A stretch of DNA of 24,000 nucleotides from Selenomonas ruminantium. GTDB taxonomy: Bacteria > Bacillota > Negativicutes > Selenomonadales > Selenomonadaceae. The DNA lies in the NCBI RefSeq assembly GCF_015058625.1, contig NZ_SVCA01000009.1, one strand, 5' to 3'. The notes under the pieces were generated by a model. It did no database searches. It had not been told where the DNA came from and saw only the letters and a list, made by a program, of their open reading frames with translations. This document shows, one piece after another, positions 1 through 24,000 of the stretch (positions within the stretch are counted from its first letter, which is position 1; every line of letters begins with the position of its first letter). Both the position numbers and the translations under genes were made by a program.

Positions 1-550
1 GAACGTAGAAAAGGCCAGACTCGATAAGATTTTTGCCAACGCCGAAATCCGCACGATGATTACGGCCTTTGGTACGGGCATCAGTGATGATTTTGACCTC
101 GCAAAACGCCGCTATGGCAAAATCATCATCATGACCGATGCCGATGTGGACGGTGCCCACATTCGAACCCTGCTGCTGACCTTCCTCTATCGCTACATGA
201 AGCCGCTGATTGAGCATGGTCATGTGTTCATTGCCCAGCCGCCTCTCTATCAGATTCGCAAGGGCAAGAAGCATTGGTATACCTACAGCGATGAAGAACT
301 GGCAAGGAAGCTCGACGAGGTAGGTCGTGACGGTATTACCGTTCAGCGCTACAAAGGTCTGGGCGAAATGAATCCGGAACAGCTTTGGGAAACGACCATG
401 GACCCCGCCGGACGCACCATGCTGCGCGTGGAAATGGCCGATGCCGAAGCTGCCGACGAACTCTTCACCATTCTCATGGGCGATAAGGTAGAGCCGCGCC
501 GCCAGTTTATCGAAGAAAACGCCAAACTGGTTAGAAATCTGGATATTTAA
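1..550 (+). CDS. gyrB: DNA gyrase subunit B, C-terminal part (5' end lies outside the window)
   Basis: Frame 2 is open from the window edge. The translation [27 protein letters not shown]...[23 protein letters not shown]...[21 protein letters not shown] matches the conserved Toprim/C-terminal GyrB tail. Stop TAA is at 548-550. Confidence 0.95.
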
Positions 551-556
551 AAAAGC

Positions 557-588
557 TTCCCTGAGGATTATCTCAGGGAATTTTTTTT
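557..588 (+). terminator. Intrinsic terminator of gyrB
   Basis: The stem TTCCCTGAG/CTCAGGGAA (557-580) is followed by T8 (581-588), 7 nt after the gyrB stop. Confidence 0.85.
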
Positions 589-664
589 GCAGGTATTGGC
601 TTTTTTGTGTGGAAATAATAGATTTGGCAAGTGATATGTTATGGTGAATAAGAGGGGGGGTTGT

Positions 665-1091
665 ATGAAACGACAGGGGAAATTTTTGCGTATTGTATTG
701 GCGGCGGCTAATAATCCTCAGAGCCCCCATTATATTCCACCGGCCAATCGGATAGCGGTATTCAGAAAAGGTGGTGCTATCCGGGGAGCCTTTGTTGGAT
801 AATGGCAAGACCATGAAGATTTTTTCCCTGCTCAAACAGATTGGCAAAAAGCCGGTGCTCGCCTTTGGCAATTCAATGGGTGACAGCGGAATGTTTGAAT
901 ATACCTTACAGGATAATCCCTATAACAACGCCGCTTTCTGTGTGCTCTGTGATGATACGGAGCGCGAGCGGGGCAATGTAAAAAAAGCTGCCGCTATGCA
1001 GGAAACGGCACAGAAGCGCGGCTGGCAGACCATCTCCATGCGTGATGAATTCAAGACTATCTATGGTGACCAAGTAAAGCGGGCGGATTAG
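665..1091 (+). pseudogene. HAD-superfamily hydrolase remnant (disrupted)
   Basis: A short ORF from ATG 665 (MKRQGKFLRIVLAAANNPQSPHYIPPANRIAVF...) stops at about 802. A second frame (771-1091) encodes only a C-terminal HAD-like piece (PVLAFGNSMGDSGMFEYT, the GxSxxD motif IV region). The N-terminal DxDxT motif is absent. This fits an internal deletion or frameshift. Confidence 0.5.
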
Positions 1092-1109
1092 TAAATTTTA
1101 ATAAAATGA

Positions 1110-1156
1110 ATATATCGCAAGTTTTTAAACACTCACTTTAAAAACTTGCGATATAT
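1110..1156. terminator. Perfect 20-bp inverted repeat hairpin between the HAD remnant and the ATPase gene
   Basis: ATATATCGCAAGTTTTTAAA (1110-1129) and TTTAAAAACTTGCGATATAT (1137-1156) are exact reverse complements with a 7-nt loop. AT-rich flanks lie on both sides. It could be a bidirectional terminator or a protein-binding palindrome. Confidence 0.5.
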
Positions 1157-1194
1157 TTTATATTATTATATACTTTAGCTTAGGGAGGTGAGCT

Positions 1195-2400
1195 TTGATG
1201 ATAAATCGTCCGAAATATCTGGAACAGCTGCGTTATTGGAAAGAACGGGATGTTATTAAGGTGGTCACTGGTGTAAGGCGTTGTGGCAAATCGACAGTGT
1301 TAAAACTCTTTAGGCAGGAGTTACAGCAGTCGGGAGTGCCTGCGGAAAATATAATCGCTCTGAATCTGGAGGATTTTGAGGGAATAGACATAGTGGACTA
1401 TCGCCAGCTGCTCAAATATTTTATGGACAGGCTGCAGCCTGTCGGTATGAACTATCTGTTTATAGATGAGATACAACAAGTGGCAGGCTTTGAAAAAGCT
1501 GTAGATGCCTTGTATGTAAAGGATAACTGCGATGTTTACATAACTGGTTCCAACGCCAATATGTTATCTGGTGAGTTGGCTACGCTGCTTTCAGGCCGTT
1601 ATGTGAAGATAAAAATGCAGCCGTTATCTTTTGCTGAATACGTGGCAGCATATCCAAAGCAAAGTCCGGAGCGTCTTTATATGCAGTATTTGCAGAAGGG
1701 CTCATTCCCTTATGTGACTAATATTGATGAGCAGGTTTATGTAAATCAATATCTTAGTGGTATATTTGATACAATTATATTGAAGGACATAATGGCGAGA
1801 AAGAAATGTCCTGACCAGATTTTATTGAAAAAGATTGCCAGATTTTTGTTTGATAATATAGGGAATCCCTGTTCTACGAAGAAGATTGCAGATACACTAA
1901 CCTCAATGGGGACGAAGACCACGGTGCCTACTGTGGAAAAATACCTTAGCGCTTTGCAGGAAAGTTTTCTTTTTTATCATGCGGAAAGATATGATGTGAA
2001 GGGAAAGGAATATCTAAAGACTGGCGGAAAGTATTATGCAGTCGATATGGGGCTGCGAAGAATGGTTCTTGGTGATAAGTCCCCGGATATGGGGCATGTA
2101 TTGGAAAATATAATCTACTTGGAGTTAAAGCGCCGTTGGGACGAAGTTTATGTGGGCAAGGCAGGTGACAGCGAAATAGATTTTGTGGCCATGCAGAACG
2201 GAGAACGGTGCTATTACCAAGTGGCTTATACAGTTATGGATAATGATGGGAAGACACTAAAACGCGAGCTGGCACCGTTAAAAAGCGTAAAGGACTATTA
2301 TCAACGGTATTTGCTGACGATGGATTTAGTACCGCCTGTTTCCCATGAGGGGATAAAGCAGGTATATGCCTTGGACTGGCTCGTAGGAAACAGTGAATGA
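1195..2400 (+). CDS. AAA+ ATPase of the AAA_14 / DUF4143 type
   Basis: Walker A is GVRRCGKST and Walker B-like is LFIDEIQ. The long C-terminal region is typical of DUF4143 proteins. The RBS GGAGGTG at 1181-1187 favours ATG 1198 over TTG 1195 as the start. The gene is visibly more AT-rich than its neighbours. Confidence 0.85.
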   Translation: MMINRPKYLEQLRYWKERDVIKVVTGVRRCGKSTVLKLFRQELQQSGVPAENIIALNLEDFEGIDIVDYRQLLKYFMDRLQPVGMNYLFIDEIQQVAGFEKAVDALYVKDNCDVYITGSNANMLSGELATLLSGRYVKIKMQPLSFAEYVAAYPKQSPERLYMQYLQKGSFPYVTNIDEQVYVNQYLSGIFDTIILKDIMARKKCPDQILLKKIARFLFDNIGNPCSTKKIADTLTSMGTKTTVPTVEKYLSALQESFLFYHAERYDVKGKEYLKTGGKYYAVDMGLRRMVLGDKSPDMGHVLENIIYLELKRRWDEVYVGKAGDSEIDFVAMQNGERCYYQVAYTVMDNDGKTLKRELAPLKSVKDYYQRYLLTMDLVPPVSHEGIKQVYALDWLVGNSE

Positions 2401-2437
2401 CTGTTAAGGGAAAAATAATTTTTTAGCAAATTTTAAT

Positions 2438-2466
2438 TTGACATTCTGTTTTTTTATGGTATATTA
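2438..2466 (+). promoter_or_regulatory. Sigma-70-type promoter of the riboswitch-terC-htpX unit
   Basis: TTGACA (2438-2443) is followed 16-17 nt later by TATATT/ATATTA (2460-2466), preceded by TGG. It lies directly upstream of the riboswitch. Confidence 0.6.
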
Positions 2467-2477
2467 ACAGTATGAAT

Positions 2478-2616
2478 CCCGTACAAGGGGAGTAGCTGAA
2501 CGGTCAGATATCGTCAATACGGTGCAGAGCACCCGGTCTGAACGGCTATAGTTAGTAAGCGAGACCTTGTCTTACAGGCAGCCTTAGGGCGGCGTGTAGG
2601 GCGAGGTCTTTTTGGT
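2478..2616 (+). promoter_or_regulatory. yybP-ykoY (Mn2+) riboswitch with intrinsic terminator expression platform
   Basis: The conserved family blocks are present: CAAGGGGAGUAGC (2484-2496), GUCAAUAC (2513-2520) and UAAGCGAGACCUUGU (2556-2570). The P1 strands ACAAGG/CCUUGU pair. A 16-bp terminator stem (2561-2576 with 2595-2610, including G-U pairs) plus T5 re-uses the 3' P1 strand, which is the architecture of an ON switch. The downstream gene is TerC family, the classical genetic context. Confidence 0.85.
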
Positions 2617-2649
2617 ATTTATTTGTGTAAAAAAGGAGTTTGAACAGTT

Positions 2650-3372
2650 ATGATGGAATCTTTATTTGCAGGGATGTTCAGTCCCGAATGGTTTGCGGCG
2701 TTATCAGGTATTCTGCTGCTGGATATTCTGTTATCCGGCGATAATGCGATTCTGATTGCGCTGGCCTGCAAGAATCTGCCGGAGCATCATAAGAAAAAAG
2801 CCATCTTTATCGGTGGCTTTGGTGCGGTGTTTATCCGTATCGTATGTACGCTCTTTGCTACGAGCGTATTGGCAGCTCCCTATATCGAGTTTATCGGCGG
2901 TGCGGCGCTCCTGTATATTGCCGTGAAACTGTTGACCGACCATAAGGAAAATAACGAGGAAGGCGAAGCACCGGCCAGCTTTGGCGCAGCTGTACGCACG
3001 ATTCTGATTGCTGACTTCATCATGAGCATCGATAATATCCTGTCGCTGGCTGGTGTGGCCAATACGGTGCCGGAAGGCAAGTGGAGCCTGATTATCTGCG
3101 GTCTTTTGATTTCCATCCCCATCGTGCTCTTTGGGGCGCAGATTTTTCTCAAACTCATGCAGAAGGTGCCTGCCCTTATCTATGGCGGTGCGGCTATCCT
3201 TGGCTGGACGGCGGCAGAACTTATGGTTGCCGATAAGGGGTTAGGCATGTATTTTGAGCCGTATGCTCTGGCCATGAAGGTTGGTTTTGTTGCGATTGTA
3301 TTGAGCATCGGTTATTATTTGAACAGACGCTATGCGAAAGAAGAAAAGTTGGGAGTGACAAACAATGAATAA
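2650..3372 (+). CDS. TerC-family integral membrane protein (YkoY/YjbE-like)
   Basis: The protein is polytopic and hydrophobic, with the duplicated DN motifs LSGDNAILIAL and MSIDNILSLAG. It lies behind a Mn2+ riboswitch. Confidence 0.9.
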   Translation: MMESLFAGMFSPEWFAALSGILLLDILLSGDNAILIALACKNLPEHHKKKAIFIGGFGAVFIRIVCTLFATSVLAAPYIEFIGGAALLYIAVKLLTDHKENNEEGEAPASFGAAVRTILIADFIMSIDNILSLAGVANTVPEGKWSLIICGLLISIPIVLFGAQIFLKLMQKVPALIYGGAAILGWTAAELMVADKGLGMYFEPYALAMKVGFVAIVLSIGYYLNRRYAKEEKLGVTNNE

Positions 3373-4213
3373 TTTGAAGACCTTAATGCTCATGGTGCTG
3401 CTCTGCGCCATCATGATTTTCATCGGCGGCCTTGTGGGCGGCAAGGGCGGCATGATGGTTATGCTTATGATTTCGCTGGGGATGAATTTCTTTTCCTACT
3501 GGTTCAGCGATTCTGTGGTACTCAAGATGTACAATGCCCGCGAAGTCAGTCGGGAAGAAGCGCCGCAGCTCTATGGTCTGGTCGAAAATCTGGCCGCCAA
3601 TGCCGAGCTGCCTATGCCAAGAGTCTATATCATTAACGAAGATACGCCCAATGCCTTTGCGACCGGCCGCAATCCGTCCCATGCTGCGGTAGCGGTAACG
3701 ACGGGGATTATGCGGGCCTTGGATTATAACGAGTTGTCCGGCGTTTTGGGACATGAACTGGCCCATGTGAAAAACCGCGATATCCTGACGGGCACGATTG
3801 CGGCGATGATGGCTACGGTCATCACCTATACGGCACAGTTCTTTGCCTTCTTCGGCGGCCGCAGTGATGATGATGAAGGCGGCAATCCGATTGCGGCGCT
3901 GTTGATGGTCTTTCTCGCGCCGCTGGCTGCCAGTCTGATTCAGATGGCGATTTCCCGCTCCCGTGAGTATGAAGCCGACCATGATGGTGCCGAAATCTGC
4001 GGCAACGCCAACTATTTGGCAGATGCCCTCGAAAAAATCGAGTATTATGCCTTGAATGGCCGCCAGATGCAGGATGCCACACCGGCTACGGCCCATATGT
4101 TCATCATCAATCCGTTCAGCGGGATTGGTTCGACGATGAGCAAGCTCTTCAGCACCCATCCCGATACCAGCGACCGTATCGCCCGCCTGCGTGCCCAGGC
4201 GGCTGGCAGATAA
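3365..4213 (+). CDS. htpX: Zinc metalloprotease HtpX (peptidase M48)
   Basis: It has N-terminal TM segments, the HELAHVKNRD (HExxH) motif, and the downstream EYEADxxGA and STHPDTSDRI motifs. Its start ATG overlaps the terC-family stop by 8 nt (ATGAATAA). Confidence 0.92.
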   Translation: MNNLKTLMLMVLLCAIMIFIGGLVGGKGGMMVMLMISLGMNFFSYWFSDSVVLKMYNAREVSREEAPQLYGLVENLAANAELPMPRVYIINEDTPNAFATGRNPSHAAVAVTTGIMRALDYNELSGVLGHELAHVKNRDILTGTIAAMMATVITYTAQFFAFFGGRSDDDEGGNPIAALLMVFLAPLAASLIQMAISRSREYEADHDGAEICGNANYLADALEKIEYYALNGRQMQDATPATAHMFIINPFSGIGSTMSKLFSTHPDTSDRIARLRAQAAGR

Positions 4214-4228
4214 ACGTTTCTATGTAAT

Positions 4229-4304
4229 AAAAGAGCGGTATAAACTTTTCTGTAGCGTTTGACAAGTTTGTCTAAGCGAAAGAAAAGTTTATACCGCTCT
4301 TTTT
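4229..4304. terminator. Bidirectional terminator between convergent htpX and the kinase-like gene
   Basis: A stem of about 23 bp, AAAAGAGCGGTATAAACTTTTCT (4229-4251) with AGAAAAGTTTATACCGCTCTTTTT (4281-4304), has an A-run before and a T-run after. Confidence 0.85.
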
Positions 4305-4314
4305 ATGTATGATG

Positions 4315-4911
4315 TTATTTTATCAGTTTATCGAATTCTTCCTGTGCCAGTGGTCTGGTCAGCCCCATAATCGCCAGCAGCTGAATCAGTGCTGTGGATT
4401 TATCACAGGTATTGCGGATGATGTGGCTGCAGACTTTCCACAAATCAAATTCCTTGTTATTCTCGGCATATTGCAGATGGTATTTGATTTCGTCATTGGT
4501 ATAGCCCATACGCAGAAGTCGGTCTACCAGCGTCACATAATCCACCATCAGGAAGATGGTTTCCAGTCTTTTCTTGATGAGTTTGCTTAACGGTTTAAGC
4601 CCCGTGATTTCCAAGATAATCACGCTGATGGCATGATCGCGCAGGGAATCTAAGACGTCATCCTTGCGGTAGCCATAACTATGGCCTTTGTGGGTGAATT
4701 CCACCACAAAATCCATCTGGGCAAATTCTTCCGGGGTGACGGTTTTGTAGAGCTTTTCCCGGGATAAGTTATAGCGGGTGCGTTTGTGGTTACTGAATTC
4801 CTGGGTGGTGTAAACAGGGATAAAATGAATCCCCATAGCCTGCAGCTGGGTGGCCATAGTGGCTTTGCCGGAGGCTTGTGCGCCCATCAGTGCGTAAATT
4901 TTGTTTTCCAT
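4315..4911 (-). CDS. Divergent guanylate-kinase-like P-loop protein
   Basis: The P-loop is GAQASGKAT. The overall layout resembles guanylate kinase (core, lid, and C-terminal helix ...IIRNT.DKSTALIQLL), but the GMP-binding residues are not recognisable. I prefer ATG at 4911 (MENKIYALMG, RBS AAGGA 8 nt upstream) to the ORF-track start at 4944. Confidence 0.6.
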   Translation of the reverse strand: MENKIYALMGAQASGKATMATQLQAMGIHFIPVYTTQEFSNHKRTRYNLSREKLYKTVTPEEFAQMDFVVEFTHKGHSYGYRKDDVLDSLRDHAISVIILEITGLKPLSKLIKKRLETIFLMVDYVTLVDRLLRMGYTNDEIKYHLQYAENNKEFDLWKVCSHIIRNTCDKSTALIQLLAIMGLTRPLAQEEFDKLIK

Positions 4912-4942
4912 ATCACAAATCCTTATTTTCAAAGGGCAATAC

Positions 4943-4974
4943 AAAAGCGGGAACTACCGAACGTTCCCGCTTTT
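4943..4974. terminator. Terminator-like hairpin in the divergent intergenic region
   Basis: The structure is AAAA-GCGGGAAC-(8 nt loop)-GTTCCCGC-TTTT. It lies in the 5' leader of the minus-strand kinase-like gene. Confidence 0.4.
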
Positions 4975-5199
4975 GCCGCCTCTATACCTTCTGCCTACAA
5001 CGATACACTAGATATCGTTGTTCTCCCTCTTTTATAATACAACACTTGCCATATGATTTCAATAGAAAAATGTAATTTATGTAAATTTAGGGAAATGGTG
5101 GCAGCTAAAAGGGTTTTTGAATTTCTCGGCGAATATATTATATTAGTATACAGCTATAATATACAGCAAAAATTTAAGCATTTATGGGGAGGGGATAAA

Positions 5200-6195
5200 A
5201 TGTATTTTTATTGTGAGAAATGTAAGAAACCATATCCGTTGAACACGCACTCCTATATCTGTGAGTGCGGGGGCATGTTCCGCCTGCATAAGGACCCGAT
5301 GGACGAAGTGCATAATGAGATTACACTGGGGGAAGTGGAGACGCCCTTACTGCCGTTGAAGGTGGGGAAACTGGATGTGCTGCTGAAATTGGAAAATCTG
5401 CAGCCTACCGGTTCCTTTAAGGACAGAGGTGCACATACGCTGATTAATGAAATCCATCATCTGGGCATCAAGAAGATTGCTCTGGATTCGGCAGGCAATG
5501 CCGGTGCTTCCATGGCTGCTTATGCCGCAGCTGCCGGGATTGAATGTACGGTTTATGTGCCGGATGATATTTCCCCGGAGATGAGCAAACAGATTGAGGC
5601 CTATGGTGCCAAAATCGTCAAGGTACCCAATGGACGCATGAGCACCTGTGCTGCCGTGAAGAAGAATCTGGGGGATGCTTACTATGCTTCCCATGTTTAT
5701 AATCCCTTGTTCTTTGAAGGGATGCGCCCGATGGCCAAGGAAATCTACAAACAGCTGGGCAACAGGATTCCTGAGTATGTCTTTATGCCGGTGGGCAATG
5801 GCACGATGATGATTGGCCTGTATTTAGGCTTTATGGAACTGGGTCGTCTGCCGCATTTCGTGGCCGTACAGAGCTCCAAGTGTGCACCGCTTTATGAGGC
5901 ATTCAAGGTGACGGATGAACAGCCGAAAAAGACTACCATTGCGCATGCTATCCGCATTGAACACCCGAAGCGCATCACGACGATGCTGGAAATCCTCAAG
6001 CAGACCGGCGGTGATGTGGTGACGGTTGAGGATGCCGAAATCCTCAAAGCCAAGAAATATTTAGGTTCCAAGGGCGTATATGCAGAACTGACTTCCGCCG
6101 CAGCTTTGGCCGGAGCCGAAAAGTTCTTTGCCGCAGGCAAGCCGGATAACTACAAGGTGGTTATTCCCATCACGGGCAGCGGGCTCAAGCGCTGA
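5200..6195 (+). CDS. Threonine-synthase-like PLP-dependent enzyme with N-terminal zinc ribbon
   Basis: The PLP lysine motif GSFKDRG and the PALP fold pattern (GNAGAS, PVGNGT) are present. An N-terminal CxxC...CxC ribbon (CEKCKK...CECGG) is also present. I prefer the start at ATG 5200 (RBS GGGGAGGGG 5-6 nt upstream). The ORF-track extension back to 5053 is AT-rich and lacks an RBS. Confidence 0.8.
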   Translation: MYFYCEKCKKPYPLNTHSYICECGGMFRLHKDPMDEVHNEITLGEVETPLLPLKVGKLDVLLKLENLQPTGSFKDRGAHTLINEIHHLGIKKIALDSAGNAGASMAAYAAAAGIECTVYVPDDISPEMSKQIEAYGAKIVKVPNGRMSTCAAVKKNLGDAYYASHVYNPLFFEGMRPMAKEIYKQLGNRIPEYVFMPVGNGTMMIGLYLGFMELGRLPHFVAVQSSKCAPLYEAFKVTDEQPKKTTIAHAIRIEHPKRITTMLEILKQTGGDVVTVEDAEILKAKKYLGSKGVYAELTSAAALAGAEKFFAAGKPDNYKVVIPITGSGLKR

Positions 6196-6227
6196 TTTTG
6201 CCGTAAACGTGTACAGGAGAAGAAGAT

Positions 6228-7136
6228 ATGCTGCATGGGATAATTGATATTGGATCCAACACCATTCGCATGGCGGTGTATCTCATTGAGGGCGGCCATT
6301 TTGAACAGCTGATGAAACGCAAGGAAACTGTGGGACTGGCTTCCTATGTGGAGGACGGCATTATGCAGCAGGAGGGCATAGACCGGGCGGTGGAGACACT
6401 GCAGGAATACAAGAAACTTCTGCAGTGTTTCAATATTACCCAGGTGGATGCTTTTACCACAGCGGCTTTGCGCAATGCCCAAAACAGCCGACAGGCCGTA
6501 GGGGAAATCGAAAGCCGCACAGGCATAAAAATCCGGGTTATCAGCGGTGACGAGGAAGCCACCCTGGATTTCATCGGCGCTACCCACAGCCTCAATAATG
6601 CCTCAGGGCTCTTAATTGATATTGGCGGCGGCAGTACGGAAATCGTCACTTACCGCAACCGTCAGATTCAGTACAAGACCAGCCTGCCCATTGGCTCCTT
6701 GAGCTTTGCCAAGAAATATGTGAGTTACGTCCTGCCCACAATGAATGAATGTCTGGAAATGTACGGTGAGGCGGAGGCTACCGTTGGGGCTGCTGCGGAC
6801 TTCATCAACATCTGCGAGGCGGAAATCGTGGGCATTGGCGGCACCTTCAAAGGGGCCTGCGCCCTGAATAATGAGCTCTTCAATCTTCCCGCAGCCAATC
6901 GGCGTCTGGAAACGAAAAATATCCGTCCCATTATCGGCAACTTCATCGGCGATTTGGGCATGACTCAGGAGATGGCTGTGGCGCTGATGCGCTCCGTGCC
7001 GGAGAGGATACAGACCATTATCCCGGGGCTGGTCATTGCTAATGTGCTGGCAAGGCGGTTTCAGAGTCACTGGATTACCTATAGTGACTCCGGGGTTAGA
7101 GAAGGGTATATTTACAGTCATATTATTGACAAATAA
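6228..7136 (+). CDS. Ppx/GppA-family phosphatase (exopolyphosphatase-like, single N-terminal module)
   Basis: It carries the ASKHA-fold signatures IIDIGSNTIRMAVY, ISGDEEA and LLIDIGGGSTE. Confidence 0.85.
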   Translation: MLHGIIDIGSNTIRMAVYLIEGGHFEQLMKRKETVGLASYVEDGIMQQEGIDRAVETLQEYKKLLQCFNITQVDAFTTAALRNAQNSRQAVGEIESRTGIKIRVISGDEEATLDFIGATHSLNNASGLLIDIGGGSTEIVTYRNRQIQYKTSLPIGSLSFAKKYVSYVLPTMNECLEMYGEAEATVGAAADFINICEAEIVGIGGTFKGACALNNELFNLPAANRRLETKNIRPIIGNFIGDLGMTQEMAVALMRSVPERIQTIIPGLVIANVLARRFQSHWITYSDSGVREGYIYSHIIDK

Positions 7137-7138
7137 AG

Positions 7139-7170
7139 AAAAAGCATTTGCCTATTACTAGGGCAAATGC
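7139..7170 (-). terminator. Hairpin with a U-tract on the minus strand (proposed end of the small-peptide mRNA)
   Basis: GCATTTGCC (7144-7152) pairs with GGCAAATGC (7162-7170). On the minus strand it is followed by U5 (complement of A 7139-7143). On the plus strand it is followed by TATAATAACG, which is a poor U-tract. Confidence 0.5.
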
Positions 7171-7176
7171 TATAAT
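7148..7176 (+). promoter_or_regulatory. Candidate promoter of an antisense small RNA
   Basis: TTGCCT (7148-7153), an exact 17-nt spacer, then consensus TATAAT (7171-7176). Confidence 0.5.
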
Positions 7177-7182
7177 AACGGT

Positions 7183-7273
7183 AAAGAAGGTGCCGCCTAG
7201 CGGTCGCCCTCGGTTAGATTTTCATATTATAAAAACCGCCGAAGTTTGCGAGGCTAGGGCGGTTTATTTTTTT
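7183..7273 (+). ncRNA. Candidate antisense (antitoxin-like) RNA of about 90 nt
   Basis: It would start about 7 nt after the TATAAT box and end at the hairpin 7233-7265 plus TTTATTTTTTT. It contains no ORF. It is fully complementary to the 3' region of the minus-strand small-peptide transcript. Confidence 0.4.
7233..7273. terminator. Bidirectional hairpin terminator shared by convergent small transcripts
   Basis: AAACCGCC (7233-7240) pairs with GGCGGTTT (7258-7265). A5 lies upstream and a T-rich run (7263-7273) downstream. Confidence 0.7.
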
Positions 7274-7326
7274 ATCTCTATAAGGATGAGCAAAACTAGA
7301 AGTAATACAACGATTAACTCATTCAT
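7264..7326 (-). CDS. 20-aa hydrophobic peptide MNELIVVLLLVLLILIEIKK (candidate type I toxin or small membrane peptide)
   Basis: The ORF runs from ATG 7326 to TAA 7264. An SD GGGGG (complement of 7334-7338) lies 7 nt upstream. A strong minus-strand promoter is upstream, and a hairpin starts at the stop codon. The peptide is below the ORF-track size cutoff. Confidence 0.5.
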   Translation of the reverse strand: MNELIVVLLLVLLILIEIKK

Positions 7327-7381
7327 AGGCGAACCCCCAGTTGAGGGCAAATATTGACCGCCAAACAGCACCTTTAGCTAT

Positions 7382-7409
7382 AGTATAACAGTGTGTATAG
7401 TGATGTCAA
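7382..7409 (-). promoter_or_regulatory. Promoter of the small-peptide transcript
   Basis: On the minus strand: TTGACA (7409-7404), a 16-nt spacer, then TATACT (7387-7382). Confidence 0.6.
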
Positions 7410-7448
7410 TTATAAGATACAGAATAAGCCAGGCGATAGCTTGGCTTT

Positions 7449-7477
7449 TTGCTTTTTGAGCGTAGAAATGATATAAT
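7449..7477 (+). promoter_or_regulatory. Candidate gyrA promoter
   Basis: TTGCTT (7449-7454), a 17-nt spacer, then TATAAT (7472-7477), about 55 nt upstream of the gyrA start. Confidence 0.5.
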
Positions 7478-7533
7478 AAAGTGTTGATTTTTAGCTAATT
7501 GGTTATGTAAGAAATAGATTATGAGGTGAGATT

Positions 7534-9963
7534 GTGGAGTTTGAACAGGGAAAAATTGTCCCCGTCAATCTGGAACACGAGATGAAGAACTGCTACATCG
7601 ACTATGCGATGAGCGTTATCGTGGCTCGTGCCCTGCCGGATGTCCGGGACGGTTTGAAGCCGGTACATCGCCGTATCCTCTACGCCATGCAGGAAGCCGG
7701 CATGGGGTCCGGCAAGCCCTACAAGAAGTCGGCGCGTATCGTCGGCGAAGTTTTGGGTAAATATCACCCCCATGGTGATAGCTCCGTTTATGATGCCATC
7801 GTCCGTATGGCGCAGGATTTCTCCATGCGCTATATGCTGGCTGACGGCCACGGCAACTTCGGTTCTGTCGATGGTGACCCGGCGGCTGCCATGCGTTATA
7901 CGGAAGTCCGTATGTCCAAGATTTCCGAGCTCATGCTGCAGGATATCGACAAGGAAACCGTGGATTTTGTGCCCAACTATGATGAGTCCTTGAAGGAACC
8001 GTCGGTACTGCCGTCAAAGTTCCCGCAGCTGCTCGTCAATGGTACTTCGGGTATCGCCGTAGGTATGGCAACCAATATCCCGCCGCACAATATGCGGGAA
8101 GTCATTGACGGCACGCTGATGCTCATTGACAATCCGGATACGACCATTGAGGAACTCATGACGGCCATCAAGGGGCCGGATTTCCCCACGGCAGGTCTTA
8201 TCCTGGGCAAAGAGGGCATTAAGCAGGCTTATATGACGGGCCGCGGCATCATCAAGATGCGCGCCAATGCCCATATCGAAACCATGAGCAACGGCAAACC
8301 TCGTATCGTGGTTACGGAACTGCCGTATCAGGTCAATAAGGCACGTCTGATTGAAAAAATCGCTCAGCTCGTGCGTGACAAGCAGATTGAGGGCATTACG
8401 GATTTGCGGGATGAGTCTGACCGCAACGGTATGCACATCGTTATTGATTTGCGCCGTGATGCCAACGCCAATGTCATCCTGAACCAGCTCTTCAAGCACA
8501 CGCAGCTGCAGGACAGCTTTGGTGTCATCATGCTGGCACTCGTGGACGGCAAGCCGCAGGTTTTGAACCTCAAGCAGGTGCTCCATTACTACATCAAGCA
8601 TCAGGAAGAGGTCATCACCCGCCGGACGCAGTACGAACTCAAAAAGGCCGAAGCCCGCGCCCATATTTTGGAAGGTTTGACGATTGCACTCGACCATCTG
8701 GATGCCGTCATTACGACCATCCGCGAGAGCCGTACGGCAGATATCGCCAAGGAAGCCCTGATGTCGGGCTTCAAGCTTTCCGATAAGCAGGCACAGGCCA
8801 TCCTCGACCTCCGTCTCCAGCGCCTGACCGGTCTGGAACGCGAAAAGATTGAGGAAGAATATCAGGAAACCTTGAAAGCTATCGAAGAATACAAGGCGAT
8901 TCTGGCGGATGAACAGAAAATCCTGAACATCATCAAGGAAGAACTCACGACGGTGAAGGAAAAGTACGGTGATGACCGCCGCACGAAACTCACCATTGAC
9001 ACTTCGGAAATCGATGTGGAAGACCTCATCGCCGAGGAAGATGTGGTCATTACCCTCACCCATAACAACTACATCAAGCGGATGCCGCTCGACACCTACC
9101 GCCGCCAAAACCGCGGCGGCAAGGGCATCAAGGGCATGGGCACGAAGGAAACGGATTTTGTGGAAAACCTGCTGATTACCACAACCCACCACACCATCCT
9201 GTTCTTTACGACCCGCGGCCGCGTCTACAGCCTCAAGGCTTACGAGATTGCCGAATCCAGCCGCACGGCCAAGGGCACGGCGATTATCAATCTGCTGCAG
9301 CTTGACCAGGGCGAAAAGATTACGGCGGTCATTCAGGTCAAGGGCTTTGACCCGGATAGATACCTCTTTATGGCTACCCGCAAAGGTATTGTGAAGAAAA
9401 CCTCTCTGTCCGAGTTTAGCAACCTGCGCAAGAACGGCCTTAACGCCATCAACCTCGATGATGATGACGACCTCATGGGCGTTAAATTCACCGATGGCGA
9501 AAGCTATCTGATGCTCGGCACGAAGCTCGGCAAGGCCATTGCCTTCTCCGAAGATGATGTGCGTGCTATGGGCCGTATGGCCCGCGGTGTCAAGGGCATT
9601 ACGCTGGCTGATGGCGATGAAGTGGTCGGCATGGATATCCTCGTGCGCAATGCCGAAGTCCTGACCGTTACGGAAGGCGGCTATGGCAAGCGCACCAGCA
9701 CCGAAGAATACCGCGCACAGACCCGCGGCGGCAAGGGCCTCATCAACATGAAGGTAACGGAAAAGACCGGTCAGGTCGTAGGCATCAAGGTGGTTCGTCC
9801 CGAACACGAACTGATGCTCATAACCACCGACGGTATCGTAATCCGCACCAACGTATCCGATATTTCCGTCATCAGCCGTAATACGCAGGGCGTAAAGCTC
9901 ATGACCACGGCAGAAAATGACAAGGTGGCTTCCATGGCTACTCTGGAGCAGAAGGAAGACTAA
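7534..9963 (+). CDS. gyrA: DNA gyrase subunit A
   Basis: The protein is 809 aa. It starts [32 protein letters not shown] and carries the QRDR-type [17 protein letters not shown] and the active-site region AAMRYTE. C-terminal beta-pinwheel repeats are present. The start is GTG with RBS GAGGTGA. Confidence 0.97.
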
Positions 9964-9964
9964 A

Positions 9965-10333
9965 ATGAAACCTATTGCGCATATAAGTAAGAAGGTTATT
10001 GATGCATTAGGTTTGGATATTACCGAAAATACACCGATATACTTAGGAAAAAGTAATATTGAACATATGAAACAGAAGCACTCCGCTGATTATGATGAGT
10101 ATGGAGATGTTATAGCTGATATTTTAAATCAGCCGGAATATGTTGGTAAAAATCCTAAGGATGATTCAATAGAGTATGTGCGTGAGTATAAGCGTGATGA
10201 TGACGAATTTGTCAAAGTAGCAGTACGAATTTCATTGAAAGGCCGGTACTATGCACGTTCGTTGTATGTATTAAGTGCTAATCGTGCGCGGAATTTCATA
10301 CGCAAAGGAACATTAAAGGATTTGACAAAGTAG
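9965..10333 (+). CDS. Small AT-rich protein resembling PBECR-type (Barnase/EndoU/ColE5/RelE-like) nuclease-fold domains
   Basis: ATG 9965 lies 1 nt after the gyrA stop, with RBS AAGGAAG. The ORF-track start at 9917 overlaps gyrA and is unlikely. The pattern IYLGKSNIEHMKQKH...ILNQPEYVG...DSIEYV...VKVAVR...YYARSLYVL matches my recollection of PBECR domains from phage and conjugative-element proteins. I have not verified this by search. Confidence 0.55.
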   Translation: MKPIAHISKKVIDALGLDITENTPIYLGKSNIEHMKQKHSADYDEYGDVIADILNQPEYVGKNPKDDSIEYVREYKRDDDEFVKVAVRISLKGRYYARSLYVLSANRARNFIRKGTLKDLTK

Positions 10334-10350
10334 GTAATATGAACTAAAAT
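10322..10350 (+). promoter_or_regulatory. Near-consensus promoter overlapping the 3' end of the PBECR-like gene
   Basis: TTGACA (10322-10327), a 17-nt spacer, then TAAAAT (10345-10350). Confidence 0.5.
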
Positions 10351-10356
10351 TGTATA

Positions 10357-10485
10357 TAAGAAGAGAAGCAGAGGACGGAACGGGCAGCCGTCGCCGGAAG
10401 GGGAAACCCTGATTAGGAGATGCGGGAATGTCACCCCGCCTATTCTCGAATTCGGATAGGAGTCGCTTAGCGGCTCCTATTTTTA
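10357..10485 (+). ncRNA. Candidate orphan structured small RNA (about 130 nt)
   Basis: A GC-rich segment contains several local hairpins (GACGG/CCGTC, GCGGG/CCCGC). It ends in a 10-bp stem (10456-10465 with 10471-10480) plus TTTT. No plus-strand gene lies downstream. Confidence 0.35.
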
Positions 10486-10500
10486 TGAAAGCAAATATAG

Positions 10501-10552
10501 AAAATGCCGATAAAAACAACAATACAATGCTGTTGTTTTTATCGGCATTTTT
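10501..10552. terminator. Bidirectional terminator (malic enzyme 3' end)
   Basis: A 21-bp perfect stem, AAAATGCCGATAAAAACAACA (10501-10521) with TGTTGTTTTTATCGGCATTTT (10531-10551). Confidence 0.85.
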
Positions 10553-10557
10553 GTACT

Positions 10558-11790
10558 TTACTTTTTCAACAGTTCTCTTGTATGTTCTGCCACCATTTCC
10601 GGGGTCATATTGCGGTTTCTGGCTACGCCGGTCTTACGGGCGGCCTTTGCAACGGCTGCGGCAACTGTTGGGGCTACTTCGGGATTGAAGGGGCTCGCTA
10701 TAATATGGTCTTCGTCCAGTTCCTCCGGTTTAATCAGGGAGGCAATGGCCTTGGCTGCGGCCATCTTCATTTCCTCATTGATGGTGCTGGCCTGTACGTC
10801 CAGAGCGCCGCGGAAGATGCCGGGGAAGGCCAGGAGGTTATTGACCTGATTGGGGAAGTCGGAGCGGCCCGTGCAGACGATTCTTGCTCCGGCTTTTTTG
10901 GCCAGCTGGGGCAGGATTTCCGGTTCAGGATTGGCCATGCCCATGACGATGGCATTGGGGGCCATGGTACGCACCATATCCTGCGTGACACAGCCTGCTA
11001 CGGATACGCCGATAAATACATCCGCTTTGCGGATGACGGCGTTCAGCGGGCCTGCCTCGTGGCTGGGATTGGTAATCCTGGCAATATCGTCCTTGTAGGG
11101 GTTCATGCCGTTGGGACGGCCTTCATAGATGGCACCGCGGGAGTCGCAGAGGATGATATTGCGGCCGCCGGCACTGTGAATCAGCCGCGTAATGGCCTGT
11201 CCGGCAGCTCCGGCACCATTGACCACGAATTTAGCCGTGGCAAAGTCCTTGCCCACAATCTTGAAGGCATTAATCAAAGCGGAAACCACCACAATGGCAG
11301 TACCATGCTGGTCATCATGGAATACGGGGATGTCTAAGGTCTTTTTCAGTTCCCGTTCAATATCAAAGCACTGGGGGGCCTTGATGTCCTCCAGATTGAT
11401 GCCGCCAAAAGATGGCGCCATGAGTTGTACGGCCTTGATGACCTCCAGAGGCTCTTGCGTGTCCAAACCGATAGGCACGGCATCTACGCCTGCAAAGCCC
11501 TTAAAGAGGATGGCCTTGCCCTCCATTACAGGCATACCCGCCTGTGCGCCGATATTGCCTAAGCCCAGCACAGCCGTACCGTTGGTGACCACCGCCACCA
11601 TATTGCCTTTGCTGGTATAGTCATAGGCCTTTCGCTTGTCCTCCTTGATGGCAAGACAGGGGGCGGCCACGCCGGGAGTATAGGCCAGCGTCAAATCTTC
11701 GGCACTGGTCAATGGCACTTTGCTGGCAACTGCCAGCTTGCCCTGATGGTCTTTATGCAGCTGCAAAGCCTGTTCATTTACATTGCTCAT
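10558..11790 (-). CDS. maeA: NAD(P)-dependent malic enzyme (short, about 410 aa type)
   Basis: The N-terminal LAYTPGVA, GTAVLGLGNIG, DDQHGTAIV and the dinucleotide fold VVNGAGAAG are present. The symbol is used generically. Confidence 0.9.
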   Translation of the reverse strand: MSNVNEQALQLHKDHQGKLAVASKVPLTSAEDLTLAYTPGVAAPCLAIKEDKRKAYDYTSKGNMVAVVTNGTAVLGLGNIGAQAGMPVMEGKAILFKGFAGVDAVPIGLDTQEPLEVIKAVQLMAPSFGGINLEDIKAPQCFDIERELKKTLDIPVFHDDQHGTAIVVVSALINAFKIVGKDFATAKFVVNGAGAAGQAITRLIHSAGGRNIILCDSRGAIYEGRPNGMNPYKDDIARITNPSHEAGPLNAVIRKADVFIGVSVAGCVTQDMVRTMAPNAIVMGMANPEPEILPQLAKKAGARIVCTGRSDFPNQVNNLLAFPGIFRGALDVQASTINEEMKMAAAKAIASLIKPEELDEDHIIASPFNPEVAPTVAAAVAKAARKTGVARNRNMTPEMVAEHTRELLKK

Positions 11791-12000
11791 ATATCATTCA
11801 AACTTCCTTTCTGATGATGGTCTATATTTTAGCTCTATGGTCAAGCTAAGTCTGTGTGTTATGTTACAGTTTACAGTCTCGTGGATATTAGTTAATAAAA
11901 TCCATAAAACTGTAATATATTTCATTATAACCAGATTTGTAGAAAAAACAAATATCAAATATTGATTGATACAATAGTTATATTTTATAAACAAAATATG

Positions 12001-12043
12001 AAAAAATCCCCGTATAACTTTTAGTAAAGTTATACGGGGATTT
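12001..12043 (-). terminator. Intrinsic terminator of the LCP gene
   Basis: A 16-17 bp stem, AAATCCCCGTATAACTT with AGTTATACGGGGATTT, is followed by a U6 tract on the minus strand (A 12001-12006). Confidence 0.85.
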
Positions 12044-12067
12044 GAAGTACGAACTTAGCTTATGAAG

Positions 12068-13327
12068 TTAACGGGTTTTGCTTACCCCTGCGCTGGGGGT
12101 CGGTACGGAGGAATCGCCATTACTATTATCGGTGCTGGGAGCACTTTGACGGCGGTCGGAGCGGGAAGTTTCTTCACGGTTGCCCCGTTCTTCGCTGTTG
12201 CGGGTGCGTTCCTCCCGGTCTATATTTTTGTCTTCGCTGCGTTTATTCTTATCGGCTTTTTCCTCCCGGCGGCGGTTCTTGCTGCTGTCAGAAGGTCTGG
12301 CTTTGCCAATGGAGGTATCGCTGGCAGGAACTTCGCTGGCACTGGCCGGAATACTGTTCTCATACTCGCGGATATCGGCTTCCATCTTGGTCTTGTACTT
12401 GCCGCTGAGGGATACGCCCAAGGTATCCGCTACCGTCATGCGGAGTTTGTTGAGGTTGGGAATCCAATAGCTGACGCCATCGATATAGAGCGGTTTGCCT
12501 GGCACCATATCGGTCTTGAGGCCGTTTTCTTTGGACTGCTTCAAGGTACCGGCAAATTCCAGCAGCTGGCGGAAGGTCAAATCCGTCTGGATGGAATCCA
12601 TGACTTCCTTGATAACGGAAGGCAGTTTTGGAATAATGGCCGGGGAAACAATCTTATCCATGCAGGCGCGCATAAAATCCTGCTGGCGGCGGATACGGCC
12701 CAAATCCCCTTCTTCGTCACGATAGCGCACATAGGTTACGGCTTTTGCGCCGTCCATATGCTGCATACCCGGCTGGAAGTCGATGATAAGACCGCCGTCA
12801 TCATCCCAAGGGTCTTCGTAGTGCATGCGTTTAGGCACATCAATATCAATGCCACCAATGGCATCAATAATTTTCTTAAATGACTTGGTATTAATGATGA
12901 TGTAATGGTCAATATTTACGCCGAGCAGATTCTCTACTGTGTCCTGAGAGAGCTTTTCCTTGCCATAGGCATAGGCGGCGTTGACCTTGTCAAAGCCATG
13001 TCCTTTGATTTTTACACGGGTATCGCGGGGCACGGAGAGCAGCGAAGCCTGATTGGTCTTGGGGTCGATGGAGGCAATCATCAGTGTGTCGCTGCGGCCT
13101 ACATCATCGTCACGTTCGTCCACACCCATAATCATAATGGTGGCCTTGTCTTTGGCGGTAATCAGTTCTTCACTCTGTTTCTTTTCCACAGGTTTTTCCA
13201 GCAGACTGTTGCTGGCGTAGTAAGCACCAGCCAAAGCTGCGGAGATAAACACCAGTACCATCAGCACCCAAGGCCAGATACGGCGTTTCTTCTTTGCCTT
13301 GCGAGGAGGAATATTGGAAGTTTGCAA
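12068..13327 (-). CDS. LytR-CpsA-Psr (LCP) family protein with a highly charged C-terminal tail
   Basis: It has an N-terminal basic segment plus TM (KKKRRIWPWVLMVLVFISAAL) and the LCP core MGVDERDDDVGRSDTLMIASIDP...LLSVPRDT. The start is TTG with RBS AGAAGG 8 nt upstream. The last roughly 90 aa are R/E/S/D/K-rich low complexity. Confidence 0.9.
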   Translation of the reverse strand: MQTSNIPPRKAKKKRRIWPWVLMVLVFISAALAGAYYASNSLLEKPVEKKQSEELITAKDKATIMIMGVDERDDDVGRSDTLMIASIDPKTNQASLLSVPRDTRVKIKGHGFDKVNAAYAYGKEKLSQDTVENLLGVNIDHYIIINTKSFKKIIDAIGGIDIDVPKRMHYEDPWDDDGGLIIDFQPGMQHMDGAKAVTYVRYRDEEGDLGRIRRQQDFMRACMDKIVSPAIIPKLPSVIKEVMDSIQTDLTFRQLLEFAGTLKQSKENGLKTDMVPGKPLYIDGVSYWIPNLNKLRMTVADTLGVSLSGKYKTKMEADIREYENSIPASASEVPASDTSIGKARPSDSSKNRRREEKADKNKRSEDKNIDREERTRNSEERGNREETSRSDRRQSAPSTDNSNGDSSVPTPSAGVSKTR

Positions 13328-13483
13328 AAATCATACCTTCTTTTCTTCAAAATTGTTATGGATTCTTACTCATTGTAACACATGTTTATTATAAACTAAT
13401 TAAGTATAACAAACAAATCTGAAAAAAGCGAGGGTTCAGTGGAAAAAATGTTACAATATAGAGAGTAAAGGAGGCTGAGGTTC

Positions 13484-13948
13484 ATGGCAAAGGAAATTGA
13501 ACGGAAATTTTTGGTGAAAGACAGCTGGCAGCCGCAAAGTGAAGGCATAAAAATCGCTCAGGGTTATCTGTCTACGGTGCCGGAGCGTACGGTGCGGGTG
13601 CGGATAAAGGGAAATAGGGGTTATCTGACCATCAAGGGGAAGAATCAGGGCATCAGCCGGGCGGAGTTTGAATACGAAATTCCCCGGCAGGATGCAGAGG
13701 AAATGCTGCAGCTGGCCGAACAGCCCATTCTCGTCAAGACCCGCTATTTGGAACAGCAGGGAGAATTCACTTGGGAAGTGGATGTTTTCGCGGGCGAAAA
13801 TCAGGGGCTGGTAGTGGCAGAAATCGAACTGCCGGCAGAGGATGCGGAGTTTTCGCGTCCGGCCTGGCTGGGACAGGAAGTATCCGGTGATGTCCGTTAC
13901 TACAATGCAAACTTAATAAAATGCCCATTTTCCCTGTGGAAAAAGTAG
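13484..13948 (+). CDS. CYTH-domain protein (CyaB/ThTPase-like triphosphate tunnel enzyme)
   Basis: The N-terminal EIERKFLV (ExExK) signature, the later E-x-E (VAEIELP) and the size of 154 aa all fit. Confidence 0.85.
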   Translation: MAKEIERKFLVKDSWQPQSEGIKIAQGYLSTVPERTVRVRIKGNRGYLTIKGKNQGISRAEFEYEIPRQDAEEMLQLAEQPILVKTRYLEQQGEFTWEVDVFAGENQGLVVAEIELPAEDAEFSRPAWLGQEVSGDVRYYNANLIKCPFSLWKK

Positions 13949-14211
13949 GATTTTGTAACATTATGAGGAGACTTCGGGATATCCACAAGATTTATGCATA
14001 AATCTGGGGATAAAAGTACAAAATGTAGTTGATAAGCGTTTGTCAAGATGAAAATATAGGGTTATCCACGGATTTATCCACATTATCCACAGATTTTGCC
14101 TAGATGGGCATAGACAATATTCACATGATGCTTATATATTATAGAAGGAAAATGCAAAAAAACGGGGAGAAGTTCATACTTATCCACACCTGTGGATTAT
14201 TATGTGGATAA
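13935..14211. other. DnaA-box cluster (candidate oriC segment or DnaA-titrating/regulatory cluster)
   Basis: Four perfect TTATCCACA boxes lie at 14074-14082, 14083-14091, 14180-14188 (+) and 14203-14211 (-). Five one-mismatch boxes lie at 13935-13943, 13979-13987, 14005-14013, 14062-14070 and 14191-14199. An AT-rich stretch at 14126-14162 lies between the box groups. Confidence 0.75.
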
Positions 14212-14319
14212 AATGTTCCCTTCTTTGACGGGATTCACATGGACAGGCAGGATTTTTTTTGCTGAAGGCGAATTCATAAGAGAATAGGCATGATTAGTGG
14301 AAGAAAGAGGTGAGAAGTC

Positions 14320-15000
14320 ATGCTGTCGGAATGGGAGTTGTTTCTGAGGCTGGTTCTCTCCTGTATATTGGGCGGTATCATTGGTTACGAGCGGCAGTCC
14401 CGCAGAAAATCGGCGGGTCTGCGTACCAATGTGCTGGTATGTCTTGGTTCCTGCTTGATTATGGTCATGTCCATCGGCCTGTATCAGGATGTTGAGGGCA
14501 AGACCAATGCTGACCCGGCGAGACTAGCGGCACAGGTGGTCAGCGGCATTGGTTTTTTAGGTGCCGGTGCCATCATGAAGGAGGGGCTGTCCGTTACGGG
14601 CCTGACTACTGCCGCTTGCCTTTGGGTGGTGGCTGGTGTTGGCTTAGCGGTAGGTGCTGGCTTTTATACCGGGGCGCTCATTAGTACCGGTCTGGTCTTT
14701 GTGACCTTGGGCAGTTTGTCCCGTTTGGACGACTGGGTGGACCATGAGAAGAATCTTTCGCTCAATATCCATACGGTGGACAGGCCTGGGCAGCTTATGC
14801 GCATCAGCCGCTGTCTGGAGGACTTACAGCTGCGGGTCAGAGGCGTAAAGGTTAAGGCCGATGAGGACGAAATGGAAGAGGGCGGCGAGCGCTCGATGTA
14901 TATTGATTTGGAAATTTTCAACAAGCAGAGTATCAAGAGTATCATCATTGTCGATGCCGTGCGGCAGATAGACGGTGTTATCCGGGTGGATGTGGTCTAA
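14320..15000 (+). CDS. MgtC/SapB-family membrane protein
   Basis: The N-terminal LRLVLSCILGGIIGYERQSRRKSAGLRTNVLVCLGS signature, about 4-5 TM segments and an ACT-like soluble C-terminal domain are present. Confidence 0.88.
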   Translation: MLSEWELFLRLVLSCILGGIIGYERQSRRKSAGLRTNVLVCLGSCLIMVMSIGLYQDVEGKTNADPARLAAQVVSGIGFLGAGAIMKEGLSVTGLTTAACLWVVAGVGLAVGAGFYTGALISTGLVFVTLGSLSRLDDWVDHEKNLSLNIHTVDRPGQLMRISRCLEDLQLRVRGVKVKADEDEMEEGGERSMYIDLEIFNKQSIKSIIIVDAVRQIDGVIRVDVV

Positions 15001-15088
15001 GAAAAATTTTATTTCGCGCAAGGATTTTGCTCTTGCATGGGGAATAGTAGAAGTAGGTAGTAGTGGCTAGAAAAGGAGTGAACCAAAT

Positions 15089-15508
15089 ATGAATCCGGAA
15101 ATTGTGGATACTATGGTGCGGGCGGCTATGCAGGTCATGGATAACGCTTATGTACCTTATGGAAAGGCAGCTATTGGCGCTTGCGTGTTGGCCAGTGATG
15201 GCACCTTTTATACAGGATGTAATATCGAAAACGCCGTACCCCGGCTCTCCGTCTTTGCGGAGGAAGTGGCTATGTACCGGGCGGTAGCAGATGGCAAGCG
15301 GGAATTTGACGCCATTGCCGTGATTGCTGATACGGATGAGCCCTTTGTTCCCAATGGTGCCGTATGTCAGCTGTTGGCAGAGTTCAACGTGGAAGAAATC
15401 ATCATGACCAATATGGACGGCGTGGTGAAGACCGCGAAGCTCACCGATTTGATGCCGTATGCCAGAGCACCGCTGGATAATGCTCTGCGCCCTGCAGAAG
15501 AAGATTAA
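15089..15508 (+). CDS. Cytidine-deaminase-fold protein with degenerate zinc-binding motifs
   Basis: It aligns by eye with homotetrameric Cdd (YVPYGKAAIGACVL..DG..YTGCNIENA). However, CAE is FAE and PCGxCRQ is PNGAVCQ. Confidence 0.75.
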   Translation: MNPEIVDTMVRAAMQVMDNAYVPYGKAAIGACVLASDGTFYTGCNIENAVPRLSVFAEEVAMYRAVADGKREFDAIAVIADTDEPFVPNGAVCQLLAEFNVEEIIMTNMDGVVKTAKLTDLMPYARAPLDNALRPAEED

Positions 15509-15520
15509 AACGCTAAAGTA

Positions 15521-15564
15521 ATGCCCCCTTTCTTTCGATATATAGAGAGAAAGGGGGCATTTTT
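15521..15564 (+). terminator. Intrinsic terminator after the cdd-like gene
   Basis: A 13-bp stem, ATGCCCCCTTTCT (15521-15533) with AGAAAGGGGGCAT (15548-15560), is followed by TTTT. Confidence 0.85.
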
Positions 15565-16038
15565 ATGTCGCAGATGTCAATGGAAACGTTACTGGCCCTG
15601 CAGAATCTGGCGGCCAAAACATATAAGAGCAAGGAAAATAAACTGGAAACGAAAACGGGGGATGGCGAAAGCTATCAGGATATTTGGGCGAAGGTCAAAA
15701 AGGAGCAGGAAGAATGGGATAAGACTCTCAATGAATACGATTTGACGAAGTACAAGCTGGGGCTTATGGACAGCTTCTGGTCGGATAGCCGCAAAAAGAC
15801 ACAGGATTATATGTACAGCTACTATAAACGCCAGCAGCGGGCCATTAATCAGCAGTCGATTAATGAAATCGCCCAGAACATTGCCTGGCTTAATCAGCTG
15901 AACAACAGCGGGCTATTAAATGGTAGTATCGACACCGAAGCGGCGCAGGCTACCGGCAAAGCACTGAAAAGCGCCCTGCAGACTACGGTGCTGGCAAGCA
16001 TAAGGAACTTTCAGGTCAATTCGTTTTTGGGGATATAA
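15565..16038 (+). CDS. Hypothetical protein (157 aa, predicted helical, no recognisable domain)
   Basis: The ORF is open with normal codon usage. ATG lies directly after the terminator T-run. The only SD-like sequence (AAGGGGG) is the 3' arm of that terminator. Confidence 0.5.
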   Translation: MSQMSMETLLALQNLAAKTYKSKENKLETKTGDGESYQDIWAKVKKEQEEWDKTLNEYDLTKYKLGLMDSFWSDSRKKTQDYMYSYYKRQQRAINQQSINEIAQNIAWLNQLNNSGLLNGSIDTEAAQATGKALKSALQTTVLASIRNFQVNSFLGI

Positions 16039-16100
16039 GCAAAAAGAGATTGTGAAATTGCTGTTTGCCAATACGTGCTAAATTTTTTTGTTACAGCTCA

Positions 16101-16304
16101 GTTTGGGCGGAGGTGGTAATACTTTTCGCCGTTGCACTGAATGACCCACAAGTAAGTGTATGGGCTTTTTAGTTACCTGCGCCGGGCAAGACCGGCGGCG
16201 CGTATGTTCAACTCAACTTCTAGGAACTTTTTGTTTGTGGGCCAGTCCTCACTGCGTTCGGACAGTCGTTCCACGGCGAAAAGCATCACCACCTCCGCCC
16301 TAAG
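16101..16304 (-). ncRNA. Unclassified structured RNA, copy A (about 205 nt)
   Basis: A 28-bp closing helix forms between 16105-16132 and 16273-16300. Its two non-Watson-Crick positions are G-U only on the minus strand. Conserved internal blocks are shared with copy B. There is no conserved ORF. Confidence 0.55.
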
Positions 16305-16404
16305 CGATGTCCGTATAAGATGGCATTTCGCGGTGACAAGCAGCAAGTACATCGATGTTCTTGTTGCGGGAGCAACGAGTTCGTGGCAATAGTATAGGCC
16401 GTAA

Positions 16405-16610
16405 CTTGGGTCGGACGGGGGAGTGATTTTTCTGTAGGGAGCGACTGCCTGAACGCAGTGAAGGCCGGCCCCTGCGGAAATCAGCTAAGCAAATACGCTG
16501 AAAGCAGCGCCGTTGGCCTGCCCGGCGCGAGTAACTGGACAGCTCTACTTAACGAAGGGGTCGTTTAGCGGAAAACAGAAAAATTACTCCCCCGTCTGGC
16601 CCCAAACTAC
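16405..16610 (+). ncRNA. Unclassified structured RNA, copy B (about 205 nt)
   Basis: A closing helix of about 29 bp forms between 16407-16435 and 16575-16604. Its three non-Watson-Crick positions are G-U only on the plus strand. It is homologous to the reverse complement of copy A. Confidence 0.55.
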
Positions 16611-16661
16611 GTATGAACAAGATACCTTTACCACGAACTTCCCAACAAACTGCAATTTGCC

Positions 16662-16697
16662 AAAAGTGCGTTGACAACTTTTATGTCAACGCACTTT
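16662..16697 (-). terminator. Terminator downstream of the permease gene (usable on both strands)
   Basis: A 14-bp stem, AAAGTGCGTTGACA with TGTCAACGCACTTT, is followed by U4 on the minus strand. Confidence 0.6.
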
Positions 16698-16753
16698 CTG
16701 GCTGTTAAGGGGACTTTAATCCCCTGTATGTGTAGATGTCTGATATAGCTTTA

Positions 16754-18061
16754 TTATGCACGCATAATGAGATTTACGAGGAACGCCAGGCTGATTACGC
16801 CCATTACCCAGCTGACTTCTTTATATCTGCCGGTACATATCTTCAGCACAACATAGCTGATAAACCCAAAGGCAAAGCCGCTGGCGATGCTGTAGGTCAG
16901 CGGCATCATAATGATGGTCAGGAAGGCCGGTACGCCGTCGGTGAGGTCGGAAAAGTCAATGTCCTTGACGGAAGAAATCATCAAAGCACCGATGAGAATC
17001 AGCGCAGAGGCCGTCGCATAGCTGGGCACCAAGGCAATCAGCGGGGCGAACAGCAGCAGGGAGAGGAAGCCGAGCGCCGTGATGACGGCGGTAAGGCCTG
17101 TGCGGCCGCCAGCTTCAATACCCGTGGCGCTTTCCAGATAGGTGGTAACGGTAGAGGTTCCAACAAACGCACTGCCAATCGTAGCGAAGGCATTCATGGT
17201 CAGTGCCTTGTTGAGACCGGGGATTTCGCCATCTTCCTGCACCATATTGGCCCGGCGGGTCAGGCTGATGAGGGTGCCGATATTATCGAAGAGTTCCACC
17301 ATGGTAAAGGTGAAGATAATGGAGATAATCCCATAGTCCCAGGCACCTGCGATATCGAGCTGGACGAAGGAACCACTCACTGAGGGAATGTCGAAGCTGA
17401 TAATATCGCTGATACCGTGGGGAATGGGAGAATACCCCAGCGCCATGGAGAGCAGCGTGGTCACGCCGATGCTGATGAGGATAGCACCCTGCACGCCGCG
17501 CACCATGAGAATGACCGTGAGGGCCAGTGTGAACATGGCAAAGACAGGTGCAGGCTGGGTAACGTCACCGAGCGCCACAAAGGTTGACGGGTCAGCTTGC
17601 AGGACACCGGCATTTTTGAGACCGATAAAGGCGATAAAAAGGCCGATACCGACCGTGATGGCTGCTTTGAGTGTATCCGGTACGGCATGAATGATGGCTT
17701 TCATAATGCCGCCGCAGGTCAGAATCAGAAAGACAATGCCCGAAAAGAACACGGCACCGAGGGCCACGGTCCAATGCAGGTGCAGGCTGCCGCAGACGTA
17801 ATAGGAAAAGAACGCGGCAAGACCAAGCCCGGGGGCAAGTGCCACCGGGTAATTGACCAGCACACCCATAAAGAGGGTGGAAACAGCGGTAATCAAAATC
17901 GTAGCGGCGATGGATGCTTCCTGGGGCACACCCGCATCGGTGAGCATGTGGGGAATGACAAAAACGATATATGCCATGGCAATGAACGTGGTCAGCCCGG
18001 CAAAGATTTCTGTGCGTACCGTCGTTTCGCGGTCGCTCAGCTTAAATAGGCGGTCTAGCAT
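16754..18061 (-). CDS. NCS2-family purine permease (AzgA/PbuG-like adenine/guanine/hypoxanthine transporter)
   Basis: The N-terminus MLDRLFKLSDRETTVRTEIFAGLTTFIAMAYIVFV is characteristic of the AzgA subfamily. The protein has about 13 TM segments. RBS AGGAGG lies 4 nt upstream of the ATG. Confidence 0.9.
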   Translation of the reverse strand: MLDRLFKLSDRETTVRTEIFAGLTTFIAMAYIVFVIPHMLTDAGVPQEASIAATILITAVSTLFMGVLVNYPVALAPGLGLAAFFSYYVCGSLHLHWTVALGAVFFSGIVFLILTCGGIMKAIIHAVPDTLKAAITVGIGLFIAFIGLKNAGVLQADPSTFVALGDVTQPAPVFAMFTLALTVILMVRGVQGAILISIGVTTLLSMALGYSPIPHGISDIISFDIPSVSGSFVQLDIAGAWDYGIISIIFTFTMVELFDNIGTLISLTRRANMVQEDGEIPGLNKALTMNAFATIGSAFVGTSTVTTYLESATGIEAGGRTGLTAVITALGFLSLLLFAPLIALVPSYATASALILIGALMISSVKDIDFSDLTDGVPAFLTIIMMPLTYSIASGFAFGFISYVVLKICTGRYKEVSWVMGVISLAFLVNLIMRA

Positions 18062-18087
18062 AACTCCTCCTAAAATTATAGATATAA

Positions 18088-18193
18088 GCCTTCCCCTTTG
18101 GAGAAGGTGGACGCGCAGCGCCCGGATGAGGTTCAGGTATACTTTACCTCATCCGGCAACCTTTCGGTTGCCACCTTCCCCAAAGGGGAAGGC
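18088..18193 (-). promoter_or_regulatory. Structured 5' leader (three-way junction) of the purine permease gene
   Basis: A 23-bp closing helix (18088-18110 with 18171-18193) has one G-U that is valid only on the minus strand. It encloses a GAAA-tetraloop hairpin (18155-18172) and a 10-bp hairpin (18122-18156). A TATAAT box (complement of 18195-18200) would place the TSS at the base of the helix. Confidence 0.45.
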
Positions 18194-18218
18194 TATTATA
18201 TGTTTTTTTTGTTAGTGA

Positions 18219-20114
18219 TTAGTCCTTGATGGGCTTTTTCAGTACGGACAGTACAATGCAGCCTACTACAGCACCAATGATGATGGCTGCCAGGTACATG
18301 CCTGCATTGCCGATGGTCGGTACGACGAAGATGCCGCCATGGGGAGCACGCAGGGTGCAGTCAAAGGCCATGGACAGAGCACCAGCCGTAGCAGAACCGA
18401 TGAATACGGAAGGAATTACGCGCAGAGGGTCACCAGCGGCAAACGGAATAGCACCTTCGGTGATGAAGGACATACCCATGACATAGTTGGTGATACCAGC
18501 TTTGCGTTCGCTTTCGGTGAAGCGGTTCTTGAAGAACGTCGTGCACAGAGCGATTGCCAGAGGCGGAACCATACCGCCAGCCATAACAGCGGCCATTACA
18601 TGGTATTCTCCGGAGGCCAGAAGCCCCGTACCCGTTACATAAGCTGCCTTGTTGATCGGGCCGCCCATGTCGATAGCCATCATGCCGCCCATGACGATAC
18701 CCAGCAGAATGCGGGCATTCGGGTCCATGTTTTTGAGCGTGTCAACGAGCCAGGTGTTGATGGCACCAACCGGCGGAGCAATGATGAACATGCTGATGAA
18801 GCCGATAATCAGGATACCGAAGAACGGATAGAGCAGAACGGGCTTGATGCCGTCTAGAGATTCCGGCAGAACGGAGAATGCTTTCTTCAGGAAGTTTACA
18901 GCGTAACCAGCAACGAAACCGGCGACGAGAGCGCCGAGGAAGCCGGAACCCGTGGTGCCAGCCAGCGCACCGCCAACGAAACCTACAGCAAGGCCCGGAC
19001 GGTCAGCAATGGACATGGCAATAAAGCCGGCGAGAATCGGCAGCATGAAGCCGAAGGAGGCACCGCCGATATCCTTGAAGAACTTAGCCAGCGGCGTGTT
19101 GGAACCGAAGTTACTCGGGTCGATGGAGTAATCATCGAACAGGAAAGCCAAAGCGATTAAGATACCGCCACCGACAACGAAGGGCAGCATATGGCTGACA
19201 CCGTTCATGAGGTGCTTGTAAATCTGACGGCCGAGGCTTTCACCGGATACATCCGCAGCGGATTCCTCTGCATCAGTGCCGGAAGCATGATAGATGGGAG
19301 CGTTGCCGGACAGGGCACGGTCTAAAAGTTCGTCTGCCTTGTTGATGCCGTCGGCAACCTTGGTGATGATGGTCGGTTTGCCATCGAAACGGGCCATAGC
19401 GACGTTCTTATCAGCAGCGACGATGATAGCGTCAGCTTTGGCGATTTCTTCAGCGGTCAGTACGTTCTTAGCACCGCCGGAGCCGTTGGTTTCAACCTTG
19501 ATGGTGATGCCGCGCTTCTTAGCGTGCTGTTCGAGACTTTCGGCAGCCATGAAGGTGTGGGCAATACCCGTCGGGCAGGCCGTAACAGCCAGCACCTGAA
19601 TGTGGTCGGCTTTCGGAGCTTCTTCTACAGCATCTGCAGCCGCCGGAGCAACGAAGTTGCCGTCTTCCTTGGCATCGATGAGTTTCAGGAATTCATCTTT
19701 GCTCTTGGCAGCAATCAGAGCTTCCTTGAAGTCCGGGTCCATAATCATGGTAGCCAGCTTGGACAGGATGGCCAGATGATCATCATTGGCAGAGTCCGGA
19801 GCAGCAATCATGAAGAACAGGCGGCTCGGCTGGCCGTCCATGGACTCAAAATCCATACCAGCAGGAACCGTCATAGCAGCAAGGCCTGCTGCCTTTACAC
19901 CAGCACTCTTGGCATGGGGAGTGGCGATACCGTCGCCAAGGCCAGTGGTGCCGGATGCTTCGCGGGCGAATACATCCTTGGTGTACTGTTCTTTGTCGGA
20001 AAGGTTGCCGCCAGCTTCCATGAGGTCAGCCAGCTGATTAATGGCTGCAGCTTTGTCAGCCGGGGAGGCGCCCAGAACGATGCTCTCGTTCTTGAGCAGG
20101 TCAGTGATACGCAT
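18219..20114 (-). CDS. fruA: PTS fructose-specific transporter, fused IIA-IIB-IIC
   Basis: The IIA domain has ATPHAK, the IIB has VTACPTGIAHTFMAAE, and a long IIC membrane domain follows. I prefer the start at ATG 20114 (MRITDLL, RBS AAGGAGAG) to the ORF-track start at 20174. Confidence 0.93.
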   Translation of the reverse strand: MRITDLLKNESIVLGASPADKAAAINQLADLMEAGGNLSDKEQYTKDVFAREASGTTGLGDGIATPHAKSAGVKAAGLAAMTVPAGMDFESMDGQPSRLFFMIAAPDSANDDHLAILSKLATMIMDPDFKEALIAAKSKDEFLKLIDAKEDGNFVAPAAADAVEEAPKADHIQVLAVTACPTGIAHTFMAAESLEQHAKKRGITIKVETNGSGGAKNVLTAEEIAKADAIIVAADKNVAMARFDGKPTIITKVADGINKADELLDRALSGNAPIYHASGTDAEESAADVSGESLGRQIYKHLMNGVSHMLPFVVGGGILIALAFLFDDYSIDPSNFGSNTPLAKFFKDIGGASFGFMLPILAGFIAMSIADRPGLAVGFVGGALAGTTGSGFLGALVAGFVAGYAVNFLKKAFSVLPESLDGIKPVLLYPFFGILIIGFISMFIIAPPVGAINTWLVDTLKNMDPNARILLGIVMGGMMAIDMGGPINKAAYVTGTGLLASGEYHVMAAVMAGGMVPPLAIALCTTFFKNRFTESERKAGITNYVMGMSFITEGAIPFAAGDPLRVIPSVFIGSATAGALSMAFDCTLRAPHGGIFVVPTIGNAGMYLAAIIIGAVVGCIVLSVLKKPIKD

Positions 20115-20177
20115 AATGTTCTCTCCTTTGCAGATAAAAGAATTATATATAATGCCTAAAAGGCGAGATCCCAAATG

Positions 20178-21086
20178 TTAAGCGATGGTGGCCAGCAGTG
20201 CTTCAACTTCCGGACGGGTAGCGAGATTTTCGCTGAACGCGGAAGCAGAACCCGTAGCTACGCCCATGTGGAAGGCTTTTTCAAAGTCGCCATTGGATTC
20301 CATGTAACCCGTGATGAAGCCGGCTACCATGGAGTCGCCAGCGCCGACGGAGTTGATGAGCTTGCCCTTCGGTGCCGGGCACTTATAAGACTGGCCTTCC
20401 GCCGTCAGGAGGATGGCACCGTCACCAGCCATGGAAATCAGCACGTTCTGTGCGCCTTTTTCCTGCAGCTTCTTGGCGTAGGTGATGATTTCTTCGTCCG
20501 TGGTGAGTTTCACGCCGAACATATCGCCGAGTTCGTGATTGTTGGGCTTAATGAGGAAAGGATGATACTGGAGCACATTGAGAAGCAGGTTCTTCTCAGC
20601 GTCAACCACGATGCGGATTCCCTTGCCGTCAAGGCGGGCCATGATGCGCTGATAGATGTCATCCGGCAGGGTCTTGGGAATGGAACCGGCCAGTACCAGC
20701 GTGTCACCCTCTACGAGTTTGTCGAGCTGGGCAAAGAGTTCAGCCTGCTTGGCTTCGCTGATGTCTGGGCCCTGACCGTTGATTTCCGTCTCCGTGCTGG
20801 CTTTGGCCTTTACGTTGATACGGGAGAAACCTTCGTCAAGCTGTACGAAATCGCTCTTGACGCCGAATTCCTTGAGCTGGCGCTTGATTTCTTCGCCGGT
20901 GAAGCCAGCGACAAAACCCAGGGCGCTGTTGTCATGGCCCATATTCTTCAGCACGATGGACACGTTGATGCCCTTGCCGCCAGCCAGAACCTGCTCGTAG
21001 TTGACGCGGTTGATGGCACCGGCGGTGAAGTTGTCCAGACGGACGATGTAATCCAGGGATGGATTGAAGGTTACGGTGTAAATCAT
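20178..21086 (-). CDS. fruK: 1-phosphofructokinase
   Basis: It is a PfkB-family protein with MIYTVTFNPSLDY, GGKGINVS and the C-terminal GAGDSMVAGF. It lies between fruR and fruA. Confidence 0.93.
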   Translation of the reverse strand: MIYTVTFNPSLDYIVRLDNFTAGAINRVNYEQVLAGGKGINVSIVLKNMGHDNSALGFVAGFTGEEIKRQLKEFGVKSDFVQLDEGFSRINVKAKASTETEINGQGPDISEAKQAELFAQLDKLVEGDTLVLAGSIPKTLPDDIYQRIMARLDGKGIRIVVDAEKNLLLNVLQYHPFLIKPNNHELGDMFGVKLTTDEEIITYAKKLQEKGAQNVLISMAGDGAILLTAEGQSYKCPAPKGKLINSVGAGDSMVAGFITGYMESNGDFEKAFHMGVATGSASAFSENLATRPEVEALLATIA

Positions 21087-21089
21087 TTC

Positions 21090-21836
21090 TTACTCTCCTT
21101 CAAGAACAGTGGTATAATCACGGTATTTTTTATCTTCCAGCCGGCCTGTAATAATGGTAGCACTGGAGATATTGGCAAAGGTGATAGGGGAAATCTTGTT
21201 GAATTTTGACTGGTCAGCCAAAACGTAAGCATGCTTGCAGCGGGAAAGAGCAGCACTCTTGATGGTGCCTTCGTCTGCATCCGGCGTAGAAAAACCGGAC
21301 TTGGGGCTGATGCCGTTGGTACCGAAGAAACCCTTGGTAAAATTGTAGCACTTGAGGCTTTCCAGGGCTTCTGTGCCGATAACCGCTTCCGTAACGGCCT
21401 TGACGGCACCGCCGATAATAAAGACCTTAAAGCCTTTGGCAGCCAGCTTGGCAGCGTGCTGCATACCATTGGTGACGAATACGGCACTGGTTTCCGTCAA
21501 AAAATCAATTAAATGCAAGGTGGTGGAACCCGCATCAATATAGACAAAATCCTTCTGCTTGATGAGTCCGGCAGCCTTGCGGGCGATGGCGATTTTTTCC
21601 TCAGGGAATAAATCGTTCTTGGTTTTCATGTCTTCCTCGGCACTGCTGTAGTTGTTGTCGATGGAAGTGGCCCCGCCGTACACCTTGTAGAGCCGCCCAT
21701 TCTTGTGCAGGGCGGTCAAATCCCTGCGCACTGTGGATTCAGATGCGTTCAGGGCACGGGTGAGGTCAAGGACGGTAACAGCCTTTTTTTCCTCAAGGAT
21801 GCGCAGAATTGTAGCATAACGCTCTTCCGTCAGCAT
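21090..21836 (-). CDS. fruR: DeoR-family transcriptional repressor of the fructose operon
   Basis: It has an N-terminal wHTH (ERYATILRILEEKKAVTVLDLTRALNASESTVRRDLTAL) and a DeoR C-terminal sugar-phosphate-binding domain. I prefer ATG 21836 (RBS GGAGAG 8 nt upstream) to GTG 21845. Confidence 0.9.
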   Translation of the reverse strand: MLTEERYATILRILEEKKAVTVLDLTRALNASESTVRRDLTALHKNGRLYKVYGGATSIDNNYSSAEEDMKTKNDLFPEEKIAIARKAAGLIKQKDFVYIDAGSTTLHLIDFLTETSAVFVTNGMQHAAKLAAKGFKVFIIGGAVKAVTEAVIGTEALESLKCYNFTKGFFGTNGISPKSGFSTPDADEGTIKSAALSRCKHAYVLADQSKFNKISPITFANISSATIITGRLEDKKYRDYTTVLEGE

Positions 21837-21870
21837 GGCTATCACTCTCCAAAAATGTGATTTTCTTTAT

Positions 21871-21899
21871 ATAATACAACTAAACTCCTTCAAAGTCAA
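21871..21899 (-). promoter_or_regulatory. Candidate fruRKA promoter
   Basis: On the minus strand: TTGACT (21899-21894), a 17-nt spacer, then TATTAT (21876-21871). Confidence 0.55.
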
Positions 21900-22070
21900 T
21901 CAAACTCACGAAAAAACACGCAAGAAGTTGCTAAATCCCGCCAAAAACTGTCGATAAAATACGAATGTACTTTAGTGTGATACAGAAATAAACATGAAAA
22001 AGAGGATTATTGTCTGCGTTTACCTAATAATATATAATGAATATAGAACGAAAATGGGAGTGTGAGGTGT

Positions 22071-22970
22071 ATGGAAGAACAGGCAACCTTGAATAATGAA
22101 GTAAAACCTAAAATTGGCCAGAATCGCACGACGTCATTTTATGTGAAAAAATATGCCATGATTTTTGTCGGGGCGGTTATTGCGGCTTTTGGCTTGGAAG
22201 AATTCTTGATTCCCAACAACGTCATTGACGGCGGTATCGTGGGTGTTTCCATTATGATGGAAACCATCACGGGCATGAGCATGGGTGTGTTTCTGGTACT
22301 CTTAAACATTCCCTTCCTCTTTATGGGGTACAAGCAGATTGGCAAGAACTTTGCCATTGCCACTTTGGTAGCCATCTGTTTTCTGGCCGTCTGGTCAGAG
22401 ATATTTGACCCGTTGGAGAAGGTGACGGATGACCCATTCCTTGCGGCTATCTTTGGCGGCATTATTGACGGTATCGGCGTGGGGATGATTATCCGGGCTG
22501 GCGGCAGTCTGGACGGTACGGAGATTGTGGCTATTATTATGGATAAGAAGTCCGTGTTCTCCGTGGGCGAAGTAGTTATGTTCATCAACCTCTTTATTCT
22601 GTCCAGCGCAGGACTGCTCTATGGATGGGACAAGGCCATGTACTCGCTGGTGGCATACTTTGTCATCTCCAAGATGATTGATGTGGTCATCAAGGGGTTG
22701 GATGAAAGTTACGCCGTGATGATTGTGACCAATGAGCATGAGGAAATCACTTCGGCCCTGAATGACCGTTTAGGCCGTGGCGTGACCCTGCTGCATGGTG
22801 CCGGTGGCTACACTGGGGAGAGCAAGGAAGTGCTTTACTGTGTGGTGACTCGTCTGGAAGTCGATAAGCTCAAGGAAATCGTACTCGACAAGGATGAAAA
22901 TGCCTTTGTAACCATCAATGCCGTCCATGATATTGTGGGCGGGCGGTTCAAGAAAAAGTCCATTCATTAA
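22071..22970 (+). CDS. YitT-family membrane protein (DUF2179 C-terminal domain)
   Basis: It has the FLIPNNVIDGGIVGVS motif, repeated TM pairs, and C-terminal GVTLLHGAGGYTGE...VVTRLEVDKLKEIV. I prefer ATG 22071 to GTG 22062. Confidence 0.85.
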   Translation: MEEQATLNNEVKPKIGQNRTTSFYVKKYAMIFVGAVIAAFGLEEFLIPNNVIDGGIVGVSIMMETITGMSMGVFLVLLNIPFLFMGYKQIGKNFAIATLVAICFLAVWSEIFDPLEKVTDDPFLAAIFGGIIDGIGVGMIIRAGGSLDGTEIVAIIMDKKSVFSVGEVVMFINLFILSSAGLLYGWDKAMYSLVAYFVISKMIDVVIKGLDESYAVMIVTNEHEEITSALNDRLGRGVTLLHGAGGYTGESKEVLYCVVTRLEVDKLKEIVLDKDENAFVTINAVHDIVGGRFKKKSIH

Positions 22971-23005
22971 AAGTCCGTGTGGTTTCAGGTTCTGGAGGTG
23001 TTATT

Positions 23006-23605
23006 GTGAAACGGAAAATTGCCTTACTATGGGCACTGTTTATGCTTATCCTGTCGGTGCAGGCCTGGGCGGCAGAGCGCACGCCGCTGCGGGTGGCGCA
23101 GTTTCCCTTGCTCATACAGAGTTATATGACGCCCACTCAGGATGCGCATGACCGCTTGGAAAAACTGGTGGACAGGAGCCTGCATGTTCCCTTGAACGGC
23201 ACGTTAAAAGCCGTCCAATACATTCCGGAGAAGGAATGCTGGGCGGCTTTGGAAGATGCGCGCAATGAGGCTGTCGGCAAGGTTAAGCTCAAGGACTTGA
23301 TGCGCTCTGTGGCAGAAAAACTGAATGCCGACCTGGTGGTTATGCCAGTGCTTACAGGTTATGAGCAGTATCAGACCATGCGCTGGAACCGCTGGGGCAG
23401 ATATATCGTCCATAGCTATGCGGCGGTGGAGATTGTCGGCTTTGACAAGGCTAAGGCAGAATCCTTTAGCAAAGGCGCATCGCGTCATTTCAACGACGAA
23501 TACGCCATGCAGGGGGATGTGTCGCAGCTGGCCTATGAGGCTATGGAAGAGGCTCTGCAAAGTGCCAAAATCCATGACCGGATATGGACGTGGAAGGACA
23601 GATAA
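23006..23605 (+). CDS. Exported hypothetical protein
   Basis: GTG 23006 has RBS GGAGGTG 5 nt upstream. The signal peptide is VKRKIALLWALFMLILSVQAWA|AE. I recognise no domain. Confidence 0.55.
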   Translation: MKRKIALLWALFMLILSVQAWAAERTPLRVAQFPLLIQSYMTPTQDAHDRLEKLVDRSLHVPLNGTLKAVQYIPEKECWAALEDARNEAVGKVKLKDLMRSVAEKLNADLVVMPVLTGYEQYQTMRWNRWGRYIVHSYAAVEIVGFDKAKAESFSKGASRHFNDEYAMQGDVSQLAYEAMEEALQSAKIHDRIWTWKDR

Positions 23606-24000
23606 TCAGGTATAGCCGTTCAGGACCACATCCACCTTCCCGGTGCGGGGGTGGAAAATCAGGCCGTGAATGGGCACATCAGCGGGAATCAGAGGATTGA
23701 GGCGGATGCGTTCTACCGTATCGATGACATTTTGCTCGGGATGGTGGAATTCATCCGCCCATTCTGTGAGTTCCTTCTTTATCATATGGATGGCTTCTTT
23801 TGAAATGCCTCGTTCTACCATGGATTTTATGAGGCTTTCCGAAGTGGTGTTGGCCATGCCGCATTCGTGATGGCCGATGACGATAATCTCCTTGACGCCC
23901 AGTTCATAAATACATACGAGCAGGCTCCGAATGGTGCCATCAAATACGCCGGTAATGCCATTGCCGGCGGTTTTTATTACCTTGGCTTCCCCGCGGCCAA
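23606..24000 (-). CDS. Beta-class carbonic-anhydrase-like protein (N-terminus outside the window)
   Basis: The reading frame stays open to the window edge upstream of the ORF-track Met: ...KTAGNGITGVFDGTIRSLLVCIYELGVKEIIVIGHHECGMANTT.... This shows the beta-CA GHxxCG zinc motif and the xxAGN region. Confidence 0.75.
   Translation of the reverse strand, partial: GRGEAKVIKTAGNGITGVFDGTIRSLLVCIYELGVKEIIVIGHHECGMANTTSESLIKSMVERGISKEAIHMIKKELTEWADEFHHPEQNVIDTVERIRLNPLIPADVPIHGLIFHPRTGKVDVVLNGYT

Follow-up and report, generated by a model that had tools for sequence, protein, structure and literature searches.

A candidate type I toxin–antitoxin module with a 20-residue membrane peptide and a 3'-overlapping antisense RNA between ppx and gyrA of a Selenomonas ruminantium-like genome

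Peptide gene, predicted antisense RNA and terminators in the ppx–gyrA gap

We analysed a 24,000-nt stretch of contig NZ_SVCA01000009.1 (hereafter the window) from a Selenomonas ruminantium-like genome, in which an unannotated gene, encoding a membrane peptide of 20 residues, and a predicted convergent antisense RNA occupy the gap between ppx and gyrA. A preliminary description had read this gap as a type I toxin–antitoxin-like module, and the positions of its sequence features were reproduced nearly base for base. The peptide ORF (20 codons plus stop, minus strand, 7326–7264, ATG at 7326–7324) encodes MNELIVVLLLVLLILIEIKK; as had been stated, it is itself missing from the mechanical ORF list, which nevertheless contains a 35-codon GTG ORF (7371–7264) enclosing it. 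No second copy of the module was found within the window.

Upstream of the peptide gene, a promoter scan found TTGACA-16-TGtTATACT (minus strand, 7409–7382) with 11 of 12 matches plus a TG extension, the boxes lying at 7409–7404 (TTGACA) and 7390–7382 (TGtTATACT). This agrees with the promoter and 49-nt leader described earlier, and the predicted start falls near 7375. The full-length mRNA is predicted at ~236 nt (7375–7139, minus strand), from that start to a terminator (T2) and its U-run, both ends being placed from promoter and terminator positions. Its Shine–Dalgarno (SD) sequence GGGGG (7338–7334) stands 7 nt before the ATG and forms one side of a hairpin (7348–7334) with a 4-nt loop and the anti-SD GCCCUC (7348–7343), which can pair with GGGGGU as had been proposed.

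The mRNA can also close on itself over a long distance. The 5' arm AAGGUGCUGUUUGGCGGUC (7374–7356, minus strand) begins 1–2 nt after the predicted start and pairs with 7205–7187; together with 7348–7343 it forms, against the 3' arm GAGGGC followed by GACCGCUAGGCGGCACCUU (7211–7187), the 25-bp helix named in the preliminary description, consisting of 19 uninterrupted base pairs plus 6 bp and including four G·U pairs. In 300 dinucleotide shuffles, the longest uninterrupted helix had a median of 10 bp and a maximum of 16 bp, compared with 19 bp here. The pairing is strand-specific, as claimed, with a longest helix of 19 bp on the minus strand versus 12 bp on the plus strand and U·G wobbles that are invariant. 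Folding of the minus-strand RNA, which had been suggested as a check, gave a minimum free energy of −82.6 kcal/mol (z = −5.9), better by 11 kcal/mol than the plus strand (−71.8 kcal/mol, z = −4.05).

Facing the mRNA, the plus-strand promoter proposed earlier (TTGCCT-17-TATAAT, 7148–7176) was recovered by scanning and carries a TG extension (TTGCCT-17-TGcTATAAT). From it, and from a plus-strand terminator (T1), we place the ends of a predicted antisense (antitoxin) RNA of ~91–93 nt at 7183–7275, close to the ~90 nt first suggested; its 5' end would target the 3' arm. Its complementarity spans the 3' arm, the spacer, T1 and the last 3–4 codons of the peptide ORF, as had been pointed out. It was described as ORF-less, and no ORF is conserved in homologues, where its length is 91–97 nt, or 118–119 nt with an insertion, and where several copies have interruptions in every one of the three reading frames. 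A plus-strand 69-codon ORF (7148–7357) was rejected as a candidate gene: it begins upstream of the antisense start, and its frames are broken in homologues.

T1 (plus strand, 7234–7275) comprises a hairpin (7234–7264) with an 8-bp outer stem, a 5-bp inner stem and UUUAUUUUUUU, and a U-tract (7265–7275), with TTTATTTTTTT after the hairpin. Read on the opposite strand, the U-tract spells the peptide's AUA-AAA-AAA-UAA codons. The preliminary description had T1 as a terminator shared by both strands; it stands as a plus-strand terminator, but the symmetry does not, the inner stem and long U-tract existing on the plus strand only. On the minus strand, T1 has a 7-bp stem and a 17–19-nt loop, followed in most homologues only by UUUAU and in the window copy by U5. 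T1 is probably leaky on the peptide strand, and some window transcripts may end there, without the 3' arm. Those that read on would stop at T2 (minus strand, 7170–7139), composed of GCAUUUGCC / GGCAAAUGC and U5, which is the hairpin (7170–7144) and U5 reported earlier; the antisense −35 box lies inside it. Both T1 and T2 have loops longer than a simple terminator scan allows, and the scan therefore passed over them.

Homologous copies, selection and covariation

We scanned 185,579 species genomes with a degenerate-peptide pattern that demanded 20 codons, each with T in second position, and obtained 85 matches. Approximately 27 of these share the SD, the IKK-stop ending and a CCGC hairpin, namely seven Selenomonadaceae loci and ~20 from Oscillospiraceae, Lachnospiraceae, Ruminococcus and other Clostridia. 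A DNA pattern for the 3' end, used in a second scan, recovered eight further Selenomonadaceae copies, on metagenome contigs. The profile of 12 homologues matches 7374–7132 of the window, and the nhmmer profile built from Selenomonadaceae copies matches the Clostridia copies with E = 1e-12 to 1e-4. The whole architecture set out in the preliminary description recurs, at unrelated Selenomonadaceae loci and, with different sequence, in Clostridia. In every full copy the order is the same. A sigma-70 promoter precedes a 5' arm that begins at the predicted transcript start, and an SD-sequestering hairpin comes next; then follow a hydrophobic ORF of ~20 codons ending in IKK-stop, T1 with its U-tract on the opposite strand only, a 3' arm pairing with the 5' arm and a convergent TGnTATAAT promoter. 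T2 comes after this promoter in most copies; it is kept in 10 of the 12 Selenomonadaceae copies and is not evident in L094/L104, and in the three Clostridia copies inspected, a terminator follows the antisense −35 box.

Copies occupy unrelated sites (adjoining gyrA, adjoining ppx, upstream of a murI-like ORF and others), and genomes can hold several, for example two in RUG13114 and four in EPI_MAG_00074. Tandem pairs or triplets occur at L041, L045, L052 and L074, and one copy is an orphan remnant with the antisense part only. Pattern searches thus delivered the relatives that the preliminary description had proposed to look for, while its synteny comparison yielded no informative orthologous spacer: ten contigs with identical Ppx have an identical spacer, which is uninformative, ppx–gyrA synteny is lost in L011 and L013, and in L012, the nearest relative with synteny (Ppx 87% identical), the spacer is unrelated and so provides no orthologous control. 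The unrelated spacer does indicate that the locus is dispensable, which is usual for type I modules.

We then considered the peptide ORF itself. Variable sites are distributed 14/0/15 over the three codon positions, the second being invariant. Between the window and L017 there are eight synonymous changes and one non-synonymous change, and between the window and L100, whose recovery placed no constraint on codons 1–15, seven and one; pN/pS was 0.04–0.22 (mean 0.22). Because the genome scan itself selected for 20 codons with a second-position T, ORF conservation among its matches is partly built in, and only the metagenome matches are free of this bias. Loss of the ORF in relatives had been named as an outcome that would speak against the module; it was kept in the copies recovered by the 3'-end pattern alone. 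Judged by its codon pattern, the peptide ORF is under purifying selection and evolves as coding sequence.

The long-distance helix was assessed in separate alignments of the two clades (A2 and A3), rather than by a single covariation count, because its geometry differs between the subgroups. Across the 12 homologues, helix 1 is 91% paired, with double compensatory changes at two pairs and invariant U·G at two positions, and the GAGGGY/GCCCUC helix is 100% paired. In the Selenomonadaceae alignment, 93.3% of cells are paired, compared to 36–49% when the partners are slid, and ten cells are changed on both sides, a number reached by 2 of 500 shuffles; this covariation rests mainly on one divergent lineage (L094/L104). 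The Clostridia subgroup has 96.2% of cells paired and nine pairs with double changes (0 of 500 shuffles). Mean duplex energies of the 5' and 3' arms were −40 kcal/mol for cognate and −29 kcal/mol for non-cognate combinations, and RNAalifold, with no structure supplied, recovered the long helix, T1, T2 and a helix at the AUG. The compensatory changes that the preliminary description had asked after are therefore present in two separate clades and, taken with the invariant U·G wobbles, assign the helix to the peptide-sense RNA. Compensatory changes also occur in T1 (C-G to U-A in the stem) and T2 (a U-A to A-U swap in L106).

On the SD switch, the preliminary description fared less well. The SD lies within a hairpin in every homologue, with variation in its sequence (GGGGG or GAGGUG) and in the loop, and the Clostridia equivalent (GACACC/GGUGUC) is 97% paired. 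In thermodynamic models, however, the SD was mostly paired whether the mRNA was free, bound by the antisense RNA or truncated at its 3' end, which does not agree with the proposed on/off switch; constrained folding of the 12 homologues gave no consistent opening or closing of the SD, and we retain the switch as a possibility rather than as a demonstrated feature. In addition, the Clostridia relatives do not have the 6 bp by which the anti-SD extends the long helix.

Both promoters are conserved. The −35 and −10 boxes of the peptide promoter are kept in all Selenomonadaceae copies, and the inspected Clostridia copies have TTGACA-17-TATAAT/TATACT upstream. On the antisense side, 10 of 12 distinct Selenomonadaceae copies retain ATTATAGCA in reverse complement, and the remaining two have a −10 box of TAGAAT (L100) or TATAAT without TG (L106). 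A near-consensus antisense promoter (−35 TTGACA/TTGACT, spacer 16–18 nt, −10 TATAAT/TAGAAT/TATACT) directly follows the 3' arm in 15 of 17 Clostridia copies, with weaker matches in the other two. Together, conservation, covariation and codon pattern establish, at the level of sequence, how the module is built, that its peptide ORF is coding, on which strand the helix forms and that an antisense promoter and terminator are present.

A type I reading and its alternatives

These comparative results (recurrence, selection, compensatory changes and antisense promoter) support the reading of the locus as type I toxin–antitoxin-like with a convergent 3'-overlap layout. The traits typical of the class were found: a small hydrophobic peptide ORF (<60 residues) with its own SD and start codon and coding-type evolution; a toxin mRNA whose modelled structure (5'–3' helix and SD sequestration) would restrict translation; an antisense RNA seen in the sequence as a convergent promoter and strand-specific terminator with no conserved ORF; and a patchy, multi-copy, locus-independent distribution. 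On comparative grounds we therefore consider it probable (roughly three in four) that the module is a chromosomal type I toxin–antitoxin system of an undescribed family with a 3'-overlapping antisense RNA.

Under this reading, a constitutive-type promoter would drive the ~236-nt minus-strand mRNA for a 20-residue single-helix membrane peptide, and transcription would read through T1, weak on this strand, to T2. In the folding models the mRNA closes and should not be translated. The first of three locks would hold its 5' end to the 3' segment by the 19+6-bp long-distance helix, the second would keep the SD in the local hairpin, and the third would pair the AUG with the end of the ORF. From the conserved TGnTATAAT promoter, a ~92-nt convergent RNA would begin exactly opposite the 3' arm and stop at T1; over the last third of the mRNA its complementarity would be perfect. 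The 5' end of this RNA would closely resemble the mRNA 5' arm, a wobble U or G of the mRNA being replaced by C or A, and for this reason the antisense RNA should out-compete that arm in binding the 3' arm. If txpA/RatA and bsrG/SR4 are a guide, the duplex could then lead to RNase III-type cleavage and decay and/or a closed SD, and the peptide would be made only once the short-lived antisense RNA is lost.

A fuller reading, whose chances fall a little short of even, is that the module represents a new broad type I family of ~20-residue IKK toxins in anaerobic rumen and gut Firmicutes, the first in Negativicutes, with two design features not described for other families. In one, the antitoxin 5' end mimics and displaces the mRNA 5' arm; in the other, the Lys-Lys-stop codons serve as the antitoxin terminator U-tract, which would make the peptide C-terminus and the antitoxin 3' end one co-constrained sequence.

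The main alternative, which we regard as unlikely, is a benign small membrane protein (a regulator, for instance, or an accessory subunit of a membrane complex) whose expression a cis-antisense RNA adjusts, with no toxin–antitoxin behaviour. Conservation reveals selection on the peptide and RNA structures, which would equally fit a non-toxic peptide, and many bacterial membrane proteins of ~20 residues are non-toxic (for review, see PMC10730256). However, no neighbouring gene is conserved among the unrelated loci that carry copies, presence is patchy among close relatives, the module occurs in multiple copies and tandem arrays, an antisense-only remnant exists and, in the models, three separate structures lock the mRNA shut. 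Such distribution, arrays, remnant and locked mRNA are more in the manner of selfish type I modules than of an accessory subunit.

Several copies per genome at many unrelated sites and a 19–25-bp inverted repeat could also recall a MITE-like mobile or repeated element, its inverted repeats being transposase terminal repeats and its ORF and promoters incidental. This is very improbable, given that the repeats are internal (beyond one arm stands the conserved peptide promoter, beyond the other the antisense promoter with T2), that the invariant U·G wobbles are mismatches at the DNA level, that the arms pair on one strand only, and that the ORF has a strict coding pattern; a non-systematic look revealed no target-site duplication or transposase. 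Least credible is a terminator and promoter cluster serving ppx and gyrA with the small ORF and long helix arising by chance, which would suit T1 being the sole U-tailed plus-strand terminator downstream of ppx and a terminator at 7426–7457 insulating gyrA, but is already contradicted by the comparative data, as the same block is found away from both genes, the helix exceeds all 300 shuffles and the ORF is conserved with synonymous changes.

Known families and implications

Returning to the type I reading, we compared the module with databases and described systems. No gene is called at the peptide site on 10 contigs, and ten peptide variants, including that of the window, are absent from a 15-billion-protein collection. 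Pfam-A and NCBIfam searches with five family peptides gave no match or noise (E ≥ 0.13, far below the cut-offs), a 20-residue query having low power. Plasmid and phage BLAST searches with DNA and peptide returned no matches, the peptide searches probably being blinded by the low-complexity filter. Of two pattern scans of viral contigs, the first gave 0 matches and the other 22, which we rejected as repeats or in-frame protein segments without the SD or CCGC hairpin; in these searches the family was not found on prophage or viral contigs. At the gathering score, Rfam 15 had no match to the module in the window and 20 homologous loci. The only Rfam matches there were skipping-rope, NiCo and tRNA, all located elsewhere than the module. 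We found no description of a 20-residue IKK peptide/antisense family in the literature, and the family is apparently undescribed.

The sole RNA-family match to the module, a weak one, was the Rfam BsrG model (RF01412), whose outer helix aligned to the long-distance helix; at 18.2 bits against a gathering score of 55 (E = 0.057, 801-nt search), it does not place the module in BsrG/SR4. The resemblance to bsrG/SR4 of the Bacillus subtilis SPbeta prophage extends to convergent RNAs overlapping at the mRNA 3' end, a toxin mRNA with a 5'/3' closing helix and partly sequestered SD, and an antitoxin acting from the 3' end. Jahn and Brantl are said to have found in 2013 that SR4 promotes decay and also tightens the SD helix. 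BsrG, however, has 38 residues and no similarity to the present peptide, and unlike the SPbeta-borne system, the present family was not found on prophage or viral contigs and builds its antisense U-tract from the toxin's last codons.

An antisense RNA on the 3' side that overlaps part of the mRNA and extends into the ORF is also seen in the Gram-positive 3'-overlap families txpA/RatA, bsrE/SR5, yonT/as-yonT, SprG/SprF and the C. difficile CD-toxin/RCd systems (PMC8594479), whose peptides are hydrophobic with a charged C-terminus (PMC6563280). Toxins of these families have 28–60 residues, compared to 20 here, with no sequence or profile similarity to the present peptide; several of the modules are prophage-borne, and no report places any of them in Negativicutes. 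The fst/RNAII system (par of pAD1) likewise has convergent RNAs that meet at a shared terminator hairpin, with 5' structure and a long-range helix limiting translation. In par, both RNAs end at that terminator and interact via 5' direct repeats, whereas the present mRNA must read through T1 and the pairing is plain cis-antisense; the peptide has no Fst-type motif and no HMM match.

In hok/Sok and aapA1/IsoA1, the antisense RNA binds the 5' region of the 3'-processed mRNA, unlike the present one, which would bind the 3' partner of the long helix. The 5'–3' long-distance interaction and SD sequestration are shared with both, and in those systems they hold the full-length toxin mRNA inert (PMC6733600). 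The ibs/Sib system of Enterobacteria has a peptide matching this one in size and type, nearly all hydrophobic and present in multiple copies per genome (IbsA has 19 residues; bioRxiv 10.1101/2025.05.26.656083), but from a different phylum and without sequence similarity; Sib spans the whole ibs ORF (PMC8594479), compared with the last 3–4 codons covered here.

T1TAdb lists 24 type I families, and the paper describing it contains no occurrence of 'Negativicutes' or 'Selenomon' (PMC8594479). If the peptide is toxic, the module would add one family to these 24, extend type I systems to Negativicutes and provide a toxin as small as Ibs for studies of membrane toxins. It also offers two clean study cases, one of a single stretch used both as coding sequence and as antisense terminator, the other of one RNA arm contested by two near-identical partners. 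The peptide gene is invisible to annotation. Many Firmicutes of the rumen and gut carry the module, and their genomes often hold several copies. Its presence marks loci that may help to keep genomic regions stable, may make cloned fragments toxic and may affect persistence or phage tolerance in rumen bacteria.

Organization of the element between ppx and gyrA

The spacer between ppx (6228-7136, +; a Ppx/GppA protein of 302 residues with its stop at 7136) and gyrA (+; GTG start at 7534) is 397 nt long and houses the module, and every feature that the preliminary description had listed on either strand was found where it had been placed. On the minus strand, a promoter (TTGACA, 16-nt spacer, TGtTATACT; 7409-7404 and 7390-7382) precedes a 49-nt leader, an SD (GGGGG, 7338-7334) 7 nt ahead of an ATG at 7326 and a 20-codon ORF (7326 to 7264) whose product is MNELIVVLLLVLLILIEIKK. 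The same strand carries the anti-SD GCCCUC (7348-7343), the 5' arm (7374-7356) and 3' arm (7211-7187) of a long-distance helix, and T2, the predicted peptide-mRNA terminator (hairpin 7170-7144, followed by U5). On the plus strand, the antisense promoter (TTGCCT, 17-nt spacer, TGcTATAAT; 7148-7176) leads to T1, a hairpin (7234-7264) 3' of the peptide ORF followed by TTTATTTTTTT. T1 had been proposed as a shared bidirectional terminator, yet it is asymmetric, with an additional inner stem and a long U-tract on the plus strand and a 7-bp stem with a large loop on the minus strand. Neither T1 nor T2 was reported by a simple terminator scan, because both loops exceed its 8-nt limit.

Several other elements lie nearby. 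Flanked by the promoter of the putative toxin and that of gyrA (TTGCTT, 17-nt spacer, TGaTATAAT, about 7452-7480, +), an intrinsic terminator (AAGCCAGGCGATAGCTTGGCTT plus a T-run, 7426-7457, +) would halt plus-strand read-through ahead of gyrA; at the matching place, comparison locus L017 has a different hairpin with T6 that takes in the toxin -35 box. There is no gyrB adjacent to gyrA in the window. An ORF with PBECR3/PBECR2 nuclease domains (9917-10333) abuts or overlaps the gyrA 3' end, and just 3' of it lies a skipping-rope RNA (RF02924; 10364-10446, +; 51 bits, gathering score 36.7).

The Ppx/GppA sequence is identical to the NCBI entry 'MAG: exopolyphosphatase [Selenomonas ruminantium]', which identifies the window as DNA of a rumen Negativicute. 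Ten metagenome contigs with identical Ppx also have an identical spacer, with no gene called there. Among the three relatives compared (L011, L012 and L013; Ppx 86-92% identical), the closest to keep ppx-gyrA synteny was L012 (Ppx 87% identical), yet its 326-nt spacer is unrelated and contains a different large hairpin; the two others have a dCache/GGDEF gene after ppx in place of gyrA. The element therefore lies outside the conserved core of the locus, and on these comparisons the ppx-gyrA junction varies from genome to genome. DNA searches of plasmid and phage collections found nothing similar to the element.

Homologous copies in Selenomonadaceae and Clostridia

We searched 185,579 species, each represented by a single genome, with a degenerate peptide pattern (start codon, 2 free codons, 13 NTN, 1 free, NTN, 2 Lys/Arg codons and a stop), which returned 85 matches. 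Seven were from Selenomonadaceae, namely S. ruminantium MAGs RUG12654, RUG13114 (two contigs), RUG14411 and SRR1267595_bin.75, Selenomonas sp. AE3005 and 'Veillonellaceae' RUG179, with peptides of the form MNELI..EIKK or MEQLI..ELKK. About twenty came from Oscillospiraceae, Lachnospiraceae, Ruminococcus, Acutalibacteraceae and unnamed Clostridia, where the peptides fit the formula M-[DEN]-[DEY]-(13 hydrophobic)-x-IKK; in every one of these copies the SD is strong and the stop is directly followed by a CCGC hairpin. The other matches were low-complexity or in-frame protein segments. In viral contigs, the identical pattern gave 22 matches, none with the family features. Scanning metagenomes with only the last codons and the start of T1 (RTAGAGMTWAAAAARTAAMCCGC) yielded eight further Selenomonadaceae copies and one false positive. 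An nhmmer profile built from the Selenomonadaceae alignment also recovered the Clostridia copies, with E-values from 1e-12 to 1e-4, indicating that the two groups are homologous at the nucleotide level.

Amid differing flanks, the 12 distinct Selenomonadaceae copies share a conserved block that opens with -35 and -10 boxes, followed 1-3 nt past the predicted transcript start by the 5' arm, then by GCCCUC, the SD hairpin, the ORF and T1, the 3' arm (GAGGGY-GACCGCYRGGCGGCACC) and ATTATAGCA, the reverse complement of TGCTATAAT. Ten of the 12 also carry T2, which is not evident in L094 or L104. Six copies adjoin gyrA as in the window, one adjoins ppx and the others lie elsewhere. The most divergent copy, in L094 (157-409, +) and L104 (516-770, +), is directly upstream of a same-strand ORF starting MKIAVFDSGIGG, a putative glutamate racemase gene; a long palindrome (CCAAAGCTATTATAGCA...TGCTATAATAGCTTTGG) takes in the promoter region of this copy. 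In L087 (~200-240) and L105, an insertion of ~25 nt within the 3' arm makes an extra hairpin (GCCUAGCG...CGCUAGGC), and the predicted antisense RNA grows to some 118 nt.

The Clostridia copies follow a common plan with differing sequence. Their 5' arm, located where the transcript begins, can pair with a segment 27-75 nt beyond the stop; duplex energies are -25 to -52 kcal/mol, the only weaker case being tandem copy L041b (-9 kcal/mol). Right beyond that segment, nearly all have a convergent near-consensus promoter (-35 TTGACA or TTGACT, 16-18 nt spacer, -10 TATAAT, TAGAAT or TATACT), and in the three copies inspected (L067, L072 and L083) it is followed by a terminator.

The family resembles type I modules in copy number and arrangement. 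There are four copies in one Oscillospiraceae MAG and two in RUG13114, and tandem pairs occur at L041, L045 and L052. An Acutalibacteraceae MAG (L074) has three copies in 8 kb (770-870, 6450-6586 and 7188-7300, -), which include 21- and 24-residue peptides (MNIDLLMIFLILLIVYKITKK and MVDLMIPLFLVLFMILLIILSIKK), so the family is wider than the fixed 20-codon search pattern. About 150 nt upstream of a full copy, L088 has an orphan 3' half (3159-3274, -) that lacks the peptide ORF but retains T1's 3' side, the 3' arm, the antisense promoter and T2, and that looks like an antitoxin-only remnant.

Coding potential and RNA structure

The 12 Selenomonadaceae copies vary at 14, 0 and 15 sites at codon positions 1, 2 and 3, a pattern biased among genome-scan matches by the required T at second positions. 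The copies found by their 3' ends agree, with 7 synonymous to 1 non-synonymous difference between L100 and the window and similar values for L102 and L106. The window and L017 differ by 8 synonymous and 1 non-synonymous changes (pS 0.58, pN 0.02), and mean pN/pS across the Selenomonadaceae ORF copies is 0.22. Judged by substitution pattern, the 20-codon ORF is a coding sequence, conserved among the homologous copies. In the codon-for-codon antisense frame, TTA and CTA codons of the ORF turn into stops, and no frame of the predicted antisense RNA is open across all homologues.

The strand specificity claimed for the long helix was borne out: it is an uninterrupted 19 bp on minus-strand RNA, against at most 12 bp on the plus strand, and is longer than anything seen when the spacer was dinucleotide-shuffled 300 times (longest helix: median 10, maximum 16). 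Folding energies are -82.6 kcal/mol (z = -5.9) for the 236-nt minus transcript and -71.8 kcal/mol (z = -4.05) for its complement. In the Selenomonadaceae alignment (12 copies), the long helix, T1 and T2 had 93.3% of cells paired, versus 36-49% when partners were slid by 1-3 columns. RNAalifold, given no structure, recovered all three plus a helix joining the AUG region to codons 14-17. Two U·G pairs of the long helix are invariant in 12/12 copies, and a third is U·G in some and C-G in others; because such wobbles would be mismatched in DNA or in RNA of the opposite strand, the helix can be assigned to the peptide-sense RNA, which speaks against simple terminal repeats.

Compensatory changes in the long helix, a further expectation of the preliminary description, were seen in both clades. 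In Selenomonadaceae, double changes affect 5 pairs (10 cells), a value attained by 2/500 shuffles; they include U-A to C-G and G-C to A-U in the long helix of the L094/L104 lineage and C-G to U-A in T1. The Clostridia-subgroup alignment (6 copies) has the same four modules in different sequences, with 96.2% paired and 9 doubly changed pairs (0/500 shuffles), among them A-U/G-C swaps at two adjacent long-helix positions and three swaps in T1. Cognate arm pairs were more stable than non-cognate ones by 11 kcal/mol on average. As both alignments are small and the Selenomonadaceae signal rests largely on one divergent lineage, the covariation evidence is consistent and independent in two clades rather than a large-sample statistic.

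Proposed mode of action and relation to known families

Conservation shows a predicted convergent RNA gene with its start opposite the 3' arm and its end at T1. On the peptide strand, T1 is followed by only UUUAU in most copies, and conservation of the 3' arm as part of the peptide mRNA implies that this mRNA reads through T1; the U5 in the window makes some termination there possible. The antisense U-tract is the reverse complement of AUA-AAA-AAA-UAA, so the peptide's IKK-stop and the antisense terminator are the same nucleotides, a double role that probably explains the near-invariance of this stretch across both classes. The 5' ends of the antisense RNA (AAAGAAGGUGCCGCCUAGCGGUCGCCCUC) and mRNA (AAAGGUGCUGUUUGGCGGUC...GCCCUC) differ only by transitions at wobble positions, so the 3' arm should be bound more tightly by the antisense RNA than by the mRNA 5' end.

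RNase III and SD effects are known from txpA/RatA and bsrG/SR4. By analogy with Gram-positive 3'-overlap systems (layout, PMC8594479; phenotypes, PMC10730256), which the module would resemble in mode of working, the duplex would trigger decay and/or hold translation off. Mutually exclusive SD structures had also been proposed. GCCCUC can pair with GGGGGU or GAGGGC on paper in this clade, but no switch appeared in silico: across 12 folded homologues the SD was mostly paired in free, antisense-bound and 3'-truncated forms (mean unpaired probability 0.02-0.39). The 6-bp anti-SD extension is wholly absent from the Clostridia relatives. Our guess, by analogy with hok or aapA1, is that a processing step might switch translation on.

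Rfam 15 has no family for the element, in the window or 20 homologous loci; the best sub-threshold match was BsrG (18 bits, cut-off 55). Five family peptides gave only noise against Pfam-A and NCBIfam, and none of ten variants occurs in a 15-billion-protein collection. In the T1TAdb paper, 24 families are listed without mention of Negativicutes (PMC8594479), a Clostridia review covers only C. difficile toxins (34-59 residues), and the full-text literature, incompletely covered, gave no description in recent discovery papers or in work on Selenomonas, Negativicutes or Ruminococcus type I systems. The peptide is like Ibs in size. By these comparisons the module is not a member of any family testable here, and the element is one copy of a family of type I toxin-antitoxin-like modules that is widespread, unannotated and apparently new. 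We give the type I reading itself, with the peptide as putative toxin and both RNAs predicted, a probability of roughly three in four; the original observation is real and its interpretation largely right.

The gene ppx has no U-tailed terminator of its own ahead of T1 (7137-7275, +), and its mRNA probably ends there. The ppx 3' UTR would then contain the complete antisense (antitoxin) sequence and would be a second source of antitoxin-like RNA.

Follow-up and report, generated by a model that had tools for sequence, protein, structure and literature searches.

In Bacillus subtilis, DnaA-box clusters (DBCs) were described by the Ishikawa, Okumura and Grossman laboratories at [yydA-yycS], [ywlC-ywlB], [ywcI-vpr], [yqeG-sda], [thdF-jag] and [gcp-ydiF]. 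DnaA also serves as a transcription factor, with dnaA, sda and ywlC as targets in B. subtilis and nrdAB, mioC and uvrB in E. coli. The DBCs of B. subtilis are origin-proximal, regulate their neighbours (sda, ywlC, yydA, dnaA) and restrain initiation (PMC3245932; PMC4447404). Simple titration does not account for the data in B. subtilis, and Okumura et al. predicted that many Firmicutes carry DnaA-box clusters (PMC3245932).

Here we describe a DnaA-box cluster upstream of mgtC in Selenomonas ruminantium, which touches on the question of how extra-origin clusters restrain initiation in bacteria without SeqA, Hda and datA. Like the DBCs it consists of multiple consensus or near-consensus boxes in non-coding DNA outside oriC, is origin-proximal at a distance of ~19-21 kb and is predicted to be occupied by DnaA. 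A literature search yielded no paper on DnaA boxes in connection with mgtC or Selenomonas. To our knowledge MgtC has not been linked to replication, nor has mgtC been identified as a target of DnaA. Likewise, we know of no DARS-like elements outside Proteobacteria. The known elements datA and DARS2 need an IHF site. DARS promotes the release of ADP from ADP-DnaA (PMC6868365).

Nine DnaA boxes upstream of mgtC

The window analysed here, a stretch of 24,000 nt of S. ruminantium DNA, was searched for matches to TTATCCACA with at most one mismatch. Nine DnaA boxes on both strands were located within 277 bp at 13935-14211, four perfect and five with one mismatch. The perfect boxes are at 14074-14082, 14083-14091 and 14180-14188 on the plus strand (TTATCCACA) and at 14203-14211 on the minus strand (TGTGGATAA). 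The boxes with one mismatch comprise TTTTCCACA (13935..13943, minus strand), which is peripheral and overlaps the last codons at the 3' end of the CYTH reading frame, ATATCCACA (13979..13987, plus strand), TTATCCCCA (14005..14013, minus strand), TTATCCACG from 14062 on the plus strand and TGTGGATTA from 14191 on the minus strand. With the relaxed Bacillus consensus TTATNCACA the cluster held 12 boxes. The recount thus returned the same nine boxes as the original prediction, with identical coordinates for the abutting perfect pair at 14074-14091; the grouping seen around 14180-14211 resolved into boxes at 14180, 14191 and 14203 with one box facing two, and the stretch at 14126-14162 said to split the box groups was indeed AT-rich with 78% A+T.

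The whole window contained 17 box matches compared to an expectation of 5.35 ± 2.17, and all four of its perfect boxes reside in the cluster. Outside the cluster the density was 0.34 boxes/kb, and at this background the Poisson probability of at least nine boxes in 277 bp is ~1e-15. It had been pointed out beforehand that chance might produce a comparable density in this genome, yet the densest 277-bp window of 300 dinucleotide-preserving shuffles held at most 3 boxes. The boxes are genuine, their number being far above what chance would give.

The cluster contains two modules. The tandem module TTATCCACG-gat-TTATCCACA-TTATCCACA (14062..14091, plus strand) is made up of a box, 3 nt and two further boxes, all co-oriented and the last two abutting. 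No other element of the cluster is as well conserved; identity amounted to 90-100% among close relatives and to 83-98% for distant genera, and the module was found in genomes ranging from S. ruminantium to Centipeda, Mitsuokella and Schwartzia-like MAGs. The triad module TTATCCACA-cc-TGTGGATTA-tta-TGTGGATAA (14180..14211, plus strand) has gaps of 2 and 3 nt and is located 109-140 nt upstream of the mgtC ATG, which would correspond to about +32 to +63 if counted from the candidate mgtC promoter (see below). Its identity was 93-100% in close relatives. The triad occurs as a single copy per locus in constant orientation, upstream of mgtC or dnaA. An identical 32-nt triad in the same orientation precedes the dnaA start codon by ~60-95 bp in five dnaA loci (L007, L092-L095), where it presumably mediates autoregulation.

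In addition, two motifs that are not boxes were conserved in the alignments. The first, ACAAAATGTAG with the family consensus ACAAAATATAG (14019..14029, no strand assigned), is covered by a conservation peak at 14012-14029. The second, AATATAGGG (14051..14061, minus strand), lies directly left of the tandem boxes. The spacings between the modules were 96, 104-107, 113-114 and 137 bp, and are only partly in helical register.

Conservation in Selenomonadaceae

Among 80 mgtC loci of Selenomonadaceae, roughly half had 4-11 boxes clustered in the 400 bp that precede the orthologous mgtC. The cluster-positive loci belong to Selenomonas, Centipeda, Mitsuokella and Schwartzia-like MAGs, and in these, with few exceptions, no other 300-bp window within ± 10 kb is as dense in boxes as the cluster. 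The six core boxes were 96% identical in the closer relatives as opposed to 42% for the non-box intergenic columns and spacers. The peripheral box at 13935..13943 was modestly conserved (68% in close, 24% in distant relatives), and several relatives of S. ruminantium have a perfect box at the position equivalent to 13979..13987.

The cluster keeps with mgtC while its left neighbour changes, being either CYTH on the plus strand or directly LCP on the minus strand. It was missing where the gap between CYTH and mgtC is only ~30 bp, which leaves no room for a promoter, and it was missing at MgtC paralogues. Nevertheless, the linkage of cluster and mgtC could reflect an inherited neighbourhood rather than regulation. 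Synteny markers put the cluster at an origin-proximal ~16-22 kb in loci of the S. ruminantium-like and the S. bovis-like type, the two groups in which the distance could be read from them. Further small box clusters were seen in other Selenomonadaceae across oriC, beside unrelated genes.

Neighbouring genes and promoter-like sites

The left neighbour of the cluster is a gene for a CYTH-domain protein (13484..13948, plus strand; Pfam PF01928, E = 7e-17). On the right follows mgtC (14320..15000, plus strand), which codes for a protein of the MgtC/SapB family with a C-terminal ACT domain (Pfam PF02308, E = 4e-41). Next to it is a cytidine-deaminase-like gene without the three zinc-ligand cysteines (15089..15508, plus strand), which is probably co-transcribed with mgtC; a strong intrinsic-terminator-like hairpin with a 17-pair stem and a T-rich tail (15520..15561, plus strand) would end this transcription unit. 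The flanking genes had been thought to diverge from the cluster. This does not apply because CYTH, the immediate left neighbour, is co-directional and reads into the cluster from the plus strand; genes on the minus strand follow only beyond CYTH, namely LCP and the malic enzyme gene. No tRNA genes were found, and there was no match to parS near the cluster with up to 3 mismatches allowed.

A rightward promoter-like site TAGACA-18-TATATT with 10/12 matches is situated between the two box modules (14111..14140, plus strand) and is a candidate promoter of mgtC. Its spacer holds the relaxed box ATATTCACA at 14117-14125. The -10 region, GCTTATATATTATAGAAGGAAA, is kept in the S. ruminantium clade and in Mitsuokella, and conservation of the site is limited to these. 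Because it is not conserved in the loci of S. bovis, oral Selenomonas and Centipeda, the mgtC promoter of all these loci must, as judged from the sequences, be located elsewhere. The AT-rich stretch of the cluster is better explained as the -10 region of a promoter than as an unwinding element.

A second promoter-like site, TGGATA-16-TATATT with 9/12 matches, points leftward (14080..14053, minus strand). TGGATA resides inside the box at 14074-14082 and TATATT is the minus strand of the AATATAGGG motif. The site recurs at the same offset in 27/35 loci with an abutting box pair, covering all genera. Thus the most widely conserved promoter-like site faces away from mgtC, and therefore the regulated transcript could differ from mgtC.

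A riboswitch or leader RNA, as might be expected for a Mg2+-related gene, was rejected. Rfam searches upstream of mgtC, at the gathering threshold and with E up to 1, returned only a meaningless snoRNA match of 18.8 bits; neither a known RNA family nor a stable conserved leader structure was found there (fold z-score -1.57), and the sequence of the mgtC leader is not conserved.

Probable function of the cluster

On balance we favor the view that the cluster is an origin-proximal, extra-origin DnaA-box cluster that operates as a DnaA-dependent operator of mgtC and probably also as a sink for DnaA. It would then be the regulatory region of an operon of mgtC and the cytidine-deaminase-like gene. 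DnaA would bind cooperatively to the two conserved high-affinity modules, the tandem array and the triad, which bracket the promoter-like site with the extra weak box in its spacer. Transcription of mgtC would thereby depend on the amount or the state of DnaA, most likely by repression because the boxes lie over and downstream of the candidate promoter. As a secondary role the locus may hold DnaA away from oriC like the DBCs of B. subtilis, with a predicted effect on initiation, because six to nine strong sites near the origin are duplicated early in each round. The original prediction had judged a titration or regulatory cluster at least as likely as an origin; this judgement gains support from the strong conservation, in several genera, of the boxes in front of mgtC and matches the class of extra-origin clusters of B. 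subtilis (PMC3245932).

It is possible, if rather unlikely, that the cluster is a dedicated replication-control locus without a role in mgtC transcription, the adjacency of mgtC being incidental. Such a locus might titrate DnaA, promote hydrolysis of DnaA-ATP as datA and B. subtilis DBC[yydA-yycS] do, or support nucleotide exchange in the way of DARS. Since these roles and that of an operator are not mutually exclusive, the alternative covers only the version with no transcriptional role. Dense consensus boxes ~20 kb from oriC are in line with it, and so are the small clusters beside unrelated genes across oriC in other Selenomonadaceae and the precedent of B. subtilis, where such clusters occur, together with the prediction that many Firmicutes have them (PMC3245932). 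Furthermore, the triad has the box order forward, reverse, reverse of the E. coli DARS1 core in the bioD-uvrB spacer, with the second and third box likewise 3 nt apart. In both, box I is opposed to boxes II and III (14180 (+), 14191 (-) and 14203 (-) in the window; 508 (+), 522 (-) and 534 (-) for DARS1 in L091), and both are located in a promoter-upstream region. Yet the gaps of 5 and 3 nt that characterize DARS1 are not reproduced by the 2 and 3 nt of the triad: the gap between II and III agrees, while that between I and II differs. There was no match in the cluster to the IHF consensus WATCAANNNNTTR, a site that is essential among the boxes of datA and would be expected here if the host uses IHF in such a role. 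The cluster follows mgtC across genera and vanishes exactly where mgtC is without an upstream spacer, and the two modules enclose a promoter-like element.

The likeness to DARS1 can be taken one step further, in that the triad, present before dnaA and mgtC in much of Selenomonadaceae, might be the counterpart of the DARS core in Bacillota/Negativicutes, which would make the mgtC cluster a dedicated locus of the DnaA cycle. By analogy, opposed DnaA protomers could alter the nucleotide state of each other, resulting in reactivation or inactivation, and the cluster may couple the state of the initiator to MgtC. Salmonella MgtC restrains ATP synthase. Unlike in DARS1, all three boxes of the triad are near-consensus, and the host is phylogenetically remote from E. 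coli. We consider this extension improbable.

Very improbable in our opinion is the alternative that the boxes mainly control a leftward transcript, i.e. LCP in genomes without CYTH and an antisense or short RNA in the present one. The -35 element and spacer of the leftward site are made of the tandem boxes, its offset is shared by 27/35 loci from all genera, the motif AATATA(T/G)GGG is among the best-conserved non-box sequences, and LCP on the minus strand directly abuts the cluster in several genomes. However, the recurrence of the site is inflated because any DnaA box supplies the -35 match TGGATA for free. CYTH intervenes between the cluster and LCP here and in most cluster loci and therefore nothing obvious is transcribed leftward; neither a conserved ORF nor an Rfam RNA was detected left of the cluster.

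The chromosomal origin flanks dnaA

The canonical origin flanks dnaA, ~19-21 kb from the cluster, and the cluster itself is not oriC. As anticipated, dnaA is located several kb upstream and outside the window, ~7 kb from the window start; 20.9 kb separate the dnaA start from the cluster. Box clusters were found on both flanks of dnaA (L007:143-375 and L007:1856-2039). The dnaA-dnaN spacer of the same species contains a GC cluster, an abutting box pair, four DnaA-trios CTACTACTACTA (L007:2052-2063) and an unwinding element of 90% A+T; the trios and the unwinding element are conserved in four Selenomonadaceae. The cumulative GC skew had its minimum at the end of dnaN and not at the cluster, both in L092 and in a composite of L007 and the window. 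The skew was negative over 10 kb left of dnaA, and the cumulative skew kept climbing across the mgtC cluster. GC skew was positive to the left and to the right of the cluster here, in S. ruminantium-like relatives and in S. flueggei, and no origin-type change from negative to positive was seen at the cluster in the window and 17 related loci.

A search for DnaA-trios as repeats of 5'-[C/T]TA-3' on the top strand recovered CTACTACTACTA in the dnaA-dnaN spacer as a positive control. In contrast, no run of at least three was detected within 600 bp of the cluster or in 13800-14400; the mgtC upstream regions of all cluster-positive loci likewise lacked one. The maximal A+T content in 30 bp of the cluster was 83% compared to 90% in the dnaA-dnaN spacer, and it was attained by 22% of equal-sized windows. 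A distinct AT-rich unwinding element was thus not found at the cluster, although A+T composition by itself leaves room for local unwinding. Neither dnaA nor dnaN nor a rep gene adjoins the cluster. The box cluster itself is the one feature of a Bacillota-type oriC at this locus, and its box density is at least that of either half of oriC. The stretch of 78% A+T that separates the box groups is reminiscent of an origin too, but it is unexceptional in composition and coincides with the conserved -10 region. The cluster of Centipeda has a leftward gyrA on one side and a rightward mnmG on the other, a position that resembles that of an origin. As an origin the cluster of Centipeda periodontii was rejected, since mnmG, by Pfam annotation, is without its rpmH-rnpA-yidC-jag-mnmE context, gyrB is not adjacent and there is no skew switch. 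The initial idea that the mgtC cluster is a chromosomal origin, be it a second oriC or the real one, therefore fails in all tests beyond box density, i.e. trios, unwinding element, skew and location of dnaA, and can be dismissed with near certainty.

Comparison with known systems

If DnaA controls mgtC, a gene of magnesium and ATP homeostasis joins the DnaA regulon, and if true the target would be conserved across genera and not species-specific. In this family the cluster is compact, leaves a clear footprint when loci are compared and has two fixed modules, one of which it shares with the dnaA promoter. It also holds a warning for annotation: by box density alone the mgtC cluster would be mis-called as an origin.

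With the bipartite oriC of Firmicutes the cluster shares box density and an abutting pair as in the dnaA-dnaN spacer. It differs by the lack of DnaA-trios, of a distinctive unwinding element, of a skew switch and of dnaA adjacency, the genuine origin being ~20 kb off. The cluster resembles DnaA-autoregulated promoters in that boxes are located over and downstream of a promoter-like site and that an identical triad precedes dnaA. In contrast to DnaA-regulated promoters, the presumed target operon, made up of mgtC and an inactive cytidine-deaminase-like gene, is not known to be connected with replication, and 6-9 strong boxes are more than a simple operator needs.

The DBCs of B. subtilis are likewise intergenic arrays with many consensus boxes, outside oriC yet near to it, in a host of Bacillota lineage that has a bipartite origin flanking dnaA and neither SeqA nor Hda. 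They overlap promoters of adjoining genes, as the mgtC cluster appears to do judging by its promoter-like sites. Unlike the DBCs of B. subtilis, the cluster adjoins mgtC and is tied to this one gene across several genera, with a fixed architecture of tandem and triad, one module of which is duplicated at the dnaA promoter. Taken together the mgtC cluster most likely is a fresh example of an already known type of extra-origin cluster.

The DnaA-box cluster between the CYTH-domain gene and mgtC

Between a CYTH-domain gene (13484-13948, plus strand) and mgtC (14320-15000, plus strand) lies a 371-bp spacer in which nine sites, at 13935-14211, fit TTATCCACA: four are perfect and the other five deviate at a single position. 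This recount returned exactly the set of boxes listed in the original prediction. In the 24 kb of the window 17 matches were observed, while 5.35 ± 2.17 were expected. All four perfect boxes of the window lie inside the cluster, and the background outside of it is 0.34 boxes per kb, a rate at which nine boxes would fall within 277 bp with a Poisson probability of about 1e-15. Among 300 dinucleotide-preserving shuffles no 277-bp window held more than three boxes. Because the box counts exceed expectation, background and shuffles, the observation of the cluster is confirmed. The relaxed consensus TTATNCACA raised the count in the cluster to twelve, with 14117-14125 among the added boxes. The immediate left neighbour, the CYTH-domain gene, is on the plus strand and reads into the cluster; contrary to what had been supposed, the cluster is therefore not flanked by diverging genes. 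The cluster is real and looks functional, and it is not an origin.

Conservation and modular structure

An MgtC-alignment scan with one genome per species yielded 80 Selenomonadaceae loci. Roughly half carried 4 to 11 boxes (2 to 7 perfect) in the 400 bp that precede the mgtC orthologue. They belong to the S. ruminantium group, S. bovis, Centipeda periodontii, Mitsuokella, Schwartzia-like MAGs and the oral Selenomonas S. flueggei, S. massiliensis, FOBRC6 and oral taxon 892. In nearly all of these loci no other 300-bp window within ±10 kb surpassed the cluster in box density, and the sampled DNA outside the mgtC-upstream regions had just 13 perfect boxes in a total of 1.11 Mb. In the 80-locus scan it was absent from the Quinella-type clade, where the CYTH-mgtC gap is only about 30 bp, from MgtC paralogues and from Anaerovibrio. 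Alignments with close relatives showed six core boxes 96% identical to the window vs 42% for non-box intergenic columns; the values for distant genera were 76% and 32%.

In the mgtC loci of four relatives (L076, L077, L079 and L080) the mgtC match covered residues 2-151 only, which suggests a shorter MgtC lacking the ACT domain, with the cdd-like gene about 100 bp downstream and an intact upstream cluster of 8 boxes. In L076 both flanks of the cluster had negative GC skew.

Two box modules recur. The first is TTATCCACG-3 nt-TTATCCACA-TTATCCACA with all boxes in the same orientation (14062-14091 in the window); the second, 60-130 bp downstream, has a forward box opposed to reverse ones. It takes the form of a 32-nt triad, TTATCCACA-NN-TGTGGATNA-NNN-TGTGGATAA (14180-14211), in the lineages of S. 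ruminantium, S. bovis and their relatives. The triad pattern was found in 29 of 91 loci with one copy per locus, always upstream of mgtC or dnaA and in constant orientation relative to that gene. On L007, a same-species contig that overlaps the window and carries dnaA, the triad upstream of dnaA reads TTATCCACAGCTGTGGATAATCATGTGGATAA (L007:324-355), about 60-95 bp before the start codon and between two promoter-like sites. It is retained in strain HD4 (L092) and at the dnaA loci L093 and L095 of other Selenomonadaceae, and recognisable in a third, L094. The abutting box pair is also present in the dnaA-dnaN spacer. Since triad and abutting pair are common to the dnaA region, the mgtC cluster is made of origin-region modules, minus the unwinding part.

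Promoter-like sites and the putative mgtC operon

A rightward promoter-like site, TAGACA-18-TATATT (14111-14140, plus strand), lies between the tandem module and the triad, with a relaxed box, ATATTCACA, inside its spacer. The S. ruminantium clade and Mitsuokella keep its -10 region GCTTATATATTATAGAAGGAAA almost unchanged, while the adjacent spacer diverges; in S. bovis and the oral clade this site is not conserved. If transcription started near 14147, the triad would span about +32 to +63 and the tandem module would lie 20 bp before the -35 element, a predicted geometry typical of repression by occlusion or roadblock. The leader downstream of the triad is poorly conserved and had neither an Rfam match nor significant structure. 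Downstream of mgtC come a cytidine-deaminase-like gene and then a 17-pair terminator hairpin (15520-15561), an arrangement that suggests a two-gene operon. The cdd-like protein (15089-15508) could be aligned along its whole length with cytidine deaminase of B. subtilis (1JTK/1UX0); none of the three zinc-ligand cysteines is kept (LSVFAE vs MCNCAE, VPNGAVCQ vs SPCGACRQ), and this deaminase-like protein probably lacks catalytic activity.

We are highly confident that this is a DnaA-binding cluster and not an origin. With moderate confidence we favor the combined view that it is a DnaA operator region of the mgtC operon and also an origin-proximal DnaA sink. The main rival, a locus serving replication control purely, seems rather doubtful. 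That the boxes control a leftward transcript is a minor rival and improbable. Among the promoter-like sites, the one with the widest conservation faces leftward; it has its -35 TGGATA in the box 14074-14082 and its -10 TATATT in the conserved AATATAGGG motif, and 27 of 35 loci have it at an unchanged offset. The left neighbour of the cluster differs between loci, being either CYTH or directly a minus-strand LCP gene. Inside the cluster two non-box motifs are conserved across genera, ACAAAATATAG (14019-14029) and AATATA(T/G)GGG (14051-14061), the latter forming the leftward promoter-like site together with the DnaA box.

The replication origin at dnaA-dnaN

Neither in the window nor in any cluster-bearing related locus did a run of three or more DnaA-trios lie within 600 bp of the cluster; as a positive control, the scan recovered the trios of the dnaA-dnaN spacer. 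The AT-rich stretch at 14126-14162 has 78% A+T, and its best 30-bp window (83% A+T) is equalled by 22% of equal-sized windows in the window. GC skew was positive on both sides of the cluster in the window, in S. ruminantium-like loci and in S. flueggei, and none of the examined loci switched from negative to positive at the cluster in the manner of an origin. With no trio run, an unexceptional AT stretch and no skew switch, the reading of the cluster as a replication origin can hardly be credited.

The MgtC protein of the window is 100% identical to proteins source-named Selenomonas ruminantium. On L007 (window position = L007 position minus 7351) the gene order upstream of the window start is dnaA-dnaN-S4-recF-dciA-remA-gyrB. 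There are seven boxes (four perfect) in the dnaA upstream flank and seven (two perfect) in the dnaA-dnaN spacer. The end of the spacer holds two boxes, a GGCC cluster, CTACTACTACTA with four DnaA-trios and a stretch of 90% A+T. Together these make up the textbook unwinding module of Bacillota. It is kept in four further Selenomonadaceae with DnaA proteins of 61-88% identity. In strain HD4, rnpA, yidD, yidC, jag, mnmE, mnmG and rsmG lie left of dnaA, all on the minus strand; GC skew is negative across the 10 kb left of dnaA, dnaA itself and dnaN, and positive right after dnaN, with the cumulative minimum at the end of dnaN. The composite of L007 and the window had its minimum at L007:3165, followed by a steady climb through the mgtC cluster. 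Thus the GC-skew minimum maps to dnaA-dnaN, 18-21 kb from the cluster, a finding that the original prediction had named as speaking against oriC, and this reading is abandoned; a titrating or regulatory cluster had been rated at least as likely.

Further features of the region were recorded. A perfect consensus promoter, TTGACA-17-TATAAT (L007:84-112, minus strand), points leftward out of the dnaA-upstream boxes and presumably drives rpmH-rnpA. An AAA_14/DUF4143 ATPase gene and two small ORFs lie between gyrB and a TerC-family gene (1195-2400), which looks like a strain-specific insertion beside the origin region; TerC directly follows gyrB in HD4 and L093-L095. Directly 3' of gyrA is a PBECR3/PBECR2 nuclease-like ORF (9917-10333), followed by a skipping-rope RNA motif (RF02924, 51 bits, 10364-10446). 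The ORF was called in the same-species strains L003, L004, L006 and L007, and not in L001, L002, L005 and L008.

Comparison with known systems

Our literature search found no paper on DnaA boxes in connection with either mgtC or Selenomonas. The E. coli DARS1 core, read from the bioD-uvrB spacer, is TTATCCACT-5 nt-TGTGGATAA-3 nt-TGTGTATTA. The Selenomonas triad shares its box order and second spacing, whereas the first spacing is 2 nt instead of 5 nt. In DARS an oppositely oriented box pair drives ADP release (PMC6868365); at the level of sequence we take the likeness as a lead, not as membership. IHF dependence of the datA type found no support at the cluster.

Small box clusters with 2-3 perfect boxes also occur left of oriC, at L093:1116-1211 (5 boxes) and L095:2401-2541 (4 boxes), 7.5-9 kb from dnaA, with a GGDEF/EAL gene next to them and rsmG nearby; this side of oriC is free of such clusters in S. 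ruminantium HD4. Because these two loci carry them by unrelated genes, origin-proximal box clusters seem to be a habit of Selenomonadaceae.

B. subtilis has six extra-origin DnaA-box clusters, mostly near oriC, some of which control the adjacent gene (sda is activated; dnaA, ywlC and yydA are repressed). Jointly they hold back initiation, by something other than simple titration, and the authors anticipated that clusters of this kind would be common among Firmicutes (PMC3245932; PMC4447404). Judged by sequence, this is the closest class to the mgtC cluster, which likewise has many strong boxes in non-coding DNA outside of oriC and close to the origin. Unlike its B. subtilis counterparts, the Selenomonadaceae cluster is tied to one gene across genera.

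Follow-up and report, generated by a model that had tools for sequence, protein, structure and literature searches.

A two-armed interspersed repeat of Selenomonas ruminantium with a strand-specific fold and variable orientation

Known small repeats and invertible segments

The bcr, ERIC, and BOX repeats are interspersed, intergenic sequences whose predicted RNA fold is kept in part through compensatory changes. Another group of such repeats is the Correia elements, which possess outward promoters, are cleaved by RNase III at their paired repeats, affect neighbouring genes, and can invert (PMC10969869, in which BOX and ERIC repeats are mentioned as well). The element described here is located in a 24,000-nt stretch of Selenomonas ruminantium DNA (contig NZ_SVCA01000009.1), referred to below as the window. 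Like Correia elements and MITEs, it is small, non-coding, and interspersed, ends in inverted repeats, and has many intergenic copies. Like Correia elements, it is present in some strains and absent from others, is found in either orientation at a locus and often directly upstream of genes, and its transcript would hold a long duplex suited to RNase III. Unlike Correia elements, it is four to six times larger (605 bp versus 100-155 bp), it has a duplex in each arm rather than between the termini, as part of a 205-nt multi-helix module with conserved junctions, and it is a strict heterodimer of an A and a B arm with a palindromic centre, for which there is no Correia counterpart. Nor do we see a TA-type target duplication or any sequence relationship with Correia elements, and outward promoters are a feature of the latter.

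A second point of comparison is provided by the invertons, such as fimS, hin, and those of Bacteroides and Clostridioides. The Selenomonas element shares with them a length of a few hundred bp, short inverted repeats, occurrence in both orientations between fixed flanks with the exchange located inside the repeats, an asymmetric interior (the A and B arms and an asymmetric centre), and a frequent position next to gene starts. It differs from them in being a many-copy interspersed, apparently mobile repeat with no invertase gene nearby, in that its orientation differences are seen between strains, and in that no promoter was found inside. With bcr, ERIC, and BOX it has in common a fold maintained partly by compensatory changes, but it has no sequence or Rfam relationship to these repeats, and it is two-armed and head-to-head, with a larger, multi-branched fold and invariant loops. 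Finally, a size of ~200 nt and a long closing helix are reminiscent of 6S and raiA RNAs, and a tie to mobile DNA is reminiscent of HEARO, but the arms match none of these, nor any other Rfam 15 model, at E <= 10.

A search of the literature on Selenomonas repeats, pSR1, and invertons returned nothing relevant, and no Rfam 15 family corresponds to the arms. The family is best classed as a MITE-like repeat with RNA-level structure, not as a stand-alone RNA class. It is unusual in that each unit carries two structured modules that have diverged from each other, in that selection is focused on the internal fold, and in that flips between fixed flanks are frequent.

Architecture, distribution and orientation of the element

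The first-pass annotation had pointed out two homologous segments of opposite direction between a hypothetical gene and a purine permease gene, and had interpreted them as a divergent pair of RNA genes. The segments are real and far beyond chance; they align end to end (the reverse complement of 16090-16320 versus 16395-16625), and both are recognized by a covariance model, R1, built from the family. Their inverted symmetry reaches beyond the segments originally delimited (16101-16304 and 16405-16610), out to 16055 and 16658, to a motif, ACAAACTGCAATTT, found ~45 nt past each module. Positions 16055-16658 make up one 604-bp unit of an interspersed repeat, in which the A and B arms stand head-to-head and the ends are 13-bp inverted repeats, AAATTGCWGTTTG and CAAACTGCAATTT. 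The unit and its immediate flanks comprise the following features.

16039..16054, plus strand: 16-nt tail, GCAAAAAGAGATTGTG, separating the left terminal repeat from the stop codon of the 157-aa gene
16055..16067, no strand: left terminal inverted repeat, AAATTGCTGTTTG
16055..16353, minus strand: A arm, reading outward; proximal 50 nt, structured module, 50-nt distal linker, terminal repeat
16087..16312, minus strand: A-arm structured module, from the match to model R1 (214.9 bits), folds, and pair counts
16102-16137 with 16268-16303, minus strand: A-arm helix P1
16245-16263, minus strand: A-arm hairpin P2
16235-16244 with 16142-16151, minus strand: A-arm helix P3
16179-16184 with 16196-16201, minus strand: A-arm invariant helix P5
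16344..16363, no strand: central 20-bp near-palindrome, CAAGTACATCGATGTTCTTG, the meeting point of the arms
16354..16658, plus strand: B arm, reading outward
16397..16620, plus strand: B-arm structured module, from the match to model R1 (205.8 bits), fold, and pair counts
16408-16435 with 16575-16602, plus strand: B-arm helix P1
16447-16465, plus strand: B-arm hairpin P2, with tandem G·A and a GCA loop
16466-16473 with 16556-16563, plus strand: B-arm helix P3
16507-16512 with 16523-16528, plus strand: B-arm helix P5
16646..16658, no strand: right terminal inverted repeat, CAAACTGCAATTT; inter-locus homology ends directly after it
16659..16753, no strand: two-hairpin cassette, reaching the permease stop codon; GGGGACTTTAATCCCC at 16709-16724 follows a bidirectional terminator-type hairpin at 16663-16697

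The palindrome ACATCGATGT, noticed early on at 16349-16358, is found there and represents the core of the 20-bp near-palindrome at which the A and B arms, anciently diverged from each other, are joined. The sequence CGATGTnCTTG at the centre is ~90-100% conserved in A and B arm types alike, while the proximal 50 nt of the B arm (TTCTTGTnACGGGAGCAACGAGTTCGTGGCAATAG) are much better conserved than those of the A arm. Tails resembling the 16-nt tail (CACAGYYCTTTWTTT) flank other copies, and cassettes similar to the two-hairpin cassette adjoin one end of most copies.

A pattern scan that covered one genome per species yielded at least 103 chunks from ten assemblies, and among the matches listed every chunk belongs to S. 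ruminantium or to Selenomonas sp. AE3005. Each of the ten S. ruminantium-group assemblies carries at least 5-16 loci, and the element is also found on 58 further metagenome contigs; a metagenome scan for the window's own left junction produced no match. The sole relative in the plasmid collection is the S. ruminantium record pSR1, with a full A arm spanning its HindIII junction, the same central ACATCGATGT, a truncated B arm, and different flanking genes. In the phage collection the element was not matched. GC-rich hairpin repeats retrieved from viral contigs with a loose pattern are of an alphaproteobacterial type and fully palindromic; with R1 they reach no more than 20 bits, Rfam does not match them, and they were set aside as a different element.

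Nearly every occurrence consists of a minus-strand copy followed by a plus-strand copy, the two abutting at the centre. As to whether homologues always come as divergent pairs, a check proposed at the outset, all 40 complete units possess one A and one B arm (20 AB and 20 BA). Individual arms are likewise distinct, 181 of the 194 being pure A or pure B and three being mixed. Conservation extends from the central palindrome to CAAACTGCAATTT, ~300 nt on each side, where similarity between loci ends abruptly, and terminal inverted repeats (AAATTGCAGTTTG ... CAAACTGCAATTT) are present at both ends of 37 distinct complete units. These units gave 38 measured intervals, as one right end (locus L074) was paired with two candidate left ends; the unit length is 600-609 bp in 24 of the 38 and 597-615 bp in 30, and a subclass of 735-748 bp contains in addition a second centre and arm remnants. 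The median identity across all arms is 79%, and arms of the same type at different loci are up to 93-98% identical.

Orthologous sites are informative with regard to the mobility of the unit. The 157-aa protein in its flank assigns the window to S. ruminantium. In strains TAM6421 and ATCC 12561 and in a third genome, the convergent genes that flank the window's element are separated by 0, 8, and 57 bp, and the element is missing. These empty sites (L110, L111, and L112), as opposed to the filled ones (the window, L114, L117, and L118), lack the window's whole 715-bp intergenic stretch, i.e., the 16-nt tail, the 604-bp core, and the 95-nt two-hairpin cassette. In Selenomonas sp. FC4001 the element is present in the same orientation as in the window, at 88-90% identity, and other strains have unrelated inserts at the window's site. 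Since an orthologous site may be filled in one strain and empty in another, the unit behaves like mobile DNA. The first-pass annotation had named many near-identical copies with conserved termini as the sign of a MITE; many copies, conserved termini, empty sites, and flips are indeed found, but the copies, at 65-98% identity, are diverged and not near-identical. No direct repeat that would represent a target-site duplication was detected outside the termini in the 38 measured intervals; the palindromic AATT inside the termini may be a hidden duplication, and copy L008 has AATA at both ends. A search of 727 kb of Selenomonas DNA around the copies for an autonomous partner revealed no lone termini and no transposase with the same ends.

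In two other strains whose flanking protein is 99% identical to that of the window (L118 and L117), the B arm adjoins the 157-aa gene and the A arm adjoins the permease gene, the opposite of the arrangement in the window. Relative to the window, these strains are collinear in the flanks, in the 16-nt tail, in the terminator cassette, and in the outer terminal repeat, including a variant base specific to the left end (AAATTGCTG), a T at 16062 that stays with the left flank in both orientations. With the interior reversed and the outer terminal repeat collinear, the exchange point must lie inside the 13-bp repeats. The phenomenon is frequent: of 36 flanks common to at least two genomes, 15 differ from genome to genome in which arm, A or B, adjoins them. 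As the whole A-centre-B core occurs both ways between fixed flanks, the unit behaves as a flippable segment. The orientation differences were found between strains, by comparison of assemblies. One example comes from two co-occurring strains of a single BioSample that encode an identical 157-aa protein next to elements of opposite orientations, divergence starting exactly after AAATTGCAGTTTGT; the flanks of opposite-orientation contigs from one BioSample differ by ~2.5%, which identifies them as two strains and so is no proof of switching within a clone.

As to the mechanism, homologous recombination within the arms was considered and rejected, since the arms are practically never chimeric (3/194 mixed). 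In-situ site-specific inversion would be the simplest reading of the flips. The A arm of L118 is ~91% identical to A arms at other loci versus 89% to the window's A arm, so that replacement or re-insertion may also account for the difference, besides in-situ inversion. Orthologous copies have too few substitutions for an informative pattern. No invertase or recombinase gene adjoins the element in the window.

A conserved, strand-specific fold

Each arm contains a structured module of 205-225 nt. Both arms in the window fold into stable structures, and more so on the strand that reads outward. For copy A the minimum free energy is -97.3 kcal/mol (z -7.7) on the proposed strand versus -90.7 (z -5.4) on the opposite one, and for copy B the respective values are -96.2 (z -6.0) and -86.3 (z -4.6). 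The long closing helices first proposed for the two copies are borne out, with the boundaries of P1 given above. The same preference extends to the family: in each of 65 arms the outward strand folds more stably than the complementary one, the mean difference being 8.9 kcal/mol. The 65 arms make up an alignment (A5) in which no two are more than 91% identical, and their consensus structure contains 52 pairs. Paired cells amount to 94.9% over these pairs, versus 42-51% when the partner column is slid by 1-3 positions, and 22 of the 52 pairs show changes on both sides (402 cells), in agreement with the original proposal that the fold is kept by compensatory change. The covariation score is 0.289, versus 0.03-0.09 with partners slid by 1-3 columns, and none of 500 shuffles scored as high, in a control that ignores phylogeny; many of the double changes separate the A type from the B type, meaning that the independent covariation events are few. 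Among non-Watson-Crick cells on the outward strand, G·U outnumbers A·C by 208 to 30, so that the G·U asymmetry described for the two window copies holds outward on both arm types. With model R1, built from the 65 family members, the window copies score 214.9 and 205.8 bits in sense versus 34 and 31 bits in antisense, a gap of ~180 bits, with no other match in the window. Judged from these comparisons, the strand-specific fold is under purifying selection in both arms, on the outward strand.

The P1 helix, which is 28-36 bp long in single copies, has 19-26 pairs in the consensus structure, and ten of its pairs covary. Hairpin P2, GCCU-GA-AC[GCA]GU-GA-AGGC, has three pairs that covary and an internal loop of tandem G·A; it replaces the ACUGC/GCAGU hairpin drawn at first, which the family does not support. 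P3 has the form CGGCCC(C/A).../...GGGUCG, with a conserved G·U, and P5, GCGCCG/CGGCGC, is invariant across the 65 homologues, as anticipated from the two copies alone. The blocks noted as conserved between the two copies hold up in the family as well, and so does the covarying helix that reads CCCACAA/UUGUGGG in one and CCCCU/AGGGG in the other. Junction and loop sequences such as GGARCGAC, CUGAA, GCCUGCCC, GUARCU, and GGGUCRUUUAGYG are 90-100% conserved, and it is in these internal junctions and loops, ~50 nt inside the termini and not at the ends, that conservation is strongest. The pseudoknot once suggested between the P5 loop and the P2/P3 region finds no covariation, with 93.4% of cells pairable versus 93.2% with shuffled partners.

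Rfam 15 (4227 models) returned no match for 16000-16760 on either strand, at gathering thresholds or at E <= 10, apart from chance matches to the flanking terminator hairpin; the family was rightly left unassigned, and 6S, raiA, and HEARO, which had been named as candidates, are covered by this search. In the window as a whole, the sole Rfam match is a skipping-rope RNA at 10364-10446.

Coding potential was considered as well. The central palindrome provides an ATG on each strand, from which an open reading frame of anywhere between 1 and 71 codons extends among 134 arms; a peptide from this ATG was rejected on these grounds, and the element is non-coding, in line with the earlier remark that the two copies share no ORF.

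Possible modes of action

Being a many-copy unit with conserved termini, empty sites, and flips, the pair is unlikely to represent two independent RNA genes. Of the original interpretation, the homology of the two segments and their outward, strand-specific fold stand; the independence of the genes and the central promoter are not supported, as there is one repeat unit, and a sigma-70 consensus is missing. The centre contains no conserved -35/-10 pair of the sigma-70 type; the A-proximal 50 nt offer a weak TTaTCA-N17-TATACg and nothing more promoter-like, and the B-proximal 50 nt, highly conserved, are not promoter-like. Approximately 60% of arm ends point to the 3' end of a gene convergent with them and ~40% to the start of a downstream gene, which argues against a consistent cis-regulatory partner; B arms face a gene start in 34 cases of 88 and A arms in 20 of 84. 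The most telling arrangement is found at six loci, where lon is followed by its terminator, an A arm, the centre, a B arm, and then, after 22 nt, the ATG of engB. There is no room at these loci for a promoter outside of the element, and so the engB transcript would have to start in the element or cross it, and its leader is probably the B-arm sense strand.

We lean toward interpreting the family as a flippable element akin to Correia elements and MITEs, with arms that are read outward into structured RNA; transcription, action at the RNA level, and site-specific inversion as the mechanism of flipping are what we infer from comparing sequences. Outward transcription of the arms would either begin inside the element or belong to transcripts of its neighbours, and the resulting RNA would act in cis as a structured RNA, the ~30-bp P1 duplex probably serving as a determinant of RNase III cleavage or of stability. 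If a gene lies immediately downstream, the arm would be its 5' leader, and the orientation of the element would set which of the two arms faces a given neighbour. Such a mode of working would be the one known for Correia elements, in a larger element with a more elaborate fold. A bolder, and in our judgement rather unlikely, version would be a family of mobile switches, in which a recombinase acting in trans flips the core between the 13-bp repeats and so chooses whether RNA A or RNA B is read into each adjacent gene or terminator, or else the fold is an RNA cofactor for movement of the element. If the switch version were true, dozens of loci, including the gene for the essential GTPase EngB, would be under orientation-dependent control at the RNA level.

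An alternative to which we give an equally low probability is that the element acts entirely at the DNA level, with a transposase or recombinase using its fold in the form of single-stranded DNA or of a cruciform, and with any RNA made from it having no function. Folded DNA is employed in this way by IS200/IS605 ends, integron attC sites, and single-strand origins; attC sites in particular are strand-specific hairpins with conserved structure and variable sequence, and G·T wobble is tolerated in folded single-stranded DNA too, so that the asymmetry between G·T and A·C is compatible with this reading as well. Mobile behaviour, conserved termini, orientation flips, and the missing promoter consensus in the centre all agree with such a proposal. 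However, each arm favours its outward strand, so that the two arms favour opposite strands, which fits divergent reading better than exposure of one strand at a replication fork; conservation peaks ~50 nt in from the termini, at the internal junctions and loops; invariant loop sequences and a tandem G·A internal loop are motifs typical of RNA; and at the engB loci the B arm must belong to a transcript.

A multigene family of two trans-acting sRNA genes diverging from the centre is, in our opinion, quite improbable. It would agree with the covarying, strand-specific fold, with the lack of conserved coding potential, and with the distribution of terminators: in 41 of 54 distinct units one end, and not the other, has a strong terminator-type hairpin no more than 52 nt away, 2-6 nt past it, on the A-arm side in 27 and on the B-arm side in 14, while 13 units have none and no unit has one at both ends. 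It is hard to reconcile with at least 5-16 A+B units per genome that occupy unrelated intergenic sites yet share sharp boundaries and terminal inverted repeats, with presence/absence and flips at orthologous sites, with the lack of a promoter consensus, and with the many copies in which a gene start, instead of a terminator, comes straight after the arm. That the arms are scaffold RNAs for a trans-encoded enzyme (omega/reRNA for TnpB/IscB, or bridge RNA for IS110), with a locus-specific 3' extension as the guide, is very improbable indeed: the multi-helix fold does read outward and end ~50 nt before a sharp boundary, and S. ruminantium genomes do carry IS607-type TnpB and IS110/IS1111-type elements, but no TnpB, IscB, or IS110 gene is found inside the element or consistently beside it, the IS607/TnpB copy at L111 bears no similarity to it, Rfam HEARO and IS605-orfB models do not match, and the single IS110-family copy seen (L030) is a secondary insertion into an arm.

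Returning to the reading of the arms as outward structured RNA: if they are functional at this level, the selected feature would be an internal fold present in two diverged copies, not the termini, unlike the situation in other bacterial interspersed repeats, and MITEs, invertible switches, and large structured non-coding RNAs, usually the subjects of separate fields, would be linked. In that case a cultivable rumen bacterium would also offer a tractable system in which to address the use of the fold to a selfish element or to its host. The orientation of this well-defined, experimentally approachable element relative to host genes also changes between close strains.

One practical aspect relates to genome assembly. 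Contig ends cluster in the conserved P2 block, at a distance of ~118 nt from the centre, which fits breaks induced by the repeat in assembly; the breaks were on this basis rejected as a sign of inversion within cultures. The family accounts for many of the contig breaks in S. ruminantium assemblies, and it is worth masking or modelling in screens for non-coding RNAs.

The 157-aa gene/permease junction as an insertion hot spot

The junction between the gene for the 157-aa protein and the purine permease gene (window 16039-16753; orthologous sites L110-L118 and L127) is a hot spot of insertion. Across these sites, three genomes possess no insert, several possess the 605-bp element, two encode a four-gene insert (DUF4160, Mrr-like), and another two carry an insert with a 109-aa ORF. 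One further example, from a different strain, is a hairpin element that is distinct from the 605-bp element but sits at this intergenic hot spot as well:

L113 6717-6915: fully palindromic hairpin element of ~200 nt (GGCACGGGGCGGGAGGTTTAC...GTAAACCTCCCGCCCCGTGCC), -122.7 kcal/mol, z -13

Variation is also found to the right of the element. In three contigs, L122, L125 and L126, the 157-aa protein is identical and its junction with the A arm is the same, yet beyond the element lie BacA, an unknown 128-aa ORF and PGI where the permease would be. The repeat may have mediated rearrangements here, or the metagenome assemblies are chimeric.

A two-hairpin 3' cassette, composed of a small GGGG...CCCC hairpin and a terminator hairpin (AAAAGYCCGYTGAC...GTCARCGGRCTTTT), recurs in the flanks of many loci, adjoining one end of most units:

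window 16659-16753: two-hairpin cassette
L024 2937-3020: two-hairpin cassette at a second locus

The opposite end of the unit often begins with CACAGYYCTTTWTTT or ATATGTR, and both the cassette and these motifs may represent extended ends of the element or a target preference.

Insertion sequences, longer variants and decay

Two insertion sequences were noted:

L030 5211-6700: insertion sequence of the IS110/IS1111 family, encoding a transposase of 398 aa (5233-6429)
L111 6003-7905: IS607-like pair of a serine recombinase and TnpB/OrfB_IS605, S. ruminantium ATCC 12561

The insertion point of the former falls precisely within the P2 hairpin loop of a B arm (GACTGCCTGAG^CGCAGCGAAGG), internal to the structured module, suggesting that this insertion sequence targets the repeat family. 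The latter, flanked by the permease and a PTS gene, shows no sequence similarity to the element arms.

Longer variants of the element, of 735-748 bp, are represented by two loci:

L054 5380-5640: longer variant
L073 3580-3840: longer variant

These possess the central palindrome twice, with ~130 bp of degenerate arm sequence in between, indicating recombination or nesting between units. Individual copies also decay, as shown by the flipped copy L117, whose A arm (2290-2400) has lost ~150 nt between the strands of the closing helix P1, joining GGGCG to AAAAGTA.

Other repeats and structured RNAs

One more set of repeats was noted in prophage contigs from IMG/VR:

L002-L005: GC-rich repeats (AACCTCAAGCGCCGGGCG...), each ~230 nt long and closed by a 37-bp helix

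These are intergenic in prophages of alphaproteobacterial type. They have no match in Rfam and bear no relation to the element in Selenomonas.

The window also contains a clean match to a known RNA family, upstream of an ORF at 10504-11337:

window 10364-10446, + strand: skipping-rope RNA (RF02924), bit score 51.1, above the gathering score of 36.7
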